A stretch of DNA of 64,000 nt, taken from the NCBI GenBank assembly GCA_965248195.1, contig CBDFIQ010000002.1, forward strand, positions 864,001-928,000, in the 5' to 3' direction. This document shows positions 1 through 64,000 of this stretch, piece after piece. Position 1 is the stretch's first letter. Each line of letters begins with the position of its first letter. A program made the position numbers and the translations under genes. The stretch comes from Longimicrobiales bacterium (lineage in GTDB: Bacteria > Gemmatimonadota > Gemmatimonadetes > Longimicrobiales > Gaopeijiaceae). Below the pieces are notes generated by a model. That model did not search any database, was not told where the DNA came from, and saw only the letters and a program-made list of their open reading frames with translations.

Positions 1-325
1 CGGCCACTGCGGCCACGGTCGTGGTTCCCGAAAGTGCGCCCCCGCCCGGGTTCGTTTCGATCGCCATCGTCACGGCATCGGTCGCCGTCGTCACCGTGTT
101 GCCTGAGGCGTCTTGGATCGCCACTTCGACCGCCGGTGTGATGGGCTGGTTGCCCTCCGTCTCGGTGGGCTGAACCGTAAGGGCGAGCCTCGCAGGGTCG
201 AGGGTCGGCCCCGTGCCACCAGTCGGCCCCGTGCCGCCGGTCGGTCCCGTGCCGCCGTCATCGCCACCACAAGCCATGAGGGCAGCAACAGAGACGATCC
301 ACGGCGTCCGCCATAGGATCCGCAT
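1..325 (-). CDS. Lipoprotein with probable Ig-like domain, partial (runs off the window edge)
   Basis: Not in the ORF track. Read by hand from ATG at 325 with AGGAGGT RBS at 334-340: MRILWRTPWIVSVAALMACGGDDGGTGPTGGTGPTGGTGPTLDPARLALTVQPTETEGNQPITPAVEVAIQDASGNTV..., open to the edge. Lipobox LMAC. Confidence 0.75.
   Translation of the reverse strand, partial: MRILWRTPWIVSVAALMACGGDDGGTGPTGGTGPTGGTGPTLDPARLALTVQPTETEGNQPITPAVEVAIQDASGNTVTTATDAVTMAIETNPGGGALSGTTTVAAVA
203..256 (-). repeat. 3 x 18-bp tandem repeat encoding a (GGTGPT)3 linker
   Basis: ggtcggccccgtgccacc / agtcggccccgtgccgcc / ggtcggtcccgtgccgcc. Confidence 0.85.
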
Positions 326-709
326 ACCACCTGACCTCCTCGGGTAGGGTATGCGCAAGAGAGTAGTCCAGTGTTGGCCCCTCGGGCAAGCTACTTGCGC
401 TCGGCTTCGCCGTGGATCGTCGCCGCGGGACGGTGACGATAGCTGCCGGGCTGCCCCGGACGTAAATCTCCCTGTTTTTGCCTCGTGGTCGTACATTTGT
501 GCATGCACCGTAACGAGCACGATTCCTCCTCAGGCAGCCCTATGAGCGACAAATTTCCGATGAAACAGCACAGAGGATCTCGACCGCAGATGTGCGACGT
601 CGACGAGATGGTGTTGGTGCCGGGGTCCACCTGACAGGAGAAAATCGACCGCCTCGGGTGGGCGGCAGGGATCGCGTTCGTCTCTTACGGCTTACGCATT
701 GGGATCCGG

Positions 710-1468
710 GTGAGTAGCCCGGAGATCATGGATCGGATTGAAGGAGTGCTTCCACCGTATGTCAGGCCCGCTCGCGGCCCCCGCGTCGGTGGTTTGTATT
801 CGCTGATAGCCAGCGGAACCAAGGTCGGCTCCAGCCGTCGCCGTTTCAACATTCTTTATGCGGGCGCGCGACGGCTGACACGAACGAAGGACACGGACGA
901 GGCACTGGATAAACTCGAGGGGCACCTGCAGCTATACGTCGCGGAACATGCCCGCCGCAGGGTGTTCGTCCACGCCGGCGTCGTGGGCTGGCGTGGCAGG
1001 GCCATCGTCATCCCGGGGCGCACGATGAGCGGCAAGTCGACTCTGGTCAAGGCATTGGTCGAGGCGGGAGCGACGTACTACTCAGATGAATACGCCGTTC
1101 TTGATAAGCATGGTCGGGTGCATCCCTATGCGAAGGCTCTGTCGATGCGGCAGAACGGGGGTGGACGCCCGAAGAAGGTCCTTCCGGAAGCTTTGGGCGG
1201 AAAAACCGGTGTCAGACCGCTCTCGGTAGGTTTGGTCGTCGCGACCCACTACCAGCCCGATGCTCGCTGGCGACCGCGTCAGCTTTCGCCTGGGCGGGCG
1301 GTGATGGAGCTCTTGGCCCACACCGTCCCCGCCAGACGCGATCCGGAGCGGGTCTTCGCAACGCTGCCTTCGGCCACGGCCGACGCGATGGTGCTAAAGG
1401 GGGCGCGTGGTGAGGCCACCGAAATCGCCGAAGTCCTCTTGGCCCGGTTAACGGAACGGGCGGGCTGA
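710..1468 (+). CDS. HPr kinase-related P-loop kinase (true start uncertain; frame open from 635)
   Basis: HAGVV...GRTMSGKSTL Walker A and YYSDEYAVL motif, typical of HprK-related kinases. Confidence 0.75.
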   Translation: MSSPEIMDRIEGVLPPYVRPARGPRVGGLYSLIASGTKVGSSRRRFNILYAGARRLTRTKDTDEALDKLEGHLQLYVAEHARRRVFVHAGVVGWRGRAIVIPGRTMSGKSTLVKALVEAGATYYSDEYAVLDKHGRVHPYAKALSMRQNGGGRPKKVLPEALGGKTGVRPLSVGLVVATHYQPDARWRPRQLSPGRAVMELLAHTVPARRDPERVFATLPSATADAMVLKGARGEATEIAEVLLARLTERAG

Positions 1469-1504
1469 GGTTCCTGAAAGGGTAGCTCGGACGAGTAAAG
1501 TGGT

Positions 1505-2880
1505 GGTCAAGTCCCGATTTGTGTGTAAAAGCGGAGGAAGCTCCTCGCCTTCGGCTAGGCTGCTTGGGCGACCTCCTGTTTCTGGAGGAGTGAGAGGTCG
1601 AGGTAACGCCGGTCGCCCCAGACGTGTGTGGTCCTGAGTGCGACGGCCGTGATGAGCCTGAGGGCGCTGGCCCGGTCCGGGAAGGCGCCGGCGGCCTTGA
1701 TCCTGCGTTTGATCTCGCCGTGCAGCCGCTCGAGGCTGTTGGTGGTACGCAGCCGGGGCCAGTGCGCCTCGGGGAACGCGTAGAACTGCGTCGCTGCCCC
1801 GAAGCCCCGCTCCAGGACCTCCACGGCCTCGGGCAGCTCCTTCTTCCAGCGTGCGCCGAACTCGCCCAGGAGCTTCTTCGCCTCGGCGAGTCCGGATGTC
1901 TGGAAGATCACCGAGACCTCACGCGCCACGCGCTTGCGTAGGCGGTGGGGGACCCTCGCCCCCACATTACGCTGCAGATGGACCGTACACCTCTGACGGC
2001 GTGCCTCGGGCAGGAAGCGGCGGACCGCAGCTGCCAGGCCTGCGTGCTCATCGGCGATCACGAGCTCGACACCGCCGAGGCCGCGGTCCTGGAGTTGCTC
2101 GAGGAGCTCCGACCAGCTCTGCTGCGACTCCTCAGCGCCCAGCGTGACGGCCAGGAGCCGTCGGTGACCCTCAGGGCCCACTGCATACGCCACGAGCGCA
2201 CTCACGTTCTCGACTTTGCGGGCCCAGCGGGCGTCCAAGAACGTGGCGTCCAGGTACAGATAGGGGTGAGGCCCCTCGATCGGCGCACGGCGCAGCCCTT
2301 CCACGGCCTCGTCGAGCCGTTTTGCCACACGACTCACCGTCGAGCGCCCAACACGCTCGCCCATCAGCGCCTCGGTGACGTCGCCCATCTTGCGCTGTGA
2401 CACGCCGCTCACATACGCCTCGACCATCATCTCGTCGAGCTCGGGGCTCCTGCGCTGGTAGCGGCCGATCACGTCGGCCGGCGAACCGTTGTCCCGGCTC
2501 CGGGGCATGGCGACCTCGATCTGCCCCAGGCTCGTCAGCAGCCGCCTCAGGTATGTGCCGTTCCTATGGTCCTTCCGGCTTCCCACCCGCTCGAAGCGGC
2601 GTGCACCTACCATGGCCTTCAGCTCCTCTTCCAGCACCATCTCGAGCGTCAGCCGGATCGCGCCTTGAAACAGCTCGCGCAAATCATCGCGTAGCTCGTC
2701 TTGCGTGGCCCGACCGATCTCCACAATCTCTTGCATCGGAAGCTCCTCTCCGGTTCCGAGCCTGCTCTGCAGACCCGGACTCCCGGGTTCATGTGACAGT
2801 GAACAACAACAGAGGAGCTTCCGTTTTTCTTTCCCTCCTGTCCAGCTTATCCGCTTTTACACAAATCTAGGGACACTACC
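1505..2880 (-). mobile_element. IS256-family insertion sequence, copy 1 (1376 bp)
   Basis: Imperfect terminal IRs (GGTCAAGTCCCGATTTGTGTGTAAAAGCGGA vs GGTAGTGTCCCTAGATTTGTGTAAAAGCGGA); 9-bp TSD TAAAGTGGT at 1496-1504 and 2881-2889. Confidence 0.95.
1555..2736 (-). CDS. IS256-family transposase
   Basis: RNGTYLRRLLTSLGQIEVAMPRSR, YLDATF, QRCTVH and RTTNSLERLHGEIKRR motifs. Confidence 0.95.
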   Translation of the reverse strand: MQEIVEIGRATQDELRDDLRELFQGAIRLTLEMVLEEELKAMVGARRFERVGSRKDHRNGTYLRRLLTSLGQIEVAMPRSRDNGSPADVIGRYQRRSPELDEMMVEAYVSGVSQRKMGDVTEALMGERVGRSTVSRVAKRLDEAVEGLRRAPIEGPHPYLYLDATFLDARWARKVENVSALVAYAVGPEGHRRLLAVTLGAEESQQSWSELLEQLQDRGLGGVELVIADEHAGLAAAVRRFLPEARRQRCTVHLQRNVGARVPHRLRKRVAREVSVIFQTSGLAEAKKLLGEFGARWKKELPEAVEVLERGFGAATQFYAFPEAHWPRLRTTNSLERLHGEIKRRIKAAGAFPDRASALRLITAVALRTTHVWGDRRYLDLSLLQKQEVAQAA

Positions 2881-2955
2881 TAAAGTGGTTGTGCGCATCG
2901 TATGACTGGTGAATGTTTGTAGTGTCAGCATGCGCCGATTTCGAGTGAGGTACCG

Positions 2956-3501
2956 ATGGAAACGACGAACGCCCTGATGCCTCGTGCGAGGCAAGACGAG
3001 CTGGTTGTCGAACAACTTCCCGACGAAACGTTGGTCTACGACTTGAAGCGCCATAAAGCACATTGCCTAAACCGCACGTCAGCACTCGCCTGGTCACGCT
3101 GCGATGGGCGAACGACTGTGGCCGAGGTAGCCGCGCTGCTGGAGGGGGAATTGAAAATTCCGGCAGACGAGGCAGTGGTGTGGATGGCGCTGGACCGCCT
3201 AGGAAGGGCGCACCTGCTGAAGGACCGGGTGACCTTGCCGGCAGATAGGACCCGGTACTCGCGGCGCGAGGTGCTCCGAACCTTGCGACGGGTTGCTGGG
3301 ATCTCGCTCCTCCTGCCCGTGATCGAATCAATCGTGTCGCCACTCGCGGCGGCACAACAATCTAATTGTGTCGATGTGGACACGTGCGAAAAAGTTATGG
3401 TACCTCCTCAGTGTTACAACCAGATGATCTGTGGGTCTTCGGACGAATGTTGTGGGCCCGAAGGGAACCCGCCCGAGTGTAAGAAACACTCTTGTATCTA
3501 A
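2956..3501 (+). CDS. PqqD/RRE-domain protein fused to a twin-arginine-like leader and a Cys-rich C-terminal peptide
   Basis: DETLVYDLKRHKAHCLNRTSALAWSRCDGRTTVAEV is PqqD-like; SRREVL...LLLPVIESIVSPLAAA; 8 Cys in the last 45 aa; GAGGT RBS. Confidence 0.8.
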   Translation: METTNALMPRARQDELVVEQLPDETLVYDLKRHKAHCLNRTSALAWSRCDGRTTVAEVAALLEGELKIPADEAVVWMALDRLGRAHLLKDRVTLPADRTRYSRREVLRTLRRVAGISLLLPVIESIVSPLAAAQQSNCVDVDTCEKVMVPPQCYNQMICGSSDECCGPEGNPPECKKHSCI

Positions 3502-3585
3502 CGAATCTGCACCGGTGACATACGTGTAGCGGGATGCCGGCGTTCGCGTTACCGTGACCAGGACCCGGGGGCACGCGGCGAACTA

Positions 3586-4398
3586 GGGCCTGTTAACACT
3601 ATCTGAGGGCTTCGACGATGAGCGCGAAGTGGATGAAGGCGGTAAACATCACGTCGAGCTTGTCAAAGCGGGAGAAGATTCTTCTGAAGCCTTTGAGTCG
3701 CCGAAATAACCGCTCTATTTCGTTACGACGGCGATACATGACTCGGTCATACTGCCACGGGTTAACACGGCCCTGCTTGGGTGGCACGACCGGCGTAAAC
3801 CCCAGCTCCAACACCAATTGCCGTGTTTCGCCCCCCTCGTACGCCCGGTCCATGATCATGGACACTGTGGAATGTACCGGCTTCAACGTGCGTAGCAGTT
3901 CCCGTCCTTCCGGCGCGTCGTGCTTGTGGCCTGGCGATAGCGAGAAGGTTATCGCGGTTCGAGCATCTGCGGCAACCATATGAATCTTGGTGGTCCAGCC
4001 TCCACGCGACTTGCCGATGGCCTGCGGGCCGTTTTTTTTAGAGCGCCGGTGCCATCAGGGTGCACCTTGACGATGGTACTGTCGATCGACAGAGCTTGGA
4101 TCTTGATCCGGATAATTTGCTCGTCTTGCAGGGCCGCAAAGACACGATCCAGCACACCTGCCCTGGCCCAGCGATTCATTCGGGTGTAGATCGTATGCCA
4201 GTTACCGAAACGCGGAGGCAACCCCCGCCATTTGCAGCCGTGTTCGGCCACATACAGGATCGCGTTAAGCACTTCGAGATTGGAGATGCTCACATTGCCG
4301 CGCTGATGCGGAAAGCAAGCCTCTATCCGACGATATTGGGACTCTGTGATTTTCATAGCCCCAATATACTACAAATTGCCCTTAGTGTTAACAGACCC
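3586..4398 (-). mobile_element. IS5-family (IS427-like) insertion sequence
   Basis: 16-bp IRs GGGCCTGTTAACACTA / GGGTCTGTTAACACTA; CTAG at both ends (TA or CTAG duplication). Confidence 0.92.
3599..4356 (-). CDS. IS5-family transposase, orfA and orfB joined by a -1 frameshift at the A8 run (4032-4039)
   Basis: orfA GCKWRGLPPRFGNWHTIY...SIDSTIVKVH; the -1 frame continues KNGPQAIGKSRGGWTTKIHM...MDRAY...RNEIERLF. Confidence 0.9.
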
Positions 4399-4409
4399 TA
4401 GTAGCAGCA

Positions 4410-5498
4410 GTGCTCGCCGGTGCGTGGCGCCCCACCCCGCCGCCGCTTTCTCTTTCACCCACTGGCCTGGCCGAGATCACGCCGCTGCTTCTCAGGACGG
4501 GATCAGCGGGTCTGGGCTGGTGGCGTGTGCGGTCGTCCGACCTACGGACCAGCTCGGCTGCCCTCCAGCTTCAGCAGGCGTACCGCATTTACATCCTCAA
4601 GGCTGGCGCCCAGGAGCGCCGAATCGTACAGGCGATCACGCTCCTTCGGTCGGCGGGTGTGGAGCCGCTGCTGGTCAAGGGCTGGGCCATCGCTCGACTG
4701 TACCCCGAACGCGGACTGCGACCATACGGAGACATCGACCTGTGTGTTCGGCCGGAACAGTATGCAGTCGCGCTGGCTGTGCTCGCCCCGGAGCCAGAGA
4801 GGGCCAACGTCGATTTGCACGAGGGTTTGAGCCAGCTCCACCGCCCTTCGCTGGATGATGTCTACGAGCGTTCCCAACTGGTACCGCTGTCTGATGTCGA
4901 CGTGCGGATATTGGGACCCGAAGATCATCTCCGCTACATGTGCATACACATGTTGCAGCATGGCGCGCACCGCGCCTTGTGGCTGTGCGACATCGCCGTC
5001 GTGCTGGAATCTCTGCCCGAGGATTTCGACTGGGAGTATTTGCTGCGGGGAGACCGGCGGCACGCGGATTGGGTGGCATCCACCGTGGGTCTGGCACACC
5101 AGCTCCTCGGGGCCCGCCTGGACGGTATTCCCCTGGCTGAGAGGACTAGACACCTGCCCAAATGGCTCCTTCCCTCGGTGCTCAACCAGTGGTCGATGGA
5201 GGAGCATTACATGGACGCAGGGTCGATCGCGTACTCCTTCCGGCGCCCGGCCCAGCTGCTAAAAGCGCTCCGCCTCCGTTGGCCCAATCCGATCCAGGCC
5301 ACGATACGAGTCGGAGGGCCGTTCAATGAACTGCCCAGATGGCCGTTTCAACTGTGGGAGTGTGTATTGAGGACGGTGCATTTCCTTACCCAGGTGCCGA
5401 CGCTGGTCCGAGAGAGATCCTTCCGCCCCGTGAGGGGGTCGGGAACAGGTCCGATAGCTACAGGGGGGAAAAAAAGGGAGGAGGGGATCAAGGAGTAG
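4410..5498 (+). CDS. Nucleotidyltransferase family protein (NTP_transf_5-like); 5' end probably cut by the IS5 element
   Basis: LLVKGWAIARLYPERGLRPYGDIDLCV, VDLH, H..QHG, WLCDIA motifs. Confidence 0.8.
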   Translation: MLAGAWRPTPPPLSLSPTGLAEITPLLLRTGSAGLGWWRVRSSDLRTSSAALQLQQAYRIYILKAGAQERRIVQAITLLRSAGVEPLLVKGWAIARLYPERGLRPYGDIDLCVRPEQYAVALAVLAPEPERANVDLHEGLSQLHRPSLDDVYERSQLVPLSDVDVRILGPEDHLRYMCIHMLQHGAHRALWLCDIAVVLESLPEDFDWEYLLRGDRRHADWVASTVGLAHQLLGARLDGIPLAERTRHLPKWLLPSVLNQWSMEEHYMDAGSIAYSFRRPAQLLKALRLRWPNPIQATIRVGGPFNELPRWPFQLWECVLRTVHFLTQVPTLVRERSFRPVRGSGTGPIATGGKKREEGIKE

Positions 5499-5597
5499 GA
5501 AGGCCGAATGTTTGACGTCCAATCCGCGCTCCCCTGATAGTCAACCGACCCTTCGGAATCCCCCGTCCGGCGCCGATTTTCAGGGTGTCGAGGCCCG

Positions 5598-5626
5598 TTG
5601 ACACCCCATTAGGCCTCGTTTAACTT
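5598..5626 (+). promoter_or_regulatory. Sigma70-type promoter of the str operon
   Basis: TTGACA (5598-5603), 17-bp spacer, TAACTT (5621-5626), upstream of rpsL. Confidence 0.65.
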
Positions 5627-5723
5627 TCCTAGTCTGTCCAACGGAGGTGCCGAAGCGTCGGTGGCTCCGGTCGAATTCGCGCTGAGTGGCGCGTTTTTTT
5701 GGTTCATTGACCCCCGGGCTGGT

Positions 5724-6095
5724 ATGCCGACCATCAACCAACTCGTTCGCAAGGGACGTCGCGAGGTTCAGAAGAAGAACAAGTCCCCTGCATTGCAGAA
5801 GAGCCCCCAAAAAAGGGGTGTCTGCACACGGGTGTACACGACCACTCCGAAGAAGCCGAACTCGGCGTTGAGGAAGGTGGCCCGGGTACGTCTGACGAAC
5901 GGGTACGAGGTGACATCGTACATCCCGGGGGAGGGACACAACCTTCAGGAGCACTCGATCGTGCTCATCCGGGGTGGACGGGTGAAGGACCTGCCCGGCG
6001 TACGTTACCACGTGGTGAGGGGTACGCTGGACGCGTCGGGCGTGAGTGATCGTCGGCAGGGACGGTCCAAGTACGGCGCGAAACGGCGTAAATAG
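5724..6095 (+). CDS. rpsL: 30S ribosomal protein S12
   Basis: [12 protein letters not shown]...[11 protein letters not shown]. Confidence 0.99.
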
Positions 6096-6105
6096 GGATT
6101 TCAGG

Positions 6106-6576
6106 ATGAGCCGTCGTTCGCGAGCAGTAAAAAGGGAGGTGACTCCCGATCCGAGATACGGATCGACCGAGGTCACGAAGTTCATCAACAATCTCATGGT
6201 CGACGGGAAGAAGTCTCTGGCGGAGAAGATATTTTATGGGGCCCTGACCCTCTGCGAGGAGCGCTCGGGCCAGCCCGGCTTGAACGTATTCACGCAGGCG
6301 CTGACGAATGCCAAGCCTGCGCTCGAGGTCAAGAGTCGCAGGGTTGGTGGTGCCACGTATCAGGTTCCCATCGAGGTTCGACCCGAACGGCGGGGCGCGT
6401 TGGCAAGCCGTTGGCTGATTGGTTTTGCGCGCAGTCGAAGCGAGAAGACGATGGCCGAAAGGCTCGCGTTTGAATTCCTGGCTGCGGCCAAGGGAGAGGG
6501 AGCGACCATCAAGAAAAAGGACGACACGCACCGGATGGCGGAGGCGAACAAGGCGTTCGCCCACTATCGCTGGTAG
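6106..6576 (+). CDS. rpsG: 30S ribosomal protein S7
   Basis: [28 protein letters not shown]. Confidence 0.99.
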
Positions 6577-6822
6577 TCAAAATCCGCTCGGGTCCTGACC
6601 GCCTGTAGTTGCGGTAAGAGGGGACTCCACTTGCTGTCTCGCGCATGAGCGTCGAGGCACGAAGCGCGGAGGCTGCCGGCGGTAGTGAATGCGGCGGCCA
6701 GAGGAAATCGCGCTTCGTGCTTCGAACCGTTCGTGCGTTTTTTACGGCAGGCCACAGGAAATTACGAGACCGACAGGAAACACAAGAAACAAGAGTAGAC
6801 ACGGACCCAATCGAGACAATAG

Positions 6823-8922
<2,100 letters not shown>

Positions 8923-8987
8923 TCTTCCTTTGATGGGGCACTAGGGCCCCGTTTTCCGGAAAAAAATGGAGCCACGAGGAAAGAGCG

Positions 8988-10178
8988 ATGGGCAAAGCGA
9001 AATTTGATCGAACGAAGCCACACGTAAACGTGGGAACGATCGGACACGTGGACCACGGGAAGACGACGCTGACGTCGGCGATCACAGCGACGCAAGCGAA
9101 GAAGTACGGAGGGGACGCGATTTCGTTCGACAACATCGATAAGGCGCCTGAGGAGCGGGAACGCGGGATCACGATTGCGACGGCTCACGTGGAGTACGAG
9201 ACGGAGAACCGTCACTACGCGCACGTGGACTGCCCGGGCCACGCGGACTACGTGAAGAACATGATCACGGGCGCGGCACAGATGGACGGAGCGATCCTGG
9301 TGGTGAGCGCAGCGGACGGCCCGATGCCTCAGACGCGGGAGCACATTTTGCTGGCACGGCAGGTGAACGTGCCGCACGTGGTCGTGTTCCTGAACAAGGT
9401 GGACATGGTGGACGACGAGGAGTTGTTGGAGCTGGTGGAGTTGGAGGTACGGGAGTTGTTGAGCGAGTACGACTTCCCGGGCGACGACACGCCGGTGATC
9501 AAGGGGAGCGCGCTGAAAGCGATGGAAGCGGAGGGCGAGGGTGAGGACGTGGATTGCATCCAGGAGCTGATGGAAGCGATCGACAGCTTCATCCCGGAGC
9601 CGGAGCGGGACGTGGACAAGCCGTTCCTGATGCCCGTGGAGGACGTGTTTTCGATCACGGGTCGGGGGACGGTGGCGACGGGACGGATCGAGCGCGGGAT
9701 CGTGAAGCAGGGAGAGGAAGTAGAGCTGGTGGGGATGGGAGCGGACCGCAAGACGGTGGTGACGGGAGTGGAGATGTTCCGGAAGCTGTTGGACGAGGGG
9801 CGGGCGGGGGACAACGCGGGACTGTTGCTGAGAGGAGTGGGGAAGGACGAGATCGAGCGGGGCCAGGTACTGGCGAAGCCGGGCTCGATCGAGCCACACA
9901 CGAAGTTCAAGGGCGAGGTGTACGTGTTGACGAAGGAAGAGGGAGGGCGCCACACGCCGTTTTTCGACGGGTACCGCCCACAGTTCTACTTTCGGACGAC
10001 GGACGTGACGGGAGCGGCGAAGCTTCCGGAGGGAGTGGAGATGGTGATGCCGGGCGACAACGTGCAGATGGAAGTGGAGCTGATCACGCCGATTGCGATG
10101 GACAACCAGCTACGCTTCGCCATCCGTGAGGGCGGGCGCACGGTGGGCTCGGGCGTGGTGACGGCGATTGTTGAATGA
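8988..10178 (+). CDS. tuf: Elongation factor Tu
   Basis: [35 protein letters not shown]. Confidence 0.99.
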
Positions 10179-10190
10179 GGCGAGTGATAA

Positions 10191-10258
10191 CAAGACGAAA
10201 TCGGTAGCAAGACGAAATCAGTAACAAAACGAAAGCAGGAGCGACACGAAAGCAGCAG
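10191..10258 (+). repeat. 4 x 17-bp degenerate tandem repeat in the tuf-rpsJ spacer
   Basis: CAAGACGAAATCGGTAG / CAAGACGAAATCAGTAA / CAAAACGAAAGCAGGAG / CGACACGAAAGCAGCAG. Confidence 0.8.
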
Positions 10259-10396
10259 CAACCTGCAAGAAGCAGATGATGCGAAGACCGGGACCGGTTC
10301 CGGTCACGCGAGGTCCACCGGAATGCTAGCTCAACCGCCGCGGGCCTCAGCAAAAGAGCTCGCGGGGCCCACCGGCCCCGTAAAAGAGAGGAAGAC

Positions 10397-10732
10397 GTGG
10401 ACAGAATTCGGATTAGACTCAAGGCCTTCGACCATTGGCTCGTGGACCAGACTGCGGGCGACATTGTGCGGACGGCACAGAAGACCGGCGCCACGGTGCG
10501 TGGTCCGATTCCTCTGCCGACGCGGCGGGAGAGATGGACGGTCCTCAAGTCGCCCCACATCGACAAGAAAAGCCGGGAGCAGTTCGAACTCAGAACGCAC
10601 AAGCGCCTGATCGACATCGTAGATAGCCGCCCGCAGACCGTTGATGCGCTTACCAAGCTCGATCTGCCGGCCGGTGTGGATGTCGAAATCAAGGTCGATT
10701 ATCGAACAGTGTTGGATAGTGAACAGGGCTGA
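10397..10732 (+). CDS. rpsJ: 30S ribosomal protein S10
   Basis: [34 protein letters not shown]. Confidence 0.98.
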
Positions 10733-10735
10733 GTG

Positions 10736-11353
10736 ATGGCTGGAATAATCGGAAAAAAAGTCGGCATGACCCGGATCTTCGATGACGGAGGCGCCGCGGT
10801 TCCCGTGACCGTCGTGGAGGCAGGGCCATGCCCCGTGCTTCAGGTCAAGAACGAGGAGACCGACGGTTACACCGCCGTCCAGTTGGGTTTTGGGGTCCAG
10901 AAGGACAAGCAAGCGAGCAAGGCCGAAAAGGGGCATGCCGCCAAGGCGGGCGTCGAAGGAGCTCCTCGTCTCGTTCGGGAGTTCGAACTCTCAGACGGTG
11001 ATGAGTATGAGATCGGGCAAGCGATCACCGTCGATGTGTTCGAGGCCGGTGACCAGGTGAGAGTGACGGGAACCACGAAGGGAAAGGGCTTTCAGGGTGT
11101 GGTGAAGCGCTGGGGCTTCGCGGGCCGTCCCGCGTCGCATGGGCATCCGATGTCCCGAACCCCCGGGTCGATGGGACCCGGTACCGATCCGTCCAGGGTG
11201 ATCAAGGGCAAGAAACTTCCGGGCCGTATGGGTGGTGTTCGTGCCACCATAGGTAATTTGAAGGTCGTGAGAGTGGACCTAGAGCGGAATCTCCTTTTCA
11301 TCAAGGGTGGGGTGCCGGGGTCCAGAAACAGCTATCTGTTGATCCAGAAGTGA
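10736..11353 (+). CDS. rplC: 50S ribosomal protein L3
   Basis: GKKVGMTRIF, KGKGFQGVVKRW. Confidence 0.98.
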   Translation: MAGIIGKKVGMTRIFDDGGAAVPVTVVEAGPCPVLQVKNEETDGYTAVQLGFGVQKDKQASKAEKGHAAKAGVEGAPRLVREFELSDGDEYEIGQAITVDVFEAGDQVRVTGTTKGKGFQGVVKRWGFAGRPASHGHPMSRTPGSMGPGTDPSRVIKGKKLPGRMGGVRATIGNLKVVRVDLERNLLFIKGGVPGSRNSYLLIQK

Positions 11354-11356
11354 CGC

Positions 11357-12583
11357 ATGCTTAAAGCACGCTACTACCAGAACGACGGCTCGGAGGGGAA
11401 GGCTCAGGCTCTCCCCGAATGGCTTTTCGACGGCGTCGTCCACGAGGACGTCCTGCACCAGGTGATCAAGGTCTACCTGTTGAATCAACGGCAGGGTACT
11501 GCTTCGGCCAAGTCCCGGGGCCAGGTCAAGGGCGGGGGCCGCAAGCCGTGGAGGCAGAAGGGGACCGGGCGGGCCCGCGCAGGAACGATCCGCGCCTCGC
11601 AATTTGCGGGGGGCGGGGTCGCGTTTCCGCCCATTCCGCATTCGTGGAGGCAGCGCGTCCCTCGAAAGGTCCGGGCCCTGGCTCGGCGATCCGCGTTTAA
11701 TTCCCGGGCTCAGGGAGACCGGGTAGTCCTGGTGGACCCGCTCGAGTTCGACACTCCCAAGACCAAGAAACTCGTGGAGTTGGTTGGAAAGCTCGGAGCC
11801 GAGGGAAAGGTGCTCCTCCTCACGGATGGCGGGAAGGAAAACGTCTATCTCTCGTCACGAAACCTCCCGGGCGTGGTGGTGCGGCCCTTTGGCGAGGAGT
11901 CCGCCTACGACATCCTCTGGGCCAACCTTCTCGTCATCGAGAAGACGGCGCTCGAGAGTGCCGAACCGTCCGAAACACACAGGGCCGCTATGGAATCGCG
12001 GTCCCGAGGTGAACCCGCGGTGAGGGCGAGGGAAAGGGCTGTCGAGGAGGCGCAGGCGGAGGGAAGGAAGGCAAGGGTGGGGCATGGGACGAAGTCCAGG
12101 AGCGTTACGGCGGTGAAGGCCAAGGCTGAAGTTCAGCCGGAAAGGAAAGCCGCAGCCAAGGCTAAACCGAAGTCCAAGGCCAAGGTCGAATCCGAAGCCT
12201 CGCCGGGGACGGCCAAGACGAAGGTGGCGCCCAAGGCCCAGGCCAAACCCAAGGCTGAGATCAAAGCCAAAGCCACGACCAAGCCCGAAGCCAAGGGGGT
12301 GGCCAAGGCAGAGGCGGCACCCAAGAAGAAGGCTGCACCCAAGAAGAAGGCTGCACCCAAGAAGAAGGCTGCACCGAAATCCTCGGGGGCTTCCAGGAGC
12401 GAGCTGGATCTTTCGGCCATCAAGCTGCCCAAGGTAGGTGACATGCCCGGGTTCCTCGCTCAGTTCGACACCGTATCCGATATCAAGGCCCTTATGGTGC
12501 GTGATTCACGCAAGACGGCCCAGGCCCACTACGAAGCGCGCTTGACGGAGCTTTCAGGTGCGACCAAGGGCAAGAAGGACTGA
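11357..12583 (+). CDS. rplD: 50S ribosomal protein L4 with a ~200-aa C-terminal extension
   Basis: RKPWRQKGTGRARAG core; Ala/Lys/Pro-rich tail and a small C-terminal domain. Confidence 0.97.
   Translation: MLKARYYQNDGSEGKAQALPEWLFDGVVHEDVLHQVIKVYLLNQRQGTASAKSRGQVKGGGRKPWRQKGTGRARAGTIRASQFAGGGVAFPPIPHSWRQRVPRKVRALARRSAFNSRAQGDRVVLVDPLEFDTPKTKKLVELVGKLGAEGKVLLLTDGGKENVYLSSRNLPGVVVRPFGEESAYDILWANLLVIEKTALESAEPSETHRAAMESRSRGEPAVRARERAVEEAQAEGRKARVGHGTKSRSVTAVKAKAEVQPERKAAAKAKPKSKAKVESEASPGTAKTKVAPKAQAKPKAEIKAKATTKPEAKGVAKAEAAPKKKAAPKKKAAPKKKAAPKSSGASRSELDLSAIKLPKVGDMPGFLAQFDTVSDIKALMVRDSRKTAQAHYEARLTELSGATKGKKD
12314..12379 (+). repeat. 18-bp tandem repeat (AAPKKK x3.7) in the rplD tail
   Basis: gctgcacccaagaagaag units. 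Confidence 0.9.
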
Positions 12584-12593
12584 GGGGGCGATA

Positions 12594-12905
12594 ATGAGCG
12601 ACGTCTATGATGTGATTTACGCGCCGGTTGTAACGGAGAAATCGGCAGCCGCGATCGAAAATGACAACGTCTACACGTTCATCGTGGACCGGAAAGCCAA
12701 CAAGATCGATATCTCGAGGGCGGTCGAGGGCATCTGGGATGTGAAGGTGAGCGACGTGCGCACGATGCGGTATCGCGGCAAGGCGAAGCGGGCGCTGATG
12801 GGACGGCTGTCCCGGAACCCGAAAGTCGGGCGCCGCACGGCGTTCAAGAAGGCCGTCGTCCAGTTGGCCGAGGGTGACCACATTGAGTTCTACGAGGTCG
12901 GATAA
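12594..12905 (+). CDS. rplW: 50S ribosomal protein L23
   Basis: [26 protein letters not shown]. Confidence 0.97.
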
Positions 12906-12910
12906 GACTG

Positions 12911-13753
12911 ATGGCTATCAAGAAATTCAAACCGATGACGCCCGGGACGCGCTTCCGCTCTGTCGTCGACAACTCCGATATTCTCACGAAGAAAGCCCCG
13001 GAGAGGTCGCTTCTCGAGGGCTTATCGAAGTCCGGCGGCCGCAACCATCACGGTCGCATCACCTCTCGCAGACGGGGGGGTGGGCACAAACGCCGTTACC
13101 GCCGCATCGACTTTCGCCGAGACAAGTTCGGCGTCCCGGGGAAGATCGCAGCCATCGAGTACGATCCGAATCGCAGTTCGAACATCGCCCTGGTTCATTA
13201 TGCGGACGGCGAGAAGCGTTACATTCTTCACCCCCGGGGCCTCCAGGTCGGTACTTCCATAATGTCGGGCCCCGATGCCGACATCCGAGTGGGTAACACA
13301 CTTCCGCTGGCCAGGGTTCCTCTCGGTACGGTGGTGCACAACATCGAGCTCAAGCCGGGCAAGGGCGGGCAGATGGCGCGCTCCGCAGGGGCGAGTGTGC
13401 AGGTGGTCGCCAAGGAGGGGAAGTACGTTGCCCTCCGCCTGCCTTCGACCGAGGTGCGGCAGGTGCTCAAGACCTGTTTGGCCACGATCGGGCAGGTCGG
13501 CAACATCGAGCACAACCTCCAGACCCTCGGCAAGGCGGGAGCCAACCGCTGGCGGGGTCGGCGGCCGAAGGTAAGGGGAGTGGCGATGAACCCGGTGGAC
13601 CATCCGCTCGGTGGCGGAGAGGGGCGGGCTTCAGGTGGTCGGCCTCCGGTAACGCCATGGGGTAAACGTGAGGGCAAGAAGACGAGGAATAGGAAGAAAA
13701 AATCCAACAAGTACATCATCCGCGGACGCAAGCGGGGCAAGGCGACGCAATGA
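12911..13753 (+). CDS. rplB: 50S ribosomal protein L2
   Basis: [17 protein letters not shown]. Confidence 0.99.
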
Positions 13754-13853
13754 AGTCCCGAATCTCGACGGACCATGGCATACCGGGTACCCGTGCGATG
13801 GCACGGGTGGCGGCTCACTCTACTTCTTCCGCAGCCTTCTAGAGGGCGAATTT

Positions 13854-14141
13854 ATGCCGCGTAGCATCAAAAAGGGCCCGTACATCAACGAAAAGCTACT
13901 CGCGAAGGTCGACATCATGAACGCCCGCAATGAGAAAAACGTCATCAAGACCTGGGCGAGGGCGTCCACGATTTCACCGGACTTCGTCGGGCATACTATC
14001 GCGGTGCACAACGGCAACAAGTTTATACCCGTGTACATCACGGAAAACATGGTGGGCCACAAGCTCGGAGAGTTCTCCCCCACGCGCCTGTTCAGGGGTC
14101 ACGGTGGAAAACTTTCCGACAAACGGTCCACGATAGGATAG
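13854..14141 (+). CDS. rpsS: 30S ribosomal protein S19
   Basis: [23 protein letters not shown]. Confidence 0.98.
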
Positions 14142-14149
14142 CGGGAAGA

Positions 14150-14506
14150 ATGGACATACAGGCCAAGGCGATTGCCCGACAGGTGCGGATGAGTCCACGG
14201 AAGGTCCGCTTGGTGGTGGACCAGATCCGCGGGAAGTCGGTAAACGAGGCCTACGCGATTCTTCAGTTTTCGAAGAAGGCAGCCGCGGATGCGGTCGGGA
14301 AAACACTCCGATCGGCGGTGGCGAACGCCCAGAATAAGGCGCAGGATTCGGGGGATGTCCTCGATGTCGACGAATTGAGGATAACGACCGCCTTCGTCGA
14401 TGGGGGACCGACGCAGAGGCGTTGGCGCGCGGCGGCCATGGGCCGGGCGGCTCCCCTTCGGAAGCGGACGAGCCATATCACCGTTGTCGTGGACACCAGG
14501 AAATAG
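14150..14506 (+). CDS. rplV: 50S ribosomal protein L22
   Basis: [24 protein letters not shown]. Confidence 0.98.
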
Positions 14507-14507
14507 T

Positions 14508-15167
14508 ATGGGACAGAAAACTCACCCGTTGGGATTTCGACTCGGGATCGTCAAAGATTGGCGGTCTCGCTGGTACGCCGATCGTGATTTTCCGCGCATG
14601 CTTCAGGAGGACGAAAAGATCCGTACCTACCTCGAGCGGCGGCTGGCGCACGCGGCGTTGTCCAGGGTGGAGATCGAGCAGAAGCCGTCGAAGATCGTCG
14701 TGACTCTTTTCACCGCCCGACCCGGTGTCGTCATCGGCAAGCGTGGTGCCGAGGTCGACAAATTGAGGGACGAGCTGGCGCTGGTCACCAACGCCGACAT
14801 CTCGGTAAACGTGGAAGAAATTCGGCGTCCCGAGGTCGATGCTCGGCTGGTGGCGGAGAACGTGGCCCACCAGCTGCGGCAGCGGATCTCCTTTCGGCGA
14901 GCGATGAAACGAGCGGTCCAGTCGGCGATTCGGGGTGGAGCAGAGGGCATCAAGATTCAGTGTGCGGGCCGGTTGGGTGGTGCGGAGATCGCACGAACCG
15001 AGGGTTACAACGAGGGACGTGTGCCCCTGCATACGCTCCGCGCCGACATCGACTACGCACAGATACACGCGAATACGACGTACGGAATCGTCGGGGTGAA
15101 GTGCTGGATCTTCACCGGCGAAGTGGTCGAGGAGCGCCGCGGGCGCACGTACTCCACCGGCTCATGA
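14508..15167 (+). CDS. rpsC: 30S ribosomal protein S3
   Basis: [27 protein letters not shown]. Confidence 0.98.
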
Positions 15168-15190
15168 CGAAGAGGAATGAGGAATAGAGA

Positions 15191-15610
15191 ATGCTAGCGC
15201 CCAAACGAGTAAAACACCGCAAGACCCATAAGGGCCGGATGCGTGGCAAGGCCTATCGCGGCAATAAGGTCTCCTTCGGTGAATACGGTCTGCAGACGAC
15301 CGAGTGCGGCTGGATCTCGAACCGACAGATCGAAGCCGCCCGTGTTGCGATGACCCGTCACATGAAGCGGGGTGGGAAGGTTTGGATCCGGATTTTTCCG
15401 GACAAGCCGATCACCTCCAAGCCCGCCGAAACCCGCATGGGGAAGGGAAAGGGTAATCCCGAGGGTTGGGTGGCCGTGGTCAAACCCGGCCGAATGATGT
15501 TCGAACTCGAGGGTGTGCCTGAGGAGACCGCACGGCGGGCTATGGAGTTGGCGGCAGCCAAGCTGCCGGTGGCCACACAGTTCGTCGCTCGTGAGCGGCA
15601 ACTAGGTTAG
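15191..15610 (+). CDS. rplP: 50S ribosomal protein L16
   Basis: [16 protein letters not shown]. Confidence 0.98.
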
Positions 15611-15617
15611 TGAGGAG

Positions 15618-15893
15618 ATGATGAAGGCCGCAGATATTCGCGATTGGGATGATGTCGAGATCCGGGCACGGCTCGGAGAGTTGAGAGAGGAGAAATTTCG
15701 CCTTCGCTTTCGGATGGGGACCATGGAACTCGAGAATCCCAAGATGCTTCAGCACATTCGGCGGGACGTTGCGCGCCTGAACACAATTCTTCGGGAGCGA
15801 GAGCTTTCTGAGACTGCGGATGAGACGCCCGAGACGACGGACGAGACGACGGACGAGACGACGGACGAGACGACGGACGAGACGACGGAATAG
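15618..15893 (+). CDS. rpmC: 50S ribosomal protein L29 with an acidic repeat tail
   Basis: FRLRF...LENP...IRRDVARLNT; operon position. Confidence 0.95.
   Translation: MMKAADIRDWDDVEIRARLGELREEKFRLRFRMGTMELENPKMLQHIRRDVARLNTILRERELSETADETPETTDETTDETTDETTDETTE
15831..15890 (+). repeat. 5 x 12-bp repeat (ETTD) at the rpmC 3' end
   Basis: gagacgacggac units. Confidence 0.9.
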
Positions 15894-15905
15894 AGCGGAA
15901 TTGTT

Positions 15906-16250
15906 ATGACAGAAAAAACATCCGAGACGGTCGAGCAGGCTGAGGTGGCTGAGGCGGCTGAGGTGGCTGAGGTGGCTGAGGTGGCGGAGGTGGGCGGAGC
16001 CCGGCTGCGGCGTAAAATTCGGACCGGGGTGGTGGTGTCCGACCAGAATGACAAGACGGTGACTGTACTCGTAGAACGGCAGTTCGCCCATCCGCTCTAT
16101 ACGAAGCAGGTTAAGAAAACCAAGAAATACCGGGCGCATGACGAAAACAACGAATATAAAACGGGTGATGTGGTTCGGATTACCGAAACACGGCCGCTCT
16201 CGAAAACGAAACGGTGGCGTGTCATAGGGCTGCACGAACGCTCTGAGTAA
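15906..16250 (+). CDS. rpsQ: 30S ribosomal protein S17 with an acidic N-terminal repeat extension
   Basis: [31 protein letters not shown]. Confidence 0.97.
15939..15992 (+). repeat. 6 x 9-bp repeat (AEV) at the rpsQ 5' end
   Basis: gctgaggtg units. Confidence 0.9.
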
Positions 16251-16265
16251 TGGGACTAGGACGAA

Positions 16266-16634
16266 ATGATTCAGCAGGAATCGATGCTCAAAATTGCCGA
16301 TAACTCGGGAGCCAAGAGCGCATTGTGTATTCGCGTTCTGGGCGGCTCGAAGCGCCGATACGCGAGTATCGGCGATGTGGTCGTCGTGACCGTCAAGGAT
16401 GCCATTCCAAACTCGCCCGTAAAAAAGGGTGAGGTCGTAAGGGCCGTGATCGTGCGGACCGCCAAGGAGGTACGGCGCCGCGACGGAACCTATATCCGTT
16501 TCGACGACAACGCGGCGGTGCTGCTCACGCCACAGGGAGAGCCTCAGGGGACACGCATCTTCGGCCCGGTCGGCCGTGAGCTGCGTGAGAAGCGATATAT
16601 GAAAATCGTTTCATTGGCTCCGGAGGTGCTTTGA
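16266..16634 (+). CDS. rplN: 50S ribosomal protein L14
   Basis: [21 protein letters not shown]. Confidence 0.99.
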
Positions 16635-16972
16635 TGGCCAGGAAGAAGTTGCCGTCGAGCATCGTCAAAGGGGATCGCGTCCGGGTCATCCGCGGTAACT
16701 TCCGTGATATGGAAGGGCCCGTTCTCAGGGTAATCCCTGCCAAGGAGCGCGTGGTTATAGAGGGCGTCAACATGCGGAAGCGCCATGAGAGACCCAGCGA
16801 AGCAAATCCCGAGGGTGGGATTGTGACGTTTGAAGCGCCGATCCATGTCTCCAACGTCATGCTGGTGGATCCGGCTGGGGGTCAGGCGAGTCGGATTCGC
16901 GTTCGGACGGAGGCTGATGGTGCCAAGGAGAGGATCGCCGTGAAGACCGGCAATCCGATCCCCAAACCGTAA
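16634..16972 (+). CDS. rplX: 50S ribosomal protein L24
   Basis: KGDRVRVIRG, EAPIHVSNVML. Confidence 0.97.
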   Translation: MARKKLPSSIVKGDRVRVIRGNFRDMEGPVLRVIPAKERVVIEGVNMRKRHERPSEANPEGGIVTFEAPIHVSNVMLVDPAGGQASRIRVRTEADGAKERIAVKTGNPIPKP

Positions 16973-16988
16973 GTGGGGGCGTAGGAGA

Positions 16989-17564
16989 ATGGAGCCCAGA
17001 CTACTGAGACATTACAAGGAATATGCGCGGCCCAAATTGGCCGAGCAGTTCCAGTGGAATAACCCGAACCGGATCCCCAAAATCGAGAAAATCGTCCTGA
17101 ACGTTGGTGTGGGCGAGGCGTCGAAGAACGCCAAGCTCCTGACTGCCGTGGTCGATGAATTGGGTGTGATCACCGGACAGAAGGCCGTGGTGACCCGGGC
17201 GCGGAGATCCGTTTCGAATTTCCAGTTGCGTCAGGGAATGCCTATCGGAGCAACGGTGACGCTGCGGAAGAGCCGGATGTACGAGTTTCTGGATCGTCTC
17301 GTGAGCGTGGCCATCCCGCGTGTCCGAGACTTCCGCGGGTTACGTACGCGCTCCTTCGACGGCCGTGGTAACTTCACGATGGGCGTTCGGGAGCAGATCA
17401 TTTTTCCGGAGATCGACTTCGACAAGGTCGGTCAGATTCACGGAATGGACATCACCGTGGTCACGACCACGGATAAAGACGATGAAGCACTGGCACTGCT
17501 CAGGGCGATGGGCTTTCCGTTCCGGGGGGAAATTCCGGTAATCATCGAGCAGAACGCCAACTAA
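16989..17564 (+). CDS. rplE: 50S ribosomal protein L5
   Basis: KIVLNVGVG, SFDGRGNFTMG, IIFPEI. Confidence 0.98.
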   Translation: MEPRLLRHYKEYARPKLAEQFQWNNPNRIPKIEKIVLNVGVGEASKNAKLLTAVVDELGVITGQKAVVTRARRSVSNFQLRQGMPIGATVTLRKSRMYEFLDRLVSVAIPRVRDFRGLRTRSFDGRGNFTMGVREQIIFPEIDFDKVGQIHGMDITVVTTTDKDDEALALLRAMGFPFRGEIPVIIEQNAN

Positions 17565-17582
17565 CACGGATAGGGGAAGTCG

Positions 17583-17768
17583 ATGGCCAGGAAGGCTCTG
17601 ATCGAAAGGAACAATCGCAAGCCCAAGTTCCCGGGCCGGCACCGCAATCGCTGTAATCGGTGCGGACGCCCTCGTGGGTTCATCCGGAAGTTTGGACTCT
17701 GCCGTATCTGTTTCCGCCAGAAGGCGCTCCAAGGTGAAATTCCGGGCGTCCGAAAAGCAAGCTGGTAA
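17583..17768 (+). CDS. rpsN: 30S ribosomal protein S14 (zinc-binding type Z)
   Basis: [10 protein letters not shown]...LCRICFR...PGVRKASW. Confidence 0.97.
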
Positions 17769-17783
17769 GGATCGAATCGAACA

Positions 17784-18176
17784 ATGATGACTGACCCCAT
17801 CGCGGATATGCTCACTCGGATCCGGAACGCCGGAGCCGCAGGGCACAAGTGGGTGGACATGCCGGTCTCGAAGCTGAAGACCAAGGTGGCCGACCTACTG
17901 AAGGACAACCACTTTATTTATGATTTCAAGGTCTTGGACGACGGTCGATTCGGGGTGCTTCGTGTGTATCTGAAATATCACGAAGAGGGCCCCGTCATCC
18001 GGCATTTGGAGCGGGTCTCCCGTCCGGGCCGGAGACGCTACGTGGCCCTCGACGAGATTCCACGGGTTCGGAATGGGCTGGGGATGGCCATCCTTTCCAC
18101 GTCGCAAGGCCTGATGTCGGACCGAGTGGCTCGTAAACGGGGCGTTGGCGGAGAACTCATGGCCCTCGTCTGGTAA
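17784..18176 (+). CDS. rpsH: 30S ribosomal protein S8
   Basis: DPIADMLTRIRNA, ILSTSQG. Confidence 0.98.
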   Translation: MMTDPIADMLTRIRNAGAAGHKWVDMPVSKLKTKVADLLKDNHFIYDFKVLDDGRFGVLRVYLKYHEEGPVIRHLERVSRPGRRRYVALDEIPRVRNGLGMAILSTSQGLMSDRVARKRGVGGELMALVW

Positions 18177-18205
18177 ATCGGAATCGAGATTGAACGAGAT
18201 AGCAG

Positions 18206-18751
18206 ATGTCACGGATTGGTAAACAGCCGATTGAAGTTCCCCAGGGGGCCGACGTGACCCTCAACGGGCAAGCAGTGCACGTAAGGGGTCCGAAGGGGGA
18301 GCTCACCTTCGATGTCCATCCGGACATCAGTGTGACCATGGACGACCGAGTGGTTAAGGTGACGAGGTCTTCTGACGAGCCCAAGCACCGTGCTCTACAC
18401 GGTCTGACCCGAATGTTGGTCGCCAACATGGTCGAGGGTGTCACGAACGGGTACAGCAAGACACTGGAGATTCAGGGCGTCGGGTATCGTGCCATAAAAA
18501 AGGGCTCCGGCATCCAGTTGCACCTTGGCTTCTCGCACACGATCGATTATCCGGCTCCAGACGATGTAAGCCTGGACCTGCCGGACCAGACGACGATTGT
18601 CATCACAGGAGTGGACAAGCAGAAGGTGGGCCAGGCGGCTGCCGAGATTCGCGCCTTCCGGCCACCCGAGCCGTATAAGGGCAAGGGGATTCGGTACAAG
18701 GGCGAATATGTACGGCGTAAGGCCGGCAAGACCGCGGGAGCCGAGCGGTAG
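18206..18751 (+). CDS. rplF: 50S ribosomal protein L6
   Basis: MSRIGKQPI, RPPEPYKGKGIRY. Confidence 0.98.
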   Translation: MSRIGKQPIEVPQGADVTLNGQAVHVRGPKGELTFDVHPDISVTMDDRVVKVTRSSDEPKHRALHGLTRMLVANMVEGVTNGYSKTLEIQGVGYRAIKKGSGIQLHLGFSHTIDYPAPDDVSLDLPDQTTIVITGVDKQKVGQAAAEIRAFRPPEPYKGKGIRYKGEYVRRKAGKTAGAER

Positions 18752-19135
18752 ATGAGCAACAAGAAATCCGTTACCACCCGCGAGGGCCAGCGCAAACGAC
18801 GGCACGCCCGCGTTCGTAAGAAGATCTGGGGCACGGCGGGGCGCCCGCGGCTCGTCGTGTTCCGATCATTGAAGAATTTCGAGGGTCAGGTCGTCGATGA
18901 CGATGCGGGGCGGACGCTTGTGGGTCTTTCCACGCTTTGCGCTGATCTCTCCAACTTCAAGGCCGAGGGTCGAAACGTGGGGGTCGAGCGGGCCAGAGCC
19001 GCCGGCAAGCTCCTCGCTGATCGGGCCAAAGCCATTGGGGTGGAGGCGGTCGTGTTCGATCGCGCAGGATACCAGTATCATGGCCGGGTGAAAGCCTTCG
19101 CAGAGGGCGCCCGGGAGGGAGGACTGAAGTTCTGA
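18752..19135 (+). CDS. rplR: 50S ribosomal protein L18
   Basis: [23 protein letters not shown]. Confidence 0.98.
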
Positions 19136-19668
19136 TGGCCAGAGACCAGAAACGTAAACAGGGTCGAGCGCGCGAATCCGAGTTCGCCGAAAACGTGATC
19201 CATATCAACCGGGTGGCCAAGGTGGTAAAGGGTGGTCGCAGGTTCTCCTTTACGGCGTTGGTGTCCGTCGGAGATCAGAAGGGTCGGGTCGGTATCGGGC
19301 TCGCCAAGGCGAATGAGGTCGCCGAAGCCATCCGTAAGGCGTTCGAGCGGGGCAAGCGGGAGCTCATAGAGATTCCCGTCCAGAACGGGACCATTCCGCA
19401 CGAAATCGTTGGCGAGTGGGGTGCCGGCCGTGTGATGCTTCGTCCGGCGGCGCCCGGTACGGGCGTGATCGCAGGTGGCCCGGTCCGGTCGGTACTCGAG
19501 GCGGTGGGGATCAAGGACATCCTGACCAAAAGCCTGGGCAGCAACAACCCGATTAATGTCGTCCGCGCCACGATGGACGGTCTCACGCACCTGGTCACCG
19601 CCGAGCAAGTTGCTCGCGAACGGGGCGTGTCCGTGGAGGTAATTCTGGGGATCGGCGACGATGCCTAA
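19135..19668 (+). CDS. rpsE: 30S ribosomal protein S5
   Basis: [22 protein letters not shown]. Confidence 0.98.
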
Positions 19669-19846
19669 GAAACTGGCCATAACGCAGGTCCGCAGTGGTG
19701 TGGGGCGGAAGTTCAAGCATCGCCGTACGTTGTCGGCGCTCGGCTTCAAGAAGCACCAGCAGACGGTGGTCCACGACGACAGCCCGGCTCTTCGCGGTAT
19801 GTTGCGGCAAGTCCACTACCTCGTTCAAGTCAATGAGATTGAGTAA
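19661..19846 (+). CDS. rpmD: 50S ribosomal protein L30
   Basis: ITQVRSG...LSALG...RGMLRQV; operon position. Confidence 0.95.
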
Positions 19847-20490
19847 TGGCTGAGTTACACGAGCTACGTCCCGCGGCTGGGTCGCACCGGAGCGGCAAGC
19901 GAAAGGGTCGGGGTCCAGGGTCCGGGAAGGGCAAAACCGCCGGACGTGGCGAGAATGGGCAAAAATCCCGAAGTGGTGGCTCGGTCCGCCCGGGTTTCGA
20001 AGGCGGTCAGATGCCGCTGCAGCGCCGCATTCCGAAGCGCGGGTTCACGCCCCGTAGACGCCACGTCTACCAGATCGTGAACGTGGGGCAGCTGGCTCGC
20101 GTGGAGGGCATGACCGTCAACGCTCAAACGCTGAGGGACGCGGGCTTGATCCGCTCTACCAAGGGCCTAATCAAAGTCCTTGCCATGGGCGAGCTGAGTC
20201 AGGCGTACTCGGTCGAGGCGCATAAGTTCAGTGGAGGCGCCGCGGCCAAGATCGAGGCGGCCGGCGGAAGCGTCACCACGTTGGGTCCGGTGGTCAGAGC
20301 GGCGGATCCGGCGGTCAAGGCCGAACCGGCACTGAAAGCCCAACCGGCAGTGGCGCCGGAACCCGAGGCTGCTGCGGAGCCCGATCCGGAACCCGCGGCA
20401 GATCCAGAAACGGCGTCGGATTCGGAATCGGACGTAGACTCGGAGCCGGTCGGCGATTCGGACTTGGCGGAAGCGGAGAACGATGGCTAA
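19846..20490 (+). CDS. rplO: 50S ribosomal protein L15 with an acidic Pro/Ala C-terminal extension
   Basis: GRGPGSGKGKTAGRG, GFEGGQMPL. Confidence 0.97.
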   Translation: MAELHELRPAAGSHRSGKRKGRGPGSGKGKTAGRGENGQKSRSGGSVRPGFEGGQMPLQRRIPKRGFTPRRRHVYQIVNVGQLARVEGMTVNAQTLRDAGLIRSTKGLIKVLAMGELSQAYSVEAHKFSGGAAAKIEAAGGSVTTLGPVVRAADPAVKAEPALKAQPAVAPEPEAAAEPDPEPAADPETASDSESDVDSEPVGDSDLAEAENDG

Positions 20491-21796
20491 CCCGATCCCG
20501 AATCTTTTCCGGGTTCCGGAGCTCAAAGAGAAGATTCTCTTTACGCTGTTCATTCTCCTCATTTATCGGTTCGGCGCGCACATCACCGTGCCGGGTGTGG
20601 ATGTGGGGGTCCTGCGCGTGCAGTTCGGAGCGCTCTCGGGCGGAATCTTGGGCATCTACGACATGTTCGTGGGCGGAGGCCTGAGCCGGGCTACCATCTT
20701 GGCCCTCGGGATCATGCCGTATATCTCGGCCAGCATCATGTTTCAATTGCTGGCTGCTGTCTTCCCCACGGTGGAGAAGCTGCAGAAGGAGGGTGAGGAC
20801 GGTCGCCAGAAGCTGACCCAGTGGACCCGCTACACCACGGTAGTCCTGAGTGTCGTCCAGGGCTTCAGCTACGCCGCCTTCCTCAACACCACTGGAGCCG
20901 TTCGGGATCCCGGGTTCATCTTCAATCTAACGACGACGGTGACGCTCACGGTCGGCGCCATATTCGTGATGTGGCTCGGTGAGCAGATCACCGAGCGGGG
21001 GATCGGAAACGGAATGTCGCTTCTGATCTTCTTCTCCATCATCGAGGGCTTCCCGGCAGCCGTGGCTCGGACGTGGGAATCGTTCATCGCTGGCCAGATT
21101 CAAATCTTCGCCCTAGTCGGATTGGTGGTCGTTCTGGTGGGAATTACCGCCGCCGTGGTGGCGATGACGATGGGCTCCCGGAAGATTCCCGTTCAGATTC
21201 CCCGGAAGGTGGTAGGACGCGGGCGGATCCGCGAAGGACAGAAGAGCTTCGTTCCTCTTCGAGTCAACTCCGCGGGCGTCATGCCGATCATCTTCGCTCA
21301 GTCCTTCATCGTGGTGCCGGGGACGATGGCGCAACTCATGGGGCAGACTGGGGGCTTCCTCGATGTTGTTGCAGACATCTTCCAACCCGGCCCCGTTTAT
21401 TACGTCACTTACGGTTTTCTGATCGTCTTTTTCACCTACTTCTACACGGCCATCATTTTCAACCCCGTCGATCTGGCCGAGAACCTGAAGAAGCAAGGAG
21501 CCTTCATCCCGGGTGTGAAGCCCGGGGCGCGGACGGCCGAATACATCGATCGGGTGTTGACCCGTGTCACGCTTCCGGGATCGGTCTATTTGGCGCTCAT
21601 CGCTTTGGTCCCTTTCTGGATCTTCAGCCTCTTCAACATCCAAACGTTTTTTTTCGGAGGCACGGGTCTGCTGATTGTGGTGGGTGTAGGACTCGATACG
21701 GTGCAACAGGCGCAGCAACACCTCTTGCTGCGCCACTATGACGGTTTCATGAAGAAGGGCCGCGTGAAAATGCGTGGCCGGTCTCGATACGTATAG
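20483..21796 (+). CDS. secY: Preprotein translocase subunit SecY
   Basis: ALGIMPYISASI, WLGEQITERGIGNG, GVMPIIFA. Confidence 0.99.
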   Translation: MANPIPNLFRVPELKEKILFTLFILLIYRFGAHITVPGVDVGVLRVQFGALSGGILGIYDMFVGGGLSRATILALGIMPYISASIMFQLLAAVFPTVEKLQKEGEDGRQKLTQWTRYTTVVLSVVQGFSYAAFLNTTGAVRDPGFIFNLTTTVTLTVGAIFVMWLGEQITERGIGNGMSLLIFFSIIEGFPAAVARTWESFIAGQIQIFALVGLVVVLVGITAAVVAMTMGSRKIPVQIPRKVVGRGRIREGQKSFVPLRVNSAGVMPIIFAQSFIVVPGTMAQLMGQTGGFLDVVADIFQPGPVYYVTYGFLIVFFTYFYTAIIFNPVDLAENLKKQGAFIPGVKPGARTAEYIDRVLTRVTLPGSVYLALIALVPFWIFSLFNIQTFFFGGTGLLIVVGVGLDTVQQAQQHLLLRHYDGFMKKGRVKMRGRSRYV

Positions 21797-21820
21797 TCGG
21801 GTCGAGGAGAGGCTTCCACC

Positions 21821-22474
21821 GTGTATGTCATCCTATTGGGCCCTCCCGGCGTCGGCAAAGGCACTCAGGGAATACTGCTCGCGGATGCGATGGGATGGCA
21901 GAGGGTGGTAACGGGTGACCTTCTGCGGGCGGCAGTGGACGCCGGCACCGACTTGGGGCACCAGGCGCAGCGGTTCATGTCTGCTGGTGAGCTTGTCCCC
22001 GATCACCTCATCACCGAGATGGTGAAGGAGAAGCTGACTGCTCTGCCGGCCGGAACCGGTGTTCTCTTCGACGGCTTTCCTAGGACCGAGGCACAGGCCT
22101 CGGCGTTCAGCATGATGCTGGGTGCTCTCGGCCTCGCCATCGACCAGGTCGTCGTTCTGGAGGCGAGCGACGAAGTGCTCACCGCCAGAATCGCCGGTCG
22201 CCGATCCTGCCCCTCGTGTGGCTCCGTCTACAATACGGTCCTCGCTCCGCCTCAGCGGGAGGGCGTGTGTGACAACGATGGCTCTCGCCTGGTTCACCGT
22301 GCCGATGATACAGCCGACACGGCTCGAAACCGGCTGACGGTCTACCGCAGAGAGACGCGGCCACTGATCGCTTATTACGAGGGCAGCAAGGCCATCGTGC
22401 ACTACGTCCAGAGCCACAAGGGGGTGGCGGAGGTCCAGGGCGAGGTTCGCAAGGCCTTGGGATTGGTGGCGTAG
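21821..22474 (+). CDS. adk: Adenylate kinase
   Basis: GPPGVGKGTQ, FDGFPRT, CxxC LID. Confidence 0.97.
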   Translation: MYVILLGPPGVGKGTQGILLADAMGWQRVVTGDLLRAAVDAGTDLGHQAQRFMSAGELVPDHLITEMVKEKLTALPAGTGVLFDGFPRTEAQASAFSMMLGALGLAIDQVVVLEASDEVLTARIAGRRSCPSCGSVYNTVLAPPQREGVCDNDGSRLVHRADDTADTARNRLTVYRRETRPLIAYYEGSKAIVHYVQSHKGVAEVQGEVRKALGLVA

Positions 22475-23245
22475 ATGATTCACCTGAAGACTCCGAAAGA
22501 AATCGACACCATCGCTCGGGGCGGCGCGATCATCGCCGATTTTCTGGTTGAAGTCCGTCCTCGGATTCGACCCGGCGTCTCCACACTGGAACTCGATGAG
22601 TTCGCAGATGCGTTCATCCGTGCCCATGCCGGTGCGGTACCCGCGTTCAAGGGCCTGTACGGTTTTCCCGGGAGCGTCTGTACGTCGGTGAATGAGGAGG
22701 TCGTCCACGGCATTCCGAAGGCCGACCGGAAACTGGAAGACGGGGACATAATTTCGATCGACGTGGGGGTCAAGGTGGACGGTTGGTGCTCCGACTCTGC
22801 CTGGACGTTTCCGGTCGGCGAGATCGACGAGAGCACGCGCCACCTCATGGAGGTGACTGAGGACGCGCTCGACCGAGCGGTGTCCGCTGCCGTTGTCGAG
22901 GGTTCCGTTGGTGACATCGGGGCGGCCGTTGTGACGAGGGTGAAGGGGACGAGCCTCGGCATCATCAGGGATCTGGTGGGGCACGGTGTGGGGCGCGAAG
23001 TGCATGAAGAACCTCAGGTTCCGAACTTTGGCGTTTCTGGTACCGGACCGGCCCTTCGGGAGGGTATGGTGTTGGCGATCGAGCCGATGCTGTCCTGTGG
23101 AACGTCGGAAATTCAGACGCTCGACGATCGCTGGACGGTGGTTACACGGGATAGGACTCGGTCGGCCCACTTCGAGCACACGGTGGCCGTGACCTCGGTT
23201 GGACCCCGAGTTCTTACGGCAGCGCCGGCGGAAGCTCCGGCGTGA
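22475..23245 (+). CDS. map: Methionine aminopeptidase type I
   Basis: SVNEEVVHGIP, GHGVG..HEEP, AIEPM, SAHFEHT. Confidence 0.97.
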   Translation: MIHLKTPKEIDTIARGGAIIADFLVEVRPRIRPGVSTLELDEFADAFIRAHAGAVPAFKGLYGFPGSVCTSVNEEVVHGIPKADRKLEDGDIISIDVGVKVDGWCSDSAWTFPVGEIDESTRHLMEVTEDALDRAVSAAVVEGSVGDIGAAVVTRVKGTSLGIIRDLVGHGVGREVHEEPQVPNFGVSGTGPALREGMVLAIEPMLSCGTSEIQTLDDRWTVVTRDRTRSAHFEHTVAVTSVGPRVLTAAPAEAPA

Positions 23246-23271
23246 AAACCTCGAACTGGTCGGCCCCCACC

Positions 23272-23300
23272 TTGAGCGTGATCAAGCGTTCCACTATCAT
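23272..23300 (+). promoter_or_regulatory. Sigma70-type promoter upstream of rpmJ and the alpha operon
   Basis: TTGAGC (23272-23277), 17-bp spacer, TATCAT (23295-23300). Confidence 0.55.
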
Positions 23301-23338
23301 TAGATGCTCTGCCACAAACGTACGTCAGGGTGCTGAAA

Positions 23339-23455
23339 ATGAAGGTCCGTAGCAGCGTCAAACCGATCTGCGAAAACTGCAAGATCGTCCGGCGGCGGGG
23401 AGTCGTACGGGTTATTTGTAGTCGTAATCCCAGGCATAAACAACGCCAGGGATAG
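23339..23455 (+). CDS. rpmJ: 50S ribosomal protein L36
   Basis: Below the ORF-track cutoff; read by hand as [38 protein letters not shown]. Confidence 0.97.
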
Positions 23456-23495
23456 GCGGCAGCGGGCTTACCCAGGGAACTGACAAGAAGGCCGG

Positions 23496-23876
23496 ATGGC
23501 ACGAATCGCGGGTGTGGATCTTCCGAAGGAAAAGCGGATCGAGGTCGCTTTGACCTACCTATACGGCATCGGTCCGTCGCGTTCGCGAGCGATCCTCGAG
23601 AACACGGGAGTGGATCCGGATCGCCGTGCGGTCGATCTCACCGATGACGACGTAAACAAGCTGCGTCAGCAGATCGAGGGTAACTACAAGGTCGAGGGTG
23701 CCCTGCGCACCGAAGTTTCCATGAATATCAAGCGTCTCATGGACATCGGCTGCTACCGGGGTCTCCGGCATCGACGCGGCCTTCCCGTGCGGGGGCAGCG
23801 CACTCACACGAATGCTCGGACCCACAAGGGCCAGAGACGGGCGATCGCCGGGAAGAAGGCGGCGCCGAAGAAATAG
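23496..23876 (+). CDS. rpsM: 30S ribosomal protein S13
   Basis: [24 protein letters not shown]. Confidence 0.98.
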
Positions 23877-23935
23877 GCCGGCGAGTGTTAAGGGTCAGAG
23901 AGGAAGTTTCGAATAGGAAGTGAGGACCAAACGAA

Positions 23936-24325
23936 GTGGCTGATGAGAAAACGCCGCGCAAGCGGAGCAAAAAAATCGTCGAGGCGGAAGGGCTCGCGCA
24001 TATCAAGGCGACCTTCAACAATACGCTGATCACCATCACCGATAAAGCTGGAAATACGGTGGTGTGGGGCAGCGCTGGAAAGGCCGGTTTCAAAGGCTCC
24101 AAGAAATCGACGCCCTTTGCCGCTACAGTAGCGGCGGAGCAATGTGGCCGCGAAGCCCTCGCACTGGGTGTCCGGCGGGTCGACGTGCGCGTTCAGGGGC
24201 CTGGCTCCGGGCGAGAGTCGGCCATTTCAGCGCTGGCGGCCGCAGGAATCCAGATCAAATCCATCCAGGACGTCACGCCGCTTCCTCACAATGGATGCCG
24301 CCCTCCTAAGAAGCGCCGGGTCTAA
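23936..24325 (+). CDS. rpsK: 30S ribosomal protein S11
   Basis: [26 protein letters not shown]. Confidence 0.98.
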
Positions 24326-24333
24326 CAGACAGC

Positions 24334-24969
24334 ATGGCACGATACACGGGACCCGTTTGCCGACTCTGCCGCCGCGAGGGGCAGAAGCTTTTTTTGAAGG
24401 GCCAGAAGTGCTACACGGAGAAGTGCGGCATCGAACGTCGCGCCTATCCTCCGGGTCAGCACGGCCCCGCGCACGCACGCAGGCGCAAACAGTCCGACTA
24501 CGCCGTCCGGCTTCGCGAGAAGCAGAAGGTGAAGAGGATCTACGGACTCCATGAAAAGCAGTTCCGGAATCTGTTCGAGCGGGCGTCCACACGGGATGGA
24601 ATCACGGGCGAGAATATGCTGATCTCTCTGGAGGTCCGGTTGGACAACGTGATTTTCCGGATGGGCTTCGCACCGAGCCGCAACGCCGCCCGGCAGCTCG
24701 TTCGGCACCGCCACGTCGAAGTCAACGGGCGTGTCGTAGACGTACCCTCCTACCAGGTGGATGCCGGGGACGAGGTGGCCATCAAAGCCAAGTCCAAGGA
24801 TTTGGCCACGGTGCAGGTGAGCCTGGAGGCTCGAACTCGCCCGTCCTTGGTGGAGTGGCTCGCCCTAGATGAAAAGAACCGCGTCGGCCGGATGACTCGT
24901 CAGCCTACGCGCCAGGATATCCCTCTGGCCGTCCAAGAACAGCTCATCGTGGAGCTCTACTCGAAGTGA
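24334..24969 (+). CDS. rpsD: 30S ribosomal protein S4
   Basis: MARYTGPVCRLCRREG, RLDNVIFRMG, IVELYSK. Confidence 0.98.
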   Translation: MARYTGPVCRLCRREGQKLFLKGQKCYTEKCGIERRAYPPGQHGPAHARRRKQSDYAVRLREKQKVKRIYGLHEKQFRNLFERASTRDGITGENMLISLEVRLDNVIFRMGFAPSRNAARQLVRHRHVEVNGRVVDVPSYQVDAGDEVAIKAKSKDLATVQVSLEARTRPSLVEWLALDEKNRVGRMTRQPTRQDIPLAVQEQLIVELYSK

Positions 24970-26027
24970 TGGAGACCCCCGTGCAGATCGATTTAACCGG
25001 TTTAGTACTGCCCGAGCGCATCGAGGTCACACAGGCCTCAGAAGATGGAAGCCGGACGGAGTTCGTGATCGAGCCTCTCGAGCGCGGTTTTGGCCACACG
25101 CTCGGAAACTCAGTGAGGCGGGTCCTGCTCTCGTCGCTTCGCGGAGCCGCGGTTTGGGCCTTCCGGGTCGACGGTGTCATGCATGAGCACCAGACTATTG
25201 AAGGGGTGGTCGAAGACGTTCATCAGATCATTCAGAATTTTAAGTCTCTCGTCGTCAGTTTGGACGAGGACGTGTCCGAGGCGACGCTTGCGTTCCGCGT
25301 GACTCAACCGGGCCCGGTAACGGCCGCCGCTATCGTGCCCGTGAGTGGCGTGACGATTCACGAGCCCGACCATCACCTGATGACGGTTCACGACAAGCGC
25401 AAGATCAACATCGAATTGCACGTCAAGAAGGGGCGGGGTTTCGTACTCGCCGATCAGCATGAGTTGCCGAAAGGAGCTCCGGTGGACATGGTGCGGATCG
25501 ACGCGATCTTCAATCCCGTCCGGCGTGCCAACTTCTCGGTTGAGGAAACACGGGTCGGACAGCGTACCGACTTCGATCGTCTTACGCTCGTGGTCGAGAC
25601 GGACGCGTCTGTGGATGCGGAGTCTGCGGTTCAGTATGCGGCCGCGTTGGTTCGTAAACATTTCGAGTTCATGCTGTACTTCGGGGAGGGCGGCGTGCCA
25701 ACGGTGACTGTTCCGGGGGCAGTGGAAGTGCCGGAGCGGCTGCGCGACCTGTTCGGCCGTCCTATCGAGGATCTCGCAGAGTTGAGCGTCCGATCCCGTA
25801 ACTCGCTTCAAAAGGAGAACATCCAGACACTGGGCGACCTCGTTCAGCGTACCGAGGACGAGATGCTCGGGATCGAGAACTTCGGTAAGAAATCCCTCAC
25901 AGAGATCACTGCTTTCCTTGATGAGCATGAGCTGCAGTTCGGAATGCACTTCAAGTCTGGCGACGACGGCCAGCTGTTCATGGTCGAGGAAGATGCGGTA
26001 GAAGCCGCAGAGACGAGCGAGGAGTAG
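24969..26027 (+). CDS. rpoA: DNA-directed RNA polymerase subunit alpha
   Basis: [38 protein letters not shown]. Confidence 0.98.
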
Positions 26028-26037
26028 CCCTGCGAGC

Positions 26038-26391
26038 ATGAGGCACCGCAACAAGGGCCGGGCCCTTTCCCGGACGGCGAGCCACAAGAAGGCGACGATG
26101 CGGAACATGGCGACGTCTCTCTTTCGCCACGAACGGATCGAGACGACGACTGCCAAAGCAAAGGAATTGCGTCCGTTCGCCGAGCGGTTGATCACGCTCG
26201 GCAAACGCGGGGATCTCCACGCACGTCGGCTCGCGGGCCGTCTGATTGCGGACCGCCAAGTCCTCGGCAAGCTATTCGACGATATTGGTCCCCGTTTTAT
26301 GGAACGGGCCGGAGGCTACACGCGCATTCTCAAGCTGGGAAATCGGCGGGGTGACGCCGCGGAGATGGCGCTGATCGAGTTGGTCGATTAG
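26038..26391 (+). CDS. rplQ: 50S ribosomal protein L17
   Basis: [21 protein letters not shown]. Confidence 0.98.
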
Positions 26392-26490
26392 ACTGGCGGC
26401 ATCTCGAATATCACGGACGGATCAAAACGGGGAGCACGGCTAGTCATGCTATCGTTCGGATCGCGAAGAGGGAAGGCTGGTGCCAGAGCC

Positions 26491-26985
26491 ATGCCGTTGA
26501 TGGTGGTGGCGTTTCTCTCGGCCGCAGGGTTGATGGCTTGGCTGCGGGTCAGGGCTGCTCCGGTGGAAGTCGAGGTGGTGGAAGGCGCCTCCGTCGTCGA
26601 GGAAAACCCGTCGACGCTCGTAGCCATCGATGTCTTTGGTGCGAATCCCATGGCGCAGGCGGACATGCTCATCGAACTGCGCGGTTTACTCGTGCAGAGC
26701 CTCGTAGGATCGGAGGCGTTTTTCCTCGAGGTTCCCATTCAGGGCTCGTACCTGGCAAGGATGCTTCCGGAGGTGGTGGCGGGTGGCGTGGTCGTCGAGG
26801 GCGGCGCGACCGTGTCGGTGACCGGAATGGTGTATGCCATGTCGAATCCGGATAGTGTGGCCGATTCCTGGATCGCCAGCGGTAGCATTGCGGAGGGGGA
26901 TAGGATTCTTGTCCAATTCGCTGAGTCGTTCTTCGAGGTCGAGAAAGTGACGGTTACAGCGGAGCCCGAGCCCGACGCCAACTGA
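26491..26985 (+). CDS. Hypothetical membrane-anchored protein (alternative start 26446)
   Basis: N-terminal hydrophobic helix followed by a beta-rich acidic domain; fills the rplQ-rpmB gap. Confidence 0.6.
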
Positions 26986-27007
26986 CGAACTCCGCGGGAG
27001 AAAAGGT

Positions 27008-27223
27008 ATGGCCCGAATATGTTATATGTGTGGCAAACGACCGCGGACGGGAAACAATGTCAGTCACGCCCACAACAAGACCAAGCGCCGCTGGCTGCCG
27101 AATCTTCAGACGGTCAAGATCATTACATCCGAAGGGGACCGGCGTCGCGTGCGGGTATGCACGACATGCATCAAGGGCGGGAAAATCCTAAAGGCGCCGC
27201 CCATGAGGGTGGTCGAGGCGTAA
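27008..27223 (+). CDS. rpmB: 50S ribosomal protein L28
   Basis: [26 protein letters not shown]. Confidence 0.97.
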
Positions 27224-27278
27224 AACCGGCCTCCGGATCAGTCCGACCTCGTCTGGACCTGGCGGGTATGTTGGGCCG

Positions 27279-28088
27279 ATGAATGCCACGCAATCGTCGG
27301 ACCTGGCGACCGGGTTCCATCCCCTGATCGGTCGAACCCTCGTCGTTACAAGGGCGGCGTCTCAGGCCGATGGATTGGTCGCGGCCTTGGAGGCCTTGGG
27401 CGCGAGGGTGGTCCGTCTTCCGGCGATCAGAGTCGAGCCTGCAGTGGACCAGGCGCCGCTACGGCGCGCCGTGCAGGGAGCCTCAGGCTACCATTGGGTG
27501 ATCTTTACCTCGGCCAACGGTGTCGATTTCTTCCGAAGAGCGGCGGAGGATCTTGGGATCGATGTGAACGGCGCCCTTGCCTCGACACGCCTGTGCTGCA
27601 TCGGGCCGCCCACAGCGAACGCCATCGAGGCTCTCGGCCTCACGGTTGAGGTCGTCCCTGAGACCCATAGGGCCGAAGCCGTGGTCGAGGCGCTCTCGGG
27701 CCGGACGTCGGTTCGTGGCCAACACATTTTGATCCCGACGGTGGCCGGGGCCAGGCCCGTCTTACGAGCCGGCTTGCGGGAACTGGGTGCCGAGGTAGAT
27801 GAGGTGATCGCGTACAGAACCGTCTTCGTCGAAGAGGCAAGCACCGGGGTCCTGAAACAGCTCGAAAATGGGGTGGATCTCGTGACGTTCACCTCTCCGT
27901 CTACCGTACGGAGCTTCCATCGTTTGGCGGGTGGCCAAGTCGTCCCGGACGCGGCCGTGATCGGGCCGGTGACGGCCGATGCTGCCCGCGAGTTGGGGTA
28001 TCGGGTTGCGGTGGAAGCGGATCCGTTCACAATTTCAGGATTGGTTGAGGCGATCTCGCGTCACTTTGAAGAGGATGAACATGGGTGA
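27279..28088 (+). CDS. hemD: Uroporphyrinogen-III synthase
   Basis: LVVTRA, WVIFTSANGV, CIGPPTA, FTSPSTV, IGPVTA. Confidence 0.9.
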   Translation: MNATQSSDLATGFHPLIGRTLVVTRAASQADGLVAALEALGARVVRLPAIRVEPAVDQAPLRRAVQGASGYHWVIFTSANGVDFFRRAAEDLGIDVNGALASTRLCCIGPPTANAIEALGLTVEVVPETHRAEAVVEALSGRTSVRGQHILIPTVAGARPVLRAGLRELGAEVDEVIAYRTVFVEEASTGVLKQLENGVDLVTFTSPSTVRSFHRLAGGQVVPDAAVIGPVTADAARELGYRVAVEADPFTISGLVEAISRHFEEDEHG

Positions 28089-29469
28089 CCTGGGCGGGTC
28101 CCCGGTTCCGGGGGCGGACCGTACGGCCCCCGTTCAGGGAGAAGACCATACAGCCGTGGGGGGGAATGCGATTCTGGACCCAGTGATCCTTCGGCTCGCC
28201 GTCCTCACCTATTTGGTCGTTTTGCCGGTGGGCCACCTCCTGACCCTACCCGTAAACGGCACGACGGCGGTGGGGAGCGATGTTTTCCTCAGCTTGATCT
28301 TGCTCGCAGGCCTCATCGAACTCGGTCGTATGAGTGGCCCTTACTTTACCCGGGGGGTCGAGAGATTACCGTTGCTTCCGGGACGCCGCGCCTTCCACAT
28401 GGCGGCCCTCTTTTTTATGTCCTTCAGCGTTTGGGTGGCACTCGGTTCGATTTGGGCTTCCCAACCGAGCTACGCTATAAGCAAGGGCTTTGCTTTCGCG
28501 GCGTTGGGCATGGGCGCCCTGGCCATCCTGTGGTGCGGCGCTGGATGGGGAAGGGCCGCCGATGCGTGGCTCTTGGGCACCGCAATTTGCCTGGTCGTGA
28601 CCTGGATCGGCGTCCTCTTGGGCCCCGATGCCCTTCAGACGCGCCTGCTTTATGACGGAGGGTCCATTCGCGGCCTTCCGGTGCCGCGCGTGTCGGGACC
28701 CTTCCCTCACCCGAACATGTTCGGGGATTATCTGGTGGTGTCCGGTGCCATCCTCTGGGAGAGAAGGAGCGCTTTACGGGAGAGGTGGGGACGGGGCGCG
28801 GTTGCCGCGGCGTGGCTCCTGGCCGCTACACTGCTCACCACGGTTTCCTCCGCCTGGCTCGGCGCCGGTGTACTGCTGACCGCTATCGGCCTCCTCACGA
28901 TGCGCCAGCGGGATAGGCCCTTGGCCATCCAGTGGAAAAGGCCAGCTCCGGTCATTTTGGTGGTCACGGGCATCATCCTCTTCACGATGACGCTGGCGGC
29001 GCTCCTCATTCCGATGGGAGTTGAGGTCGCGGGGCTTTCGATCACGGGGAGTGGAATCAGGCCCGCCATCTGGGCCTCGGCTCTGGAAACATTCAAGGAG
29101 GCACCCATCGGGGGCGTGGGCGCGCGTCCATTTTTGGCCGTCGCGGCCGACCCACTCAGCGCGACGAGCGCCGCGGCCGTCTGGGACGCGCATAATGTCT
29201 ACCTGAGCATCCTCGGCCAGTTCGGGCTGGTCGGGGCCGCCCTGTTCGCCGGGGGCGGGCTGGTGCTCACGTGGACGCTGTTTCGGGAAGGAGCGACGAG
29301 CAGACATGCCGTGCTGCTCGTCGCCCTGTTGGCCGCGGCAATCCATGGGGTCGCGAGCGCCAGCGAGGAATTTCGACACCTATGGGCCTTGCTAGGCCTC
29401 GTCGGCTTGGCGAGTGTCCCGCGGTGGGCCCACGGCCAGTGGTGGAAGGAAGAGGGTTCTCAGGAGTGA
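28081..29469 (+). CDS. O-antigen ligase/polymerase (Wzy_C) family membrane protein
   Basis: Multi-TM; RVSGPFPHPNMFG, R..IW, PIGGVG, AHNVYL..LGQFG. Confidence 0.75.
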   Translation: MGDLGGSPVPGADRTAPVQGEDHTAVGGNAILDPVILRLAVLTYLVVLPVGHLLTLPVNGTTAVGSDVFLSLILLAGLIELGRMSGPYFTRGVERLPLLPGRRAFHMAALFFMSFSVWVALGSIWASQPSYAISKGFAFAALGMGALAILWCGAGWGRAADAWLLGTAICLVVTWIGVLLGPDALQTRLLYDGGSIRGLPVPRVSGPFPHPNMFGDYLVVSGAILWERRSALRERWGRGAVAAAWLLAATLLTTVSSAWLGAGVLLTAIGLLTMRQRDRPLAIQWKRPAPVILVVTGIILFTMTLAALLIPMGVEVAGLSITGSGIRPAIWASALETFKEAPIGGVGARPFLAVAADPLSATSAAAVWDAHNVYLSILGQFGLVGAALFAGGGLVLTWTLFREGATSRHAVLLVALLAAAIHGVASASEEFRHLWALLGLVGLASVPRWAHGQWWKEEGSQE

Positions 29470-30803
29470 TCCGCGCAGCAAGCGGCTCAGCGCTGGTGCT
29501 CCTGGCGGTCGTCGCTTCGGCACTGCTCGGCCTCTCGGTCATCGAGAGGCCCGGTGTTGCGCTCCCGTTCTCCGTCGAGTTGATCCTGCTTCTTGCGCTC
29601 ACGTTGTGGGGACTCTCCCGGGAGCCCGACCTCGATATTCGCAAGTGGCTGGTTCGACTGGCGCTGGCGGCCCTGGCACTCCGGTTGCTTGTGGTCCTGG
29701 TCGTCCAGTTCAGGCTTTCGCCGTACTTTTTCGCTCCCGATGCCGAGGGCTATGAAATAATCGGTCGGGCGATCGGCGATCATTGGGCCGGTGAGGGTCT
29801 TGCTCCGAGGGCAATCCGAGAGGGGTGGCGTCCTGGTTATTACCACCTCAACGCCGTGTTCTACTCGGCGTTCGGCGACTCCCGGCTCGCGCTGGTCGTT
29901 CTCAATATTTTCGCGGGCGTGTGGACGGCGCTCATCACGTTTTATCTCACCCGGGAGTTCCTGCCGGTCGCCTCCGCCAAGGTGGCTGCAATACTCACCG
30001 GCGTTTTTCCGTCCTTGGTGCTCTGGTCGGTGCTCAACATTCGAGATGCGTTGGCCGCCCTCTGTACGGTGGTGCTCGTGCTGTACGGTATGCGTCTTTC
30101 CAAGAGATTCCGGGTGTCTCACGTCTGGATTTTCGCCATGGCCTTACTCGGCCTGGGTCTGCTCAGGGACTACATGGCCTTCCTCGTCGTCCTGGGGCTC
30201 GCGATCGGAAGTGTGACCGCGGTCCGTCCGGAACGCATGTTCGGGACGATGTTGTTCGGTACCACGGCCGCGCTGACGTTGACCTACTTTGCGGATCAGG
30301 TTGGCCTTTTTACGGCCATACGCCCCGAGGGACTTCTCGAGACAGCGCAGGTTCTGCGGGTCGGACTACAGCAGGGTGCTACCTCTGCGTTCGGCGTGGG
30401 AGCGGAGACCCGTACCATCGGAGCGGCTCTCGGATACATACCGATCGGGGGCTCTTACCTACTTTTTGCGCCCTTCCCGTGGGCTGTCGAAACCCCGCTT
30501 CAGGCGACGGCGAGGTGGGAGATGCTCCTCTGGTATCCTCTTTTCCTGGCGTCGATTCTCGGGTTCCGAATCACCCTCCGAGATCGCTTGACCACGGGGT
30601 TCTTTCCCATATCCGTGCTTCTGATCGTCGTGTCGAGCTATGCCCTGGTGGAGGGAAACTTCGGTACGGCGTATCGGCATCGGGCCCAGATCATGCCGCT
30701 CTTCTTCGTTTTTTCGGGCGTCGGCCTCTTCTGGATCAAGGTCCGGATCATCAGCCAGACGCAGTGGTGGCGGACTAGGACCCAGTTACGGTACCGAAGT
30801 TAG
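29466..30803 (+). CDS. Polytopic membrane protein, GT-C/polymerase-like
   Basis: Many TM segments; PDAEGY, FPSLVLWSVLNIRDA, NFGTAYRHRAQ motifs. Confidence 0.6.
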   Translation: MIRAASGSALVLLAVVASALLGLSVIERPGVALPFSVELILLLALTLWGLSREPDLDIRKWLVRLALAALALRLLVVLVVQFRLSPYFFAPDAEGYEIIGRAIGDHWAGEGLAPRAIREGWRPGYYHLNAVFYSAFGDSRLALVVLNIFAGVWTALITFYLTREFLPVASAKVAAILTGVFPSLVLWSVLNIRDALAALCTVVLVLYGMRLSKRFRVSHVWIFAMALLGLGLLRDYMAFLVVLGLAIGSVTAVRPERMFGTMLFGTTAALTLTYFADQVGLFTAIRPEGLLETAQVLRVGLQQGATSAFGVGAETRTIGAALGYIPIGGSYLLFAPFPWAVETPLQATARWEMLLWYPLFLASILGFRITLRDRLTTGFFPISVLLIVVSSYALVEGNFGTAYRHRAQIMPLFFVFSGVGLFWIKVRIISQTQWWRTRTQLRYRS

Positions 30804-31828
30804 CGAGCACGTCGTCCGATATACGGGAACTCCCGCCATCGGTCTGGCCCCTCGTGGCGGGGCGTTGCTCACTCTTGAAACACGGCTGCAGACGGCCGGA
30901 CGCTGACCCGGGATCTTGCCACGTCCGTACCGTGCGGTGAGCTTTTGTCGAAATCACGGCTGCCAAGGATTACGCCTGACGTGAACCCGCCCGGCACCAT
31001 TCTCTTGCTCCTGGTCGGGAGCCTGGCTCTGCTCACCTCGGTGATGCTTACGCCCGTCATTCGGCGAGCCGCCCTGAGGTCGACCCGCCTATCCGCGGCG
31101 TCGCCGGAGCGTTGGCACCAGAGGCCAACGCCCAATTTCGGCGGAATAGCGATCTTCGTGGGATTCGCGGTAGCCGTCGTGCTGGAGACGCTTCTAACCT
31201 CCGGGGACCTGTCAATTCGGGAGGTCTCGGCGCGCGCGGTTGTCCCGCTCACCCATCGGGACGGGCTGCTCCTCGCCGCGGTTATGATCTTCGCGCTCGG
31301 CCTCGTCGACGATCTCGTCCAACTGAGGCCCAGCACCAAGCTGGTCGGCCAACTCGCGGCGGCTTCGGTGTTGCTCATGAGTGGCGTCGGCGTTTGGCTG
31401 ACCGGGTATTACGTCGTCGACGTGATGATCTCCCTGTTCTGGTTCATCGGAATCACGAACGCTCTCAACCTGCTGGACAATATGGACGGGTTGGCGGGTG
31501 GCGTTGGCGCCATCGCCGCCTCGTTCATGGGCGTCAATTTTCTGCTGGCGGGCGACGTCGAATTGGCGGGGGTGGCGTTCGCCTTCGCAGGGGCACTGGT
31601 GGGATTCCTCGTCCACAACTACCCGCCGGCCCGTATCTTCATGGGCGACAGCGGCTCGCTATTCACGGGCCTGGTGCTCGCCGGCCTCGCGCTCTCGCCC
31701 GCGCCCGGGCTGTCCCGGAGCCTTTTTGCGGTCGTCATCGTTCCTGCCATCGTACTCGCCGTCCCGATCCTCGACACGACTTTCGTAACCGTCACGCGCC
31801 TCCTGGAGGGCCGACCGGTTTCGAAGGG

Positions 31829-33204
31829 GGTCAAGTCCCGATTTGTGTGTAAAAGCGGAGGAAGCTCCTCGCCTTCGGCTAGGCTGCTTGGGCGACCTCC
31901 TGTTTCTGGAGGAGTGAGAGGTCGAGGTAACGCCGGTCGCCCCAGACGTGTGTGGTCCTGAGTGCGACGGCCGTGATGAGCCTGAGGGCGCTGGCCCGGT
32001 CCGGGAAGGCGCCGGCGGCCTTGATCCTGCGTTTGATCTCGCCGTGCAGCCGCTCGAGGCTGTTGGTGGTACGCAGCCGGGGCCAGTGCGCCTCGGGGAA
32101 CGCGTAGAACTGCGTCGCTGCCCCGAAGCCCCGCTCCAGGACCTCCACGGCCTCGGGCAGCTCCTTCTTCCAGCGTGCGCCGAACTCGCCCAGGAGCTTC
32201 TTCGCCTCGGCGAGTCCGGATGTCTGGAAGATCACCGAGACCTCACGCGCCACGCGCTTGCGTAGGCGGTGGGGGACCCTCGCCCCCACATTACGCTGCA
32301 GATGGACCGTACACCTCTGACGGCGTGCCTCGGGCAGGAAGCGGCGGACCGCAGCTGCCAGGCCTGCGTGCTCATCGGCGATCACGAGCTCGACACCGCC
32401 GAGGCCGCGGTCCTGGAGTTGCTCGAGGAGCTCCGACCAGCTCTGCTGCGACTCCTCAGCGCCCAGCGTGACGGCCAGGAGCCGTCGGTGACCCTCAGGG
32501 CCCACTGCATACGCCACGAGCGCACTCACGTTCTCGACTTTGCGGGCCCAGCGGGCGTCCAAGAACGTGGCGTCCAGGTACAGATAGGGGTGAGGCCCCT
32601 CGATCGGCGCACGGCGCAGCCCTTCCACGGCCTCGTCGAGCCGTTTTGCCACACGACTCACCGTCGAGCGCCCAACACGCTCGCCCATCAGCGCCTCGGT
32701 GACGTCGCCCATCTTGCGCTGTGACACGCCGCTCACATACGCCTCGACCATCATCTCGTCGAGCTCGGGGCTCCTGCGCTGGTAGCGGCCGATCACGTCG
32801 GCCGGCGAACCGTTGTCCCGGCTCCGGGGCATGGCGACCTCGATCTGCCCCAGGCTCGTCAGCAGCCGCCTCAGGTATGTGCCGTTCCTATGGTCCTTCC
32901 GGCTTCCCACCCGCTCGAAGCGGCGTGCACCTACCATGGCCTTCAGCTCCTCTTCCAGCACCATCTCGAGCGTCAGCCGGATCGCGCCTTGAAACAGCTC
33001 GCGCAAATCATCGCGTAGCTCGTCTTGCGTGGCCCGACCGATCTCCACAATCTCTTGCATCGGAAGCTCCTCTCCGGTTCCGAGCCTGCTCTGCAGACCC
33101 GGACTCCCGGGTTCATGTGACAGTGAACAACAACAGAGGAGCTTCCGTTTTTCTTTCCCTCCTGTCCAGCTTATCCGCTTTTACACAAATCTAGGGACAC
33201 TACC
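31829..33204 (-). mobile_element. IS256-family insertion sequence, copy 2 (1376 bp)
   Basis: Same ends and ORF translations as copy 1; 9-bp TSD TTCGAAGGG at 31820-31828 and 33205-33213. Confidence 0.95.
31879..33060 (-). CDS. IS256-family transposase
   Basis: Protein identical to 1555-2736. Confidence 0.95.
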   Translation of the reverse strand: MQEIVEIGRATQDELRDDLRELFQGAIRLTLEMVLEEELKAMVGARRFERVGSRKDHRNGTYLRRLLTSLGQIEVAMPRSRDNGSPADVIGRYQRRSPELDEMMVEAYVSGVSQRKMGDVTEALMGERVGRSTVSRVAKRLDEAVEGLRRAPIEGPHPYLYLDATFLDARWARKVENVSALVAYAVGPEGHRRLLAVTLGAEESQQSWSELLEQLQDRGLGGVELVIADEHAGLAAAVRRFLPEARRQRCTVHLQRNVGARVPHRLRKRVAREVSVIFQTSGLAEAKKLLGEFGARWKKELPEAVEVLERGFGAATQFYAFPEAHWPRLRTTNSLERLHGEIKRRIKAAGAFPDRASALRLITAVALRTTHVWGDRRYLDLSLLQKQEVAQAA

Positions 33205-34270
33205 TTCGAAGGGCGGGACCGACCATACCTCACACGGTCTCGTCGCGCTCGGGATTTCCGAGGAGCGCGTCGTTTGGCTCGTGTGGGGACTCGCGGCCGG
33301 TGGAGGGCTGATCGGCCTGGGCGTTCGTTCCGTGAGCCGGCCGGTCGCGTACGCTTTGGGAGGTTCCCTGCTCGTCCTCTTGACGCTCCTCGGACTGTAT
33401 CTGTTGTCGTCCAGGATGAGCGCCCTCGAGCGGTCGGAGAGGGCCGCCGAGGGGAGGGCCGACGAGGGGGACGGCACACACGTATTCAATCGCTTGCTGA
33501 GGCTCCACCACCGGTTTCCGGTGCTCACCGTCCTGATGGACGTCGCCTTGGTAGCCATCGCCTATTTCGGGGCGTATCTGGTCCGGTGGGATACCGAGCA
33601 GCTCCCGGCCGAGCTCGCCTACTTCAGGCAGACCCTCGCCATGGTGATCGTCCTGAAGCTGACGGGCCTGGCGGCCGCCGGCGCCTATGCCCCTCGTTTT
33701 CGCCACTACAGTCTCGCGGATGTCCTGGGGACGATCCGGGCCAACATCCTCGGTACACTCCTCGCCACAGCGGTCCTGCTCCTGGCTTTCCGTGTCGGAC
33801 TGTCACGGGGCGTGCTGATCGTGGACTTCCTGCTGTGCGCGACCCTGACCGTTGTCGGACGGGTTTCTTTTCGCTTCTTGGACGACGTGAAGGAAAAATG
33901 GTCTTCCGAAGGGGCGCCGGCGGCTTTCGTCAGCCGAATCGAAGACGCCGAGCTGGCCTTTCGGGCTCTGCGCTGCGTGGGGGAGCCGAGGCTTCGGCCC
34001 GTCGCGGTGGTGGACTATTCCTATGGAGGCCGGCGGGGACGATTCAAGGGGTACCCGTTGTTCGGGGGCGACGCCGGGCTCGAGAGAGCCGTCCGTGAAT
34101 GCGGCATCAACGCGATCGTCATGGTCGATAGGGGCGGGGTGGAGAGGAGGGCCGACACCCGACGGGTGGGGGAATATCTGAGGCGCGAGGGGGCGCTGGA
34201 CGTGTTCGCCGTGCGCATCTCCGTGGGGCTGGCGCCTGTCGAGGTGAGCACCGGCATTGGAGGGGCCTAG

Positions 34271-34571
34271 GAGGGTGATCGGAAAGGGGGGCGGGTCGCG
34301 CACATGGCGCTTGCGCGCGTTCAGACAAGGAACGACGAGGAGTCGTAGTCCCTCTACGGCGACGAGGAGAGACGCAGGATCAACCGCGCAACCGCCATGT
34401 GCCCACGACCATGAATGACATGACCTTACACGTTGAAGGGTTGCGGTGGCACGACCCCATCTCCGTTGTTGGAGTTCCTAGCCATAGCTACGGCTATGGC
34501 GTCGTCGCTCCGCCTAGGAGCTGGGGCCGTGGCATCCGCAACGCGGCCCACCCCCCTTTCCGATCACCCTC
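34271..34571. mobile_element. Non-autonomous MITE (301 bp)
   Basis: Terminal IRs GAGGGTGATCGGAAAGGGGGG (21 perfect, 28/30); CTAG on both sides; internal hairpins; no transposase. Confidence 0.8.
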
Positions 34572-34653
34572 CTAGCCCCGCATCTTTTTTTTGGACTATC
34601 TTCGGCTCATTACTCGCACATCGGGTTCGGCCCGAGATCAACTCTGAGGTACC

Positions 34654-35985
34654 ATGCCCAAAACTCCCCTGGACTACTTCCGCTCGGGCGACCTCACCGT
34701 GGGTGTAGTCGGTCTCGGTTACGTAGGATTGCCGTTGTCGGTGGAGATCGCCCGAGCGGGCCTGCGTGCCGTGGGTTTCGACGTCGATCCGGAGGTCGTG
34801 GATGGCATCAACCAGGGAGCCAGCCACATCGAGGACGTCACGGGGGAAGAGTTGGCGGAGGTTCTGGCCACCGGACGGCTGGAGGCCACCACCGATATGG
34901 CCCGGCTCGCCGAGTGCGACGCCATCTCGATTTCGGTGCCGACTCCGCTATCGAAAACGCAGGATCCGGACGTCTCCTTTGTGATCGCCGCGTCGGAAGC
35001 GGTGGCAGCGGCGTTGCGCCCTGGGCAGCTCGTGGTTCTGGAGTCGACCACGTATCCGGGGACGACCCGGGAGGTGCTTCTTCCCGCGCTGGAGGGCACC
35101 GGGCTGAAGGTGGGCAAGGACTTCTTCCTCTGCTTCTCTCCCGAGCGTGTGGATCCCGGAAACGACGTCTGGAAAACGAAGAATACCCCGAAGGTCATCG
35201 GAGGGATGACGCCGGGCTGTATTGACGCCGGGTTGGCGGTCTACGAACGCTTCATCGACACCATGGTGCCTGTCTCGTCCACCGAGGCGGCGGAGATGGT
35301 CAAGATCCTGGAAAACACCTTCCGGGCCGTGAATATCGCTCTGGTGAACGAGGTTGCGCTCATCGCCGACCGGCTCGACGTGAACGTGTGGGAGGTCATC
35401 GAGGCGGCGGCCACGAAGCCGTTCGGCTTCATGAAGTTCACACCCGGCCCGGGACTCGGAGGGCACTGCATCCCGGTCGATCCACACTATCTGGCGTGGA
35501 AGATGCGTACGCTCGACTATCGGACCCGCTTCATCGAGCTGGCCTCGGAGATCAACGCCGAGATGCCCGAGTTCGTGGTGGGGAAGGTCCGGGCCGCCCT
35601 GAACGCTGGTAAGAAGGCCGTGAACGGGGCACGCATCCTGGTGCTCGGCGTGGCCTACAAGCGTGACGTCGACGATGTCAGGGAATCGCCGGCCCTGGAT
35701 ATCATCGGGCTTCTTGCCGCCGATGGTGCGGACGTGGCGTACCACGACCCCTTCGTGCCCGATTTGACTGAGGAGGGTACCGCTCTATCTTCGGTGCCCC
35801 TGGTGGATCAAGCCCTCACCGAGGCCGACGTGGTGGTGATCGTGACGGACCACACGGACGTTGACTACGCGCGGGTTCTCGAACGGGCGGCCGTGGTTGT
35901 GGACGCCCGGCACGTCACGGCGGCTCTCCTGGAGGGGAGCTCCTCGGGGGCGAGTGCGTGGATCGTTAAGGGTGGGCCGGAGTGA
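34654..35985 (+). CDS. UDP-N-acetyl-hexosamine 6-dehydrogenase (WbpA/WecC-like)
   Basis: GLGYVGLPL, LESTTYPGTT, SPERVDPGN, GGHCIPVDP. Confidence 0.9.
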   Translation: MPKTPLDYFRSGDLTVGVVGLGYVGLPLSVEIARAGLRAVGFDVDPEVVDGINQGASHIEDVTGEELAEVLATGRLEATTDMARLAECDAISISVPTPLSKTQDPDVSFVIAASEAVAAALRPGQLVVLESTTYPGTTREVLLPALEGTGLKVGKDFFLCFSPERVDPGNDVWKTKNTPKVIGGMTPGCIDAGLAVYERFIDTMVPVSSTEAAEMVKILENTFRAVNIALVNEVALIADRLDVNVWEVIEAAATKPFGFMKFTPGPGLGGHCIPVDPHYLAWKMRTLDYRTRFIELASEINAEMPEFVVGKVRAALNAGKKAVNGARILVLGVAYKRDVDDVRESPALDIIGLLAADGADVAYHDPFVPDLTEEGTALSSVPLVDQALTEADVVVIVTDHTDVDYARVLERAAVVVDARHVTAALLEGSSSGASAWIVKGGPE

Positions 35986-35986
35986 G

Positions 35987-37177
35987 GTGAGCGACCCTCC
36001 GGTACTCGTTCACCGTCTCATCGCACGCCTCAACACGGGTGGACCGGCCAGGCATGTGGTGCACCTGGCCGAAGCCCTCGATCCCGCTCGCTTTCGCACG
36101 CGCCTGATCGCCGGGCGCATCACCGAGGACGAGGGAGACATGACCTACTACGCCCGGGAACGCGGCGTGGAGGTCACCGAGATCGCGGGTATGTCGCGGT
36201 TGCTCTCGCCGTTGCGGGACCTGCGGTCGTTTCTGACGCTCCTCCGGATCTTTCGTCGCGAGCGGCCCGCGATCGTACACACGCACACCGCCAAGGCGGG
36301 GACGGTGGCACGGTTGGCCGCGATGGCCGCCGGCGTGCCCGTGATCATCCACACGTTCCACGGGCACGTTCTCGGGGGTCTCTACTTCTCCCGGCTCAAG
36401 ACGCGGTTCTTCCTGGCGATCGAGCGGCGACTGGCGAAGGCCACCGACCGGCTCGTCGTCCTCACGCACGCCCAGGCCCGTGAGATGGCCGAGGGCCTGC
36501 GCGTTGCGCCCATGGACCGGTTCGCCGTGATTCCGCTGGGGCTCGACCTCCAGCCGTTCGCGGACGTGGATCAAGGCGCGGCCCGTTCTCGGCTTCGGGC
36601 GGAGCTGGGGATCGGTGAGGACAGTCCTGTGGTCGGCATCGTTGGGCGCATGGTGCCCGTGAAGAATCATCCACTTCTGTTCGATGCGATGGCGCAGCTC
36701 AAGGGCCGCATGGATCCGGCGCCCCATCTGATCGTAGTGGGGTCGGGCGAACAGGAGCGCGCCCTGCGGGCCTATGTGAGCGACAAGGGCCTGGACAGCG
36801 TCGTGCATTGGCTCGGCTGGAGGAAGGATCTCCCGCAAATATTTCCTGCCTTCGACGTGACGGCGCTCACCTCATTCGACGAGGGTACGCCGGTCTCGTT
36901 GATCGAGTCCTTGGCGAGTGGCACACCGGTGGTTTCGCTCGCGGTCGGGGGTGTCCCGGAGATCCTCGAGGGGGGCGAGCTTGGGCGCCTTGTGGAATCT
37001 GCTTCGGACAATGAGGTTGCCGACGCGCTGGAGAGCGTTTTGCTGTCTCCGCCATCTGCCGAGGATACGGAACGGGCGCGGAGGCTGGTTCTGGAACGTT
37101 TTTCGATCCGACGGCTGGCCCAAGATATCGAGCGCTTGTACGCGGATGCGCTCAAGCGGGCCGGCGCGGGAAATTGA
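35987..37177 (+). CDS. Glycosyltransferase family 4
   Basis: RLNTGGPA, HTHTAKAG, EGTPVSLIE. Confidence 0.9.
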   Translation: MSDPPVLVHRLIARLNTGGPARHVVHLAEALDPARFRTRLIAGRITEDEGDMTYYARERGVEVTEIAGMSRLLSPLRDLRSFLTLLRIFRRERPAIVHTHTAKAGTVARLAAMAAGVPVIIHTFHGHVLGGLYFSRLKTRFFLAIERRLAKATDRLVVLTHAQAREMAEGLRVAPMDRFAVIPLGLDLQPFADVDQGAARSRLRAELGIGEDSPVVGIVGRMVPVKNHPLLFDAMAQLKGRMDPAPHLIVVGSGEQERALRAYVSDKGLDSVVHWLGWRKDLPQIFPAFDVTALTSFDEGTPVSLIESLASGTPVVSLAVGGVPEILEGGELGRLVESASDNEVADALESVLLSPPSAEDTERARRLVLERFSIRRLAQDIERLYADALKRAGAGN

Positions 37178-37253
37178 GTGAAATTGCATCGGGATCTGAA
37201 CAAGAAATGGAAGGATTCATGGATGATATCGATGGGCCGCGAGGAGCCCGTGC

Positions 37254-38039
37254 ATGACCAGGTTTGATGATCTAGCCCGGATACACGATGCGATCCTCGC
37301 AGCCGCGGACGCGATCCTGCCGTTCACGCCGGGCGACGTCGAGTTCGAGATCAAGAGTGAACGGGGCGATCCATTGACGGCGGCCGATAAAGCCGCCGAT
37401 CGTGTACTCCGGGAGCTGCTCCCCGCCCATGGAGAGGGCTGGCTCTCGGAGGAGTCGATCGACGACCCCGTCCGTCTGGGGTGTCGGCGGGTCTGGGTGG
37501 TGGACCCGATAGACGGGACCCGGGAATTCATCGATGGGATCCCCGAGTGGTGTATTTCGGTGGGCCTGGTCGAGGACGGTCTCCCCGTTGCGGGGGGCAT
37601 CTACAATCCGGGCACCGACGAGTTGGTGATCGGCTCGCTGGAGACCGGCGTGAAGTACCAGGGGCGCTCCTCGGCCGTCAGCGGCCTTCCCGATCTCGAC
37701 GGCGCCGTGATCCTGGCCAGCCGGAGCGAGATCGCAAGGGGTGAATGGGACGGGCTCGACGAGGCGCCGTGTGAGGTACGGCCGTGCGGATCCGTCGCCT
37801 TCAAGATGGCGCTCGTAGCGGCGGGACAGGCGGATGGCACCTGGACACTCGTCCCGAAGAGTGAGTGGGACGTCGCAGCCGGCACCGCGCTCGTACGGGC
37901 CGCGGGCGGGTGCGTGATCCACGCCGACGGGACGGAGCCCGCCTTCAATCAGCCGGTACCGCGGCATCCGAATCTGTTGGCAGCGGGGATGGGGATCCTC
38001 AGCGATTTTCGAGGGAATTGGATGAAGGTGGACTCTTGA
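37254..38039 (+). CDS. cysQ: 3'(2'),5'-bisphosphate nucleotidase CysQ (inositol monophosphatase family)
   Basis: LSEE, WVVDPIDGTREF, EWDVAAG. Confidence 0.8.
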   Translation: MTRFDDLARIHDAILAAADAILPFTPGDVEFEIKSERGDPLTAADKAADRVLRELLPAHGEGWLSEESIDDPVRLGCRRVWVVDPIDGTREFIDGIPEWCISVGLVEDGLPVAGGIYNPGTDELVIGSLETGVKYQGRSSAVSGLPDLDGAVILASRSEIARGEWDGLDEAPCEVRPCGSVAFKMALVAAGQADGTWTLVPKSEWDVAAGTALVRAAGGCVIHADGTEPAFNQPVPRHPNLLAAGMGILSDFRGNWMKVDS

Positions 38040-38063
38040 GAGCCTTGTTTTGAGGACGCCGTC

Positions 38064-38906
38064 GTGAGGATCCTGGTCACGGGTGCGGCCGGCCTGTTGG
38101 GTAACGCCGTCGTGCGTACAGTCGGGGAAAGAGGCCACGATGTCCGTGCGTTTGCCCGATGCGCCCTCGACGTTACGGACCCTGGGGAGGTGGAGCGGTG
38201 CTTGGGGGCCGAAAAGCCGGAGGTCGTCGTCCACTGCGCCGCATACACAGCCGTAGACCGAGCCGAGGAAGAGTTGGATCAAGCCATGATCGTCACCCGT
38301 GACGGCACACGGAACGTGGCGATGGCCGCGGCCCAGATCGGCGCAACGGTAGTATATCCCAGCACCGACTATGTCTTCGACGGCCGAGCGGACACTCCGT
38401 ACGGGCCCGACGACGAAACGAGTCCCCTGAGCGCTTATGGCGTGAGTAAGTTGGCCGGCGAGCAGGTGCTCGCGGTGTCGGGGTGCAGCTGGATGGTGGT
38501 CCGGACGAGTTGGCTGTACGGGTCCGGCGGCCGGGACTTCGTGGACGTCGTCCTGGAACAGGCGGAGCGTCGCGTCGGGATGAGGGTGGTGGACGATCAG
38601 GTGGGTTGTCCGACGTGGACGGGCAGCCTGGCTCCCGGAATCGTCGAGTTGGCCGAAGAGGGTGCGACAGGAACGTACCACCTCTGCGACGCAGGCCAGG
38701 CCTCGTGGCTCGAATTGGCACAAACGGTGGTGGGCGAGGCCGGACTCGACCTGGAGCTCACGGCTACGAGCACGCTCGCCTGGGGTGCGCCCGCGCTGCG
38801 TCCACCGTATTCCGTACTCGACTGCGCAAAGGCCGAGCGTATACTAGGCCGTGAGATGTCCCCTTGGCGTGAGTCCCTGCACACCTACCTGTCGGAGACG
38901 CTATGA
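38064..38906 (+). CDS. rmlD: dTDP-4-dehydrorhamnose reductase
   Basis: AAYTAVDRAE, STDYVFDG, YGVSKLAGE, DDQVGCPT. Confidence 0.92.
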   Translation: MRILVTGAAGLLGNAVVRTVGERGHDVRAFARCALDVTDPGEVERCLGAEKPEVVVHCAAYTAVDRAEEELDQAMIVTRDGTRNVAMAAAQIGATVVYPSTDYVFDGRADTPYGPDDETSPLSAYGVSKLAGEQVLAVSGCSWMVVRTSWLYGSGGRDFVDVVLEQAERRVGMRVVDDQVGCPTWTGSLAPGIVELAEEGATGTYHLCDAGQASWLELAQTVVGEAGLDLELTATSTLAWGAPALRPPYSVLDCAKAERILGREMSPWRESLHTYLSETL

Positions 38907-39026
38907 GGTCGGAGACGCTATGAGGTCGAAGACTCTTTGATGTCGGAGACGTTATGAAGTCGGAGACGTAATGAAGTCGGAGACTCTTTGATGTCGGAGA
39001 CGCCATGAACCCGGAAATGCCATGAA
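38891..39026 (+). repeat. 8 x 17-bp tandem repeat spanning the rmlD stop to the rmlA start
   Basis: Consensus GTCGGAGACGCTATGAR; the last unit is degenerate and contains the rmlA ATG. Confidence 0.92.
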
Positions 39027-39798
39027 GGGCGTCGTACTCGCCGGAGGGTTAGGTACCCGCCTCTTGCCCATGACCCGCGTCACCAACAAGCACCTTTTGC
39101 CGGTATTCGATCGGCCCATGATCTACTTCCCCATTCAGCAGCTCGTTCATGTGGGGATCGACGACATCCTCATCGTAACAGGTGGAAATCAGGCGGGGGA
39201 CTTTCTCCGGTTGTTGGGCAACGGGAAGGAATTCGGCTTGCGACGGCTGAACTACGCCTACCAGGAGGGGGAGGGGGGGATCGCCGAGGCCCTCGGTCTG
39301 GCGGAGGACTTCGCGGAGGACAGTCCCATCTGTGTGATTCTGGGTGACAACATCTTCGAAACTCCCATTCGCGAGGCCGTGGACGCTTTTCGGGCCGACC
39401 CCGAGGGTGCCATGGTCTTGCTCAAGGAGGTCGACCACCCGGAGCGCTTCGGCGTGGCCGAGCTGCACGAAGGCCGCGTCGTGAGCATCGTGGAGAAGCC
39501 GTCCGAGCCCGAGAGCAACCTGGCGGTGACCGGATGCTACATCTACGACGGTCGTGTGTTCGAGATCGTGCGGGGTCTCTCGCCCTCCGAGCGAGGCGAG
39601 CTCGAGATCACCGACGTCAACAACCGCTATCTCGAGTGGGGTACCCTTCGCCATCACGTCGTCAGCGGTTGGTGGACCGATGCGGGAACCATTCCGTCGC
39701 TGCATCACGCGACGAAGTTGGTCGCGGCCTCCCTGGATGAGCCCGTGCTCCGGATGCCCGAGATTGCCACCGGCCCGAGGAGGCGTGCAGGGGACTAA
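39022..39798 (+). CDS. rmlA: Glucose-1-phosphate thymidylyltransferase (short SpsI-like form)
   Basis: LAGGLGTRL, KHLLPVFDRPMI, ILGDNIF, RGELEITD. Confidence 0.88.
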   Translation: MKGVVLAGGLGTRLLPMTRVTNKHLLPVFDRPMIYFPIQQLVHVGIDDILIVTGGNQAGDFLRLLGNGKEFGLRRLNYAYQEGEGGIAEALGLAEDFAEDSPICVILGDNIFETPIREAVDAFRADPEGAMVLLKEVDHPERFGVAELHEGRVVSIVEKPSEPESNLAVTGCYIYDGRVFEIVRGLSPSERGELEITDVNNRYLEWGTLRHHVVSGWWTDAGTIPSLHHATKLVAASLDEPVLRMPEIATGPRRRAGD

Positions 39799-39839
39799 TG
39801 GAGTAGTCCAGTTTCTTCCCATCAGGAGGTGATGGACCC

Positions 39840-40922
39840 GTGAGACTGCTCGTGACAGGTGGCGCCGGATTCATCGGGTCCAACTTGGTTCGGTACTTCC
39901 TCGACGATTACCAAGACGTCGAGGTGATCAACCTGGACCTCCTCACCTACGCTGGGAACCTGGACAACCTCGCCGGCCTCGAAGCGGATCCACGTTACCG
40001 CTTCGTGCACGGCGATATTTGCGACGCCGCCTTGGTGGGCGAGCTGGTGGGGGGGGTGGACGCCGTCCTCAACCTTGCGGCCGAATCCCATGTGGATCGC
40101 TCGATCGCGCACGACACACCCTTCGTCCTTACGAACGTCAACGGAACCCATACGCTCTTGAGCGCGGCGCTGGCCGCCCCGAACCCACCGCGCTTCGTCC
40201 ACGTCTCGACCGACGAGGTGTACGGGGAGTTGCCGTGGAGGGACCCGGAGGCTCGCGATCCCGCCCGTCGGGACGCGGCCGGGCGGGACGCGGCCGGTGG
40301 GGACACGGCCGGGCGGGACGCGGCTCCCATGGCCCCGGAGGATGATCGCTTCACCGAGTCGACCCCTCTGGCTCCACGGTCTCCCTATTCGGCCACCAAG
40401 GCCTCGGCCGACATGCTCGTGCTGGCCTACCACCGGACGCACGGGCTGGATGCGGTCGTCACGCGCTGCTCCAACAACTATGGGCCGTACCAGTTTCCGG
40501 AGAAGCTGATCCCGCTGATGGTATCCAACGCGATGAAGGGCGAGCCGCTGCCGGTCTATGGCGACGGCCTCAACGTGCGGGACTGGATCCACGTGCGAGA
40601 TCATTGCTGCGGCTTGGACGCCGCGCTGCGGAAGGGTCGATCCGGGGAGGCCTACAATTTCGGGGGTGATGCAGAGCGCACCAACCTTCAGATCGTGAAC
40701 GCGATCCTCGAGCAGACTGGGGCCGACCCGGGGTTGATCACCTTCGTTGAGGATCGCCTGGGTCACGACCGGCGTTACGCGGTCGATGCCACCAAGGCGA
40801 AGCAGGAGCTGTCCTGGGCGCCGCTAGTGGAGTTTGGGGAAGGACTCACCGAGACGATCGCATGGTACGGGGAGAACGGGGCGTGGCTGGAGCGGATCGC
40901 GAGCGGGGAGTATCGGGGTTGA
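39840..40922 (+). CDS. rmlB: dTDP-glucose 4,6-dehydratase
   Basis: GGAGFIG, AAESHVDRS, STDEVYG, YSATKAS, NNYGPYQFPEK. Confidence 0.93.
   Translation: MRLLVTGGAGFIGSNLVRYFLDDYQDVEVINLDLLTYAGNLDNLAGLEADPRYRFVHGDICDAALVGELVGGVDAVLNLAAESHVDRSIAHDTPFVLTNVNGTHTLLSAALAAPNPPRFVHVSTDEVYGELPWRDPEARDPARRDAAGRDAAGGDTAGRDAAPMAPEDDRFTESTPLAPRSPYSATKASADMLVLAYHRTHGLDAVVTRCSNNYGPYQFPEKLIPLMVSNAMKGEPLPVYGDGLNVRDWIHVRDHCCGLDAALRKGRSGEAYNFGGDAERTNLQIVNAILEQTGADPGLITFVEDRLGHDRRYAVDATKAKQELSWAPLVEFGEGLTETIAWYGENGAWLERIASGEYRG
40239..40328 (+). repeat. 6 x 15-bp in-frame repeat (RDAAG-like) in an rmlB loop
   Basis: RDPEA RDPAR RDAAG RDAAG GDTAG RDAAP. Confidence 0.85.
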
Positions 40923-40967
40923 GACAGGTCGTTGACGGAATCGCCGGGCGAAGTAGCTTCTTGGCCT

Positions 40968-41942
40968 ATGTCAGATTCCATCTTGGTCACCGGCGGTGCG
41001 GGCTTCATCGGTTCACACCTGGTGGAGCGCCTGCTCGAGGCGGGGAATACTGTCTTCGTGGTGGACGACCTGTCCACGGGCAGCCTGGACAACCTCGCCG
41101 AGGTCCGTGACGACCCGTCGCTCCACCTGATCGTCGATTCCATCCTGAACTGGCCGATGATGAAGGACACCATCGGCCAGGTCGATCGTGTCGTGCATCT
41201 GGCCGCCGCGGTGGGAGTCAGAAAGATCATCGAGGCCCCGGTCGAGACCATCACGACCAACGTCCGGGGGACGGAGATCGTCCTGGACTGTTGTGACAAG
41301 CACGGTACGCCGCTGTATGTAGCCTCGACATCCGAGATCTACGGGAAAGGCGGCGACCAACTCGATGAAGAGCACGATCGGGTGATGGGAAGCACCGCGC
41401 ACCGGCGGTGGTCCTACGCCTGTACCAAGGCCTTGGACGAGTTCCTGGCGTTGGCTTACCACCAGGAAAACGGGTTGCCGGTCATTCTGGGGCGGTTCTT
41501 CAACACCGTGGGTCCGAGGCAGAGTGGTGAGTGGGGCATGGTGGTTCCTACGTTCGTGACGCAGGCCCTGGCGGGCGATCCCATCACGGTCTACGGCCGT
41601 GGGGATCAGCGGCGCTCGTTCTGCCATGTGGACGATTCGGTGCGGGCTGTGCTCGGCCTCCTCGACGCACCCGGCGCCGTTGGCCAAGCGTTCAACATCG
41701 GCAACGAGCACGAGATCACGATCATGGAGCTGGCGGAGCGCGTAAGAGATCGAGTCGGATCGGCGTCCGAGATCGTGGTGGTGCCGTACGACGAGGCGTA
41801 CGGCGAGGGCTTCGAGGACATGGAACGCAGGCAGCCGGACATTGGCAAGATTCGTGGCCTACTCGGGTGGGAGCCCGAGAGGTCGATGGGTCAGATTATC
41901 GATGATGTGGTGGCCTACTATGGCTCCCGGGTGCAGGCGTGA
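40968..41942 (+). CDS. NAD-dependent nucleotide-sugar epimerase/dehydratase
   Basis: GGAGFIG, STSEIYG, YACTK, RFFNTVGPRQ. Confidence 0.88.
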   Translation: MSDSILVTGGAGFIGSHLVERLLEAGNTVFVVDDLSTGSLDNLAEVRDDPSLHLIVDSILNWPMMKDTIGQVDRVVHLAAAVGVRKIIEAPVETITTNVRGTEIVLDCCDKHGTPLYVASTSEIYGKGGDQLDEEHDRVMGSTAHRRWSYACTKALDEFLALAYHQENGLPVILGRFFNTVGPRQSGEWGMVVPTFVTQALAGDPITVYGRGDQRRSFCHVDDSVRAVLGLLDAPGAVGQAFNIGNEHEITIMELAERVRDRVGSASEIVVVPYDEAYGEGFEDMERRQPDIGKIRGLLGWEPERSMGQIIDDVVAYYGSRVQA

Positions 41943-42109
41943 TCGTCCCACTCGGCCTTTACATCGGACAGGTAGGACTCCCGAAATCCTTGACCCGAAG
42001 CCGGTGATTGGTAGCTTCTTCATCGAAGATCCACGTTCCCTTCCGACCCCACCCGAAGCACTCTCCTGATGATGATCTTCTTGCGGGGCTGTGTGCCCCC
42101 TGTAGTGCC

Positions 42110-43837
42110 ATGACCGAGCATCTGATTGCCCCTCACGGTGGTGAGCTCACACAACTGATCGTACCACCGGAGCGCGCCTCCGAGCTGCAGGAGGCCTCAC
42201 GGGATTGGCCCTCCTGGGACCTTACGGCCCGCCAAGTGTGCGACCTCGAGTTGCTCATGAACGGTGGATTCTCACCTCTCACGGGATTCATGATGTCGGC
42301 CGAATACGGGAGCGTGTGCGAGAGCATGCGGTTGGCGGACAGCACGCTCTGGCCGATTCCCATCACCCTCGATGTCGACGAAGCCTGTGCGGAAGAACTC
42401 GAGTCCGGCTCTCCCGTGGCTCTGCGTGACCCCGAAGGCGTCATGCTTGCGGTGCTCCACGTCGAAGAGATCTGGCGTGCCGACCGGGTGCAGGAGGCCG
42501 AACAGGTGTTCGGTACGGCCAACCCGGAGCATCCCGGCGCCGCATCCCTGTTGGAGGGGTCGAACCCCGTGTACGTGGGGGGCCGCGTCGAGGGTGTGCA
42601 ACGCCCCAGCCACTACGACTTCCGCGAGCTTCGCAGCACTCCTCTGGAGCTCCGTCACGACTTTGCCCGGTTGGGATGGCGGAAGATCGTCGCGTTCCAG
42701 ACCCGAAACCCCATGCACCGTGCCCATCAGGAGTTGACGCTCCGGGCCGCGAAGCAGGTCGGCGCGAATCTCCTGATCCATCCCGTCGTAGGCATGACCA
42801 AACCCGGCGACGTAGACCACTTCACACGGGTTCGGTGCTATGAGGCGCTTTTGGGCACCTACCCTCAATTCACGGCCAAGCTTGCGCTGCTCAATCTGGC
42901 GATGCGGATGGCGGGACCGAGGGAGGCGCTCTGGCACGCCATCATCCGGAAGAACCACGGTTGCACCCACCTGATTGTGGGGAGGGATCATGCCGGCCCG
43001 GGGAGCGACTCGTCCGGGACGCCGTTTTACGGGCCGTACGACGCGCAGGAGTTGATGAGCGAGCACGAGCGTGAGCTGGGGGTCCAGATGGTCCCGTTCA
43101 GACTCATGGTGTACGTCCAGGACCGGGCCGAGTACATGCCGGTGAACGAGGTCCCGGAGGGCGTCGAGCCGAAGTCTATTTCGGGCACTGAGCTTCGTGA
43201 CCGCCTGGCGGACGGTCGGGACATTCCGGACTGGTTCACCTTTCCGGACGTGGAGCGGGAGTTGCGTAAGAGCCATCCACCCCGGCACCGGCAGGGATTC
43301 ACGGTCTTCTTCACCGGGCTTTCGGGGTCGGGAAAGTCGACGGTCGCCAACGTGCTCCGCGTCAAGCTGCTGGAGATGGGCGGCCGGCCCATCACGCTTC
43401 TGGATGGCGACGTCGTACGCCAGAACCTCTCTTCGGAGCTCGGCTTCAGCAAAGAGCACCGCGATCTGAACATCCGGCGCATCGGGTACGTGGCCTCGGA
43501 AATCACGAAGGCGGGCGGGATCGCGATCTGTGCCCCGATCGCGCCGTATGCCGCGATCAGAAAAGCGAACCGTAAGATGATTTCCGCCCTGGGTGGATAC
43601 ATTCTCGTCCACCTCGCCACTCCCCTCGAAGTCTGTGAGCAGCGGGACCGCAAAGGACTCTACGCCAAGGCACGCGCCGGCATCATCAAGGAGTTCACCG
43701 GGATCTCGGATCCATACGAGGCGCCCCAGCATCCCGCCGTACGCATCGATACGACCGACATCTCGCCCGAGGAAGCGGCTCAGCAGATCTTTCTGCATCT
43801 GGAGAAAGAAGGGTACATTGGGGCGGGGGCGCCGTGA
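42110..43837 (+). CDS. sat-cysC: Bifunctional sulfate adenylyltransferase / adenylylsulfate kinase
   Basis: FQTRNPMHRAH, VGRDHAG; C-terminal GLSGSGKST, LLDGD, FTGISDPYE. Confidence 0.93.
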   Translation: MTEHLIAPHGGELTQLIVPPERASELQEASRDWPSWDLTARQVCDLELLMNGGFSPLTGFMMSAEYGSVCESMRLADSTLWPIPITLDVDEACAEELESGSPVALRDPEGVMLAVLHVEEIWRADRVQEAEQVFGTANPEHPGAASLLEGSNPVYVGGRVEGVQRPSHYDFRELRSTPLELRHDFARLGWRKIVAFQTRNPMHRAHQELTLRAAKQVGANLLIHPVVGMTKPGDVDHFTRVRCYEALLGTYPQFTAKLALLNLAMRMAGPREALWHAIIRKNHGCTHLIVGRDHAGPGSDSSGTPFYGPYDAQELMSEHERELGVQMVPFRLMVYVQDRAEYMPVNEVPEGVEPKSISGTELRDRLADGRDIPDWFTFPDVERELRKSHPPRHRQGFTVFFTGLSGSGKSTVANVLRVKLLEMGGRPITLLDGDVVRQNLSSELGFSKEHRDLNIRRIGYVASEITKAGGIAICAPIAPYAAIRKANRKMISALGGYILVHLATPLEVCEQRDRKGLYAKARAGIIKEFTGISDPYEAPQHPAVRIDTTDISPEEAAQQIFLHLEKEGYIGAGAP

Positions 43838-43924
43838 GGGGGTCATCGCTCCGATCAAGTAGGCCCCTGGCTCTCCCAACGACACTCCAGGGCCTCGTGT
43901 GACGCCACCAGGTGGCTGTACATT

Positions 43925-44190
43925 CCCAATGAGGCGCACGCGGTCGCGAAGATTGTGGGAATCAAGATGTGCGAGGCGTACCGCCGGCAGCACGCGCGTA
44001 ACTTCATCAGTGCCATGCCCACCAACCTGTACCGTCCGGAGGACAACTTCGATCTCGAAACATCCTATGTGCTGCATGGCCCTCAGTTGTGCTGCATGGC
44101 CCTCAGTCGTGCTTCATGGCCCTCAGTTGTGCTTCATGGCCCTCAGTCACTGGAAAACGTCTGGCGCCGCAGCGGGAGGCCACGTTACGT
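43925..44190 (+). pseudogene. fcl: GDP-L-fucose synthase remnant
   Basis: [46 protein letters not shown] matches the Fcl core; the YxxxK Tyr is replaced by His; both ends missing. Confidence 0.75.
44069..44148 (+). repeat. 4 x 20-bp tandem repeat inside the fcl remnant
   Basis: gtgctKcatggccctcagtY units. Confidence 0.9.
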
Positions 44191-44337
44191 TATCCGGGTC
44201 GGTGATCCGGATAACGGCAATATGCTTCCGGGTCACGCCTTCCCAGGTCCAAGATGCGGGGAGCTTCTTGGCATGGAGAGGCTGGCTCACGTTTCTGGAT
44301 TGCAAGAGACCCCAATGAGATTATACCGTACCTCGTG

Positions 44338-45852
44338 ATGAGGGCTGAGTTGCAGGATCCCCCCGGGCAGGCTCCATCCTCGGTCGCGGAAACACCTGAT
44401 CTCTGGGCGGATGCTCCGGACGGGCTTCGACGGGCTGTACAGAATCAGGCCCCGGGCCGACTCAAGCGGCACGGTGTACGTGATGCACTTCGATTCGCTG
44501 CTTTGCTCTCTGTTGATGGCCTGGCGTTTCTGATTACCCGCACAGTTCTTCACTTTCTGCGCGTCGAGGGTCCGTTGACCGCGGTAAGGGACATCTTTCC
44601 GAGATCATACCTTGGCGGTCTTCAGTTTGCCGTCGCCCTCTTCGTATCTTTGCTGGTAGTGGGGGCATACCGGCGCGGGGGTGGGTGGCGGTCCCCCTGG
44701 CGCTGGCTGATGGCCGTGACACTCGCTACGGCTCTTGCTCTTTGGCAGCCGCTATGGACCGAGGACCTCTTGCTGGTTTCCGTTCAGTTCGTCGCCACGG
44801 TCGTGTCGGTCACCCTCGCCCTGGCGGTCCTACGGGGGGCGTTAGCCGTGATGGTTGGCCTTGCTCGGGAGCGGTTCAGCGTTGTGCCCAAAGCGGTGCT
44901 TTTCGGTGACCGTTCGGCGATCGCTCAAGCAACGCGGAGTCCGGTGTTCACTCAGTCTTCGGGCTATCGCGTGGCCCATGAGCTCACGATCGACGGGCCG
45001 GACATAGACAGGGATGCGATCGGCCTTGAGCTCGCGAGCGTGATTCTGGCCACGAAGGCTGATGCAGTATTCCTTCCTGGGACCCTGGATAAGGGGCTGT
45101 TTCAGCAAGTTATCGAAGTCGCACATAGCACGGGTTGTGAACTGATCAGCCTATCGATGGCCTGGAATCTCGGTGGTGTCTACCCTTCGCTCCGAATCTG
45201 TTGTGGTGTGCCCGTGACCTCGCTGACACAGCCTGGTCTCAAGGCACATCAGCTCGTGGTCAAGCGCTTGATGGATATCGTGTGCTCCGGCGTTGGCCTG
45301 ATCCTTATTTCGCCTCTCCTCGTGCTTCTAGCGATCGCCATCAAGGTAACGTCGAAAGGTCCTGTTTTTTTCCGACAGGAGCGAGTCGGTCGCGGAGGAA
45401 AATCGTTCATGATCCTGAAGTTTAGGAGCATGACTCGCGATGCCGAATCGGAGCGAGCGAGTGTTTCGGAGGAGAGCATCTATTCGGATCCGCGGTTATT
45501 CAAGATTCCTGACGATCCACGTATCACGCGCTTTGGGCGATGGCTCAGGCGGACGAGTCTGGATGAACTTCCCCAACTCCTCAATGTGTTGAAGGGGGAT
45601 ATGTCCCTGGTCGGGCCACGACCGCCGATTCCCGAAGAAGTGGACCTGTACGAGAGCCGTCACATGTGCCGTGTGGATGTTCGCCCTGGCATTACCGGGC
45701 CATGGCAGACCGCAGGCCGAAACTCGATACGAGACTTCGAGCGGGTCGTGTTGTTGGAAAAGGCGTATCTCCACAACTGGAGCTTGGCGCTGGATCTGCA
45801 GATACTACTTAACACGGTGCCGGTCGTGCTGAGGCGCACGGGAGCGCACTGA
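44338..45852 (+). CDS. Polyprenyl glycosylphosphotransferase (WcaJ/WbaP-like priming transferase)
   Basis: N-terminal TMs; KRLMDI, KFRSM, DPRIT, SLDELPQL, MSLVGPRP, PGITG. Confidence 0.9.
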   Translation: MRAELQDPPGQAPSSVAETPDLWADAPDGLRRAVQNQAPGRLKRHGVRDALRFAALLSVDGLAFLITRTVLHFLRVEGPLTAVRDIFPRSYLGGLQFAVALFVSLLVVGAYRRGGGWRSPWRWLMAVTLATALALWQPLWTEDLLLVSVQFVATVVSVTLALAVLRGALAVMVGLARERFSVVPKAVLFGDRSAIAQATRSPVFTQSSGYRVAHELTIDGPDIDRDAIGLELASVILATKADAVFLPGTLDKGLFQQVIEVAHSTGCELISLSMAWNLGGVYPSLRICCGVPVTSLTQPGLKAHQLVVKRLMDIVCSGVGLILISPLLVLLAIAIKVTSKGPVFFRQERVGRGGKSFMILKFRSMTRDAESERASVSEESIYSDPRLFKIPDDPRITRFGRWLRRTSLDELPQLLNVLKGDMSLVGPRPPIPEEVDLYESRHMCRVDVRPGITGPWQTAGRNSIRDFERVVLLEKAYLHNWSLALDLQILLNTVPVVLRRTGAH

Positions 45853-46231
45853 CGGGCCATCCAAGACCGCAAGAGTTTCCGCCTCGAACCCGTTCAGCTC
45901 TAATCCAAACTGATTCCGTTGCGTAGGACCATCACCGGCCGTCGCGTCTACCTTGCGCCCCGGAACGCGGCGACGCCCCGAAATGGGAGAAGTAGAAATA
46001 TGTGCGACGAGTCTGGCGAGCCGCTCCGGATGGCTCGGCAGGGGCCGCGACGTGACAGCAGCCAGCGCATCTCACCCAAAATCTCTTAAGATGAGTCCGG
46101 TCTTGAGGTTGCGCGTGAGGGCTTTAGGCACCAAACTACGGTCTCTCCTACGATGGTCTTAATTCCAAACTTGTTATGCGGCTGGTGAACGGGATGCCCA
46201 CGAGCGGTCACACCTGTGCGAGGACCGAGCT

Positions 46232-48196
46232 TTGACACCACCACCGGTGTCTGGCGTCTCCCAACTTCGCTTAGCGACGAAGGCTCGCAAGCTTCTTGCC
46301 CTCACGATCTACGCGGGCGCCGCTGCCGTCTCGTACGCGATCGCCCATCTACTACGATTCGAGTTCCAGTGGCCTCAAGAGCTCACGTCTACGTTTCTCG
46401 TGAGCCTTCCCGTACTCCTTGCAGTGAGAGCCTTCAGCGATTCCGTCTTCAGGATTACCGTAGGGAGCTGGCGATACGTGGGAGTAGGGGATGTCGTACG
46501 CCTCATGGGGGCGACCAGCCTCGGCACGGCGTTGTTCTTCTTCGCGGTCATGCTGATGCCGCTGGACCCCACCGTGCCGCGATCCATCATCCTCCTGGAG
46601 TGGGTGCTCACCATCTATCTCACGGCAGGCATCTGGATCACGTACCGGCTGGCCCACGAGCTTCGCCGTCAACGAAACGGCTCGAATGGCCCGCGCGTTG
46701 CCGCCCTGATCGTTGGTGCCGGCGAGGCGGGCAGTGGGCTGGTCAGGGAAATGCTCCGGCGGTCCACCGGATACCGCCCTATCGGCTTCGTGGACGACCA
46801 TTCTTTCACCTGGGGAACCACGGTCCATGGGGTGGAGGTGATGGGGTCGACCGAGGATCTCCCTGCCATCGCGGAGCAATTGGGGGCACAGGAGATCGTG
46901 GTGGCGATACCGTCAGCGGAGCCTGACGATCTCCGCCGCATCGTGGAATCGTGCCAGGCGACCGACCTCCCCACCAAGGTTCTTCCGGGGATCGCCGAGG
47001 TGTTCGCAGGGGAAGCGAAGATCGACCTCCTGAGGGAGGTGCAGATCGAGGATCTCCTCGGAAGAGCGCCGATCGAATTGGAGTTACCTGAGCTGGCTGA
47101 GGATCTCCAGGGACGTTGCGTCCTCGTGACCGGAGCAGCCGGATCCATCGGGTCGGAGTTGGTTCGTCAGGTGGCGGTCCATGGACCGGAGCGCATCATC
47201 CTCTACGACCAGGCGGAGACGGACCTGTACCACCTCGAGTTGGAGCTGAAGGACGAGTATCAGGATCTCGAGATCGTTCCCACCGTCGCCGACATCTTGG
47301 ATTCGAGCGCCCTCGATGGGGTATTCCGGAAGTACAGGCCAAGCCGAGTCTTCCACGCCGCCGCCTACAAGCACGTGCCGTTGATGCAGTGCAACCCCCG
47401 GGAGGCGGTCCGGAACAACGTGATCGGTACCATGCGGGTCGCCGACGCCGCGGGCCGGTTCGGAGCCGGCAAGTTCGTGTTGATCTCCACCGATAAGGCG
47501 GTTCGGCCTACGAGCGTGATGGGTGCAACGAAGCGCCTAGCCGAACTGGTGACGCTGCGGAGTCAGCAGAATTTTCCTTCCACCTGGTTCGTCGCCGTGC
47601 GGTTCGGCAACGTGCTCGGAAGCCGGGGTAGCGTCATTCCTCTGTTTCAAAAGCAGCTCGAAGACGGTAGGCCGTTGACGGTCACACATGCTGACATCCA
47701 GCGCTTCTTCATGACGATTCCGGAAGCGACACAGCTCGTCCTTCAGTCCTCGGTGCTCCCGGAGGCCAGAGGGAGGATCGTCATGCTCGAGATGGGGGAG
47801 CCGATCCGGATATTGGACCTCGCGCGGAAGTTGATCCGTCTTTCCGGGCGGAGGGAGGGTGTCGATGCCGAGGTCGAGTTCATCGGACTGCGCCCGGGGG
47901 AGAAGATGTCGGAGGAGCTGACCGCACCGAACGAGGTGACCGTGCCCACCTCCATCGACAAGATTTTCGTCGTGCAGACCGATGTGAGTGACGAGACGCT
48001 CGAGTTGCTCGAGCCGTTTACGGCCGCGGTAGAAGGTGGTGCCAACGGTCTCGGACCGGACTCCATCCGGCGAGTCCTCAGCGAGCTCGTTTCGGGCGTT
48101 GAGGTTCACTTGAAGCGACCGGCCGAAGACGAAAGCATCGAGTTCGCCTCGAGACAATCGGATGGCGTGCCCGAGCTCCTATCTGAGCAGGCGTGA
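46232..48196 (+). CDS. CapD/PglF/WbpM-like UDP-HexNAc 4,6-dehydratase, paralogue 1
   Basis: TGAAGSIGSE, HAAAYKHVP, STDKAV, MGATKR, RFGNVLGS. Confidence 0.9.
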   Translation: MTPPPVSGVSQLRLATKARKLLALTIYAGAAAVSYAIAHLLRFEFQWPQELTSTFLVSLPVLLAVRAFSDSVFRITVGSWRYVGVGDVVRLMGATSLGTALFFFAVMLMPLDPTVPRSIILLEWVLTIYLTAGIWITYRLAHELRRQRNGSNGPRVAALIVGAGEAGSGLVREMLRRSTGYRPIGFVDDHSFTWGTTVHGVEVMGSTEDLPAIAEQLGAQEIVVAIPSAEPDDLRRIVESCQATDLPTKVLPGIAEVFAGEAKIDLLREVQIEDLLGRAPIELELPELAEDLQGRCVLVTGAAGSIGSELVRQVAVHGPERIILYDQAETDLYHLELELKDEYQDLEIVPTVADILDSSALDGVFRKYRPSRVFHAAAYKHVPLMQCNPREAVRNNVIGTMRVADAAGRFGAGKFVLISTDKAVRPTSVMGATKRLAELVTLRSQQNFPSTWFVAVRFGNVLGSRGSVIPLFQKQLEDGRPLTVTHADIQRFFMTIPEATQLVLQSSVLPEARGRIVMLEMGEPIRILDLARKLIRLSGRREGVDAEVEFIGLRPGEKMSEELTAPNEVTVPTSIDKIFVVQTDVSDETLELLEPFTAAVEGGANGLGPDSIRRVLSELVSGVEVHLKRPAEDESIEFASRQSDGVPELLSEQA

Positions 48197-48398
48197 TCCG
48201 GCGATGTGTGTCGGGCGGGTGTCGAGGCTGCGGTTCGTTCGCTATCTTGCACCTCGCCCTCCAGGCTCGACCGATATCCCAACCTTTGCTGATTGGCATC
48301 AGGATACTTATGCGCAACCCGAATCGACCGTGCGGACTCTCGCCTAGAAATCGAAGTAACACCCTCTCGCCTGGATACTGCCGGCTGGGAGAGTTCGA

Positions 48399-49220
48399 AT
48401 GAAGTCCGAGCAGCAGCTCTCTCGCCTGGATGCCGAGCTCGTCGACGCGCCGCCGATTCCCAAGGCTCCGCCGGCCGCCGGCCGGCCAGCTGTCCTTCTG
48501 AACGGCCCCACAGCCAATGGGCACCCGGATGGCACGGTGGCGCCGGCCAGGCTCGAGTCGGAGATCATAGACTGGGATGCATGTCTCCCGGAGCGTGCAG
48601 GTACTCTCCGTTGGCGGGTGGCTCAGCGGGTCAAACGAGCCATGGATATAGTAATCGCATTCGTCGCGCTGGTTATCCTACTTCCTGTGTTTCTGGTCAT
48701 CGTATCGCTTATCCTATTGACGTCGCGAGGACCCGCGCTCTACCGATGGCGAGTGCTCGGGTACCGAGGCCGGCCCTTCCAGGGATACAAGTTCCGCTTG
48801 ATGGTTATGAATGCGGACGACCTCAGGGATAGCGTCGCCCATCTGAACCACATGAACGGACCGGCGTTCAAGATCCGAAACGATCCCCGCGTCACCCGCC
48901 TGGGCCATTGGCTACGAACGTACAGCATCGATGAGTTCCCTCAGCTCTGGAGCGTGCTCAAGGGCGACATGAGCCTGGTGGGCCCCCGGCCCCCGTTTGC
49001 CGAAGAGTTCCAGGCCTTCGCGGACTGGCATCGAGCCAAGCTCGCGGTAAAGCCCGGGATCACGTGCCTGTGGCAGATCCTGGGTCGCTCGGACATTCAC
49101 GATTTCGACGAGTGGGCAAGGCTCGATCTCAAGTACATCGAGAAGTGGAGCCTTTGGCTCGACTTCAAGATCCTCGTCAGGACGATCCCGGCCGTCATTC
49201 GGGGTCACGGGGCGTACTGA
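48399..49220 (+). CDS. Bacterial sugar transferase (short priming-transferase form)
   Basis: KRAMDI, DPRVT, SIDEFPQL, MSLVGPRP, KPGITCLWQ. Confidence 0.88.
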   Translation: MKSEQQLSRLDAELVDAPPIPKAPPAAGRPAVLLNGPTANGHPDGTVAPARLESEIIDWDACLPERAGTLRWRVAQRVKRAMDIVIAFVALVILLPVFLVIVSLILLTSRGPALYRWRVLGYRGRPFQGYKFRLMVMNADDLRDSVAHLNHMNGPAFKIRNDPRVTRLGHWLRTYSIDEFPQLWSVLKGDMSLVGPRPPFAEEFQAFADWHRAKLAVKPGITCLWQILGRSDIHDFDEWARLDLKYIEKWSLWLDFKILVRTIPAVIRGHGAY

Positions 49221-49272
49221 GCGGGCAGGAGGCCGGACTTCGAGGTGGGTGCTCCCACTTCTTCCAACGTCC

Positions 49273-49480
49273 TATTGGGGGTTCGCCCCCGACTACGTTC
49301 GAGCCATGTGGTCGATGCTACAAGCTGACGAGCCTGGTTCCCTTTTCCGCCCTGCAGAAGTTGATCTCCGGATCGCGGATGTGAGCCAGAGCCCAACAGG
49401 ATCTCGGTTGGGAACCCCAATGCACTTTCGAGGAGATGATTCGGGGTATGGTGGAGGCGGACGTTGGACGGGTCAACTGA
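49273..49480 (+). pseudogene. gmd: GDP-mannose 4,6-dehydratase C-terminal remnant
   Basis: WGFAPDYVRAMWSMLQADEP / FRPAEVDL / (frameshift) LGWEPQCTFEEMIRGMVEAD; internal deletion; 5' part missing. Confidence 0.75.
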
Positions 49481-49489
49481 CATAGAGGC

Positions 49490-50452
49490 ATGAGGGTCTT
49501 AGTCACCGGTGCCAATGGCTTCGTTGGCCAGAAGCTCGTCCCTTTTCTCCTGCGAAGACATCACACGGTGATCGCAGCGCATCTACCCGGCGAAGACGCA
49601 GCTCGCCTGGCCAGCTCGGGCGCTACGACTGTGCCAATGGACTTGCGGAGCGCGTTGTCGATCCGCAGAGCCCTCGGCGCCCACCCTGATGCTGTGGTGC
49701 ATCTCGCCGCAGTGGCATCCGGCGGCGTCGCGAGGATTGATCCAGGCCTGGCTTGGGAGATCAACGCTGCGGGAACCGCACGAATCCTCGATGAAGTCAC
49801 GAAAGCCAGCAGTGGCCGTTCGACGCTGACTCGTTTTCTTCTGGCCTCCTCGATCGAGGTATACGGAGCAGGTGAGCCGAGGCCTCGCCGAGAGACCGAT
49901 CCGATCAACCCTTCTTCACCTTACGCTGCGTCCAAGCGTGGGGCTGAACTCGCATGTCTCGAGACATCGCTTCGTACAGGCCTGCCCGTCGTGATCGCAC
50001 GAACCACCAACCACACCGGCGCGGGTCAGGATGCACAATATTTTGTCCCGGCTTTTGTCGATCGAATCACCAGGGCAAAGGCGGCGGGTGAGGCCGTGGT
50101 TCGGTCGGGGAACCTCGAACCTGTTCGTGACTTTCTCGACGTCGCTGACGTGGTGCGAGCCTACGTCGCACTCCTAGAGCGCGACGACCTAGTTGGCATC
50201 TTCAACGTGAGTTCCGGGGTCGGACGTCGCCTGGCGGACGTTGTGAGCCTCATCGCGGAGTTGGTTGATGCCGATGTGCGGGTTCGGCGGGACCCCGCTC
50301 TCGAGCGATCAGCAGACATCCCGCACTTGGTTGGAGACAACAGTAGGCTGGTGGGCGAAATTGGTTGGGGTCCGAAAGTGGAACTCGAAGAGACACTCCG
50401 AACGATGATTGAACAGGCGACGATCGAAGCCTCGTCACGGACGCGAGAGTGA
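49490..50452 (+). CDS. GDP-4-keto-6-deoxy-mannose reductase-like extended SDR (Rmd-like)
   Basis: GANGFVG, PYAASK, NHTGAGQ, GNLEPVRDFLDVADVV; directly follows the gmd remnant. Confidence 0.7.
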   Translation: MRVLVTGANGFVGQKLVPFLLRRHHTVIAAHLPGEDAARLASSGATTVPMDLRSALSIRRALGAHPDAVVHLAAVASGGVARIDPGLAWEINAAGTARILDEVTKASSGRSTLTRFLLASSIEVYGAGEPRPRRETDPINPSSPYAASKRGAELACLETSLRTGLPVVIARTTNHTGAGQDAQYFVPAFVDRITRAKAAGEAVVRSGNLEPVRDFLDVADVVRAYVALLERDDLVGIFNVSSGVGRRLADVVSLIAELVDADVRVRRDPALERSADIPHLVGDNSRLVGEIGWGPKVELEETLRTMIEQATIEASSRTRE

Positions 50453-51601
50453 CGCCGAGAACTCCTCCCAGGCCGCTTCCATGAATCCGCCCAGCTCTTC
50501 ACGGAAGCGTTCGGGACCAAAGCGCTCAGCATTGAGCCTGCAGTTCGCGGCACAGACTCGCCCCGGATCCTCTTCCAGCGTTCGGATCGCTTCCCGCAAC
50601 GCAGTTACCGATCGCTCCTTGAAGAAGACACCAGAGGGTGCCGGATCATCGAGACCCCGTATCGTCTCCAGAGCCGCGCCTCGTCCATAGGCCACGACCG
50701 GTGTGCCGCAGGCCTGAGCTTCGAGGGGAGCGATCCCGAAATCCTCTTCGGCTGCGAATATGAAACCGCGGGCAGTTTGTAAGTGACTCCACAATACCGA
50801 GAACGGCTGTCGGCCAAGGTAGCGGACATTCGAAGGGAGATCCTTCAGGAGTTGCTTACGCATCGGGCCATCGCCGATCACCACAAGTCGCCGCTCAGGC
50901 ATCTCTCGAAACACCTCCACCAGGAACCCGACTCGTTTGTAAGGTGCTAGGCGTCCCGCCGTAACGTAGAAATCACCTCGAGCTGCCTCCTCACCCGGTA
51001 CGAATGATGATATGTCAACCGGTGGGTAGATCACCGTTGAGTTGCGTCCGTACGCTTTGGTGATCCTGCTCGAGATGAACTCGGAGATCGCGATGAAGTG
51101 GTCCACACCGTTCGCTGTCCTGGCGTCCCAGATCCTGATTCTGTGGAGAAGGCTCCGGGCGAGCATCCCGCGTAGCCCACGGTCGAGGCCGGCCTCCTTC
51201 AGGTACTGATCCTGGAGATCCCATGCATACCGGATTGGGGAAAGGCAAATGCAGACGTGTAGCTGCTCAGGACCCGTTAGCACTCCCTTCGCAACCGCAT
51301 GCGAATTCGAAATCACGAGGTCATACTCACGGAGATCGAACTGCTCGATGGCAAATGGCATTAACGGTAGGTAGCTTCTATAGTGCCTCTTGGCGAAGGG
51401 CATCCGCTGCAGGAAGGAGTGATGCGTGGGCCGCCCCTCGAGAAGCCGTCGGTCCTCCGGGTCCAGAAAGTCCACGAGGGTATAGACGTCGGCCTGGGGA
51501 AACACCTTTAGGGTGTGCTCCAGGACCCGTTCTGCACCTGCATAGGTCACAAGCCAGTCGTGAACGAGTGCAACCCGAAGTGAGGCCATTGGCGATTTCA
51601 T
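50435..51601 (-). CDS. Glycosyltransferase family 4 (WbaZ-like, possible mannosyltransferase)
   Basis: VHDWL..YAGAERV, SHAVAKG, EDFGIAPLEAQACG. Confidence 0.88.
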   Translation of the reverse strand: MKSPMASLRVALVHDWLVTYAGAERVLEHTLKVFPQADVYTLVDFLDPEDRRLLEGRPTHHSFLQRMPFAKRHYRSYLPLMPFAIEQFDLREYDLVISNSHAVAKGVLTGPEQLHVCICLSPIRYAWDLQDQYLKEAGLDRGLRGMLARSLLHRIRIWDARTANGVDHFIAISEFISSRITKAYGRNSTVIYPPVDISSFVPGEEAARGDFYVTAGRLAPYKRVGFLVEVFREMPERRLVVIGDGPMRKQLLKDLPSNVRYLGRQPFSVLWSHLQTARGFIFAAEEDFGIAPLEAQACGTPVVAYGRGAALETIRGLDDPAPSGVFFKERSVTALREAIRTLEEDPGRVCAANCRLNAERFGPERFREELGGFMEAAWEEFSASLSRP

Positions 51602-51743
51602 CCTGAGCCCTCCGGCTTGGAACTGCGGAAGAGGGGAGTGTTTCGGATCCCTAGCCCCCACCATATATTTTGCTCGAACGTGCCCTGGCAGGGGTCTTAT
51701 CTTGGACGTACCCGATCGAAAAGGTTGTCAAAACTAGTTGCCT

Positions 51744-52649
51744 ATGAACGAGACGCAATTCTCCCCCCAACCCCTTGTTACGAACGACTTCGCAAGCGTC
51801 GTGGCGGTCGTCTTGAACTGGTCCGCGGAAGAGCTCACCAGCGAGTGTATCGACTCGCTCGAGTGCTCCCAATATTCGCGCCTGCGCATCCTACTCATCG
51901 ACAACGGCTCTCCAGACGGCTCCGGCGAGCGGCTGCATGTTCGCTTCCCCACCATCCCCTACCTCCAGATGGGACGAAATCTGGGTTACGGCGTCGCAAA
52001 CAACCGAGGCATCGAATGGGCCCTGGCTCACGGCGCAGACTATGTCCTCGTCGTGAACAATGATGCGGTCGTGCTGCCCGGTGCTATTGGTCGCCTCGTG
52101 GACGCGGCAGAGTCGGGAAAGGACGTCGCGATCGTGGCACCGTTCATCGGGTATCACGATGATCCCGAAACTGGATGGTACGCGGGTGGCCAATTTAGCC
52201 GACTGCGTGGGCTCGGTGTGCACAGTGCCCCACGCCCCGCCGAAAGTCTGACGAAACCGGAGGAGATATCCTTCGCAACCGGATGCGTGTGTCTCATCTC
52301 AGCCCGGGCGATTCGAGACGTCGGAACTTTTGCTGAGGATTTTTTTGCCTACGTGGAAGATGCCGAGTTCTGTGTGAGGCTCAGGCGTGCCGGCTATCGG
52401 ATTCTTTTCGAGCCCAGGGCGAAAGCTCTTCATCATACGCCTCGCCTAGAAGACGATCCTGCTCCCTACAAGATTAGCCTCCGAGACAGAAACCGAAGGC
52501 GCGTCATGAGGCGCCATTTCGGCCCCTTGGTCCGGATCCCCTTCTTGGCGCGTTTTTACGTGACCCGGCTCCTCATGTTGATACGCTACAGCGCCCGCCT
52601 GGACTGGCCTCGTGCCGCTGCGGTCGTCCAGGGTATGGTGGAGCGTTGA
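51744..52649 (+). CDS. Glycosyltransferase family 2
   Basis: LNW, IDNGSPD, NNDA, FFAYVEDAE. Confidence 0.88.
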   Translation: MNETQFSPQPLVTNDFASVVAVVLNWSAEELTSECIDSLECSQYSRLRILLIDNGSPDGSGERLHVRFPTIPYLQMGRNLGYGVANNRGIEWALAHGADYVLVVNNDAVVLPGAIGRLVDAAESGKDVAIVAPFIGYHDDPETGWYAGGQFSRLRGLGVHSAPRPAESLTKPEEISFATGCVCLISARAIRDVGTFAEDFFAYVEDAEFCVRLRRAGYRILFEPRAKALHHTPRLEDDPAPYKISLRDRNRRRVMRRHFGPLVRIPFLARFYVTRLLMLIRYSARLDWPRAAAVVQGMVER

Positions 52650-52686
52650 TGGGAGGGGAGGAGTCGCACCCGGGTGAGCTCGCCGC

Positions 52687-53799
52687 ATGAAAATTCTAAT
52701 AGACGTGCGACTGCTGAACGGGGGTGGAATCGGTCGCTTTATCCGTGAGGTCAGTCAACGGTGGCTCCAGGACTCCCGTGTTAGCGAGATCCACTTTCTT
52801 GGATCCCGTTCCGAGATTGCGAGGTGGCTTCCCAAGGTGGACCCTCGTGGTATTGGCACCATAGTTCGGTGGCCGGGTTCAGCCTATTCCCTCGCCCGGC
52901 AGATCGCGTGGCCCCGCGTCTTTTCCAGGCTGAGCAAGAGGGTAGACGTTTGTCTCTTTCCCCACTACAACGTTCCGATTCTCGGCCACCCCGCCCGTTC
53001 GGTGGTGATCGTATATGATTTGATCCATTTTCGCTTCCCGTCCGGGTTCCCGCTGCGAGTGAGAATTCCCGGGAGTTTCTTGATGAGATCTGCGCTTCAG
53101 AAGGCCAGTCGCCTCGTTACAATATCACAACACTGCCGTGATGATATTATCCGCTGGAAACCGAACACGGCCGATAAGCTCTCGGTCATCATGCCGGGCT
53201 TGAGCGAGGTCTTCCACCCTCTGGAGGAAGGAGAACGTGAGGACGCTCGGCACCGTTGGGGAGGGCTGCAGCCCTTCCTGATGACGGTAGGGCCGGCCAA
53301 AGCGCACAAGAACCTGGAGTTGGCGGTCGAGGTGCTTGCGAAGGTCCGGCGGGTTCAGCCCGACCTGAGACTCATCATGGTGGGGGCTGCGGGACGGGGA
53401 CTCCGGGACCTTTACCGGAGGGCTGCCGCGTTGGGTGTGGAGGACGCCGTAGTCGGCCTCGGGTTCCTAAGGGATGAGTATCTCCGTGAGTTGTACTGTA
53501 TGGCTGACGCGGTCCTGTTCCCTTCCAAGTACGAGGGGTTTGGTATTCCGCCGCTCGAAGCCATGGCGTGCGGCTGTCCGGTGGTCGCTTCGAGTCTGAC
53601 GGCGATTCCGGAAGCTGTGGGAGAAGCCGGCTGGCTCGTGGATCCTGAGAACAAAGAGGAGTGGGTGCGGGCGGTGACGGAAACCGTCGTCGGTTCACGG
53701 GTGCAGAATTTGAAGGCTGGCCGCCTTTGGGCATCGGGATTCTCTTGGGATCAGACGGCTGACGAGTTGCTCGGAGTGGTTGCGGCGGTGGCGGTGTGA
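52687..53799 (+). CDS. Glycosyltransferase family 4
   Basis: [24 protein letters not shown]. Confidence 0.88.
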
Positions 53800-54015
53800 A
53801 ATCGTAGCCGCAGGCCAGGCAGGAGTGGGAAGCCCGCCAGCGAACACCGAGTCGCGCACGGGAAGTGGCCTGGCGGAGGTCGTTCTGAGTCAATAAGGTA
53901 ACCCGCTAGAACAGATGACGTAGCCGGTGTGCTCGACCCTATGCGCCGGTGCGGGGTCGCGGCATCGACCCCCCTCACGACGCCTGCCTCCGACAAACGA
54001 CAAGGAGTATCTGAG

Positions 54016-55992
54016 TTGAGCGACCCACAACGCTGGCGGACACGCGCGGTGAGGGTGCATCACCGCCTCGCGCATTACCGCCGAGGGGTGGCGCTACTGG
54101 TCTATGCGTCGCTGATTTTGGCTGCGACCGCCCTGGCGTCGGCGTTCTCGGTCGGCTTGGACTTCCGGGCGGTGGTTTGGACGGACGCGGTCCTGCTGGG
54201 TTGCCTCTTGGTACTGGTGCGACTCCCACTCTATTTGCGGTTACGGCTCGGCATCGGACGATGGCGGTTCGTGGGGGTGGGGGAGGTGATTCGGCTCGCC
54301 GGAGCGACCGTTCTGGGATCGATCATGGTAGGCGCCCTGGCTATCACGCTCCCAGGGCTCGAGGCGACGGCGTCGGTCATGCTTCTCGAGATCGTCCTTT
54401 CAGTGACGCTCATAGCGGGTGTTTGGATTTCCTATCGGGCCCTCTTTGAGTACGGCCGACGGCTCTCAGGATTGAATGGGCACGGCTCAGGACCGGGCCA
54501 CGCCAAGCACCGACGCATCGTGGTTGCCGGTGCCGGTGAGGCCGGCCGAATGATCGTGCACCAGATGCTAAGGTCCGGACAGAAGGTGACGATCATCGGC
54601 TTCGTGGACGACGATCCCCTGAGGTGGGGAACGGCCATCCACGGAAAAGAGGTCATCGGGTCTGTCGAGGAGCTCCCCGCCATCGTGGAGTACGAGCGGG
54701 TGGATGAGCTCCTCATCGCGATGCCCACCGCGAAGCCAGGAGAGCTACGCCGCATCGTAGACGTCTGCAGTGAGATCGACATCGAGTTTCGTTTGGTGCC
54801 GGGACTCGACGAGGTGCTGAGGGGGGCTGTATCGCTAGACCAGATCCGGGAGATCCGCATCGACGACCTCCTGGGGCGCGACCCGATCCAGTTGGAGTTG
54901 CCCGAGCTGGAGGCGGAGCTCAGGGGGAAAACGGTTCTCATCACCGGGGCGGCGGGATCCATCGGATCGGAGTTGGCTCGCCAGATCGTGCTCCACCACC
55001 CTCGGGAGCTCATCCTCCTGGACCAGGCCGAGAGCCCACTTTTTTTTATTGAGCGGGAGCTGGTGGACAAGAAGTCTGACACGCGCATCGTGCCCGTGAT
55101 CGCGGACATTCTGGATCGTGAAGAGATGCGGATGGTGTTCGATCAGTGGAGCCCCGACCGGGTCTACCACGCCGCCGCCTACAAGCATGTTCCCATGATG
55201 GAGTGCAACGTCCGACAGGCCGTTCGCAACAACGTCCTGGGCACCTGGCAGGTGGCCGAAGTGGCCGCAGAGTCAGGCGCCGAGAAGTTCGTTCTTATTT
55301 CCTCGGACAAGGCCGTCCGCCCTTCGTCCATCATGGGCGCCACCAAGCGATTGGCGGAACTGCTCATCCTGGCGTTCGCCAGGCGGTACCCCCACACCGG
55401 CTGGCACGTCGTCCGGTTCGGGAATGTGCTCGGAAGCGCGGGCAGCGTGGTCCCGATCTTCCGACGGCAGATTAAGGATGGCCAGCCTCTCACGGTGACG
55501 CACGAAGATGTGACGCGCTACTTCATGACCATCCCCGAGGCGGTGCAGCTCGTCCTCCAGTCCTCGCTGCTCCCAGAGGCCTGCGGGAATATCACCATGC
55601 TGGAGATGGGCGAGCCGGTGAAGATCCTGGACCTGGCTCGGAGCATGATCCGGCCGTCCGGCCGCACCGAGGGGTACGACGCCACCATCGAGATCACGGG
55701 GATGCGCCCGGGAGAGAAGCTACACGAGGAGCTGGCGGCGCCGGAGGAGAGACCCGAGCCCACCGGCATCGAGAAGGTGATGGTCCTGCGCAACGGAAAC
55801 ATGGGGGTCGCCCTGAGCGAGGCGGAGGAGATGATCCGCAACCTCTGGTCCGAGGTGAGCGGCATGGATGACGACGCACTCCGTAGCTGGCTGCTAAGGG
55901 TGCCCGGCGTGGTGCTCGAGGCTGGGTGGCGGCAAGAGCATGGGTGGCGTCGGGTGGAGAGGATGCGGTCGGGGGATCTGACCGGAGATTGA
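54016..55992 (+). CDS. CapD/PglF/WbpM-like dehydratase, paralogue 2
   Basis: TTG start after AAGGAG; TGAAGSIGSE, HAAAYKHVP, SSDKAV, MGATKR. Confidence 0.88.
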   Translation: MSDPQRWRTRAVRVHHRLAHYRRGVALLVYASLILAATALASAFSVGLDFRAVVWTDAVLLGCLLVLVRLPLYLRLRLGIGRWRFVGVGEVIRLAGATVLGSIMVGALAITLPGLEATASVMLLEIVLSVTLIAGVWISYRALFEYGRRLSGLNGHGSGPGHAKHRRIVVAGAGEAGRMIVHQMLRSGQKVTIIGFVDDDPLRWGTAIHGKEVIGSVEELPAIVEYERVDELLIAMPTAKPGELRRIVDVCSEIDIEFRLVPGLDEVLRGAVSLDQIREIRIDDLLGRDPIQLELPELEAELRGKTVLITGAAGSIGSELARQIVLHHPRELILLDQAESPLFFIERELVDKKSDTRIVPVIADILDREEMRMVFDQWSPDRVYHAAAYKHVPMMECNVRQAVRNNVLGTWQVAEVAAESGAEKFVLISSDKAVRPSSIMGATKRLAELLILAFARRYPHTGWHVVRFGNVLGSAGSVVPIFRRQIKDGQPLTVTHEDVTRYFMTIPEAVQLVLQSSLLPEACGNITMLEMGEPVKILDLARSMIRPSGRTEGYDATIEITGMRPGEKLHEELAAPEERPEPTGIEKVMVLRNGNMGVALSEAEEMIRNLWSEVSGMDDDALRSWLLRVPGVVLEAGWRQEHGWRRVERMRSGDLTGD

Positions 55993-56038
55993 AACCCGCC
56001 TGTGCCATCCACGGTGCGTCGCATAGCTTCATGCCCAC

Positions 56039-57358
56039 ATGGAAGAACCGAACGAGAGATCTCCCGACCGCTACGGAACCCTGCTCGCGGAAGTCAAGGG
56101 GAGCGGCATGGCGGCGAACGCTACGGCCCTCTACGCCGCCCATATCGCCGGACTGGTCGTACCGCTTTTGACGATCCCCTATCTGGCCCGGGTCCTTCGC
56201 CCGACAGGTTGGGGCGTCGTCGTGTTCGCCCAATCGTTCGGGGCGTGGTTGGCCCTCGTCATGGAGTATGGCTTCGATCTGTCAGGTACGCGGGCCGTGG
56301 CTCGGGTCGGCGCAGACCGATCGCGGCTCTCGGAACTGGTGGCGGGCGTGCAGGGGGCCAAGTTCCTGATCCTCTTGTGCGTATCGGCTGGCCTGATCGT
56401 CGTGTACCTGGCCGTTCCGGCGTTTCAGCGAGAGCCTGCCTTTCTATTCTGGGCCGGTGCCTTCGCCGTGGCCCGCGGCCTCAACCCGAACTGGTATTTC
56501 TTGGGCTTGGAACGCATGCGAGCACCCTCGGCCATGGATGCCGGAGCCAAGGTCCTGGCTGCGCTAGGGGTGTTCATTTGGGTCAAGACCCCAGAGCACG
56601 GATGGCGGGTTTTGGCCCTCCAGGCCATCGCGGCGACGGTAGCCCTGGTTTGGCTGACCGTCTGGATGTACAGGGAGATCCCCCTGCGGCGACCCCGACT
56701 CGCTCACGCCATTCAGACTTTGAGAGATTCCGCAGGGGTGTTTGTTTTCCGGGCCTCATCAGGCCTCTATCTTCAAGCCAACGCGTTCGTGCTTGGACTG
56801 CTCGCTACTCCCCAAGTCGTCGCATTCTTCGGGGGAGCGGAGAGGATCATCCGGGCTGCCATCAACCTTCTCCATCCCCTCTCCCAGACGCTGTTTCCGC
56901 GCATGAGCCATCTGGCCGTCACGGACGCCAGGCGTGCCCGCCGGCTCCTGACGGCGGGTCTAGTCGGTCTCGGAGGATTGGGGATCTTGTCTGGAGTCGC
57001 GGCCGCCGTCTGGGCGCCCTTTCTGGTGAGGGTGATCCTCGGTCCGGGATACGAGGCAGCCATTCCAGTGCTCAGGATCTTGTCGATCCTTCCTCCGACC
57101 ATCGCCCTGGGCACGTTGCTCGGAATTCAGTGGGCTCTCCCCATGGGCCTGGAGAGACCCTTTTACCTGTTCGTGCTGTCGGCCGGTATGCTCAACGTTC
57201 TCCTGGCGGTGTTCCTCGTGCCTCGTTACGAAGCCATGGGCATGGCCATTTCCGTCATGGTGGCCGAGATCTTCGTGACAGGCTGTCTGGTGGCCCTCTT
57301 CAAGAAGAAGGGCGGATCTTTCGGGTCGCTTCGGCCCAGGCGAGAGATGAAGGCATGA
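56039..57358 (+). CDS. wzx: Oligosaccharide flippase
   Basis: About 12 TMs; PLLTIPYLARVL, EYGFDLSG, WYFLGLERM. Confidence 0.85.
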   Translation: MEEPNERSPDRYGTLLAEVKGSGMAANATALYAAHIAGLVVPLLTIPYLARVLRPTGWGVVVFAQSFGAWLALVMEYGFDLSGTRAVARVGADRSRLSELVAGVQGAKFLILLCVSAGLIVVYLAVPAFQREPAFLFWAGAFAVARGLNPNWYFLGLERMRAPSAMDAGAKVLAALGVFIWVKTPEHGWRVLALQAIAATVALVWLTVWMYREIPLRRPRLAHAIQTLRDSAGVFVFRASSGLYLQANAFVLGLLATPQVVAFFGGAERIIRAAINLLHPLSQTLFPRMSHLAVTDARRARRLLTAGLVGLGGLGILSGVAAAVWAPFLVRVILGPGYEAAIPVLRILSILPPTIALGTLLGIQWALPMGLERPFYLFVLSAGMLNVLLAVFLVPRYEAMGMAISVMVAEIFVTGCLVALFKKKGGSFGSLRPRREMKA

Positions 57359-58311
57359 CTCGCTCAATGACGGTGGATATCGTTCTCTGCGTATACAACG
57401 GAGAGCGATTCATCGCCGAACAGATCCGGAGCATTCAGAGCCAAACGCACCAGGACTGGCGCCTCTGGATCAGAGACGACGGTTCTTCGGACGACAGTCT
57501 GAAGGTCGTGCGGCAAATGGCCGGGGAGGATGACCGAATTCATCCATTTCCGCGCGACGGACACCGCCTCGGCGCGGGCCCCGGTTTTGGATGGCTCCTG
57601 GAGCACCTCCCGGGTGAGGCTCGTTACGTGTTCTTCTCGGATGCAGACGACGTCTGGCTACCCGAGAAAATAGAGCGGTCGCTGGCTGCCATGCTCCGGG
57701 CCGAGTCGCACCCCGGGGCCGTCCTCATTCACACGGATTTGGTGGTCGTGGACGAGCGACTTCAGACCATCCGGGGCTCCCTATGGCGCCACCTTCGTAT
57801 CAGGCCTGAGCCCGTCTCCCTGTGCCGCCTCCTCACTCATAATGTCGTGACGGGCCCTACCATGCTGATCAACCGCCCCCTTCTCGAGCTGGTCCGCCCG
57901 ATCCCGGAAGGCGCCGCCTACCAAGATACGTGGATCGCCCTGGTCGCGGCCGCCTTCGGACGCACGGTCGCGCTGTATGAATCGACTGTTCTATACCGTC
58001 GACACGAGTCGAGCAGCACCGGAAGGGATCGCGACCGCCCGCAGAATCTGCCGCGGATAGTCGCGACGGCAATCCGGACCAGAGGTCGAAGCGAGGAGAT
58101 CCGCCGCTGGCTTCAGGCCACTGCCAGTCAAGCCGAGGCGTTCCTCGTCCGATACCGCCCTCTACTTTCCGATAAGGACCAACGACTCCTCCGGGAGTAC
58201 TCCGAGATTCCGGGCCTGGGCTTCTTGTCGCGGAAGCTCCGTGTCCTGCGCAACCGGTCGCTGGGAGCCCAAGGCTGGGCCCGGCACGCCGCCTTTCTCA
58301 TTGGAGCCTGA
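57355..58311 (+). CDS. Glycosyltransferase family 2 (rhamnosyltransferase-like)
   Basis: YNGERFIAEQIRSI, RDDGSSD, FSDADDVW, YRRH; ATGA overlap with wzx. Confidence 0.85.
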   Translation: MTRSMTVDIVLCVYNGERFIAEQIRSIQSQTHQDWRLWIRDDGSSDDSLKVVRQMAGEDDRIHPFPRDGHRLGAGPGFGWLLEHLPGEARYVFFSDADDVWLPEKIERSLAAMLRAESHPGAVLIHTDLVVVDERLQTIRGSLWRHLRIRPEPVSLCRLLTHNVVTGPTMLINRPLLELVRPIPEGAAYQDTWIALVAAAFGRTVALYESTVLYRRHESSSTGRDRDRPQNLPRIVATAIRTRGRSEEIRRWLQATASQAEAFLVRYRPLLSDKDQRLLREYSEIPGLGFLSRKLRVLRNRSLGAQGWARHAAFLIGA

Positions 58312-58326
58312 GGAGCGTATGGGTGC

Positions 58327-59637
58327 ATGGTGAGAGAGGCGACCCATCCGGCCGGCGTGAACGTGTCGACGTACCTTCTTGTGGCTTGGGTAGCTCTGCT
58401 GGGCGCCGACCGAATCGATCTGCTCGGGGGAGAAGCGGATTTTATTCTCACACCTTACCTCACCCTGACTCCGCTCTATCTGGTCCTGGAAACGGTCCTG
58501 ATGGCCGTACAGCGGAACCGCTTGGCGGTGCCGCCCGCGACCGGAGCCTACTCCCTCGTGCTGCTCCTCTTCATGTCCGTCGTGCTACTCTCGACCCTGC
58601 TGGGTCTGGACGTCCCAACGTCGGCCCGCCGCTCGATCCTTCTCTTGGCCTTGTCGGGCGGGACGCTCCTGGTCGCGCTGTTCACCACAGGACGACCGAC
58701 TCTGGGGCCGGCACTCGCCTTGGGAGCGGAGCTTGGGCTGGGTCTGGCGGTCCTCTTCAGCGTGGCCCAGGTCATAACGTTCTTCTCCCCTGAAGCCGAT
58801 GTATTACGATTAGGACCTGTTTCCATTGGGCTGGAGCCCATGACATATGGGGGGATCATTCCTCGGCTCACCGGGCAGGTCGCCGATGCCAACCGCGCCG
58901 GGCTTCTCTTTCTCTTCTACCTGTTTGCCCTGGCCCAGTGGGGTACCCCCGGGGCTCGGCGCGGGGGCTGGATCGTCGTCGCAAGCATACTGATCCTGTT
59001 GACGCTGTCTCGTTCCGCCATTTTCGCGGCTCTGAGCGTCGGCCTGGTCGCCGCCCTCTCGCACGGGGGAGGCCGGATATCCCGCGGCGCGCTGGTGACG
59101 ACGACTTGCAGCGTCAGCGTGATCACCGCGCTCTTGCTCATCAGTCCGAACGTCCGAACGGACGTCGGGCGAGCACTGGCGCCCCTGGGTACCCGTTTTA
59201 GCCTTCAGGAGGGCTCCGTTCGCGACCATACCCGCCTGTTGGAGCGCGGAGTGCGCGAGGCCACGGGATCAGTGCGACGGGCCGCTTTGGGGGTCGGATA
59301 CGGAGACTCCTTCCTGCTCCTTCAGGACGTGTTTCCCGGCAACAAATACGGGAATTTTCATTCCCTTTACATGACCTTGATGGTGGAATCCGGCATATTC
59401 GCTCTGATGTTGTCTCTGGTGCTTCTGGGTGTTCCATTAATTCATGGAGGGCAGCTCCGACCGATGATCGCGGGCCTTGTGGCGTTCAATCTTTTCTACC
59501 AAGCGTTGTCCGAGCCATTGTTCTGGTTCGTCTTGGCACTGGCGTGGTTGTTACTTCCACCGTCTGTGTCGGCCAGGAGCGATGCTCGGTCGGCAAGCCC
59601 GAGTCCGAAGCGAACGCAGGAGGTGCCAGTTGAGTGA
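58327..59637 (+). CDS. O-antigen polymerase/ligase family membrane protein
   Basis: Multi-TM; RLTG..DAN, LTLSRSA, LGVGYG, HSLY..LMVESG. Confidence 0.75.
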   Translation: MVREATHPAGVNVSTYLLVAWVALLGADRIDLLGGEADFILTPYLTLTPLYLVLETVLMAVQRNRLAVPPATGAYSLVLLLFMSVVLLSTLLGLDVPTSARRSILLLALSGGTLLVALFTTGRPTLGPALALGAELGLGLAVLFSVAQVITFFSPEADVLRLGPVSIGLEPMTYGGIIPRLTGQVADANRAGLLFLFYLFALAQWGTPGARRGGWIVVASILILLTLSRSAIFAALSVGLVAALSHGGGRISRGALVTTTCSVSVITALLLISPNVRTDVGRALAPLGTRFSLQEGSVRDHTRLLERGVREATGSVRRAALGVGYGDSFLLLQDVFPGNKYGNFHSLYMTLMVESGIFALMLSLVLLGVPLIHGGQLRPMIAGLVAFNLFYQALSEPLFWFVLALAWLLLPPSVSARSDARSASPSPKRTQEVPVE

Positions 59638-59647
59638 GACCGAGCCG

Positions 59648-60886
59648 ATGCTCTGGATCGGTGACGTCGACAGAGGGCGGTTCTGCGTTCGCTTCATGAT
59701 CGGATTGACGCTCGGCTCAATGGGGTCCGCGGCGTGTGCCGACCGCATATTCGAGGTTGCCGAATACGCCAGCGTAACTGTAGATGTGACCCGTCTGTCC
59801 GGGGAACCCGTCGCCGGGGTTCATCTCGATCTCTACATCGGGGACGCGAGCATGGCAATCGCCAAGACGGACGAGGCCGGCCGTTACGTCTTCGATTTCG
59901 TCCCACCCAATATTTACGGCCTCTACGCGGAGCCGCCGACCGGGTACGTTCGGCTGGAGGAGCTCTTGGACGTCCCCATAAGCGCTTTCGTCACCGGGAT
60001 CGTGATTGAGCAGGGTGACCGGAAGAACTTCACCTTCACCTACTTTAAGGTCGGACCCGGGAGGATTGAGGTCACGGTCACCGAGCCCGATGGTATTCCC
60101 GTCGAAGGGGCCCGCATATTCCTGTCCTCACCCTTCGAGGTAGTGGAGGAGGAGGTCACGGGCCCCACCGGGAGGATCACCTTCGACCCCGTGCATTTCG
60201 GAAACTGGGGTGTCCATGTGGCTCCGCCGGATTTCTACGGCGATGCTGCCGAGCCGGACCCGTTCCAGCACGGGATCATCATCGAGGATGGATCAGTCGC
60301 GGAAACGATCTTCAGGCTGGAGCGCTGTGAAGGAGATCTAACGGTCCGTGTCCTGGACGAGTCTGGTGGGTCGGTGGCGGACCATCCCCTGATTGTTTAC
60401 CGGTCTTCCGGCATAGTCGAGGAGGGCCGTACCGGAGGCGGTGGCGAACGGACCTTCGGACCTCTGCCGTGTCGGAGCTTCGGCATTGCCCTCGTTCGAT
60501 TTCCTGGGTGGAACTTCGAAGAGGGGAGGGGCACCAGCTTCATCGACGGCATCCAGGTGACGAGTGGCAGCTCTCAGGCCTTTACCTTTTACGTGGAGCG
60601 TTGCCTAGCGAGCATCCGGGCCTCTGTGGTGGACGGCGCCGGGGCGTCGGTGGCCGGAGCGTCCTTGGCCCTCTTCACGTCTCTGGAGGAAGTGATCCGG
60701 CGAGAGACGGACGCCAGCGGGGCCGTCGTCTTCACGGAAGTCGGCTGCGGTATCGAGTACGGGGTGAAAGTCATTCCACCAGCGGGCTACACCGTGGAGG
60801 AAGGGCGGGGCTCGAGCTTCTTCGATGGACTGTTTCCGTCAAAGGGGGAGGAGCTCGTGGTCACCTTTCGGGTGGATCGCTCCTGA
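59648..60886 (+). CDS. Exported protein (probable lipoprotein) with four carboxypeptidase-regulatory/prealbumin-like repeats; start uncertain
   Basis: Hydrophobic stretch plus SAAC; repeated V.V....G.PV.G...L...T...G...F pattern. Confidence 0.65.
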   Translation: MLWIGDVDRGRFCVRFMIGLTLGSMGSAACADRIFEVAEYASVTVDVTRLSGEPVAGVHLDLYIGDASMAIAKTDEAGRYVFDFVPPNIYGLYAEPPTGYVRLEELLDVPISAFVTGIVIEQGDRKNFTFTYFKVGPGRIEVTVTEPDGIPVEGARIFLSSPFEVVEEEVTGPTGRITFDPVHFGNWGVHVAPPDFYGDAAEPDPFQHGIIIEDGSVAETIFRLERCEGDLTVRVLDESGGSVADHPLIVYRSSGIVEEGRTGGGGERTFGPLPCRSFGIALVRFPGWNFEEGRGTSFIDGIQVTSGSSQAFTFYVERCLASIRASVVDGAGASVAGASLALFTSLEEVIRRETDASGAVVFTEVGCGIEYGVKVIPPAGYTVEEGRGSSFFDGLFPSKGEELVVTFRVDRS

Positions 60887-60914
60887 GCCCTTGCCCCGTT
60901 GCCAAAGTGTCTCG

Positions 60915-62453
60915 CTAGGTTTCCCAGAGGTCCTTGCCCAACGCCGCCGTCATCCCGACTGCCATCCCGAGGATCAGCCCAAGAAAGAGATTCACAAGCG
61001 GCTTCGGAAACTCTGGATCATCAGGGTGAGAAATGAGGCCCGCGTCGACGATTCTGACACCCTCGCCGCGGATGGCGTCCTGAACCTCGGTGAGTCTGAG
61101 TTGCCTCTCGAGAAGCAGGTAGGCTTCGTTCAGGACCGTTCGCTCCCGAAAGAGTCTCAGGTATTCCATCTCCCGCTCCGGGAGCCCCTCCAGATCGGAC
61201 GTGACCCCCTCCATCGCGGTTCCGACCGATGAGAGCTGTCCGTCCAGGCTCTCGAGATAACTCACAGCCAGGGCGTGCAGTTGGCCCTCCAGGTCACCTA
61301 TGCGCTCGGTCAGCTGGCGTAGGTCCAGGTTCTTCTCCGTGCGGCGACTCCTGAGCTCGGATCGCTCGGTTTCGAGATCGTAGATCGCGAGCAGGATGTC
61401 CTGAATGCCGCTATTGGAGATGAACGACGGGTACGTCGCCAGCTGCCGGTACGCGGCCGCGTCCGGCGCCAGGGTCGCATCATCACCGGCCCTGGACTCC
61501 ACAAGCGCCAGGAGCTCGGCCAATGCCGCCCGTTCGACCTCGAGCGCATCGACCTGGAGCTGGAGCTCGGCGAATCGCCTTACCTGCTGCGTCGCTTCTT
61601 CTTCGGGCGCCACGATCAGGTGCAACTCCTGATAATCCCGGAGGTGTTCCTCGGCTTTGGTGAGCCGAACGGTGTAGTCGGCCACCTGGATCCGGAGCTC
61701 GTCGGCAGTGTAGCGGGCCTCCGCGCTTTCACTTCCGGTCTTGTAGGCGATGAACTCGTGTACGATGCCGTTGACAACGGCTGCCGCCATCTCCCGATCG
61801 GGAATTCGGTACGCCACCTCGACGAGCCTGGAGCCGCCTTCACCGCGCCGGATGTCGAGATCCTCGCGCAGTTCCTGAACCGCCTCGTAGTGAGGCACGA
61901 TATGGAGGCGGATACGCGCTGGTGCTTCTCTTTCCTCAGGAAATCGGAGGACGAGGACGTACCCCCCGAAACGGATCTCCTCCCCCGCCTGCACCCGGCC
62001 GAGCGACTGCTCGGCGTGGCCCCGCTCCTTGGCGGTGGCCTCGTACACACCCTGCCCGCGGCTTCGGAGCGTGACCCTACCCTCCCAGTTCGGGTCCCCC
62101 TGGGCGACAACCTCGATAATCTCGCTCCGAATGCCGGCCGGTCTCCGCATCCGGATCATGAGCGCCGTCGAATCCACCACGGCCTCGGCCATCCGCCAAC
62201 TGCGGAGGACGCCCATCTCGGTTGCCAGCTCGTCCCTACCGAGTCCCATTACGTCCAAGCCAGGAACGTCGCTCAACTGCTCTGCCAAACCCAGTCCCGA
62301 AGTCTCTTCCTGGATGCGCACAACGGCGGTGCTCTCATACCGCGGAGCTGACAGGAACGTCCAGAGGGCCACCGCGAGCAGAATTCCCGCGGTCACGCCC
62401 GTGATGAGCCACCCGTGTCGCAGCAGGCGCTGGATCAACTCCTTCAGGGTCAT
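60915..62453 (-). CDS. Polysaccharide co-polymerase (Wzc/GumC-like) lacking the tyrosine-kinase domain
   Basis: N-terminal TM with PRYESTAVV, coiled-coil region, C-terminal PKP..NL and TM; no Walker motif. Confidence 0.78.
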   Translation of the reverse strand: MTLKELIQRLLRHGWLITGVTAGILLAVALWTFLSAPRYESTAVVRIQEETSGLGLAEQLSDVPGLDVMGLGRDELATEMGVLRSWRMAEAVVDSTALMIRMRRPAGIRSEIIEVVAQGDPNWEGRVTLRSRGQGVYEATAKERGHAEQSLGRVQAGEEIRFGGYVLVLRFPEEREAPARIRLHIVPHYEAVQELREDLDIRRGEGGSRLVEVAYRIPDREMAAAVVNGIVHEFIAYKTGSESAEARYTADELRIQVADYTVRLTKAEEHLRDYQELHLIVAPEEEATQQVRRFAELQLQVDALEVERAALAELLALVESRAGDDATLAPDAAAYRQLATYPSFISNSGIQDILLAIYDLETERSELRSRRTEKNLDLRQLTERIGDLEGQLHALAVSYLESLDGQLSSVGTAMEGVTSDLEGLPEREMEYLRLFRERTVLNEAYLLLERQLRLTEVQDAIRGEGVRIVDAGLISHPDDPEFPKPLVNLFLGLILGMAVGMTAALGKDLWET

Positions 62454-62501
62454 GGCGCCGAGTTTCGCTTTCGCATAGTTGGAAGAGGACAGGGCATCAT
62501 G

Positions 62502-64000
62502 TTAGCGACCGACAACCTTCGCCAGTGTCACCGTCAGGGTCGTGTTCGCGATGTCCACTCCGTTAGCCCTCCCGCTGATGGGGTCGGGTTCGAACGTCTG
62601 GAACAGGTAGTTGAGTCGGATGCCATGCGAAAGCTCTCCGGCCAGATTCCATCCGCGTAGATCCACCGCCCCTCGGAGTCCCCAGAACAATGAAACGTCA
62701 GAACGCTTGGGAGGGAAGACCACGTCCGACCAGATGACGGAATTGTCCCACCGGATCCGCCCTCCGAAGACTCCCGCCCGCCATCCGTCCGGCATGAAGT
62801 CGAAGGCGAGCCACTGGCTCGAGGCCCCGGGGCCGATGCCGGCCCCGATGACCTGACCTCGATGTGTGTACCCTTGAGGAACCACGCGACTCGTGTAGGT
62901 GGTGAAGAACGATCGCACCCGCCACGTGCCGCTCGGTTCGAGGTTCGTCATCTCGGCCTGGACGCGCAAGACTCCTGTCTCGCCCTTTCGGGCGGCCCAC
63001 TGGAATCCGGCCGTATAACCCTGTGAGTGACCGGGGAACTGCAGGAAGTCTTTGACGGAGGCCGGCTGCTCGAAGCGGGCCCAGTCCCCGTAGACCTCGA
63101 ACCCCGCGGGGGAGAACACCCACCGGCCGAACAGTGCAAAGATCTGGTCCCGTGCAGATGCGGTTGGCGAGTCTCCCTCGCTCGAGTTCGGTCGACCCAC
63201 GCTCCGGAAGACGTCGAAGGCCGCCGACGTCCATCCCTCCTCTTCGGTCTTTGGCGCATAGACCACCCGGGCCAGCCCCAGCGTGAGCCCTGGTTCGAAC
63301 GAAGGTTGGAGCGTGACAACCAGGCCGCTCAGGCTGCGCTCGTCGTTGGAGGGCTCGAGATCGAAGTAATCCGACTCCTCCAGGCGCCCTAGTATCCACC
63401 TCCCTTCCAGGGTTCCTGCACGGGTCTCGATCGGGCGGCTGGTGCGTAGGAAGAGACGGGGCACCCCGGGCGCGTGGTTGCTCATGATGATCCCGTTGCG
63501 GATTCCTGGCCCCCACCAGGTGTTCTCGGTAGCGGCCCCGAGGGAGACAGGCCCCAGCCGCACAGTCAGGCTGCTCTGGCCGGGCCCGATCTCGTCGAGC
63601 GTCTCCTCTCCAAACCGGACGGGCTTGTCGATGGACTCGGGCAGCGGGTGAAACGGGTCGGCGTGGATCTTTCTCGGCGGATCGAGATTCTGGGGGAAGA
63701 CAATGAACTGGAAGGGGGCGTTTTCCTGATACAGAAAGTCGGGCGCCATGATCAGGGTGGTCCTTCCCACCCGAAGTCGAACCCCCGCGGTGAGTCGGGC
63801 ACTCCACCCCGCTCCTGCCCATAGGGCCCCGTCGTTCATCGAGACGGGCAAATGGGAGTTCGAGACCGACCTGAGCTCGGGCGGCAGCAGCGTCATGGCC
63901 CATAGGCTCCCGGACTCCCGTAGGCTGTCCGATTCGGAAAGGAGAAGAGACGGGGTCCGGAGGAGATACCCGGCGGTCGGGGCTCCATTCAGGAGCTGGT
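62502..64000 (-). CDS. Capsule assembly Wzi-like outer-membrane protein, partial (5' end outside the window)
   Basis: ENTWWGPGIRNGIIMSNHAPG, YTHRGQVIGAGIGPG; frame open to 64000. Confidence 0.72.
   Translation of the reverse strand, partial: QLLNGAPTAGYLLRTPSLLLSESDSLRESGSLWAMTLLPPELRSVSNSHLPVSMNDGALWAGAGWSARLTAGVRLRVGRTTLIMAPDFLYQENAPFQFIVFPQNLDPPRKIHADPFHPLPESIDKPVRFGEETLDEIGPGQSSLTVRLGPVSLGAATENTWWGPGIRNGIIMSNHAPGVPRLFLRTSRPIETRAGTLEGRWILGRLEESDYFDLEPSNDERSLSGLVVTLQPSFEPGLTLGLARVVYAPKTEEEGWTSAAFDVFRSVGRPNSSEGDSPTASARDQIFALFGRWVFSPAGFEVYGDWARFEQPASVKDFLQFPGHSQGYTAGFQWAARKGETGVLRVQAEMTNLEPSGTWRVRSFFTTYTSRVVPQGYTHRGQVIGAGIGPGASSQWLAFDFMPDGWRAGVFGGRIRWDNSVIWSDVVFPPKRSDVSLFWGLRGAVDLRGWNLAGELSHGIRLNYLFQTFEPDPISGRANGVDIANTTLTVTLAKVVGR

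Follow-up and report, generated by a model that had tools for sequence, protein, structure and literature searches.

We consider it probable that three neighbouring genes in the window, by which we mean the whole 64,000-nucleotide stretch of Longimicrobiales DNA that was analysed, make a Tat-exported, Ser-phosphorylated and probably glycosylated Cys-rich mini-protein with the help of a selenoprotein kinase. The initial annotation had described three co-oriented genes for an HprK-related kinase, a fusion of an RRE to a Cys-rich precursor and a nucleotidyltransferase (NTase), and the corresponding plus-strand open reading frames (710–1468, 2956–3501 and 4410–5498) were confirmed. Its suggestion of a phosphorylated, exported peptide is supported at the sequence level, since the precursor has both a twin-arginine signal and a Ser/Thr acceptor that is conserved among homologues. 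The extent of the kinase gene had to be revised.

The kinase gene and its in-frame UGA

The kinase had been taken to start at position 710, and both a UGA codon and a SECIS-type hairpin were missed. Upstream of 710, the homology to related kinases extends in frame across TGA 632–634; judged by this comparison, the start at 710 is a truncation and the real start lies within 542–590. The full-length form on the plus strand would thus cover 542..1468 (292–308 aa, the uncertain start being ATG 542, 560 or 590) and carries the probable selenocysteine codon (632..634) in an S-T-U motif followed by CAG, which is unable to start translation. A predicted structure of 590–1465, in which selenocysteine (Sec) was entered as Cys, reached a pLDDT of 95 and matched HprK/P over 133 residues (Z 13.8, rmsd 2.9); a search of the kinase profile against PDB sequences gave a single match at E 0.41.

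Comparative support for Sec read-through at UGA 632 is strong, and the kinase gene appears to insert selenocysteine there. Among 152 distinct homologous loci, the site codon is TGA in 140 and never TAA or TAG, compared with 40 TGA, 21 TAG and 15 TAA among 76 terminal stops. The downstream hairpin (649..665, plus strand) has a 6-bp stem and a 5-nt loop with a G, located 20 nt past the UGA, and with an MFE of −15.1 kcal/mol over 59 nt it agrees with the bSECIS model (loop of 3–9 nt, stem of 4–16 bp, G in loop positions 1–2, spacing of 16–37 nt and MFE <= −7.5). The loop G is present in 140/140 TGA loci and the six-pair stem in 135/140, against 5/12 loci with a sense codon. Moreover, the stem covaries (eight compensatory cells; 0/500 shuffles), and of all conserved sites in the kinase gene the two that are most codon-locked both fall within it; the stability of the hairpin region is no higher than that of shuffled sequences (z +1.09). 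The host genome encodes tRNA-Sec, selA, selB and a Sec-type selD. Co-occurrence with selA (63 of 66 genomes with TGA-type kinases) discriminates little, because the gene is also common in other kinase genomes (7/8) and in the phylum as a whole (161/201), and it was dropped as a discriminating test due to this high baseline.

As read from the aligned loci, Sec is repeatedly lost in the kinase family, with at least five changes at the site on a quick tree. Cys takes its place in L150 (=P0271), L185, P0272, P0281 and P0299, three of them as CxxC, and Gly, Arg, Glu, Trp or Leu is found in several lineages, while the site is absent in the distant kinases L022, L196–L198, P0318 and P0319. Because it can be replaced or absent, Sec is not catalytically essential; a candidate role in accessory thiol-redox chemistry, directed at the cysteines of the core or at the activity of the kinase, falls, in our estimate, just short of an even chance. 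In L022, an arm-less kinase is found alongside a core with two Cys. A pairing of Sec loss with Cys-poor cores did not hold up, since three genomes with the locus type of the Sec-losing clade (L204–L206) keep cores with 6–8 Cys.

The RRE–precursor fusion and a modelled complex

The second gene (2956..3501, plus strand) encodes a fusion of 181 aa. Its PqqD-like RRE domain (residues ~1–95; 2956..3240), the only RRE in the host genome, matches PF05402 above cut-off over residues 24–73 and resembles the lasso B1 protein 6jx3 in structure over 83 residues (Z 9.0, rmsd 2.3); a Foldseek search with the whole fusion returned nothing at E <= 0.001, the best rows being lasso B1 proteins. An internal twin-arginine signal follows (3259..3354), which runs from S102-R-R to A-x-A 133 with the pattern S-R-R ... 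P-V-I-x-S-I-V-x-P. The RR motif is found in 148 of 150 distant representatives and TatC is encoded in the host genome; the consensus Phe is missing and TIGR01409 matches 13 of 123 members. Residues 121–129 of the signal are a probable RRE-binding strand, bound in cis, as the fusion model places a strand at residues 123–127. The remaining 48 residues (3355..3498) form a hypervariable core with eight Cys (C-C-C-C-CC-C-C), in which the non-Cys identity is 33%, compared with 82–86% in the RRE and the signal. Ser136 (3361..3363), at +3 after the predicted cleavage site, is the probable phospho-acceptor, and its position is occupied by Ser or Thr in 119/120 close and 123/131 anchored distant homologues (242/251 in total).

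A complex was modelled for the pair of the homologue L150 rather than for the proteins of this copy. In this model the kinase is predicted to dock on the RRE with a score of 0.82 (best control 0.00), contact agreement of at least 82% and partner pLDDT of at least 80; the mark applied to this score is reached by 116 of 157 solved pairs and by 2 of 215 mismatched pairs. His127 of the kinase is part of the predicted interface, as are residues 128–129 of the precursor, which adjoin Ser130, and in the model the kinase binds via its residues 232–262, beside the precursor's own strand.

The IS-interrupted cassette and alternative readings

Homologues of the three genes keep company, as the reading of them as one system presupposes. 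The same order is found without IS256 and IS5 in six genomes of the same genus, where rpoC and rpsL flank the cassette, and in one genome of another genus, and the cassette recurs across several phyla. The fusion is present at 60 and the NTase at 65 of 80 kinase loci, and both together at 41 of 58 well-flanked loci. Furthermore, kinase genomes without a fusion in the locus had a fusion match elsewhere in 20/20 cases tested, and all six strong fusion matches among 201 phylum genomes fall in the seven that are kinase-positive. In agreement with the initial annotation, no lasso cyclase or B2 peptidase gene was found in the window and no radical SAM gene in the ORFs scanned: all Asn_synthase matches of the genome are located outside it, no B2 match reached the cut-off genome-wide (the best is on another contig), and no radical SAM domain was found with Pfam in 33 window ORFs outside the ribosomal block (5.7–27 kb). 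Cyclase and B2 are also absent from the recurrent neighbours scanned, which speaks against an obligatory lasso partner. Among the profile families named for the three genes, PF05402 and PF14907 were recovered and TIGR04352 stayed below its cut-off.

The two insertion sequences raise the question of whether this copy still works. A minus-strand IS256 element (1505..2880; transposase 1555–2736), bordered by a 9-bp target duplication (1496–1504 / 2881–2889), is inserted between kinase and precursor, and a minus-strand IS5-family element (3586..4398; 12 full-length copies genome-wide) is located within the first conserved helix of the NTase. The earlier view that the genes become adjacent once both elements are removed agrees with the gene order of IS-free relatives, but IS5 interrupts the conserved 5′ coding end of the NTase and is not intergenic. 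It separates the 5′ end of this plus-strand gene (3529..3585; GCG where relatives start with GTG or TTG) from a remaining frame of 362 aa (4410..5498), which matches PF14907 (E 1.6e-28). From the sequence, this copy is probably damaged, IS5 splitting the NTase and IS256 parting kinase from precursor. That the family is functional and this copy already dead through recent IS expansion is a serious possibility, if somewhat below even, and compatible with our preferred explanation: besides the broken helix, no Shine-Dalgarno (SD) sequence precedes GTG 4410, IS256 lies in reverse orientation and has ~100 near-identical copies in the genome, and both sites are empty in related strains, whose contigs join across them. 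Against this, neither the kinase with its UGA and hairpin nor the fusion is damaged, an SD-like GAGG of its own serves the fusion gene, and the NTase is open from 4410 with its DxD motif preserved.

Two other readings concern the N-terminal arm of the kinase. If UGA were a true stop, translation of an upstream peptide of 10–30 residues would be coupled to that of a kinase initiated at the following AUG; the hairpin would then be regulatory, and the rest of the pathway would be unchanged. ATG does follow the UGA at 131/160 loci, this Met is the annotated start of 44 out of 50 database proteins, and the sense replacements are mostly other than Cys; but in 7/160 loci the UGA is followed by CAG, among them the one described here, which has no start before 710, the Met is retained in 11/12 continuous-frame kinases, TAA and TAG never occur at the site whereas Cys and CxxC do, and in the structure model the arm belongs to the fold of the kinase (pLDDT 89). 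We regard a true stop as very unlikely. An inverted RiPP logic, in which the L-P-R-L arm, imitating a lasso leader, would insert into the RRE of the precursor, is suggested by the similarity of the arm consensus to the PxL leader motif; it was rejected as barely credible because the arm is outside the modelled L150 interface, to which kinase residues 232–262 contribute instead, and the arm of this genus lacks P-R-L. Finally, the fusion might be neither cleaved nor exported, with RR as a recognition motif or membrane anchor and the Cys tail as a domain that binds metal or lies at the surface and receives its modifications in place. Disulfides are not normally formed in the cytoplasm ahead of Tat export, which fits this reading, as do the internal position of the signal (~100 residues in), its moderate hydrophobicity (best 18-residue mean 1.73) and its modelled partial use as the RRE-binding strand. 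It is nevertheless improbable in view of the A-x-A-type site followed by a conserved Ser at +3, like cleaved LPP cores, of the even Cys counts in 115/131 anchored distant homologues, and of tandem or dispersed fusion copies with variable cores.

The proposed pathway and known systems

In the pathway that we favour, SelB acting on the hairpin would allow UGA 632 to be read through, giving a kinase with Sec in its N-terminal arm, while the RRE of the precursor would hold its own signal strand in cis. The kinase may then dock on the RRE–strand sheet and, by analogy with LppK, (poly)phosphorylate the Ser at +3, and the NTP_transf_5 enzyme could decorate this phosphate, likely with a hexose as PsmN does, a step probably impaired by IS5 in this genome. 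Tat would export the core and a housekeeping signal peptidase would free it, the RRE staying behind. More speculatively, and rather unlikely in this full form, several uncultured phyla would share a new RiPP class in which the precursor's RRE serves as a cis Tat proofreading chaperone and a kinase with a Sec or CxxC arm both phosphorylates the core and uses this arm to set the disulfides of the core in the cytoplasm, ahead of export, giving rise to hypervariable phosphoglycosylated knottin-like peptides. The fusions define a large precursor family with an RRE fused to its own substrate (5,208 clusters at 50% identity and E <= 1e-10, a count which may include free RREs). If our interpretation is true, an uncatalogued selenoprotein family, truncated at UGA by gene callers, is a P-loop kinase of peptide maturation, selenium metabolism is tied to RiPP biosynthesis, and orphan kinase–RRE–NTP_transf_5 cassettes gain a predicted substrate, modification site (Ser +3) and export route.

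Of the characterised pathways, LPP (LppA/B/K/S/D/N; 2026) comes closest; it makes linear polyphosphorylated peptides in Bacillota (PMC13381572). The initial annotation knew of no characterised system with this layout; a lasso-free combination of kinase, RRE and NTase is thus known, but its precursor is free. Both systems share an HprK-like kinase, an RRE, an NTP transferase, the lack of a macrolactam cyclase, signal-peptidase-type cleavage and relatives that are often found near polysaccharide genes, and the conserved Ser/Thr described here occupies the position equivalent to core Ser3, the polyphosphorylated acceptor of LPP. In contrast to the discrete RRE and the leader YxxPxVLxHQxIxFETxxS of LPP, our system has a fused RRE, a twin-arginine signal, a Cys-rich core and a Sec-type kinase arm, occurs in other phyla, and shows neither a dedicated SpI-like peptidase nor an MsbA-like exporter among the 16 recurrent neighbours scanned. 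Deletion of LppN had no effect in the LPP study (PMC13381572), and the model for our third gene is the PsmN-dependent hexosylation of phosphoserine (PMC6993621). The kinase and NTP_transf_5 pair is shared with paeninodin and pseudomycoidin (PadeK, PsmK, PsmN; PMC6993621), which differ in having a cyclase, B2 and a lasso core and in their C-terminal acceptor, located near the core N-terminus here. HPr-rel-A (TIGR04352 kinase, TIGR04353 PqqD) provides the best NCBIfam match of all 80 aligned kinases, but the kinase described here scores 57–58 bits (58 bits and E 9e-16 for ORF 710–1468), where the cut-off is 200, and matches profile positions 74–161 of 280 only; moreover, its RRE partner is fused to the precursor.

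Our literature searches returned no description of an RRE-fused precursor or a Sec kinase, and the 119 bacterial selenoprotein families in Table 1 of PMC13188914 include no HprK-type or RiPP-modifying kinase; the novel candidates of Deng et al. 2026 (Cell Rep) could include this family. With bacterial selenoproteins the kinase shares the in-frame UGA, the downstream SECIS-type hairpin and the Cys and CxxC homologues, and whereas the selenobacteriocin TIGR04081 carries Sec in the peptide, here it would reside in the enzyme.

Gene order, insertion elements and distribution

The genome holding the window comprises 4.86 Mb in two contigs. Pfam and TIGRFAM scans bore out the three forward-strand genes proposed by the initial annotation, namely an HprK-like kinase ORF (710-1468; TIGR04352, E 9e-16, 58 bits), a 181-aa PF05402 protein in which an RRE is fused to a precursor (2956-3501), and a PF14907 nucleotidyltransferase (4410-5498). 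An IS256 element with a 9-bp duplication (1505-2880) lies between kinase and fusion, and an IS5 element (3586-4398) between the fusion and the remaining nucleotidyltransferase frame; across the genome, IS256 has about 100 near-identical copies and IS5 has 12 full ones. The IS256 site was joined in contigs of all four public runs compared, the IS5 site in one. In relatives, the gene order is kept without these elements (six genomes of the same genus and one of another, mostly in the rpoC-rpsL interval). IS5 sits inside the nucleotidyltransferase rather than between genes, splitting its conserved G-x-L-[VI]-A start. Since no Shine-Dalgarno sequence was found ahead of the remaining GTG (4410) either, this copy of the cassette is probably damaged.

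The IS5 transposase (3599-4356, reverse strand) is encoded in two frames that overlap around a run of A, an arrangement typical of programmed frameshifting. In this genus the interval between rpoC and rpsL is a hotspot for insertions, holding IS256 and an RCC1-repeat gene here. Divergent from the kinase runs a lipoprotein-like ORF (2-520, reverse strand; continuing in locus L026, 13529-14521), which combines three 18-bp repeats (204-257) with RCC1 repeats and an Ig-like stretch; another IS256 copy comes after it. The window also encodes a 408-aa ribosomal protein L4-like ORF (11357-12583) with a long, Lys/Ala/Pro-rich, histone-like C-terminal extension, and a large surface-polysaccharide locus (27979-63896; Wzy, Wzz, Wzi, glycosyltransferases, nucleotide-sugar enzymes, ATP-sulfurylase/APS kinase), within which a second IS256 lies at 31829. 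Elsewhere in the genome (C1, 1071378-1073597), 17 tRNA genes are clustered within 2.3 kb.

We collected 80 kinase loci, by record label from Gemmatimonadota, Acidobacteriota, Armatimonadota, Abditibacteriota, Methylomirabilota, Chloroflexota, Nitrospinota and Planctomycetota. The expected co-occurrence of the three genes was found: 60 of the 80 carry the fusion, 65 the nucleotidyltransferase, and both are present in 41 of 58 loci with at least 3 kb on each side. All 20 genomes without a fusion at the kinase locus have one to six matches elsewhere, only partial or split in two of them. Among 201 phylum genomes the kinase occurs in seven and fusion-profile matches in 17 (the tallies of this profile and of selA include G025, G168 and G265, genomes flagged as unpublished whose own sequences underlie no conclusion here), all six strong matches (E <1e-30) being in kinase-positive genomes. 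The window indeed lacks a lasso cyclase and B2 peptidase, as first noted: the genome's Asn_synthase genes all lie outside it, and no B2 match in the genome reached the cut-off. TatC is encoded, and the fusion is the genome's only RRE. Recurrent neighbours (16 of 30 top clusters scanned) were TPR, Wzy, Wzz, polysaccharide-export, peptidase C25 and housekeeping genes; as in the window, Acidobacteriota relatives lie near surface-polysaccharide genes. In L017 (5608-9735) and L020 (1189-8622), HD-GYP genes and genes for type IV pilin-like proteins (N_methyl, GspH) are inserted in or beside the cassette, further instances of the rpoC-rpsL hotspot.

In four loci, L018 (12054-13205), L020 (11882-13030), L114 and L156, the precursor is separated from the nucleotidyltransferase by an additional gene for a 383-aa YkgJ/FliB-like cysteine-cluster protein (Atlas 0.98, with PF03692 in 34% of members; other clusters have FliB_C). 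Lys-rich cores beside it in L018, L020 and L114 suggest an additional lysine-methylation step. Genome G006 carries a second, divergent kinase-fusion pair (L022, 8996-10605) with a two-Cys core, without Sec arm or nearby nucleotidyltransferase. L112 and L113 are two complete cassettes with differing cores in one genome, and L112 has a nucleotidyltransferase match also upstream of the kinase.

An in-frame UGA in the kinase gene

The kinase start at 710 did not hold, as homologues begin about 25 residues earlier, directly after an in-frame TGA (632-634). In the window this TGA is followed by CAG, with no start codon between there and 710, and upstream of it the reading frame extends uninterrupted from ATG 542, its changes being mostly synonymous. 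We consider selenocysteine read-through here very likely. Of 152 distinct loci (160 in all), 140 have TGA at the site and 12 a sense codon; neither TAA nor TAG occurs there, while the terminal stops of the same genes are TGA in 40, TAG in 21 and TAA in 15 (n=76). The residue at the site is Cys in L150, L185 and P0272 (all CxxC) and in P0281 and P0299, and a conserved arm, which outside this genus reads [LI]-P-[RKQ]-[LY]-[RK]-x-x-S-T, precedes it. A hairpin at 649-665 (6-bp stem, 5-nt loop, 20 nt from the UGA) fits the bacterial SECIS model as quoted in PMC13188914. All 140 TGA loci have G within the loop's first two positions, and 135 of them keep all six stem pairs, versus 5 of 12 sense-codon loci. 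The gene's two most codon-locked conserved positions are in the stem (0.90 and 0.89; next 0.81). Among 35 TGA loci, hand-picked to include variants, both-sided stem changes numbered 8 cells (0 of 500 shuffles; 0-1 in slid controls), by a statistic that ignores kinship. Genes for tRNA-Sec, SelA, SelB and a UGA-containing SelD are present in the genome. The site is overlooked because 44 of 50 database proteins have no residues ahead of the aligned Met.

Other results weigh against this reading or limit it. Although 63 of 66 TGA-type genomes have selA, so do 7 of the 8 others and 161 of the 201 phylum genomes; the hairpin region did not exceed shuffled sequences in stability; and in 131 of 160 loci the codon after the site is ATG. 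Several lineages carry Gly, Arg, Glu, Trp or Leu at the site instead (a quick tree gives at least five changes), and the arm is absent from more distant kinases, so that selenocysteine appears accessory and not essential for phosphoryl transfer.

The precursor fusion and its predicted kinase contacts

The fusion profile matched 8,267 clusters at E <=0.001 and 1,080 at 1e-30. An RR motif follows the RRE in 148 of the best 150 homologues. Against a Tat signal weigh its internal position, the missing Tat consensus Phe and a TIGR01409 match in only 13 of 123 members. Cores were aligned on P-x-[hydrophobic]-x-[ST]-[hydrophobic]-x-x-P, leaving out 19 distant homologues without this anchor. Seven residues past its last Pro, 119 of 120 close homologues and 123 of the 131 anchored distant ones have Ser/Thr; this is +3 after the predicted A-x-A cleavage site, and Ser136 in the window's copy. 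The core is otherwise hypervariable (non-Cys identity 33%, versus 82-86% in RRE and signal), with an even Cys count in most members, and some genomes have two or three tandem precursor copies.

The AlphaFold2 model of the fusion has an RRE that matches lasso B1 (6jx3; Z 9.0, rmsd 2.3, 83 residues) and a strand at residues 123-127, which suggests that the precursor's RRE binds the signal's own c-region in cis. The structural match to the NisB-leader complex 4wd9 extends to residue 130, a stretch that is presumably the leader site of that entry. The read-through kinase model (pLDDT 95, arm ordered) has an HprK/PEPCK-type fold (HprK 1kkl; Z 13.8, rmsd 2.9, 133 residues). Modelling the homologous L150 pair, whose kinase gene is uninterrupted under the standard genetic code, supports binding of the precursor by the kinase: the complex scored 0.82 versus 0.00 for the best of three controls, with at least 82% contact agreement between runs and partner pLDDT of at least 80. 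Of the solved pairs, 116 of 157 reached the score mark, as did 2 of 215 mismatched pairs; with the alignments used here, these counts are only approximate. In this predicted docking, kinase residues 232-262 contact the RRE sheet (11-33) and precursor strand (118-129), and the interface includes His127 of the invariant kinase H-A-G motif and precursor residues 128-129, adjoining Ser130.

Proposed pathway and comparison with known systems

The gene set, its architecture, the conserved Ser, the UGA and the hairpin are established at the sequence level. By analogy, the kinase would (poly)phosphorylate the core Ser, the product would be hexosylated, and the core would be exported by Tat and released by signal peptidase. 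Tat proofreading chaperones offer a likeness for the RRE, which would hold its own signal until modification is complete. LppK polyphosphorylates the equivalent core position in linear polyphosphorylated peptides (LPP; PMC13381572). Against hexosylation, LppN had no visible effect in that study, although PsmN is required to hexosylate phospho-pseudomycoidin (PMC6993621). Phosphorylation and export of the core are likely, glycosylation has about an even chance, and a thiol-redox role of the arm on core or kinase is a tentative suggestion, slightly less probable.

No published description of the precursor fusion or the Sec kinase was found in the mostly open-access literature searched. Such a kinase is absent from the table of 119 selenoprotein families in the part of PMC13188914 available, and in the accessible portions of BSepDB (PMC13326102, including one supplement) and SelCysML (PMC13745706) HPr has no match and 'kinase' occurs only for PSTK. 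The Sec-type kinase is probably a new selenoprotein family. A structure-based RRE survey (PMC12710340) states, in its accessible sections, that 21% of PF05402 proteins exceed discrete RRE length with no other annotation, and describes no precursor fusion there. The cassette is real and conserved, and its description is absent from the literature searched.

Membership of HPr-rel-A failed, the kinase scoring 58 bits against the TIGR04352 cut-off of 200. The cassette would work like LPP and like the paeninodin tailoring pair, but membership of either failed. It is a novel variation on phosphorylated-peptide pathways, with the RRE fused to the precursor.

Follow-up and report, generated by a model that had tools for sequence, protein, structure and literature searches.

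An apparently undescribed precursor design joining an RRE, an internal twin-arginine-like leader and a hypervariable cysteine-rich core in one polypeptide

Background

An RRE is generally regarded as acting on a precursor that is a protein of its own, and genome mining by RRE accordingly seeks a short ORF nearby. Precursors joined to a folded domain are known from the borosin methyltransferase-precursor fusions and from the long leaders of the Nif11/NHLP type; there the fused part is an enzyme or an enzyme-derived leader, whereas the gene described here joins an RRE and an export signal.

In the LPP system of Bacillota (lppA-K-B-S-D-N), a kinase polyphosphorylates Ser3 of a core that is released by a signal-peptidase-like enzyme, and deletion of the NTP transferase gene lppN was without visible effect (PMC13381572). 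The loci studied here resemble LPP in having an RRE, an HprK-like kinase and an NTP transferase, a conserved leader ahead of a variable core with Ser at its start, signal-peptidase-type processing (predicted here) and a polysaccharide-locus context; LPP, however, uses a discrete RRE, a YxxP leader, its own SpI peptidase and an MsbA-type exporter (PMC13381572), whereas here the RRE is fused, the leader carries RR, an aliphatic residue stands in place of Tyr, the core is Cys-rich and no dedicated peptidase or exporter was seen in 31 loci. Because of the fused RRE, the lack of YxxP and the lack of a dedicated peptidase or exporter, we regard these loci as LPP-like in their working but outside LPP. 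The words 'Tat' and 'twin-arginine' do not occur in the main text of the LPP paper (PMC13381572).

Tailoring of paeninodin and pseudomycoidin employs the same kinase (K) and nucleotidyltransferase (N) families, acting on a Ser of the precursor, and in pseudomycoidin the nucleotidyltransferase adds a hexose to the phosphate (PMC8498205). Both systems share the lasso-B1-type RRE fold with the present precursor; its cassette, unlike theirs, has no lasso cyclase or B2 peptidase, and its Ser stands at the start of the core rather than at the end (PMC8498205).

Tat signals follow the general motif Z-R-R-x-hydrophobic-hydrophobic and fall into five classes, of which IV and V are internal and described as uncleaved; a signal both internal and cleaved is absent from the five classes as laid out in that 2026 review (PMC13673990). 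In class V (FecR) the signal follows a folded domain and in class IV (actinobacterial Rieske proteins) it lies inside the chain, both as in the present precursor, but these classes are uncleaved, whereas the precursor family has a conserved A-x-A (PMC13673990, PMC7317946). TorD-type REMPs are chaperones that bind the hydrophobic part of a Tat signal, like the role proposed below for the RRE, albeit as separate proteins of another fold that serve cofactor enzymes, whereas here the RRE is fused in cis (PMC6708511).

One survey notes that 21% of PF05402 proteins exceed the length of a discrete RRE while carrying no further annotation (PMC12710340). No description of an RRE-leader-core fusion was found in the literature covered, chiefly the main text of open papers; fused members might be listed in the cluster tables that supplement PMC13381572, PMC12710340 or PMC7470986.

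Layout of the precursor gene

The window, that is, the whole analysed stretch of 64,000 nucleotides from a Longimicrobiales bacterium (GCA_965248195.1, contig CBDFIQ010000002.1), contains the following features (window coordinates; residues are those of the precursor).

638..1468 (+): HprK-like kinase (TIGR04352, E 8.7e-16, 57.8 bits against a cut-off of 200; HAG, Walker A and SDE motifs present)
1505..2880 (-): IS256 between the kinase and the precursor gene (NF033543; 9-bp target duplication)
2956..3501 (+): RRE-leader-core precursor gene, intact ORF of 181 aa
2980..3219 (+): RRE (PqqD-like) domain, residues 9-88, fold span 7-94 (PF05402 and TbiB1 fold match)
3220..3258 (+): linker, residues 89-101, variable in sequence and nearly fixed in length
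3259..3276 (+): twin-arginine motif S102-R-R-E-V-L107 (RR conservation, TatP pattern)
3307..3342 (+): putative RRE recognition sequence L118-x-x-P121-V-I-E-S-I-V-S-P129, overlapping the hydrophobic region
3346..3363 (+): A-x-A signal-peptidase-type site (residues 131-133) and conserved Ser136, the likely phosphorylation site by analogy with LPP Ser3 (PMC13381572)
3367..3498 (+): hypervariable 8-Cys core, residues 138-181
3587..4397 (-): IS5 in the 5' end of the nucleotidyltransferase frame (NF033580; CTAG duplicated)
4398..5498 (+): NTP_transf_5 nucleotidyltransferase (PF14907, 100.4 bits)

The precursor gene was the sole PqqD-family match in the whole genome (Pfam PF05402, residues 24-73, 31.4 bits versus a cut-off of 23.4). 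An earlier note, made from the letters of the window, had described this layout, and it was confirmed: the PqqD-like domain, S-R-R-E-V-L at residue 102 (3259), LPVIESI (residues 120-126), AAA (131-133) followed by QQS (134-136), and Cys at 138, 144, 153, 159, 165, 166, 175 and 180, spaced C-x5-C-x8-C-x5-C-x5-CC-x8-C-x4-C. The distance from the last LL of the RRE to RR was 14 residues in 86 of 110 genes.

GAGGT lies five bases ahead of the ATG at 2956. A nested in-frame start in the linker would instead yield an ordinary N-terminal Tat precursor and make the fusion merely apparent, and in this gene AAGGA does precede a GTG at V92 by four bases. However, of 110 genes, 17 had a linker start codon with a Shine-Dalgarno-like site, compared with 92 of 440 control windows placed within the RRE, and the nested start was rejected on this comparison; a Shine-Dalgarno-like start was present at the true start in 87 of the 110, and a homologue search with residues 96-181, albeit a weak one, recovered no shorter protein, all of which leaves this explanation very improbable.

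The search for longer homologues returned a single frameshift-like record of 500 aa. In three RNA runs the IS elements and scraps of the enzyme genes were covered and no RNA contig lay over the precursor gene; contigs from one sequencing run of unrecorded kind joined across both IS sites. A promoter scan at the precursor locus was uninformative.

Size, spread and conservation of the family

Homologues of the precursor numbered 686 at the 90% level. A profile search produced 1,912 clusters (50% identity) at E up to 1e-30 and 5,758 at E up to 1e-10, the weaker of which likely include discrete RREs. Named records came mostly from Gemmatimonadota and Acidobacteriota, with single Methylomirabilota, Nitrospinota, Binatia and delta-proteobacterial members, and distribution was patchy: a set of 300 other genomes from the phylum yielded near-full-length matches (E < 1e-25) in 12. 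Atlas matches to the precursor were to unnamed or PqqD clusters.

Motifs were counted in the 150 best 50%-cluster representatives; these were ranked by a profile that included the Cys columns, so Cys-rich members are over-represented among them, and members with Cys-free tails exist. R103 was present in 150/150, R104 in 149/150 and S/T102 in 140/150, followed by P121 (142/150), V/I123, S/T125 and P129 (148/150 each), A134 (127/150) and S/T136 (138/150). The earlier note had named non-conservation of the RR motif and hydrophobic segment as the finding that would speak against its proposal; both are conserved in these 150 representatives. Among 119 close homologues, identity to this protein was highest in the leader (88%) and the RRE (85%), lower in the linker (63%) and lowest at the non-Cys positions of the core (32%). 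At the level of sequence, a conserved leader with a hypervariable core is the pattern seen in peptide precursors.

Long passenger domains were seen in three family members (P0266, P0244 and P0235); the C-terminus of P0266 is weakly intein/Hint-like (E 0.0017), and the passengers of P0244 and P0235 had no Pfam match.

RRE fold and placement of the leader

The RRE was predicted to fold as three strands followed by three helices, in line with PF05402 scoring over its cut-off. A model built from 150 rows (mean pLDDT 87, pTM 0.71) placed a helix at residues 103-111 and a strand at 123-127; in a 38-row model residues 116-135 fell under pLDDT 50 and the leader was not resolved. Whole-model fold searches likened the RRE to lasso B1 proteins (TbiB1, 5v1v: Z 9.1, rmsd 2.2, 86 residues) and superposed model residues 4-130 on chain residues 135-1020 of NisB with bound leader (4wd9_A: Z 7.4, rmsd 4.7, 103 residues). 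Since the 4wd9_A chain has 1,006 residues versus 996 in another NisB entry, we infer that its high residue numbers are the appended leader. The model would lay the precursor leader in the same groove as the NisB leader. Sequence searches against solved structures gave weak matches, to PqqD (E 0.04) and, at profile positions 98-140, to the N-terminal signal region of an arsenite oxidase Rieske subunit (E 0.39).

Covariation was analysed in 371 sequences (effective number 214). The N39-P121 coupling ranked 11th, R40-I123, S42-I123 and A35-S128 were also high, and RRE windows 34-47 scored best against leader residues 120-129 (3.6, median 2.26), a weak signal in that diagonal scores were about 1.1, competing registers scored alike and the shuffle control ignores kinship. 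In LppB, N33 fixes the leader Pro and Y27-N33 pairs with the leader strand (PMC13381572); we infer that the N39-P121 coupling matches LppB N33-P(-13), N39 being equated with N33 from the L-N motif. Model, superposition and covariation agree with a putative leader strand along strand 3 of the RRE. A complex prediction of RRE 1-92 with leader 100-140 scored 0.27, below the 0.32 mark, and counts neither for nor against such binding.

It had been proposed that the RRE binds its own leader in cis, with LPVIESI pairing as a β-strand in the groove. The strand at 123-127 overlaps this motif, and the superposition up to residue 130 and the strand-3 covariation are compatible with cis binding, which is thereby suggested by model and alignment; placement in the groove comes through the NisB superposition, in which residue pairs are not displayed.

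The leader as an internal Tat-type signal

S-R-R-E-V-L fits the general Tat motif, and the TatP pattern (PMC6085387) was found at this place in 136/150 representatives and elsewhere upstream in only 10/150. Nearly all representatives (149/150) have an uncharged run of at least 13 residues after RR; in this protein, unlike in most of the family, R111, R112 and E124 interrupt the hydrophobic stretch, and its 15-residue uncharged run comes only after E124, as in 65 of 120 close homologues. When all ORFs of the genome were scored with a leader profile, 21 others were recovered, of which 16 looked by eye like N-terminal signals of the twin-arginine type. A TatC gene is present in the genome, and Tat export of the precursor is a prediction. 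None of the Pfam and NCBIfam Tat models exceeded its cut-off, which counts against the Tat reading, as do the charges in this protein's hydrophobic stretch and, described below, the high hydrophobicity of the leader and its near-total lack of the Tat Phe. RR stands at residue 84 or later in 150/150 representatives, and class I needs RR within 35 residues. A strict A-x-A was present in 92/150 and small-x-A/G in 122/150.

A Tat lipoprotein (class II) reading was rejected, as a lipobox preceded the first Cys in 2 of 85.

The precursor could alternatively be an uncleaved FecR-like class V Tat substrate, with the RRE inside, the signal as anchor and the Cys domain outside as a sensor or surface tag. 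Class V offers the precedent of a folded domain ahead of an internal Tat signal (PMC13673990), the hydrophobic region of the leader is more hydrophobic (median 2.23) than that of the 22 N-terminal Tat candidates of the genome (1.6), and exopolysaccharide genes occur in 27/78 loci. The small-x-A/G site followed by a fixed Ser/Thr argues against such an anchor, as do the two conserved prolines and, in this protein, E124, which would make a poor one; we hold this alternative to be quite unlikely.

The proposal of an internal Tat-like leader is thus borne out as far as RR and hydrophobic conservation and the class IV and V precedents reach, but these precedents are uncleaved, and export and cleavage of the precursor are predictions. 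We put forward, as a serious but tentative possibility, a sixth Tat class with an internal cleaved signal, in which a folded RRE serves as n-region and grips its own hydrophobic region.

RR might also have nothing to do with Tat and mark a recognition site for the kinase, the nucleotidyltransferase or the RRE surface, the product leaving by another exit or staying inside and binding metal. Where the textbook Tat motif has Phe, the family nearly always has another residue (Phe in 3/150 representatives), and covariation linked the helix at 103-116 with the RRE surface (S42-R111, T41-V113, R81-I116), both in favour of this explanation, on which split relatives and core composition bear further.

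Split relatives with a discrete RRE

We examined 34 loci around discrete RREs, two of which are duplicates. In 16 of the 34, a small ORF with RRxF[LIVM] and YxxPx[VIL] was present, with a Met 3-7 residues ahead of RR in 15/16 and an RR-to-Pro spacing of 16, which is also the commonest spacing of fused leaders (63/142); these split relatives are all from one phylum and mutually kin. Homologues with a textbook RRxFL so close to a Met argue against RR as a mere recognition mark. The 16 loci include a kinase in 14, a nucleotidyltransferase in 6 and a methyltransferase in 16, and the precursor cores are without Cys.

In L038-L040, L131, L132, L135, L136 and L152-L160, a discrete RRE, an arginine-methyltransferase-like gene, a kinase and a Tat-YxxP precursor occur together, the cores being Cys-free and His/Pro-rich. 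Two other loci, L137:3502-4077 (-) and L139:5884-6639 (+), have a discrete RRE next to a precursor of the RR...WSVP type whose core is Cys-rich, and adjoin a chain-length/tyrosine-kinase gene. With respect to the HPr-rel-A cassette (TIGR04352/TIGR04353), the RRE of a split relative passes TIGR04353 (48.6 bits, cut-off 35), whereas the fused RRE gave no match and the window kinase matches TIGR04352 far below cut-off.

The helix-3 Asp that binds Tyr in LppB is present in 15/17 of the discrete RREs from such split loci and replaced by V/L/I/M/A in 136/150 fused ones, while a Tyr three residues ahead of Pro was found in 0/142 fused leaders; as far as these alignments go, replacement of the Asp matches loss of the Tyr. 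In a quick tree (87 columns), 44 sampled fused RREs formed one branch (SH-aLRT 93), which would fit a single fusion event, and the Asp/Tyr change therefore counts as one event.

The cysteine-rich core

Eight Cys were present in 110/120 close homologues. Across the family the number was even in 133/138 cores (6 in 52, 8 in 41 and 10 in 22; even counts of 12 and 14 were also seen), and His made up 0.9% of core residues. Even Cys counts, low His and the rarity of a lipobox favour disulfides and hence an oxidising compartment. CxxC, present in 44/150 cores, is the remaining point for the non-Tat explanation of RR; against it stand the even counts of 6-14, the scarcity of His and a linkage to MauE-thioredoxin genes, which occur in 15/78 loci, this genome having one elsewhere. 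Together with the split relatives, these observations make that explanation unlikely.

The cystine-knot (knottin) framework is C-C-CC-C-C. It was found in 25/150 family members, and the core of this protein reads C-C-C-C-CC-C-C. Of the earlier suggestion of a four-disulfide knottin-like or metal-binding peptide, disulfides are thus the favoured part and metal less so, and the knottin framework applies to part of the family. Whole-model fold searches, which barely test the core, found no match for it.

Elsewhere in this genome (G000, C1:1022536-1023954, -), the MauE-thioredoxin gene precedes an ORF of 105 aa that has an S-R-R motif and a tail rich in Cys; it is a second, RRE-free candidate for an exported disulfide peptide.

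Genomic neighbourhood

Across 78 loci, the HprK-like kinase was found in 67, the NTP_transf_5 nucleotidyltransferase in 68, both in 64 and neither in 7; in loci of at least 12 kb both were present in 45/50. In relatives the kinase, precursor and nucleotidyltransferase genes stand side by side. Given these flanking genes, a modified peptide is the likely product, a point absent from the earlier note; the 7 loci lacking both enzymes count against modification of Ser136. A further survey covered 149 of 161 neighbouring ORFs of at least 140 aa in 31 loci (the 12 left out were mostly very long or housekeeping) and found no signal peptidase, lasso B2 peptidase, radical SAM enzyme or MsbA-type exporter. 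One glutaminase-bearing asparagine-synthase gene was present in the 31 loci, which do not qualify as lasso peptide clusters with a macrolactam cyclase and B2 peptidase.

Export might proceed as proposed while the enzymes act elsewhere (on an envelope sugar), the RRE works in trans, or the RRE is cut off before Tat. The envelope-polysaccharide context noted above, the occurrence of more than one fused gene in 13/78 loci and the LPP study, in which LppN deletion changed nothing, are compatible with such arrangements. The Ser/Thr at a fixed place in 138/150 representatives, mirroring LppA Ser3, and a fixed linker length that suits a cis tether argue the other way, and no conserved cleavage motif was found in the linker; we therefore consider these arrangements unlikely, though of some weight.

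In the window, the kinase ATG found in 8/11 relatives' copies is missing and the first in-frame start is a GTG at 710; the 5' end of the nucleotidyltransferase is about 19 codons shorter than in most relatives, with a GTG at 4410. Given these downstream starts, both enzymes may survive in a shortened form. While the precursor gene itself is undamaged here, its modifying genes may be impaired by the two IS elements and the lost kinase start, damage that the earlier note does not mention. IS256 has more than 100 near-identical copies in the genome and IS5 about 14, a recent expansion.

Several side observations were made in these neighbourhoods. A 24-codon ORF (window 560-634, +) ends directly ahead of the kinase start and is open in 5/5 aligned sequences, one with a 15-base in-frame insertion; it is possibly a coupling leader or a gene remnant. 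A neighbour of 383-456 aa with weak similarity to FliB lysine methylase and CxxCxxCC proteins (L003:6266-7417, L005:10672-11823, L011:5962-7332, L020:2544-3707) is present in 11/78 loci, was not found in this genome and is a possible further modifying enzyme. In L003, L004, L054 and the window (5661 onward) the cassette lies just ahead of rpsL-rpsG-fusA-tuf, in some cases after rpoC. A 408-aa ORF with a long Ala/Lys/Pro-rich C-terminal tail (window 11357-12583, +) stands at what we take to be the place of ribosomal protein L4.

Discussion

We consider the precursor design to be real and conserved, apparently not described before, and part of a pathway of a known kind; its mechanism is proposed here. 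A RiPP-type precursor that recognises itself, is phosphorylated on Ser136, leaves through Tat and is cleaved by signal peptidase seems to us a moderately probable account.

On this account the RRE would fold and bind the leader strand P121-V127 of its own chain, as in the model. The bound RRE might then, by analogy, offer Ser136, which lies shortly beyond the leader, to the HprK-like kinase encoded next to it, and the nucleotidyltransferase may add a sugar to the phosphate, as the LPP, paeninodin and pseudomycoidin systems suggest. The internal twin-arginine signal would engage Tat so that the core crosses the membrane and the RRE stays inside. Since the strand that would bind the RRE lies within the hydrophobic region, the RRE may restrain export until it lets go, in a TorD-like and admittedly speculative manner. 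A housekeeping signal peptidase would cut after A-x-A, and the released core of 47-50 residues would form four disulfides outside the cytoplasm, presumably aided in some lineages by the linked MauE-thioredoxin.

The family probably makes secreted, phosphate-modified, disulfide-bonded peptides, and its rapid divergence and the multiplication of its genes suggest that the product acts at the surface or in conflict. Were the sixth-class reading true, a single polypeptide would serve as its own substrate and chaperone and would also gate export, throughout a huge family of phosphorylated or phosphoglycosylated disulfide peptides. The fused family would explain part of the over-long, otherwise unannotated PF05402 proteins and supply a substrate for orphan kinase-RRE-nucleotidyltransferase cassettes. 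It would also bring cleaved internal signals within the Tat rules and give access to natural disulfide-rich peptide scaffolds, in about 1,900 sequence clusters, from little-cultured phyla.
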